In this document: positions 1-20,000 of the stretch, one piece after another
How positions within the stretch are numbered: position 1 is the first letter of the stretch
How the letters are laid out: every line of letters starts with the position of its first letter
From: Chiloscyllium plagiosum
Lineage: Eukaryota
Direction of reading: 5' to 3'
DNA: 20,000 bases
Assembly (NCBI RefSeq): GCF_004010195.1
Contig: NC_057757.1
Coordinates: 1,241,027-1,261,026 of the forward strand
The notes under the pieces: model-generated
Databases searched by the model: none
Seen by the model: the letters and a program-made list of their open reading frames with translations, nothing else
What the model was told of the DNA's origin: nothing
Translations under genes and position numbers: made by a program

Positions 1-110
1 CACATCAGAGCAAGCATGTTGGGCTGGAACCCTTCATCAGGTCCTGGTGAAGGGTCATTGCCTGTCCTGCTTTGATGCTAATCTGACCTGTGTTTCTGCA
101 GCTCCACATC
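1..110. mobile_element. Degenerate palindromic Penelope-type terminal-repeat element with hammerhead-like core (cut by window start)
   Basis: ACCCTTCATCAGG (29-41) and CCTGGTGAAGGGT (43-55) are a 12/13 inverted repeat. The minus strand reads CTGATGA-AGGG..CCC. The downstream GATGCT..CTGACCTG resembles the arms of the younger palindromes. Confidence 0.6.
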
Positions 111-139
111 TATTGCCATCCTCCCTGGTCTGGCCAAAT

Positions 140-250
140 GAGACTATACAGCCACTGCAAATGGTTGACTCTTAAGTGCCTGATTTGGGATGGGCAGTAA
201 ATATTGGCCTTGCCATTGACATCCTCATCCTGTGACTAAATAAGAAAGAG
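140..250 (+). mobile_element. 3' tail of an old L2/CR1-type LINE or partner SINE
   Basis: GGGATGGGCAGTAAATATTGGCCTTGCC...CATCC followed by an A-rich end. A related motif occurs reversed near 6810-6870. Confidence 0.5.
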
Positions 251-439
251 TTCCCATTCCTGGTCACCCTATAACCACGACTCTGTAATCCTAACTATAT
301 CTTTTTATATCCATTTACAAAACTAATTCATTCACTTTATTACAAATGCTCTGTGCATAATGCCTTGACATTTACTCCTGTTCCCATTATTTAGCACTGG
401 CTTGAATTATCTGCCGATTACTTTATTTCCCATTCTCGT

Positions 440-672
440 TATGCAACATGGAAACAGACCCTTCAGTCCAACTTATCCATGCTGACCAAATTTCCCCAAC
501 TAGACTTAGTCCCATATGTCTGTTTGGCTCCTATCCCTTTCCTATTCATGCACCTGTCCAAATGTCTTTCGATGTTGTACATGTACCTGCATCTACCACT
601 TCCTCTGGCAGTTCGTTTCACATACGGACCCCTGTGTGTGGAAAAAGCTGCCCCCTAAGGTCCCTTTTAAAG
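440..672 (-). mobile_element. CR1 LINE 3' fragment
   Basis: Its reverse complement matches the CR1 3' ends at 17800-18040 and 19450-19860 (CATGGAAACAGACCCTT, TCTACCACTTCCTCTGGCAG). Confidence 0.85.
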
Positions 673-684
673 TGAATAGTGGAC

Positions 685-1050
685 AAGCTTTGGGGTGTCA
701 GGAGGCAAGTTTCCTCCTGCAGGATTCCTCGCCACAGACCTGCTCTTGAAGCCACTGTATGTGTGGCCAGTTGACTCTGTTTCTGGTTAATGGTAATCTC
801 AGGGTGGTGTTAGTGGGGAGTTCAGTGATGGTAATACCACTAATTATAAAAAAAATGCAAAAGTTAGATTCTCATTGAAAATGGTATGTGCGGCATGAAT
901 CTTATCTGCCACTTGTAATCCCAGCCCTAGATGTTGTTCAGGTTTTGCAACATTTTTATCATGCGCAGCTTCAGTATCTGAACAGTTGCAAATGGTGCTG
1001 AGCATTGCAATCATCAGCAAACATCCCCCACTTCTGATCATCTCGTGAAG
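685..1050 (-). mobile_element. Degenerate L2/CR1-clade LINE, RT C-terminal part (continues at 2600-3235)
   Basis: Minus strand encodes the RT catalytic motif GMFADDC near 1005-1027. Confidence 0.75.
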
Positions 1051-1054
1051 AGAA

Positions 1055-2592
1055 TTGTACTGAGTCACAGTGGAAAGCTTTGCCTTGCAAGCAATACAGG
1101 CAGATCACATAGTTAAGTAGCATAGATAGGAAATAATAGGTAAACAGTGACAAAAACAAAAACACAAGTAAAAGCGAATGTTAAGAGTTTGAATCCATTC
1201 AGTATTCTAACAACAATAGAGTGGAAACTGTTGCAAAACTGGTTGGTATGTGTGTTCAGAGCTGAAAATGTGTTGCTGGAAAAGCGCAGCAGGTCAGGCA
1301 GCATCCAGGGAACAGGAGAATCGACGTTTCGGGCATAAGCCCTTCTTCAGGCTTATGCCCGAAACGTCGATTCTCCTGTTCCCTGGATGCTGCCTGACCT
1401 GCTGCGCTTTTCCAGCAACACATTTTCAGCTCTGATCTCCAGCATCTGCAGACCTCACTTTCTCCTGGTGTGTGTGTTCAGGCTTCTGTACCTTCTCCCC
1501 GATGGTAGAGGTTGTAGAAAAACATTGCCAGGGTGGGATGGATCTTTGAGAATGCTGGCGGCCTTTCCTTGACAGTGGGCCTGGTAGATGGATTCTATAG
1601 ATGGGAGGTTGGCCTTTGTGATTGTCCGGGCCGAGTTCACCGTTCTCTGTAACCGTCTCCGATCTCGAATGGTGCAGTTGCCATCCCAGGTAGTGATAGA
1701 TCTAGACCGAATGCTCTCTGCTGCACCCATAAAAATTGGCAAGGGTGTTTGCCGTCATGCCAAATTTCCTCAGCTGCCTGAGGAAGAAGAGACATTGTTG
1801 GGCCTTTGTAATCAGTGCGTTCACATGAGTCCAAGAAAGCTTGTTGTGGATGACCATTCCCAGGAGCTTGACACTCTCCACTCATTCCATCTTTGTGCTG
1901 TTAATGTGTAGGGGGGCATGAGTAACATCCAGCTAAAAGTCAATAATGAGTTCCTTGATTTTGCCAGCATTGAGAGTTAGGTTGTTCTCAGTGCACCATT
2001 TTTCCAGGTCTTCCACTTCCGGCTATAGTCCGTTTCGTCACCATTTGAGATTTGACCTATTATGGTAGTGTCATCAGCGAACTAGTAAATGGCATTAGTC
2101 TGGTATTTGGCGATGCGGTTGGGGTATACAGTGAGTACAGTAGGGGGCTGAATACGCACTCTTGGGGGGGGCTCCAGTGTTGAGTGTTGGTGAGGATGAA
2201 ATATTGTCCCCAATCTTCACTGACTGTGGCCTATGGGTCAGGTAACTGAGGATCCAGTTGCAGAGAGTGGGGCTTAGTCCGAGATCACTAAGTTTAGTAA
2301 TCTGTCTCGAGGGGACAATAGTGTTGAAGGCTGAACTGTAGTCAATGAGTAGGATTCTTATGTAGCTGGGTGTCAAGATGTTCTAGGGAGGAGAGAAGGG
2401 CCAGTGATTATGGCATCTGATTTGGATCTTTTGGTCCAATAGGCAAATTGGAGTGGGTCAATTGCAGTTGATTAATGCCATGACTGGCCTTTCAAAGTAC
2501 TTCATGACCATGGAAGTTAGGGCCACTGGGCGGTAGTCATTGAGACATGCTGCATGAGCCTTCTTAGGCCCAGGGATGATGTTGGCCCCCTT
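1055..2592 (-). mobile_element. 5'-truncated Rex1/Babar-type LINE, frameshifted RT
   Basis: Peptides [55 protein letters not shown], and C-terminal KAASILKDPSHPG..LPSGRRYRSL..FCNSF. Confidence 0.9.
1260..1465 (+). mobile_element. Palindromic hammerhead-containing non-autonomous element, copy 1
   Basis: Near-perfect inverted arms plus a unique tail ending CCTCACTTTCTCC. Flanked by the duplication TGGT(A/G)TGTGTGTTCAG at 1244-1259 and 1466-1481. Interrupts the Rex1 reading frame. Confidence 0.9.
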
Positions 2593-2599
2593 AAAACAG

Positions 2600-3235
2600 G
2601 TAGGTCGTTGATGAAGCAGCTGAAGAAGGTTGGGCCCAGAATGCTTATCTGAGGATCTCTTACAGATTCCTCTGGAAACTGAGATGACTGATCTCCAACA
2701 ATCACTATCCTCTTCCTTTGTTTTAGGTATGACTCCATCCAGAGTTTCACCCTGATTCACATTGACTCTCTAGTTTTGTTAGGCCTCCAGATTGCCATAC
2801 CCTGGTCAAAAGTTGTCTTGATGTCAAAGCAGTTACTGTCATATCACTTCTGGAGTTCAGCTGTTTAGTCTGTTTGAATCAAAGCTGTAATAAGAGTATG
2901 TGCTGAATGGCCCTGGTGGAACCATAATGAGCACCTAAGAGGAAGTTGTTACTGAGCAAGTGCTGCTTGATAGCAATGTTAATTATCCTTTCCATCCCTT
3001 CACAGTAGACTGGAGTGATAACTGGCTGGGTTGGATTTGTCCTTTTGTATGCAGGTCATACCTAGGCAACTTTCCAAATTGTCAGGTAGACACCAGTATT
3101 AAAGCTGTACTAAAACAGTTCTGGAGCACAAATCTTCAGTACTATTACTGGAATGGTGTCAGGGCCAGTAGCCTTCACAATATCTAGTGTCTTCAGCTGT
3201 TTTCTTGGTCACCTGGAGTGAATCAGCTTGGCTAA
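2600..3235 (-). mobile_element. Degenerate L2/CR1-clade LINE, RT N-terminal part
   Basis: Encodes W.ESYL.QRK...VGDQSS and [15 protein letters not shown], which in such RTs directly precedes the FADD motif seen near 1020. Confidence 0.75.
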
Positions 3236-3280
3236 AGGCTGAAGTGAGCAAAATTTGAAGAACAATAATGAGGGAAATGG

Positions 3281-3583
3281 GGGCCCGGTGTCTCAGTGAT
3301 TAGCACTGCTGCCTCACGGCGCCAGGGTCCCAGGTTCGATTCTAGCCTTGGGCAACTGTCAGTGTGGAGTTTGCGCATTCTCCCAGTGTCTGTGTGGTTT
3401 TCCTGCAGTTTGATCCCACAATCCAAAGATATGCAGGTGAGGTGAATTGGCCATGCTAAATTGTCCATAGTTAGGTGTGTTAGTCAGAGGAAAATGGGTC
3501 TGGGTGGGTTACTCTTCAGAGGGTCAGTGTGGACTTGTTGGGCTGAAGGACCTGTTTCCACACTGTCGAGAATCTAATCTAAA
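3281..3583 (+). mobile_element. tRNA-derived SINE (HE1/V-SINE-like)
   Basis: A-box-like TGTCTCAGTGA, B-box GGTTCGATTC, central TGTGGAGTTTGC.CATTCTCCC domain, CR1-like tail CCTGTTTCCACACTG and AATCT repeats. Confidence 0.85.
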
Positions 3584-4090
3584 CAATTAAGGGCTGAGTG
3601 CAAACACATAAGGATCCTCAGGACAGATACAGATGAAGGGAAGGCAGGAGAACAGAGTCAATGTACAATATATCAATGGTATTTGGTGATGATCTGCAGG
3701 TGGGGAACTTGAGTAAAACCAAATTAAGGAGCATAAATGTGGTTGATATTATTCCGATTATGGATGCAGTGAATGTTAATGAAGGGTAAACTGAAACCTC
3801 AAACTATACAAATATGTAGGTGATTTAAAGGTTAACGAGTGATCAAGAACACTAAGACAAGGGGTGAGAAAGTTAAATATTCACCTGTAAGAGCGAAAGA
3901 TTCCAAGGAAGTATTTTTGACTTGCGCAAATTACAAATTATATTGTGAATTAAAAAATGAAACTCTCGTTTTCTATTAAGAGTATGGCCAATGACTTGTT
4001 TGGTTAGAATTACACGAGTGGAAAGATAGAAAGCAAGCTATCATACTTAGCAAAGAGAAATAGGATGGAAAGTATTTGAAACCAAGTTTT

Positions 4091-4358
4091 TTAGATTAGT
4101 TTCCCCAGAGTGTGGGAACAGGCCCTTCAGCCCAACAAGCCCACACCGACCCTCCGGAGAGTAACCCACCCAAACCCATTTCCATCTGACTAATGTGCCT
4201 AACATTATGAGCAATTTAGCACAGCCAATTCACCTGGCATGCACATCTCTTTACTGTGGGAGGAAACCCACACAGACAGTCGCTCAAGGCTGGAATCAAA
4301 CCTGGGACCCTGGTGCTATGAGGCAGTAGTGCTAACTACTGAGCCACCGTGCCACCCC
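4091..4358 (-). mobile_element. tRNA-derived SINE (HE1-like), internally deleted
   Basis: Reverse-complement match to 3281-3583, and same-orientation match to 16678-16993. Confidence 0.85.
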
Positions 4359-4757
4359 ACTAATTTTCCAATCTTTATTGAATAGCATGTGAGAGCTTGG
4401 ATTCAGTCACTGTTTTATGTGGGTAACAGTAATTAAATCAGTGAGCTGTCTTTACCTTCTTTCTCATTTACTTATGACATGCCAAATAATTTAAACATGA
4501 CAGATATTCCATGAGGAGCTGAACTTCTGCATTAAGCTAACTTAGAGGTGATGATGCAGAAATTAGAATTCTATCTACAACTGCATGATAGATAAAATTT
4601 TGTGAGGCATCAAATGCAAAGCACTTTCAGCCTCAAGGGGAAGAATTGTAAGATTAGTAGGGAACTTAATTTTGAAACTAGCACCTTATAAATGACTTAT
4701 TTCAGCTATAATCACAGAATGAAAGTACATTAATTGATTGACCTAATATTATAGTAG

Positions 4758-4866
4758 AATGTGTTGCTGGAAAAGCGCAGCATCAAATGCTGCCTGACCT
4801 CCTGCGCTTTTCCAGCAACACATTTTTCAGCTCTGATCTCCAGCATCTGCAGTCCTCACTTTCTCC
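4758..4866 (+). mobile_element. Palindromic element copy 2, centre (hammerhead) deleted
   Basis: Arms AATGTGTTGCTGGAAAAGCGCAG / CTGCGCTTTTCCAGCAACACATT with the same tail. TSD TAATATTATAGTA at 4744-4756 and 4867-4879. Confidence 0.9.
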
Positions 4867-5224
4867 TAATATTATAGTATTCTGCCTAAGTATAGCCAAT
4901 GTACATTGTGACATTCTAACATCTTCTGACTTAGCTTCATTTTAACATAGGAAAGTACCATGGGATTGCAAACAGGTTGAAGACCATTATCTACTGTTTG
5001 ATTTCCAGCTAAAAGGCTGAGGAGCATCTGTTTAGTATCTGATCCAGACTTCCAAAGTTGAATAAGACAGTCCCAAGTTTGTTAGCCCTTGGCAAAGAAT
5101 CATGATGACAACAAAGCCCTGTCTTAAAGTGTTGCAGGTGACTAAATGTAACCATTGGGATGGAGTTACCTATGTACAATATAATCAACATTATAGTTAG
5201 CATTCTTTCTGATCTTGCGTATTA

Positions 5225-5425
5225 AGGGGGTTGGTTGTCTGGATGGCTGGCTTACAATCAGTGATGTATTAGCATGGGTTTAATTCTGGCACCAGCTGAC
5301 ATTACCATGAGGCACTCTGCTTCTCAACCCTGCCCCTCATCTGAGGTGTGGTGACCCTTGGGTTAAATCATCACCAGTCTTCTCTCTAGAAGCCCAATGA
5401 GCAGGTAGGACTATAGTGACTCTAT
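5225..5425 (+). mobile_element. Probable old SINE of a different family
   Basis: B-box-like GGGTTTAATTC and a TGGTGACCCT.GGGTTAAA..CACCAGTC motif recalled from shark SINEs. No second copy in the window. Confidence 0.35.
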
Positions 5426-5684
5426 CTTTGTGTTTCTTGCATTGCCTTTATGATGTTTCCAAATATTCCCGAAGCAAACTTTCAGTAATGTCTTTTCTAA
5501 TTTTGCCCTTGTTACTCCCAGTTCTTTCAGCTCCCATTCCCCTGCCATTTTAGTTTAAACTCTCCCTGTTTGCTTCAGCAAGTACACCATCTTTGTACAT
5601 CTCTCCAGCCATGTATTCAGCTGATGGTATCTGGCTATTTCTACCCTGACTAGCCATTCTGTCCAGTAACAAAATATTTGAGAT

Positions 5685-5740
5685 TTCATAGTCAGAGGTG
5701 TACAGCATGGAAACAGACCCTTCGGTCCAACCTGTCCATT
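5685..5740 (-). mobile_element. CR1 3' tail fragment
   Basis: TGTACAGCATGGAAACAGACCCTTCGGTCCAACC is the reverse complement of the tail at 17997-18031. Confidence 0.8.
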
Positions 5741-5967
5741 TCGTATTCTGGTTGTCTTGCTGAATCATTAACCAACCCTAGTTTTAGGAGAGATCATGTA
5801 TTCAGTGAGAATACAAGAACATGCTGACTTGTTCTGACCCTTGTAAGAAGTCTGAACTCCTGAATGAGAATCTTCAGTGCCAATTGTGCCATTATATAGC
5901 CTATTGAGTGCTCCATACATGAACAGCTTAGAAGTGCTGTCTCCATGTGGTAGTTTTGAAGCATATT

Positions 5968-6157
5968 AATGTGTTGCTGGAAAAGCGCAGCAGGTCAGGC
6001 AGCATCCAAGGAACAGGAGAATCGACGTTTCGGGCATAAGCCCTTCTTGCCCGAAACGTCGATTCTCCTGTTCCTTGGATGCTGCCTGACCTGCTGCGCT
6101 TTTCCAGCAACACATTTTCAGCTCTGATCTCCAGCATCTGCAGTCCTCACTTTCTCC
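5968..6157 (+). mobile_element. Palindromic element copy 3
   Basis: Inverted arms with a partly deleted centre and the same tail. TSD TTGAAGCATATTAA at 5956-5969 and 6158-6171. Confidence 0.9.
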
Positions 6158-6809
6158 TTGAAGCATATTAAATCAGGCTAAACTTGTTTTTGTCTTGTTC
6201 TTCATTTTGTTTGGGAGCATTGGTCCATTTTCACTTGGCTTGTAGCTTTCAGTTGCTCTGGCCATTGGGCCCATCTGCCATCAAGTCTGCTAATTCTGCC
6301 TACCGCTTGAATTTGTCTACCTGAAATTGGCTCCTGCTTTGCATTGGGTCTGCTGCATGTTCTCAACTTAACAATTGCAACTTGCTGCTACACAACCTTC
6401 CAGAATATGCTGCCTTGAGGTGTTAGTTAACGGAGTCTGCCTGCTCTGCAATTGCTAGTCTTTTTCCTGTGGTTGATTGGCTGTCGCCTGAGACTATCTC
6501 CTGTGGCCTCCTTAATTTACAACTCCCTCCATCTTGCTGGAATGTTGTTTGTAAACATCAGACATGGCTACCACTGCTGTTCATTGTAGTTTTAAACTTT
6601 CATGTCAATGCTGGATATTGGTATCGCTGTTCCAAAGAAAGTTCTACGACTGTCACCACCCAAGTGTGATTAAACATGTGCAGACGAGAAGTCTTGGGGA
6701 CTAGACTAACTTGAATTCTTTGGAGCAGGAGAGAAGGCATTAGTCTGATGTAACCTAATGACTCTTCCTGTTATTTATCCTGTTGATGCTGTCTTGTGCA
6801 AGGTGCACA

Positions 6810-7220
6810 TTCTTTGGTAGCAAGGCCAAAGTTCATGTTGCCCATTCTAGTTAACCATGGAGGTGGTGCTAAACTGCACTGAGTTACTGACATATGGTGT
6901 AGTTACACTTTCAGAGCTGCTGGGGAGACTTTCAGGACATTCACTGTCCAGAGGCAAAAGTAAGGAAGCTGCTTTGTCTTAGTGTTGAGCTATCTCAATT
7001 TGGGAACTGCACTCCACCCAAGTAGATGGGTGAACATTCCATTACATTTGACTTGTGCTTTTAGATAATGGTGTGAGATGAGTTACCCTCCTCAGAACTT
7101 CCAGCCTCTGCACTTGGAGCCATGGTATTGAGTGGCCTGGTTCAGTTTCTGGTTGGCTAACGCCTCGGATATTGATAATGGAAGAATTCATTATCATGCT
7201 ATCAGAGGGAGATGGCAGTC
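6810..7220 (-). mobile_element. Highly degenerate L2/CR1-clade LINE 3' region
   Basis: Patchy similarity to 700-830 (TTTCTGGTT) and to the reversed tail at 185-235. Confidence 0.45.
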
Positions 7221-7614
7221 AACGTCTAGTGGTCTTGAGTACTTTGTAAATTTTCTCTCTAACTCATTTGAGATGTCATATTGTACATACTGAAGGTATT
7301 ATGTGGTGCTTTGAAGTAAAATTAGTTTCAATAAACTCAGATAGCCTCATTACATTTCCCTTTTGAAACTAGAGTAACTGGATGATAAAAATATAGGAAA
7401 GTTCCTTTCGAAAGAACTGTACTGTGTATATCAAAAGTAGAAGTGCAATTTTGTAACTCCAAATTGATCTATCCAAAATGTTAGTGATTCTAAACCAGAC
7501 TGTCCACAATAGATCCCTGAAATAGGAAAGCAACCCTTGGTGCCTACATCATCAGGTTTCCGAATAGCCTTTCGCAGGATGACTCCTTAGTCAGTCACTG
7601 TCTCTGACTTCATA

Positions 7615-7872
7615 GGGAAGACCCTTCTAGAATGGAGATGAGGGGAAACTTCTTCAGCCAGAGTGGTGAATCGATGGAATTCATTGCCACAGAAGCCTGG
7701 AGGCCAAGTCATTGAGTGTATTTAGGACAGAGATAAGTTCTTGATTATCATAGGGCATCAAAGATTATGGGGAGAAAGGTTTCTCAACCCCGTTCTCTCA
7801 CTATCAGCCATGATTGAATGGCGGAGCAGACTTGATGGGCTGAATGGCCTAATTTCAGCTACTATGTCTTAA
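7615..7872 (+). mobile_element. CR1 LINE 3' fragment
   Basis: AACTTCTTCAGCCAGAG..GTGAATC..TGGAATTCATTGCCAC (FFSQRVV..WNSLP-type motif) and the GATGGGCTGAATGGCCT tail. Confidence 0.8.
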
Positions 7873-8974
7873 GATCTTTGCATTTGACTAGACCACCACT
7901 CAGCTGTAGCAGCAAATCTTTGAAGCACTGACCCTTTCAGCTCCATTGCAACATTTTGAGGGTTTGGCACTTAAAGAAATGAGATGTTAAAAAAACTGGA
8001 AGTCTCCATTTCAAAGGCAGCAGAGGCGGGATTAAGAAGATTTAACCACCTGACAGGTCTGTACCTGTCTTCTTTTTACACTGAAGGTCAATAAATGTTC
8101 ACTGAGCACTGCTAAGTCTTCTGGCTGTAAACAGATTACCTCTCGTCTTTATACTTTCCTAGTTACACATTTTTTGTTTTAAAAACCCTTCTGTTTTCCT
8201 TTATTCGATTCACCAATACTTTCTGATGCAATTTCTTAGGTTTCCTTATTTCCTTTTGGAATTCCTCCCCTGCACATTTTATAATACATGTGGGTTTCTG
8301 CTGTAATCAGCCTTCGGTCTCTGTCACAAGTTTCACTCTTTGTGCTAACTTATGAATCCCTTGGTATTTATAGTTGTTTGCTCTTAGTCACACCCTTATC
8401 ATTAGAATTTTATTCTCTTGCTATATCTTCCTAGCATGATTACGTTGTTCAATTTTAATTGGAAACAGCTGCTCTTTGTTCACCTGGACCAAATTTGCAT
8501 CTTTTTTAAAATTTAGTTTAAAACTTGATTCTTTCCCAGTCCATATGTTCATATCTGGATATCTTCCTCCATATCATTGCAATTCTCAGTCTTGAGTTAT
8601 GTTTAGTATATCCAAAAGGTTCTTACTGATAGCCTGACTTTTGAATATTAGGTTCATTTCGCTAGTAGCAGCAACAGTGGGTCGTGTAACAGCAGGCACC
8701 AGGGGCCTGCCGAGAAGGTAAATTTAAAATTATATAAACTTACCTTGTGAACAGGAGGAGTGCATGCTGAGCAGGAGCAGACACTGGACTGCTGAGTAAC
8801 TGAGGTAACATATTTGGGTGGTTGTGTTACCTGAAACACTACTTAGGTAGTGTCTCCCACCCATCCTCCTCTTCTAATCAAACAAAAGGTCTGTGCCCCG
8901 GATTGGAAAGGTAACTAATTTGTTTTTTTAAATATTTGTTTCTATCGTCTCTTTGAGAATTTAGAACAGTGGGA

Positions 8975-9845
8975 ATGGTAGTTAGGGCAGTTGAATGTTC
9001 CTCCTGCAGAATGTGGGAGGTAAGGGTCACCTCGAGTGTCCCTGCTGACTGCATCTGCAGGAAGTACACCCAACTCCAGCTCCATGGAAACTGTTAGGGA
9101 GCTGGAGCTGGATGAACTTTGGATCATTCGGGAGGGGGTTACAGGGAGGTAGCCACACTCAGATACAAGAAGAAGGTAGATGGGTTACCATCAGAGAATG
9201 GAAAGGGAACCGGCAGGTAGTGCAGGGAACTCCTGTGGCCGTTCCCCTCAATAACAAGTATACTGTTTTGGATACTGTTGGGGGGACAGGTCTCTGGCAT
9301 AGTCTGTCCCCCTTCCTGAGAAGGGAAGGGGAGAGAGGAGCAGAGCATTAGGGGACTACATAATTCAGGGGACAGATAGGAGATTCTGTGGGAAAGAGAG
9401 ACTCTCAATTGGTGTGTTGCCTCCCAGGTGCCAGGGTTTGTGATGTCTTGGATTGTGTTTTCGGGATCCTTGAAGCAGTGGGGGAAGCAGCCCCAAGTCG
9501 TGGTCCACATAGGCACTAACAACATAAGGAGGCAAAGGGATGTGGATCTAAGGCAGAAGTTCAGGGAGCTAGGGTGGAAGCTTAGAGCGAGAACAAACAG
9601 TTGTTATCTCTGGTTTGTTGCTTGTGACATGTGCTAGCGAGCTGATGAGTCAGGAGAGAGGAATTGAACACATGGCTACAGGGATGGTGCAGGAGGGAGG
9701 GATTCAGACACACAGATAATTGTGGCTCATTCTGGGGTAGGTGGGAACTCTACAAACAGGATGGTCTACATCTGAACCATAGGGTACCAATATCTTGGGT
9801 TGGGGGGAGAAATATGCTAATGCTATTTGGGATGGGAACCTAAAT
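8975..9845 (+). pseudogene. CR1 ORF1 remnant: Cys-rich zinc finger plus SGNH esterase-like domain
   Basis: MVVRAVECSSCRMWE...CICRK, VPLNNKYTVL, GDYII (GDS-like block), CCLPGARV, VVVHIGTNNI. Confidence 0.8.
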
Positions 9846-9934
9846 TATAGTTCCAGCGTCCAGGAGGTTGAGAGTGGTGAGGTCAGAAATATGGTTTCAA
9901 GGTCACAAGAGTTCACCAGCAATCAGGAAGGTGG

Positions 9935-12630
9935 TTTGAAGTATGTCTACTTCATCACCATGAGCATCTGGAATAAGGTGGGGGAACTTGCAACATGGGT
10001 TGGTACCTGGGACTTCGATGTTGTGGCCATTTCGGAGACATGGATAGAGCAGGGACAGGAATAGTTGTTGCAGGTTCTGGAGTTTAGATGTTTCAGCAAG
10101 AACAGAGAAGATGGTAAGAGGGGGAGTTGTGGCATTGTTAGTCAAGGATAATATTACGGTGGCAGAAAGGATGTTTGAGGACTCATCTACTAAGGTAGTA
10201 TGGGCTGAGGTTAGAAATGGGAAAAGAGAGGTCACAGTGTTGGGAGTTTTCTATAGGCCTCCAAATAGTTCCAGAGATGTAGAGGAAAGGATAGCAAAGA
10301 TGATTCTGAATAGGAGTGAGAATAACAGGGTAGTTGTTATGGGGAACTTTAACTTTCTAAATATTGATTGGAAATACTATAGTTCGAGTACTTTAGATGG
10401 ATCAATTTTTGTCCAATGTGTATGACCAACAATGGACAAGCTCACATTAGATTTGGTACTGGGTAATGAACCCGGCCAGGTGTTAGATTTGGAGATAGGT
10501 GAGTACTTTGGTGATAGTGACCACAATTCGGTTATGTTTACTTTAGCAATGGGAAGGGATACATATATACTGCAGGGTAAGAGTTATTACTGGGGGGAGA
10601 CATGTATGATGCAATTAGGTAAGATTTAGGATGCATTGCATGGGGAAGGAAATTGCGGGGATGGGCACAATTGAAATGTGGAGCTTATTCAAGGAACAGC
10701 TACTGCATGTCCTTGATAGGTATGTATTGGTCAGGCAGGGAGGAAGTGATCGAGTGAGGGAGCTGTGGTTTACTAAAGAAGTTGAATCTCTTGTCAAGAG
10801 GAAGAAGAAGAAGGCCTATGTTAGGAGGAGATGTGATGGCTCAGTTAGGGCACTTGAGAATTACAAGTTCTTCAGGAAAGACCTAAAGAGCTAAGAAGAG
10901 CCGGGGTAGGTGGGTGGGGGATATGGGAAGTCATTGGCAGGTAGGATCAAGGAAAACCCTAAAGCTTTCTATAGGTATATCAGGAACAAAAGAATGACTA
11001 GAGAAAGATTAGGGCCCTAGGCCAATCAAGGACAGTAGTGGGAAGTTGTGTGTGGAGTCCGAGGAGATAGAGGTAAGCACAAAATGAATATTTTTCATCA
11101 GTATTCACACTGGAAAAAGACAACATTGTCGAGGAGAATCCTGAGATACAGGGATACCAGATTAGATGGGATTGAGGTTCACAAGAAGGCGGTGTTAGCA
11201 ATTCTGGAAAGTGTGTAAATAGATAAGTCCCCTGGGTCGGATGGGATTTATCCTCTGATTCTCTGGGAAGCCAGCGGGGAGATTGCAGAGCCTTTGGCTT
11301 TGATCTTTATGTCGTCATTGTCTACAGGTATAGTGCCAGAAGACTGGAGGATAGCAAATGTCCCCTTGTTCAAGAAGGGGAGTAGGGATAACCCTGGTAA
11401 TTATAGACCAGTGAGCCTTACTTCAGTTGTGGGTAAAGTGTTGGAAAAGGTTAGAAGAGATAGGATTTAAATCCTATCGAGAGAGGAATAAATTGATTAG
11501 GGATAGTCAACATGGTTTTGTGAAGGGTAGGTCTTGCCTCACAAACCTTATTGAGTTCTTTGAGATGATGACCAAACCGGTGGATGAGGGTAAAGTGGTT
11601 GACGTGATGTATATGGATTTCAGTAAAGCATTTGATAAGGTTCCCACGGTAGGCTATTGCATAAAATATGGAGGGATGGGATTGAAGGTGATTTAGTGGG
11701 TTGGATCATAAATTGGTTAGCTGAAAGAAGATAGCATGATGGTTGATGGGAAATATTCATCTTGAAGTTCAGTTACTAGTGGTGTACCACAAGGATCTGT
11801 TTTAGAACCACTGGTATTTGTCATTTTTATAAATGACCTAGATGAGGGAAGGATGGGTTTGCAAATTTGTGGATGACACTAAGGTCAGTGGAGTTGTGGA
11901 TAGTGCTGAAGGATGTTGCAGGTTACAGAGGGACATAGATAAGTTGCAGAGCTGGGCTGACAGGTGGCAAATGGAGTTTAATGTGGAAAAGTGTGAGGTG
12001 ATTTACTTTGGAAGGAGCAACAAGAATAAATAGTACTGGGCTAATGATAAGATTCTTAGCAGTGAGAGATCTGTGTCCATGTATATAGATCCCTGAAAGT
12101 TGCCACCCAGGTTGATAGGGTTATTAAGAAGGCATATGATGTATTAGCTTTTATTGGTGGAGGGATTGAGTTTTGGAGCCACGAGATCATGCTATAGTTG
12201 TACAAAACTCTAGTGTGGCCGCACTTGGAGTATTGCATACAATTTTGGTCACCGCCTTATAGAAACTTTGGAAAGGGTGCAGAGGAGATTTACCAGGATG
12301 TTGCTTGATATGGAGAGAAGGTCTTATGCGGAAAGGCTGAGGGACTTGAGGCTGTTTTTGTTAGAGAGAAGGTGGCTAAGAGGTGACTTAATTGAGAGAT
12401 GGAAGATGATCAGAGGGTTAGATAGAGTGGACGGCACAGATGGTGACGGCTAGCATGAGGGAACATAGCTTTAAATTGAGGGGTGATAGATATAGGACAG
12501 ATGTCAGAGGTAGTTTCTTTACTCAGGGTAATAGGGACGTGGAATGCACTGCCTGCAACAGTAGTAGACTCACTAACCTTTAAGGGCATTTAAATGGTTG
12601 TTGGATAAATATATGGATGAAAATGGAATA
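9935..12630 (+). pseudogene. CR1 ORF2 remnant: APE endonuclease plus reverse transcriptase
   Basis: [99 protein letters not shown]. Confidence 0.92.
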
Positions 12631-12721
12631 GTGTCATTTGATGGGTTCAGACTGGTTCCACAGGTCAGTGCAACACTGAGGCTGAAGGGCAGGTACTGTG
12701 CTGTAATGTTCTATGTTCTAA

Positions 12722-13030
12722 AGAACAAAGAAAATTTACAGCCCAGAAACAGGCCCTTTGGCACACCCCCTCCCCCACCCCAAGCCTGCGTTGATCCAAA
12801 TCCACTGTCTAAACCTGTCGCCCAATTCCTAAGCCTCTGTATCCCCCTGCTCCACCTCCTGCATCTGTCCAGATGCATCTTAAATGAATCTACCGTGCCT
12901 GCCTCTACTACCTCTGCTGGCAACGCGTTCCAGGCACCCTACCACCCTCTATGTAAAGTACTTGCCTTAAGCTTTTCACCTCTCGCCTTGAAAGCGTGAC
13001 TTCTCGTTATTGAATCCTTCACCCTGGGAA
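12722..13030 (-). mobile_element. CR1 3' fragment, tail-to-tail with the preceding element
   Basis: Minus-strand peptide PAEVVEAGTVDSFKMHLD, and tail ACAGCCCAGAAACAGGCCC. Confidence 0.85.
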
Positions 13031-13079
13031 CTGTTCTGTCCTGTTTTGGGTGTCTACTTACTAGCTGAAAACATTCTTT

Positions 13080-13954
13080 ATGTAATTTTGGAAATTTGCT
13101 TCCTCCCTCTTACACTAAAACTATCCAAGATGATACTCTGATAGGCAAACTCCTGGACTAGTACTGCTGTATCATTCTTACACTTGAAATTTGATATTTT
13201 GATCCCCTCCCTTACTGTTGGAGCCTACAGTTCCAATAGTGTTTGCCTCTTTTGTGTATTTTACTCCTATTTAAAGGCTTCATTTGACACACCTTGCAAG
13301 ATAGTATCCCTTTTCACTAACATAATGGATTCCTTGATCAATAGTGTGACATCCCTAACTTGCTCTTCTATTCCCCCTCCATTTTATCTTTAATCCAGGA
13401 ATATTGAATCTAGCCCATCTTTTAGCCAAGTCTTGGTCAACAATTCAATGTTCGTATCTTTGCCCTCAACCCGTTGGTTTTATTTCTCTGAACACAGAAC
13501 AGTACAGGCCCTTTGGCCCTCTAAGATCAGACTAACCTACATACCCTTTACCCTTCATTGTACTAACTTCCATGTGCTTATCCAAGAGTCACTTAAATGT
13601 CCCTCATGTATCTATCAATTCTATATCTGAGGCTCCTTGTATTGAAATATTCCATTGAGCCTTAAACTTGCTTCTTTAGCCCATGCTTCCTCTGCCTTCC
13701 AAACCCCCTCACTAGTGTTTTAACTTCCAATTCCAACTCAGCTTCTCTCCCCACTAAGCTACCTGTTGGGATCTCAATCCCAAGCCAATTTAGTTTTAAA
13801 TCTGCCCCAATAATATTAGCAATACTCCCCAAAAGGATGTTCCCATTCCTGTTCAGATGTAACTCACCTAAGGTGTGCAGGTCCTAACTCTCGCAGAAAT
13901 GGTTCCGAACCTCAGTAGTCAAAAGCCCTCCCTCCTGCAGCACCTTTTCAGTCT
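13080..13954 (-). mobile_element. Old degenerate CR1 (ORF1/APE region) with a nested CR1 tail near 13490-13620
   Basis: Reverse-complement similarity to 9680-9780 (CCCTCCCTCCTGCA, CCCATTCCTGTTCAGATG) and to the YRPPNS region near 13210-13240. Confidence 0.5.
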
Positions 13955-14548
13955 TGTTATAGGGCAGACTAAACACACCTTAAACTCATCAAAGAGATGG
14001 CCTAACATTTCTTAAAGCAATTGTAAGGTGCTGTGTTCCAGATGTAATTGGATTGGTCATACTACTCAGCTTTACTCAGAACATGCTTTTTCTTTACAGG
14101 TCAAGCACAAACAAAGGAAAAAGACTTGGAATAACTTTACACTGTTGGCAAACTTAACAAAATCATAAATCATTGAAGGACTCAACAGCAATTGCTTCAA
14201 AATGGTAACATCCCATAAACATACCCTTGGCAAAGGCAAATTCAGTAAAATTGTCTCATGCAATATTTTTCCAATCCAGGAGGAAAGAACATCAAAAGAA
14301 AGTTCTGGCAGAGAGATAGTGTTTTGCTATGGACAGCTTCAAAGCCCTAAAAGCTAAACTGAAACCCTGGATCTGTGGGAGCCTGACCCCACCCATTCAG
14401 GTTGCATCTATTATTCCAACTTTTAAATAAAAAAACTCCAAGGTGCCTCAAGCTGTTTACTTTATTGGCCAGGAACAGACTAAGCATCACCTCTGTCTCA
14501 AACTCTCCATTTTTCTTTTCAAATAAACAAAAAGACAAAACACACCTC

Positions 14549-14763
14549 TTAGATTAGATTACATTACAGTGTGGAAACAGGCCCTTCGGCCCAACAAGTC
14601 CACACCAACCTGCCGAAGCGCAACCCACCCATACCCCTACATTTATCCCTTACCTAACACTACGNNNNNNNNNNNNNNNNNNNNNNNNNNNNNNNNNNNN
14701 NNNNNNNNNNNNNNNNNNCGCTGTGAGGCAGCAGTGCTAACCACTGTGCCACTGTGCCGCCCA
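14549..14763 (-). mobile_element. HE1-like SINE spanning an assembly gap
   Basis: Both sides of the N-run match 16678-16993. Confidence 0.85.
14665..14718. other. Assembly gap (54 N)
   Basis: Run of N. Confidence 1.
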
Positions 14764-15169
14764 CAAAGTCATAGTGTCAGCACACCTTCCTTCTCTTCCA
14801 TCCTTCTGCACTCAACTAGTAATGTACAAAGATGGCTTCACTTTTAAAACACTTTAATCTCAGTATTAGCATACTACAAACATTTACATTACATTGACTG
14901 TAAACATGCAAACATTCATATGCTGCAGTCCATTTCAATCAGTTTCTTCCACCACGGAGTGTCTTCATCCTTCCAAGTTGTTGCAACGTGTCAGCATTTA
15001 TGTTCTCGTATTCTGCCATTTGCAAAGTCTTCAAATGAAATGCCTGTAACAATAAATTCTATCTGAACTCTGGTATTTTTATCTTTTTTTTTCCAAAAAA
15101 TGTTAAGGGGCTATGATCAGGATACGGAATTTGTTCAGGTATTACTGGTGACCTAACTGTTGAAAAGTT

Positions 15170-15315
15170 GCAAAGCCGGTGTTGGACTGGGATGGATAAA
15201 GTTTCAAAATTACACAACACCAGGTTAGAGTCCAATAGGTTTATTTGGAAGCATCAGTACAAGCTTTCAGAGTGCTGCTCCTTCGTCAGATAGCAAATTG
15301 GGCAGGATCATAGGA
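15170..15315 (-). mobile_element. Penelope-type terminal repeat of a second family with degenerate minimal hammerhead
   Basis: Minus strand reads CTGACGA-A-GGAG-CAGCA-CTCT-GAAA-GC-TT (15289-15261), followed by AATAAA. Confidence 0.6.
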
Positions 15316-15483
15316 CGCCTAGAGATCATCATGTCCGATTATTCGACTATATGTCAAATTGTAGGGAAAGAATATATCAGGTGAGTTGGCTGGACAGCAT
15401 TTGAAAGTAACACGTGATGAAACAGGAAGCAGACATGACAAAATATCTTTAGTTTCACTTGAGGAGATAAACTATTGCTATCA

Positions 15484-15566
15484 GTGAAACTGAGATTCAC
15501 CTGCATCTCCTCCAACCTAGTTTAAGGCATCCAGAACTCCCGATGTAGTCTTCTCTACATTGGTGT
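15484..15566 (+). pseudogene. Penelope-like GIY-YIG endonuclease remnant, N-part
   Basis: VKLRFTCISSNLV*GIQNSRCSLLYIG matches the PLE pattern FTC.S.N.VY.I.C..C...YIG. Confidence 0.8.
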
Positions 15567-16218
15567 TGTTACGGACTAGGCCAGTCCACTCAAAACATTC
15601 TTAAGCAGGCAGCCCCAGACTATAACTTTGCAATTTGTTTCAGTAAGTGTACAGTGAACATTACCTGGAATAGGTTAGCAAGGTTGACGACCAGGTTTTA
15701 AACAGACAAACATTTATTCACAAAATTACACAATGAAACACAAAGAACAGAATAATGAACCCTTACAGAACTCAGTCTATCCAAACTAGACTTAATTATG
15801 CTGTTCGCAATATATACACAGTCCCAATAAGCAAACTCCCTTTAAAACCCACTATAAATGGAACACATGCTTACAGGTTGAAGTTGAAGGGCAGAAAGAG
15901 AGAGAGAGAGAGAGAGTTTACGCACAGCTCCCTGTTGAACTTCTCACTAGTTCAGGACTGAACTAAACTGCTCAGTTAGAGAGCTGACCACTCCCCTTTC
16001 ATTGTACAGGTCACTTCTAAAATATGACCACTTTGTCTTGAAGTCTCATCTGTTTACATATAAACAAAAGACCTCTCAAAATCTTTTTCATCTCTGTACC
16101 AAACCGGACTGATTGGAGCCTGGCCGGGTTTGTTGCCCCTCTGAAAAAAATCAAAGACAGAGTCTCCGTGAGCCAAGGATCAGCTTTTAGAAAAAAAAAA
16201 CGGCCTAGCTTTGTGACA
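15567..16218 (-). mobile_element. Solo LTR (652 bp)
   Basis: TGTTAC...GTGACA termini, minus-strand AATAAA near 15715, degenerate 4-bp TSD GTGT/GTTA. Splits the YIG-ETK coding sequence. Confidence 0.8.
15897..15916. repeat. (AG)10 microsatellite inside the LTR
   Basis: Direct read. Confidence 0.95.
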
Positions 16219-16677
16219 GTTAGACCAAACAAAAACGAAGGCAACATTTGTCGAGCATCTCAGCCAGGCTTGTAAAGGCCTGACCTCCCAGTCACCACCC
16301 ATTTCACTTCCCCTTCCCACTCCCTGTCCAAAATATCCATCCTCAGCCTCCTCATTTGCCATAGTGAATCGGACTGCAAATTGGCGCAGCAATGCCTGGG
16401 CAGCCTACACCCCAGAGGACTCAACACTGAGTTCTCCCATTTCAAATAACCTTCCAACCCATTTCCTACCTTGCTTTTCAGCCACGTCAACTCCTCCCTT
16501 CCATTCCACCTACTGACTCTTCCTTCCAGCTACCAATGAGATTCATTCCTCCCGTCGACCAACCCAATCGTACCCATCTCTTTATTTGCAGGTCCACCTA
16601 ACCCCAGCTCTATTCCTGGAGAAGGGTTACACCCAAAATATTGAGTTCTCCAGCTCCTGATGCTGCCCGGCTTGTGT
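16219..16677 (+). mobile_element. Penelope-like element 3' part: GIY-YIG C-terminus, 3'UTR and decayed hammerhead
   Basis: TK..FVEHL..DLPVTTHFTSPSHS..CLGSLHPRGLNTEFSHFK* (stop 16447-16449). CTGGAGA-AGGGTTACACCC-AAAA starts at 16616. Confidence 0.82.
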
Positions 16678-16993
16678 TTAGATTAGATTCGATTACTTAC
16701 AGTGTGGAAACAGGCCCTTCGGCCCAACAAGTCCACACTGACCCACCGAAGCGCAACCCACCCAGACTCATTCCCCTACATTTACCCCTTCACCTAACAC
16801 TACGGGCAATTTAGCATGGCCAATTCACCTGACCTGCACATTTTTGGACTGTGGGAGGAAACCGGAGCACCCGGAGGAAACCCACGCAGACACGGGGAGA
16901 ACGTGCAAACTCCACACAGTCAGTTGCCTGAGGCGAGTATTGAAGCCGGGTCTCCGGAGCTATGAGGAAGCAGTGCTAACCACTGTGTCACCA
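16678..16993 (-). mobile_element. tRNA-derived SINE (HE1-like), near complete
   Basis: AGATT repeats, CR1-like tail, central domain and tRNA-like head on the minus strand. Confidence 0.9.
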
Positions 16994-17544
16994 TTCTCTG
17001 GGGAAGAGAAATCCCCCAGGCTCACCACCCTTTGAGAGGGCTTATCCTATTTTGCAACATCTGTCATAGTGTTTTTCCTAAACCATTAACACTGGGACTT
17101 CACATGTCCTATTTTATTATCGTGAAAACATTGGAGGGATTTTGTTTCTGTTACACCCTCATAGGTTTCTTTTCATAACCTGTGGTAAACTATCTTTACT
17201 GTCTTCAATGGAATCTTCGTTCCTTTTACTACCTGAGGATTTGTCTCTTTCATCAATTTCTACCCCTCACAGATTGAACTTGATGTTCAAAGTCAAACTT
17301 TGATTTATGAACTAATTTCTAATCATCTACCATCTCTGCTATTAATCTTGCAGTTTTAACTCTCTGCCGTTCAACATGAGTTCTCGCTACTTCAGGAAGT
17401 GAGTCTCTCTGAGAGCATCATATGTTTGATCTATTTTCCATGACCTTATCCATAATATCTTTGTTTGATCCTTTCAGACTCTGTATGTTTGACCAGGTTC
17501 CCTCCTTAATTCCTAAAATTTTGTCTATAAGTTCTGGCACTAGT

Positions 17545-18042
17545 TGTGAAACTTGAAAGGGTTCAGAAAAGATTTACAAGCATGTTGCCAGGGTTGGAGG
17601 ATTTGAGCTATAGAGAGAGGCTGAACAGGTTGGGGCTGTTTTCCCCGGAGCACTGGAGGCTGAGGGGTGACCTTATAGAGGTTTACAAAATTATGAGGTG
17701 CATGGATAGGATAAATAGGCAAAGCCTTTTCCCTGGGGTCGGGGAGTCCAGAACTAGGGGGCGTAGGTCTAGGGTGAGAGGGGCAAGATATAAGAGAGAC
17801 CTAAGGGGCAACTTTTTCATGTAGAGGGTGGTATGTGTATGGAATGAGCTGCCAGAGGAAGTGGTGGAGGCTGGTACAATTGCAACATTTAAGAGGCATT
17901 TGGATGGGTATATGAATAGGAAGGGTTTGGAGGGATATGGGCTGGGTGCTGGCAGGTGGGACTAGATTGGGTTGGGATATCTGGGTCAGCATGGATAGGT
18001 TGGACCAAAGGGTCTGTTTCCATGCTGTACATCTCTATGACT
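17545..18042 (+). mobile_element. CR1 3' fragment
   Basis: KLERVQKRFTSMLPGLEDLSYRERLNRLGLFS..RLRGDLIEVYKIM, and a tail ending CTCTATGAC. Confidence 0.92.
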
Positions 18043-18868
18043 TAAGATGGCTTTATCCACCTCATCATATTCCCCAGATTCATCCCCCAGGATGTGGTGA
18101 AAAGAGCCACCTTAAGTGCACATCAACCTGTGCTAACAAATTAAATTGGCCAGTGACCATGTTGGTATTGGTGATTCAAACAAAATTGGTCAGGAGGTCT
18201 CGTGAGGTAAGTGCCTCATTATCAGGTTCACCCACAGGATGAGGTAATCTCCAGGATGAATCTGATAGCGATGCAAATACTTCACTAGCTCAACCTATCA
18301 GTTTTCTTTGAATTAACAAAACCAACAGTCACTGGCCATTTCATTTGTTTAGCCACTTTCTCAAATGAAATGAAAAACGCTTCTATGTCCTTCTCATCAG
18401 ATGTTAGTAATGCTTGGACATACTTTAACAGATCCCCACCAGGTCTTTGGCTCCGATGGATTTGCTCTTCATCACTTTTCCCATCACCACTACTATCTTC
18501 TATCTTCTCCACCATTTGAAGTCAACTTTCAATGCAGACTTCTGAAGTTCAAGACTTCTTCCTTTCTCCCTGTGTCTTCTGCTAGAGCTTTCCTTCCTCT
18601 TGCTTTTTCCTCTGCTTTTAATCATCATTCAAACTGTTTCATTTCCTTTTCATATTTGTGCTGCTTTAGTTGCAACTATTCTGTTTGCATTCCTGGCGAT
18701 TGTAAATGCAGAGTAATGGCTGCAATGATCTCCCCCTTCCTCGCAGAAATCAGCAACTCCAACTCCAATTTATCTGCCAATTCCAAAAGCTTTGCCTTGT
18801 TGACATTCTTTAAAGCAGCTAAGTGAGTTCTTCGACCCCAGGAAACCTTTAATGACTGAACGATCCAT
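18040..18868 (-). pseudogene. Gypsy-type (possibly Gmr1-like) LTR retrotransposon gag remnant
   Basis: ATG at 18868, then KLLELADKLELE, a charged coiled-coil-like region, DEKDIEAFFISFEKVAKQMKWP, ASEVFASLS, and after an interruption SGEYDEVDKAILS. Confidence 0.75.
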
Positions 18869-18979
18869 TACGGAACACCCTGCTCAAACCAACTGAACAC
18901 CTGAAAATAACATTAACACTCACCACTCACTGTCTTTGAGTCCAATAATTTTAAACTCAAGCTGGAATTAAAGATTTTT

Positions 18980-18998
18980 ATCTTGACAAGAGCCTCCA
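18980..18998 (-). promoter_or_regulatory. Degenerate tRNA-Pro-like primer binding site
   Basis: Minus strand TGGAGGCTCTTGTCAAGAT resembles the Pro PBS TGGGGGCTCGTCCGGGAT. It lies 3 nt from the putative LTR end and upstream of gag. Confidence 0.55.
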
Positions 18999-19001
18999 AT
19001 T

Positions 19002-19078
19002 AGTTATCTACCAGATCAAGACCCCTTAAATATATCAAGGAGATAGTCTAGACCCTAACTTCCATCTTATTTAAAGGT
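19002..19078 (-). mobile_element. Truncated 5' LTR (U5 end) of the gag-bearing element
   Basis: Adjacent to the PBS. Resembles the starts of the LTRs at 13955 and 15567. Confidence 0.55.
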
Positions 19079-19557
19079 ACATATATTGGTCAGAGTATTG
19101 AGTACAGGAGCTGGGAGGTCATGTTGAGACTGTACAGGACATTGGTTAGGCCACTTTTGGAATATTGTGTGCAATTCTGGTCTCCTTCCTATCAGAAGGG
19201 TGTTGTGAAACTTGACAGGGTTCGGAAAAGATTTACAAAGAAGTTGCTGGGGTTGGAGGATTAGCTATAGGGAGAGGTTGAATAGGGTGGGGCTGTTTTC
19301 CCTGGAGCTTCGGAGGCTGAGGGGTCCCTGTCAAGGTTTATAGAATCATGAGGGGCAATGATAGGATAAATAAACAAAGTCTCTTCCCTGGGGTGGGGGA
19401 GTCCAGAACTAGAGGGCAGAGATTTAGGGTGAGGGGGGAAAGATATAAAAGAGACCTATGGGGCAACTTTTTCATGCAGTGGGTGGTACGTGTATGGAAT
19501 GAGCTGCCAGGGGGACGGTTCAATTATAACATTTATCTGGATGGGTATATGAATAGA

Positions 19558-19776
19558 GGAGAAAGTGAGGACTGCAGATGCTGGAGATCGGAGCTGAAAA
19601 TGTGTTGCTGGAAAAGCGCAGCAGGTCAGGCAGCATCCAAGGGACAGGAGAATTGACGTTTCGGGCATAAGCCCTTCTTCAGGTTCCTGAAGAAGGGCTT
19701 ATGCCCGAAACATCGATTCTCCTGTTCCTTGGATGCTGCCTGACCTGCTGCGCTTTTCCAGCAACACATTTTCAGC
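19558..19776 (-). mobile_element. Palindromic element copy 4, most complete centre
   Basis: Opposite orientation (tail on the left). TSD TGGGTATATGAATAG at 19542-19556 and 19777-19791. Confidence 0.9.
19650..19719. ncRNA. Two divergent minimal type I hammerhead ribozyme motifs
   Basis: Both strands read CTGAAGA-A-GGGC-TTAT-GCCC-GAAA-C-(A/G)TC. Stem I is imperfect in this copy. Confidence 0.65.
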
Positions 19777-19866
19777 TGGGTATATGAATAGGAAGGGTTT
19801 GGAGGCATATGGGCCAGGTGCTGGCAAATGGGACTAGATTGGTTAGGATATCTGATTGGCATGGAG

Positions 19867-19963
19867 TGTGCAAGTTAGGTGCATTAGGCAGGGATAAATG
19901 TACGGTAATAGGGGAATGAGTCTGGGTGGGTTAATCTTTGGAGGGTTGGTGTGGACTTGTTGG
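19867..19963 (+). mobile_element. 3' half of HE1-like SINE
   Basis: Matches 3470-3540 (GTCTGGGTGGGTTA.TCTT, GTGTGGACTTGTTGG). Confidence 0.75.
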
Positions 19964-20000
19964 TAAAAACAATGACTGCAGATGCTGGAAACCAGATTCT
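19964..20000 (-). mobile_element. Tail of a relative of the palindromic element (cut by window end)
   Basis: Shares GACTGCAGATGCTGGA with 19570-19585. Confidence 0.55.

What the first reader, a model, noticed from the sequence alone, without database searches (positions are those of the whole stretch)
1260..19776. Young family of palindromic, hammerhead-centred non-coding retroelements (4 copies in 20 kb)
Seen: copies at 1260, 4758, 5968 and 19558 have near-identical arms. Each has one fixed end (CCTCACTTTCTCC), one variably truncated inverted end, and a different 13-16 bp TSD. Where it survives, the symmetry axis sits just 5' of CTGAAGA-A-GGGC-TTAT-GCCC-GAAA-C-GTC. Known: Penelope-like elements carry minimal hammerheads in their terminal repeats and often insert with an inverted, truncated repeat. 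Inference: these look like MITEs but are RNA-mobilised, retrozyme-like parasites of a Penelope RT/GIY-YIG enzyme. The long variable TSDs and asymmetric ends argue against a DNA transposase.
Basis: partly seen in the sequence, partly recalled or inferred. Interest (0 to 1): 0.75.

Follow-up and report, generated by a model that had tools for sequence, protein, structure and literature searches.

The report
Head-to-head Penelope retroelement stubs, shark
The four small mirror-image inserts are real, young and very abundant, and they have the known layout of Penelope-type jumping-gene insertions; they are likely dead-end stubs made when the enzyme copies the front of its RNA from both cut DNA ends, not a ribozyme-driven parasite, because their ribozyme motif is missing, broken or predicted to be locked shut.

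Summary
All four copies and their 12-16 bp target duplications are confirmed. Each is two head-to-head copies of one 127-nt arm. One arm carries an extra 35-42 nt tail. This is the published layout of Penelope-like element (PLE) insertions: inverted pseudo-LTR, one-sided tail, TSD. A 71%-alike arm lies 170 nt behind a PLE endonuclease remnant in this window. The family is very abundant in three organisms, and the arm continues upstream of the axis in reads.

The retrozyme reading fails. The centres differ in all four copies. Only 2 of 8 arms keep an exact hammerhead core, none keeps helix I, and stem II has pairing probability 0 in whole copies. The inserts run uncut across the GUC site.

Likely mechanism: both nicked target ends prime copying of the RNA's 5' leader, and the copies join head to head. 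The commonest centre variant fits run-off at a capped RNA start. No autonomous ORF of this exact family was reached. The scan noted this same kind many times before on other DNA. Verdict: new member of a known kind, with a modest mechanistic clue.

The parts
1260..1466 (.). Copy 1: tail-less arm 1260-1351 (- strand, arm positions 1-92) joined to tail-bearing arm 1350-1466 (+ strand, positions 11-127); 2-nt overlap at the joint; tail 1432-1466
1245..1259 (+). Left TSD of copy 1; partner at 1467-1481 with one mismatch; its last 4 letters also fit the arm
1323..1350 (-). Exact minimal hammerhead core (CUGAAGA, extra A, 4-bp stem II, GAAA, CGUC); no helix I 5' strand beyond one base
   Evidence: pattern scan
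4757..4867 (.). Copy 2: tail-less arm 4758-4786 (- strand; positions 85 back to about 48, with a likely 12-nt internal loss) and tail-bearing arm 4787-4867 (+ strand, positions 48-127); no hammerhead
4742..4756 (+). Left TSD of copy 2; partner at 4865-4879; up to 3 letters shared with the element's end
5968..6158 (.). Copy 3: tail-less arm 5968-6048 (- strand, positions 5-85) and tail-bearing arm 6048-6158 (+ strand, positions 17-127); both hammerhead cores cut short
5956..5969 (+). Left TSD of copy 3; partner at 6158-6171
19557..19777 (.). Copy 4 (reversed): tail-bearing arm 19557-19683 (- strand, positions 1-127; tail 19557-19591) and tail-less arm 19684-19777 (+ strand, positions -2 to 92); inserted in a LINE 3' end
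19655..19682 (-). Exact minimal hammerhead core; helix I cannot form (no upstream strand, and the base after GUC is changed)
19687..19714 (+). Hammerhead core with one change (GUC to AUC, breaking the ACGU self-complementary helix III)
19542..19556 (+). Left TSD of copy 4; partner at 19777-19791
17905..17919 (+). Paralogous empty site: the same 15 letters stand once in another copy of the LINE
15454..16446 (+). Old PLE GIY-YIG endonuclease remnant in two pieces (15454-15564, 16252-16446), split by a ~650-bp insert; a related, older family
16615..16674 (+). Hammerhead arm 170 nt behind that remnant's stop codon; 71% alike to arm positions 1-62; stem II has a compensatory change (C-G to U-A)
   Evidence: E 3e-4; 0 of 2000 shuffles reach its score
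1..110 (.). Old palindrome of a related family, cut by the window's start; axis at 42, again just 5' of CCTG
   Evidence: (0 of 2000 shuffles on the + strand; 123 of 2000 on the - strand)

Best explanation
These are the shortest insertions of a young Penelope-like retroelement: two head-to-head copies of its hammerhead-bearing terminal repeat with a one-sided tail and a 12-16 bp duplication, likely built anew at each landing rather than copied as a ready-made palindrome. Steps: (1, shown) Both outer ends are oriented so that the strand attached to each target 3' end is antisense to the RNA. (2, inferred, by analogy with the Anolis enzyme in PMC11167929) The RT/GIY-YIG enzyme nicks both strands about 14 bp apart and primes copying at two internal sites of the RNA, arm positions 85-92 and 127; the stretch between them is the tail. 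(3, inferred) Copying runs towards the RNA's 5' end without hammerhead cleavage, since the inserts span GUC. It stops at the RNA start just upstream of CUGA, or earlier. (4, inferred) The two products are joined head to head, by end-joining with 0-2 nt of overlap, or by fold-back of the leading copy and pairing with the second. The hammerhead is a passenger, and the finished stub is predicted to be inactive. My odds: PLE origin 0.95; built per insertion 0.8; priming from both ends 0.65; run-off at a capped start 0.45.
For: Layout: inverted 5'-truncated pLTR, one-sided 30-40 bp tail and TSD are described in PMC3846280 and PMC8557442 (passages); here the tails are 35, 42, 42 and 35 nt. Link to PLEs: the 57-aa piece at 16276-16446 hits 34 proteins. 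The 7 that I read end in the same C-terminal motif, and 3 of those 7 have weak GIY-YIG Pfam hits below cut-off. Two RT + GIY-YIG proteins found through one of them match both pieces of the remnant weakly, E 7e-4 to 0.71. The related arm follows 170 nt later. Abundance: 57,764, 58,189 and 36,929 contigs laid on one arm in three organisms. Summed depth over the arm is 1.5-1.7 times that over the tail (the tool warns that depth is no copy number). Upstream continuation: loose ends beyond CCTGA begin with the same letters in all 4 runs (166-281 records each) and in the 3 runs that laid anything. Centres: 4 of 4 differ; the 15 of 36 joints shown have 1-2 contigs per run each. Hammerhead: stem II probability 0.0 in all 4 places where it occurs in whole copies, against 0.997-0.999 in a single arm. 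PMC11167929 (parts 1-2 of 4 read): both strands cut and extended, two start sites bounding the tail, hammerhead mutants still insert, no RNA reads ending at the cut site.
Against: No ORF of this exact family was reached: no genome is held, four collection scans found nothing and the 40-residue frame of the arm has no Pfam match. The endonuclease link rests on an older arm, 71% alike over 63 nt. Differing centres could also come from deletions in a palindrome after insertion, or from assembly error: c1 and c3 equal c4 minus 14 and 23 central bases. c4 and the old palindrome share nearly the same full centre, as an inherited centre would. Many contigs run upstream past the proposed RNA start (293 loose ends at 19684 in each of two runs, against 58-74 at each of 19685, 19687, 19692), so run-off there is not the rule. 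RNA reads show no pile-up of starts at the axis (table 6). Arkhipova 2013 explains such junctions by self-priming on an antisense template instead. Four copies are few.
Confidence: 0.72

Rival explanations
1. One reading: a separate non-autonomous, retrozyme-like family. The palindrome itself is transcribed, processed by its hammerheads and re-inserted by a PLE enzyme; centres decay afterwards.
For: Very high abundance and small, similar sizes. c1 and c3 can be read as c4 with central deletions. One full centre variant is common in three organisms (37, 20 and 40 contigs). Both arms of c1 share a variant at position 44. Head-to-tail 127-nt tandems of the arm exist (25, 36 and 19 contigs), and these do look like non-LTR retrozymes.
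Against: Only 2 of 8 arms have an exact core and none has helix I; stem II probability is 0.0 in whole copies. Hammerhead processing would put ends at GUC, yet the inserts span it and no end lies there in the four copies. In 3 of 3 hammerhead-bearing copies the tail-less arm reaches further 5', a bias that later deletions would not be expected to give (c2 fits only under one reading). The defining tandem layout is absent.
Confidence: 0.12
2. Same PLE origin, but the mirror arm arises by self-priming on an antisense transcript (Arkhipova 2013), with one priming event at the target and not two.
For: Proposed in PMC3846280 for head-to-head palindromic junctions. All centres here are hairpin-like with 2-11 nt loops. 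RNA reads lie on both strands (723 and 234 depth at the tail end).
Against: It does not by itself give a clean TSD with two different, recurring outer ends. The Anolis enzyme extends both strands from two sites on a sense RNA. The 2-nt loop of c4 is too tight for plain fold-back.
Confidence: 0.12
3. A MITE: a fold-back DNA transposon that happens to be built from PLE sequence.
For: Long inverted arms, small size, high copy number.
Against: The ends are not symmetric (35-42 nt tail on one side), TSDs are long and differ in sequence and length, and the arm also occurs singly, in tandem and behind a PLE endonuclease.
Confidence: 0.02

Closest known systems
Insertion units of endonuclease-bearing Penelope-like elements with inverted pLTR, one-sided tail and TSD (Arkhipova et al. 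2013, PMC3846280; Craig et al. 2021, PMC8557442 Fig. 2 legend)
   Same: Head-to-head inverted 5'-truncated repeat, palindromic junction, 30-40 bp tail at one end, TSD.
   Different: Here there is no ORF between the arms (110-220 bp in all), and TSDs are 12-16 bp against 8-10 bp in the Adineta passages read.
Poseidon element PAc of Anolis carolinensis in vitro (Frangieh et al. 2024, PMC11167929)
   Same: Hammerhead followed by two RT start sites that bound the tail; both strands cut and extended; hammerhead cleavage dispensable.
   Different: The parts I read do not describe short palindromic products or how inverted junctions form. PAc prefers AT-rich targets; here the TSDs are 53-92% AT against 57% for the window. 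The clade of this family (Poseidon or Neptune) was not tested.
Minimal type I hammerheads of metazoan PLEs (Cervera and De la Pena 2014, PMC4209133)
   Same: Core boxes, extra base before stem II, G-C first pair of stem II, self-complementary helix III. That paper also notes pairs of motifs 100-700 bp apart on opposite strands.
   Different: Helix I (4-5 bp there) is cut away by the axis. Sharks are not named in the parts I read.
Non-LTR retrozymes (Li et al. 2026, bioRxiv 10.64898/2026.07.22.740005)
   Same: Non-coding, pLTR-derived, hammerhead-bearing, dependent on PLEs; found in one chondrichthyan.
   Different: They are head-to-tail tandems with a complete hammerhead in each unit; these four are head-to-head with missing or trapped hammerheads.

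Membership tests
EN+ Penelope-like element insertion | Inverted, 5'-truncated terminal repeat joined head to head | tested here: met
   4 of 4 copies; feature from PMC8557442 and PMC3846280
EN+ Penelope-like element insertion | 30-40 bp tail at one end only | tested here: met
   35, 42, 42 and 35 nt; two are slightly above the quoted range
EN+ Penelope-like element insertion | Target-site duplication | tested here: met
   12-16 bp in 4 of 4; 0 of 300 controls reach 9 exact; empty paralogue for c4
EN+ Penelope-like element insertion | Minimal hammerhead in the terminal repeat | tested here: met
   Exact core in 2 of 8 arms, one change in a third; no Rfam hammerhead hit
EN+ Penelope-like element insertion | The repeat flanks an RT + GIY-YIG ORF in an autonomous copy | tested here: inconclusive
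   Not reached for this family. A 71%-alike arm follows a GIY-YIG remnant. The arm continues upstream in reads
Non-LTR retrozyme | Head-to-tail tandem with at least two complete hammerheads | tested here: not met
   All four are head-to-head. Head-to-tail tandems of the arm occur elsewhere but are not these copies
Non-LTR retrozyme | Hammerhead able to fold in the transcript | tested here: not met
   Predicted only: stem II probability 0.0 in whole copies; helix I absent
Non-LTR retrozyme | Self-cleavage and circular RNA | not testable with these tools
   No pile-up of read ends in one poly(A) single-cell run, but such fragmented libraries cannot show RNA ends
MITE | Symmetric terminal inverted repeats flush with both ends (feature recalled, from no call) | tested here: not met
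   One-sided 35-42 nt tail in 4 of 4
MITE | Short TSD of fixed length (feature recalled, from no call) | tested here: not met
   12-16 bp, four different sequences
Named Repbase/Dfam family | Match to a deposited consensus | not testable with these tools
   Neither library is on hand; the family may already be named there

The most novel reading that the evidence does not exclude
The stubs are a fossil record of how Penelope elements make their inverted ends. One enzyme dimer primes at both nicks on one uncut, capped RNA that starts at the A three bases before CCUGA. The leading (tail-less) copy runs off the cap, gains a C opposite it and folds back over a 3-nt loop; the new strand then pairs with the tail-bearing copy. 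This would explain the GG[AAT]CC centre, the only indel listed at the 1% threshold (three organisms). It would also explain the AATC letters at one tandem joint and the tail-less arm reaching further 5' in 3 of 3 hammerhead-bearing copies. The hammerhead would mark the RNA's front edge without cutting it.
Probability: 0.3. Interest if true: 0.6.

Novelty: new member of a known kind. Interest (0 to 1): 0.3.

Why it matters
As a class it is ordinary: the layout is in print and this scan has noted the same kind many times. Its use is as test material. Craig et al. 2021 call the formation of PLE tandem and inverted structures undefined, and Frangieh et al. 2024 leave the steps after priming unvalidated. 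A young family laid on tens of thousands of contigs per run, with clean TSDs and short junctions, lets one count start sites, stop sites and cap signatures directly. It also warns annotators that these hairpins pass for MITEs or microRNA precursors (16 of 17 weak Rfam hits).

Tried and rejected
No whole genome is held, so no genome-wide table of TSDs or ends could be made. Pattern scans found 0 matches in viral contigs, metagenome contigs and prokaryote genomes. Rfam gave no hammerhead. Pfam found nothing for the 57-aa remnant or the 40-residue open frame of the arm. A word-based protein search with the remnant found nothing. One search was wasted: the query P0008 is a receptor model with a PLE piece at its end, and all 120 listed hits were neuromedin-U receptors or their unnamed look-alikes. 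Of the 34 hits I read 7 and ran Pfam on 9. Ten long proteins with several short stretches at 35-40% identity were set aside as likely chance; the two of them that I scanned carry unrelated domains. No RNA holder was listed. Run X22 laid 0 of 8,328,510 reads, which is no test. X21 laid 2,217 of 12,955,460 reads with no pile-up of ends; the library type cannot show ends. The fuzzy hammerhead scan printed nothing. Concordance of the two arms at position 44 in 3 of 3 copies is uninformative: about 0.27 by chance at a 23% variant share (my arithmetic). A look-up of earlier findings by sequence and one near this place returned nothing. Paper searches for a description of short palindromic PLE copies in sharks, or of twin priming in PLEs, gave no such paper in the listings; the library lacks most subscription papers. 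The text supplements of PMC11167929 held none of four terms; its Figs S1-S2 and the bioRxiv supplements could not be seen and may bear on the claim.
Full report
Observation. The window holds four copies, c1 1260-1466, c2 4757-4867, c3 5968-6158 and c4 19557-19777 (reversed). I number the arm from the first C of CCTGA (1) to the fixed end (127), using c4's long arm. Each copy is an antisense arm followed by a sense arm: c1 92-1 then 11-127; c3 85-5 then 17-127; c4 (read reversed) 92 to -2 then 1-127; c2 85 to about 48 then 48-127. The arms differ from their majority by about 9 changes in about 725 bases (my tally). TSDs are 12-16 bp, far beyond 300 random controls (longest exact 8). The c4 TSD stands once in a paralogous LINE copy. 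So the insertions are real and young. The host is inferred to be a cartilaginous fish: the 7 protein hits that I looked up come from rays, skates and the whale shark, and earlier notes say shark.

What needs correcting. c2 has no hammerhead and c3 has two cut cores. The exact core survives in 2 of 8 arms, with one change in a third. None has helix I beyond two pairs, because the axis removes its 5' strand. The 'variable' outer end lies at 85 or 92, which leaves a one-sided extension of 42 or 35 nt. Rfam gave 17 sub-threshold matches and no hammerhead.

What it is. Craig et al. (PMC8557442; 9 passages read) and Arkhipova et al. (PMC3846280; 11 passages) describe PLE insertions with an adjacent inverted 5'-truncated repeat, a 30-40 bp tail on one end, palindromic head-to-head junctions and a TSD. 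Cervera and De la Pena (PMC4209133; parts 1-2 of 4) define the minimal hammerhead and mention pairs on opposite strands 100-700 bp apart. The four copies are this layout with nothing between the arms. The window gives its own link to a PLE. A frame at 16276-16446 hits 34 proteins; the 7 read share its C-terminal motif and 3 of them have weak GIY-YIG hits. Through one of them I found two RT + GIY-YIG proteins, which match two pieces of the window weakly; the ray and skate proteins match better, at E down to 1e-14. An arm 71% alike to positions 1-62 lies 170 nt behind the stop codon (0 of 2000 shuffles), with a compensatory change in stem II. This is an older family, so an autonomous partner of the young family itself is inferred, not shown.

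Public runs. Twenty of 24 listed runs, from 4 coded organisms and 10 studies, hold half or more of c4's sampled words; one may be the window's own source. One arm laid on 57,764, 58,189 and 36,929 contigs in three organisms. Depth over the arm is 1.5-1.7 times that over the tail, as two arms per tail would give, though the tool says depth is no copy number. Beyond CCTGA the loose ends begin with a shared upstream stretch in DNA and RNA, so the family is longer than the stubs. Beyond the tail the DNA loose ends agree poorly (0.35), so that is a true insertion boundary. Head-to-tail 127-nt tandems also occur (25, 36 and 19 contigs). At the centre, the 15 of 36 joints shown have 1-2 contigs per run each. 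The only indel listed at the 1% threshold is one added base that gives the centre GG[AAT]CC, in 37, 20 and 40 contigs. Both calls print only the best-supported rows, so these are not full counts.

Why not a retrozyme. Li et al. (bioRxiv 10.64898/2026.07.22.740005; parts 1-3 of 5) define active non-LTR retrozymes as tandems with a complete hammerhead in at least two units. These copies are head to head. On either strand the antisense arm is made first, and stem II has probability 0.0 in whole copies against 0.997-0.999 in one arm (a prediction). The inserts span the GUC at 27-29, so their template was uncut. Frangieh et al. (PMC11167929; parts 1-2 of 4) found likewise that hammerhead mutants still insert and that no RNA reads end at the cut site.

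Mechanism. Shown by the sequence: at both target ends the strand joined to the target's 3' end is antisense, starting at 127 on one side and 85-92 on the other, with 0-4 letters shared with the target. Inferred from the Anolis enzyme, which cuts and extends both strands from two internal sites bounding the tail: both nicks prime on the RNA's 5' leader and the products join head to head. Four different centres between near-identical arms suggest that the joint is made at each landing. Against this: c1 and c3 equal c4 minus 14 and 23 central bases, so later deletion or assembly error is not excluded.

The bolder step. The upstream letters put an A at -3 in a context that fits the initiator consensus (recalled, from no call); the older arm at 16615 has the same A, though helix I could equally explain that conservation. 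A copy that runs off at -3 and gains a C opposite a cap ends in AATC. These letters appear at one tandem joint and begin the letters at one other joint among the 12 of 113 rows shown, and fold-back of such an end gives exactly GG[AAT]CC. A blunt joint of one arm ending at -3 and one at +1 gives the same centre. c4's 2-nt loop does not fit fold-back unless a base was lost, many contigs run past -3, and RNA reads show no pile-up of starts there. I took the capped-RNA idea from earlier notes of this scan and tested it only against these rows. In 3 of 3 hammerhead-bearing copies the tail-less arm reaches further 5'; c2 fits only if its short arm is read with a 12-nt loss.

Novelty. The layout is known. 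Seven paper searches (listings only, except the papers named here and 4 passages of PMC6155905) showed no account of short palindromic PLE copies in sharks or of twin priming in PLEs. Repbase, Dfam and most subscription papers could not be searched. The scan has 14 distinct earlier notes of this kind in the two look-ups that returned rows (8 rows each, one row shared, and one on a parent-element remnant), in this and other genomes; they are not independent support. Verdict: new member of a known kind, interest 0.3; the cap run-off and fold-back model has probability about 0.3 and would deserve 0.6.

Noticed in passing
window 15454-16674 (+): Old 5'-truncated PLE copy: GIY-YIG remnant with stop codons, split by a ~650-bp insert with TG...CA ends (15567-16218, solo-LTR-like, no clean TSD seen), then a 3' stretch and a hammerhead arm.
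   Followed up: partly
window 15261-15289 (-): A third minimal hammerhead family (CUGACGA, 5-bp stem II partly decayed, GAAA-GCUU), with AGCU in place of ACGU as the self-complementary helix III.
   Followed up: no
window 1-110: Old palindrome of a related family with its axis one base before CCTG, nearly the same spot as in c4.
   Followed up: partly
window 19967-20000: Tail of a sister family in reverse orientation, cut by the window's end (23 nt at 87% to arm positions 92-114).
   Followed up: no
window 16578-16591 and the upstream loose ends: A pyrimidine run ending in CAG lies 23-24 nt before CCTG in both the old arm and the young family's upstream consensus. It could be a 3' splice site; PMC4209133 places the D. 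virilis Penelope intron end at helix I.
   Followed up: no
window 19557-19683, joints: Head-to-tail tandems of the whole 127-nt arm (25, 36, 19 contigs) and of the 33-nt tail (6, 11, 3 contigs) exist in all three organisms; the former are the real retrozyme candidates of this family.
   Followed up: no
window 19652 (arm position 32): A variant holding 36% of the depth in one organism and under 1% in the other two would turn a U-U mismatch of helix I into a U-A pair.
   Followed up: no
window 19559, run X21: 165 RNA reads share one flank beyond the tail that holds a poly(A) signal on the sense strand, which suggests one well-expressed transcript carrying an arm near its 3' end.
   Followed up: no
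proteins P0007, P0008, P0011, P0013, P0015: Public gene models (four from rays and skates, P0015 not looked up) end in PLE endonuclease sequence fused to unrelated parts or names (mucin-2, neuromedin-U receptor 1); likely annotation artefacts.
   Followed up: no
window about 9000-12700 (+), 1480-2800 (-), 17540-18040 and 19090-19850 (+): Decayed LINE copies (RT matches; shared 3' ends) and several SINE-like repeats (families D4, D7, D13, D14); an N gap at 14665-14718.
   Followed up: no

Follow-up and report, generated by a model that had tools for sequence, protein, structure and literature searches.

How does the remnant of a retrotransposon gag gene come to hold two hairpins lying back to back, each consisting of a gag segment and an inverted copy of that same segment? 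The question is posed by a locus of Chiloscyllium plagiosum, within a stretch of 20,000 nucleotides (NC_057757.1, positions 1,241,027 to 1,261,026; hereafter, the window, with all coordinates counted from its first letter). The explanation that we favor, and consider probable, is an old scar, present at or near single copy, left by error-prone double-strand-break repair in a dead Gypsy gag, in which both ends of the break would have folded back on themselves (a double fold-back).

The longer of the two inverted repeats pairs 18132-18240 with 18247-18353. Aligned with the reverse complement of the second segment, the first yields 80 identities (80/106), 26 mismatches and 4 gap columns, a local score that was reached in 0 of 2000 shuffles, and the alignment includes an exact 11-mer, TGGCCAGTGAC, at 18147-18157 and 18328-18338. 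In the shorter one, 18040-18066 and 18091-18117 match at 22 of 27 positions, again with 0 of 2000 shuffles reaching the score. In these respects, the preliminary description of the locus, which had judged the long repeat to be roughly three-quarters identical, pointed to an exact shared stretch within it and counted 22/27 for the short one, stands as it was; the plus-strand peptide mirroring the gag and the minus-strand DEVDKAILS that it reported are both present in the six-frame translation. The folding check that it suggested gives, for 18030-18365, two adjacent hairpins on either strand, with z = -7.8 on the minus strand and z = -10.3 on the plus strand (0/100 shuffles each).

The same description rightly held that one simple inverted duplication does not yield the observed order of the segments. 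That order, A, anti-A, anti-B, B, is correct for the plus strand but not for the gag (minus) strand, to which it had been assigned and which reads B, anti-B, anti-A, A. Similarly, the match at 18091-18117 is real but was made to end too early, the anti-A copy reaching to about 18134. The two hairpin loops additionally share a 24-nt direct repeat (18075-18098 and 18223-18245; 20/24, 0/2000 shuffles), a feature absent from that first account. Across the paired columns, 26 of 124 differ, an arm divergence of about 21% (corrected distance, 0.25), so that the junctions of the insert are blurred.

The host gag and its surroundings

The sequence that holds the inverted copies is a decayed Ty3/Gypsy gag on the minus strand. 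Its 5' part occupies 18261-18849 and ends with segment B (about 18261-18353); segment A, together with a 6-nt middle piece that is likewise host sequence, occupies 18040-18085, the joint in relatives falling at 18079; and a six-frame reading with gag-like frames indicates that decayed gag continues, on the same strand, past a LINE fragment, at 17000-17546. The gag remnant had initially been delimited at 18040-18353; gag is indeed present there but goes on beyond the LINE fragment, from about 17546 downwards. A weak tblastn match of the protein relative P0002 at 17521-17480 (E 0.44) lends support to this continuation. The region is frameshifted, and 0 Pfam matches, SCAN included, were obtained for all 3 single minus-strand frames of 17000-17538; over 7 readings of the window, Pfam returned Rho_N below the cut-off and nothing else.

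The affinity of the gag is indicated by its protein relatives. A 64-residue minus-strand frame (18330-18521) has 8 relatives among 1.84 billion protein representatives, and a protein of the shark Mustelus asterias is the one relative of the gag piece that bears a name. When the relatives P0002-P0006 were compared with the window by tblastn, the best E-value was 8e-22. The alignment of P0004 extends from 18819 to 18260 and recurs at A; this protein runs through B, the middle piece and A unbroken, and P0005 is likewise uninterrupted. P0005, which matches the window with a tblastn E-value of 1e-6, carries a SCAN domain (PF02023, E 2.8e-22), which follows immediately downstream of the region that matches. 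According to PMC3424704, the SCAN domain derives from a Gmr1-like Ty3/Gypsy gag, and therefore the host is a Gypsy gag related to the SCAN-bearing gags and the element a candidate Gmr1-like one. The likeness to the Gmr1-like gag (PMC3424704) consists in the match to the SCAN-bearing P0005, whereas the window copy differs in being broken by stops and frameshifts and in having no SCAN match of its own. No pol was seen beside the gag remnant, and no LTR pair among the window repeats shown. In Gmr1-like elements, pol has the integrase ahead of the reverse transcriptase.

With P0004 as the query, the related loci amount to one metagenome locus (L001, 36%, residues 105-200 only), and viral contigs yielded relatives in 0 of 8 stretches. 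Two database proteins, P0001 and P0006, have a piece of the same gag fused in front of a host domain, a cytochrome P450 and a 7TM receptor, respectively; these fusions are probably gene-prediction chimeras, and possibly exonised gag.

Just after A, the gag is split by the LINE fragment, the 3' part of an element on the plus strand (17543-18039) that we take to be of the CR1 type. The fragment is 81% similar over 377 nt to 19202-19556, has further copies in the window and contains a reverse transcriptase-like C-terminal frame with no Pfam match. At its 5' end (17543-17546), 4 nt (GTTG) are common to the fragment and the gag side, as is typical of 5'-junction microhomology; no target-site duplication is evident around it.

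The window as a whole is animal DNA rich in repeats, and the rest of it contains various other repeats and features. A palindromic repeat is represented by four copies (1256-1435, 5968-6116, 19592-19777 and 4758-4824), three of them about 96% and one 81% self-complementary, and a weak, short local inverted repeat at 9062-9119 (75% over 61 columns, E 7e-4) is located near the start of a long LINE-like stretch. A candidate solo LTR of about 650 nt (15567-16218), with TGT...ACA ends and, by eye, a possible decayed 4-bp target duplication, is apparently inserted in a Penelope-like endonuclease fragment, and a run of N at 14666-14718 falls inside a SINE-like repeat; the Penelope-like and SINE labels are presumptive. 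At about 14840-15046 on the minus strand, there is a candidate terminal exon: an AG acceptor precedes 15046, a short frame and a stop follow, and ATTAAA is found at 14858. A lookup of this candidate exon returned no identity, and the ISFEDF motif in its frame is presumably EF-hand-like. Were this exon genuine, an intron on the gag-sense strand could harbor the gag remnant.

Anatomy, age and copy number of the insertion

The limits of the insertion follow from a comparison with contigs from 4 of 24 sequencing runs, among them X4 (the same species, from another sample and study), X9 (a related species, organism B) and X18 (organism D). Contigs were counted at 80% likeness or higher, their depth is no copy number, and the figures for contig joints and variants, taken among those listed, are lower bounds. 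In at least two contigs of relatives, one from X9 and one from X18, 18079 is joined to 18261 with 6 letters between them, and the window has 6 letters at 18080-18085 that match this 6-letter gap of the uninterrupted relatives; hence the insertion comprises the 175 nt at 18086-18260, with no net loss of host sequence. Flanking templates account for 162 of the 175 nt, and the other 13, at 18086-18090 and 18246-18253, have no template match.

Read along the plus strand, the templated part opens with anti-A (18091-18134), an inverted copy of segment A that spans the point where the CR1 fragment now sits. The 14-codon translation of anti-A aligns without gaps to P0004, P0005 and P0002 (alignments equalled by 6, 17 and 12 of 2000 shuffles, respectively), and its tail matches 17537-17546 at 8 of 10 positions, which alone is not significant (887/5000 shuffles). 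Then comes anti-B (18132-18224), an inverted copy of segment B that forms the 5' arm of the long hairpin and to which, on the plus strand, tblastn aligns P0003 (18132-18188, E 0.002) and P0004 (18132-18239, E 5e-4). Where anti-A and anti-B join, they overlap by exactly 2 nt (GC, 18132-18133), a feature that is weak on its own. The next piece (18223-18245, plus strand) is a direct copy of 18075-18098, that is, of the host end together with the new junction of the short hairpin, and is part of the loop of the long one; a third copy of the hairpin-A junction, of 7 nt, is found at 18251-18257, the 7-mer by itself being no commoner than chance. Finally, 18254-18264 (plus strand) is an exact inverted copy of the 11 nt at 18075-18085 (11/11), the last 4 nt of which (18261-18264) are also the host B end, making a candidate 4-nt primer repeat. 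At the hairpin A fold-back, no primer repeat was identifiable, and 5 nt there are without a template. As read from the sequence, each inverted copy adjoins its own break end on the strand expected to be 3' there. Because the direct repeat includes the new hairpin-A junction, hairpin A apparently came first and templated loop B, so that the two hairpins would be products of one linked event.

Several comparisons bear on the source of the copies and on their age. Compared by eye with the majority of relatives over 30 letters next to 18328, the two arms of the long hairpin share 3 departures, to which B adds 3 more and a 2-nt loss, and anti-B adds 2; this pattern fits the copying of anti-B from this gag copy or a close lineage, with both arms decaying afterwards. 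The codons of anti-A align gap-free across the LINE site, which implies that the LINE was inserted after the inversion had formed. Between this copy and its ortholog in organism B, 18 of 467 flank positions differ (0.04), and at equal neutral rates, the event would be about six times older than the split from that species. Six pieces of relatives in X4 differ from this copy by 14-17%, a range biased down by the 80% likeness filter, and the insertion would be about as old as the gag copy itself. The insertion is older than both the CR1 insertion and the split from the related species.

In X4, a single 329-nt contig covers 18030-18346 with 0 differences and 0 gaps, and contigs of X9 cover both loops with substitutions of their own at 18094, 18106, 18219 and 18244 (among the variants listed). 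Palindromes are prone to mis-assembly, and an assembly artefact was an alternative raised in the preliminary description, but with an identical contig from an independent sample, loops that carry their own substitutions in another species and arms that differ by about 21%, an artefact is refuted.

At 18219 and 18244, a single contig makes up the whole depth in X4 (6.68), as it does in X9 (16.1), on a level with the contigs of the unique flanks (4.3 in X4 and 16 in X9). In ordinary gag, at 18339-18378, variants occur in up to 102 contigs (among the variants listed). One contig per run at loop B, against up to 102 on the gag, does not support a large subfamily, and a diagnostic junction common to many copies was not found at 80% likeness or higher; since X4 depth also drops to 4.3 over 18526-18587, which is ordinary gag, siblings old enough to fall below 80% likeness could have escaped detection. 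Over 18092-18122, X4 and X9 each show a second contig, at depths of 7.72 (equal to that of an uninterrupted relative) and about 7, respectively. Furthermore, in at least one X9 contig, of depth 11.4, 18217 is followed after 11 letters by 18264; this contig reads as a B/anti-B fold-back with a 5-nt loop, shares the 11-mer 18247-18257, and could represent either another gag copy with a hairpin or a derivative of the ortholog that has undergone deletion. In X18, there is depth at 18092-18122 and a contig end near 18226, at which ortholog and relatives are indistinguishable, and organism D is not counted. The joints 18147-18339 and 18158-18328 (opposite strand), considered as extra copies of the hairpin, were rejected, their coordinates being those of uninterrupted relatives with the B part mapping to anti-B. 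A protein search, a weak one, with the plus-strand frame across the anti-A/anti-B junction produced no candidates at 30-98 aa.

Origin of the two hairpins

The observed gag-strand order, B, anti-B, anti-A, A, is the one expected when both 3' ends of a break fold back, are extended and rejoin. We therefore envisage a break in the gag, between 18085 and 18261, as the presumable trigger. The A-side end, with its 3' strand on the plus strand, would have turned back on itself and templated about 44 nt of new sequence, anti-A. The B-side end, with its 3' strand on the gag strand, would then have been primed briefly on the extended A-side end, producing the repeated 24-nt piece of the loop; the loop repeats would be the record of this aborted priming. 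Subsequently, a fold-back on the candidate 4-nt primer repeat would have let the B-side end copy about 93 nt of its own sequence, giving anti-B, whereupon the two new tails would have joined at the 2-nt overlap (18132-18133) and the gap would have been filled. A Pol theta-like enzyme could have been involved, and the priming steps probably took place in this order. Afterwards, both arms would have decayed neutrally, with the CR1 fragment later landing beside A. Counting against this explanation are the fold-back contig of X9, the second contigs at 18092-18122, the low X4 depth in ordinary gag, tracts longer than those of yeast, the 13 of 175 nt that are untemplated, the lack of an identifiable primer for hairpin A and the blurred junctions.

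A variant that is unlikely, but deserves to be taken seriously, has the same fold-back origin in an element that was still copying, so that a small, old sub-lineage of hairpin-bearing gag, with no function, would occupy a few loci. The depth of the X9 fold-back contig equals that of a paralog with 27 differences in 18328-18475, depth being the only link between the two, and the divergence of the arms (26/124) is at or above that between this copy and the six X4 pieces, which fits an origin at or before insertion; but loop B is represented by one contig per run in both X4 and X9, the X9 contig could be derived from the ortholog by deletion, the 11-mer, with 1 mismatch, occurs in 4 copies of an abundant window repeat, and the weak search found no protein crossing the junction. 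The observed order would also result from two steps, a tandem duplication of B-middle-A at microhomology and a subsequent inversion between the copies. The A/B join, with its 2-nt overlap, resembles a tandem-duplication junction, and the middle piece is inverted at the B end (18254-18260), but this history predicts a full anti-A extending to the middle piece, whereas anti-A starts at the partner of 18066, and an inverted middle piece on the A side, where the host middle is in place. Such a scenario, which also leaves the direct repeat of the new junction unexplained and needs two rare events within 130 nt, is improbable. Reverse transcriptases switch templates, and the age of the event is close to that of the copy, as expected had copy-back switching occurred during the element's own reverse transcription. 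The anatomy of the insert makes this origin highly improbable: one pass on one strand would give one of the two inverted copies, and the other would need an opposite-strand template that is not yet made or already degraded.

The remaining question is whether the hairpins do anything. The preliminary description had offered a choice between a template-switch scar and a non-autonomous subfamily yielding siRNA or miRNA; the former is retained here in the more specific form of fold-back at both ends of one break, and the latter is not supported: at 80% likeness or higher, just one contig holds loop B in either of X4 and X9, the arms show no selection for pairing, and neither an Rfam match nor, among 36 RNA reads, one covering the insert was found. 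In the broader sense of a functional hairpin locus, intronic or element-borne, directed through endo-siRNA or miRNA against a large gag family, the idea can draw on the strong folding, the retention in two species, the abundance of the target family, for which there are some polyA reads (36), and the known ability of template switching to create miRNA hairpins (10.1101/2023.04.19.537475). We nevertheless regard it as very improbable: any 75% inverted copy folds this well, the mismatches show no bias toward G-U, no 22-nt window is protected, and the rate of change between species is not lowered.

The 26 arm mismatches comprise 8 G-U on the plus strand, 4 G-U on the minus strand and 14 transversions (strand bias, p = 0.39), and neither selection for pairing nor an ADAR-editing or G-U signature was found in the arms, at low power. 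Transversions disrupt pairing whichever strand is read and should be depleted where pairing is under selection; here they are, if anything, in excess (14/26, against 45/130 in relatives; p = 0.06). The best 22-nt window, with 20/22, is as expected by chance (p = 0.45). In bins confined to the insert, change between species is at least 4/62, against 18/467 in the flank (p = 0.31), with partner sites masked by paralog depth; at this low power and with this masking, no conserved pairing and no conserved product of about 22 nt emerged. No Rfam family matched 17900-19100 at E up to 1. The 36 RNA reads, obtained from about 2% of one polyA single-cell run, all fit partially, with 0 at 99% or higher and 1 at 95-99%, and derive from relatives of the gag copy; 0 of the 36 lie over 18092-18246, in a library type that cannot show small RNAs. 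The hairpins thus give no apparent sign of function.

Known fold-back insertions and the significance of the locus

Judged by its sequence features, the locus belongs to an already known kind of event, the fold-back or snap-back templated insertions: it has inverted copies of break-adjacent DNA (162/175 nt) and microhomology at the join (2 nt). A four-point template-switch mutation has one inverted fragment and one switch out and back, whereas two permuted tracts and a direct repeat are found here.

In snap-back synthesis-dependent MMEJ of Drosophila, a short inverted repeat serves as primer for a 3' end that folds onto it; once extended, this end unwinds and pairs with the opposite end of the break (PMC5728401; see also PMC2943611), and priming in trans across the break has been described in the fly as well (PMC5728401). 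The present locus resembles these events (PMC5728401) in the inverted repeats left behind and differs in that both ends appear to have been extended, with tracts of about 44 and 93 nt and several rounds. Break fold-backs in yeast copy the DNA next to the break in inverted orientation, and 0-5 nt of microhomology (median, 2) mark the join; they involve one end, have tracts of mostly 5-34 bp and require Pol delta and NHEJ, and the yeast 'double inverted insertions' come from distant loci (PMC11724301). With the yeast insertions (PMC11724301), the locus shares the inverted copy of break-adjacent DNA and the short microhomology, but here, two local fold-backs with longer tracts lie back to back. 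For Pol theta, stem-loop synthesis has been reported to be able to start from two base pairs (PMC11292364). The template-switch hairpins and de novo miRNAs of primates (10.1101/2023.04.19.537475) are similar in being local hairpins made in one step that then acquire mismatches; there, one inverted fragment results from reciprocal switches, whereas at least 4 switches would be needed here. In the openly accessible literature, no paper on this locus was found under shark Gypsy hairpin or double-ended fold-back, and we do not claim that the double-ended form is unpublished.

Read as a repair scar, the locus matters little in itself: it would document cleanly, in a form that nature has fixed in the germ line, how both ends of one break folded back, with tracts longer than those in the laboratory assays of the cited work, and would show how long hairpins can originate in one step in repeat-rich genomes. 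Its importance would grow only if the hairpins turned out to be multi-copy or to produce small RNAs, since an error of DNA repair would then lead directly to the silencing of a transposon family. It is a long shot that fold-back gag hairpins were copied to a few loci and are processed to endo-siRNAs against the large parent family; if this were true, one repair event in an ancestral shark element would have equipped a vertebrate retrotransposon with a silencing hairpin of its own.
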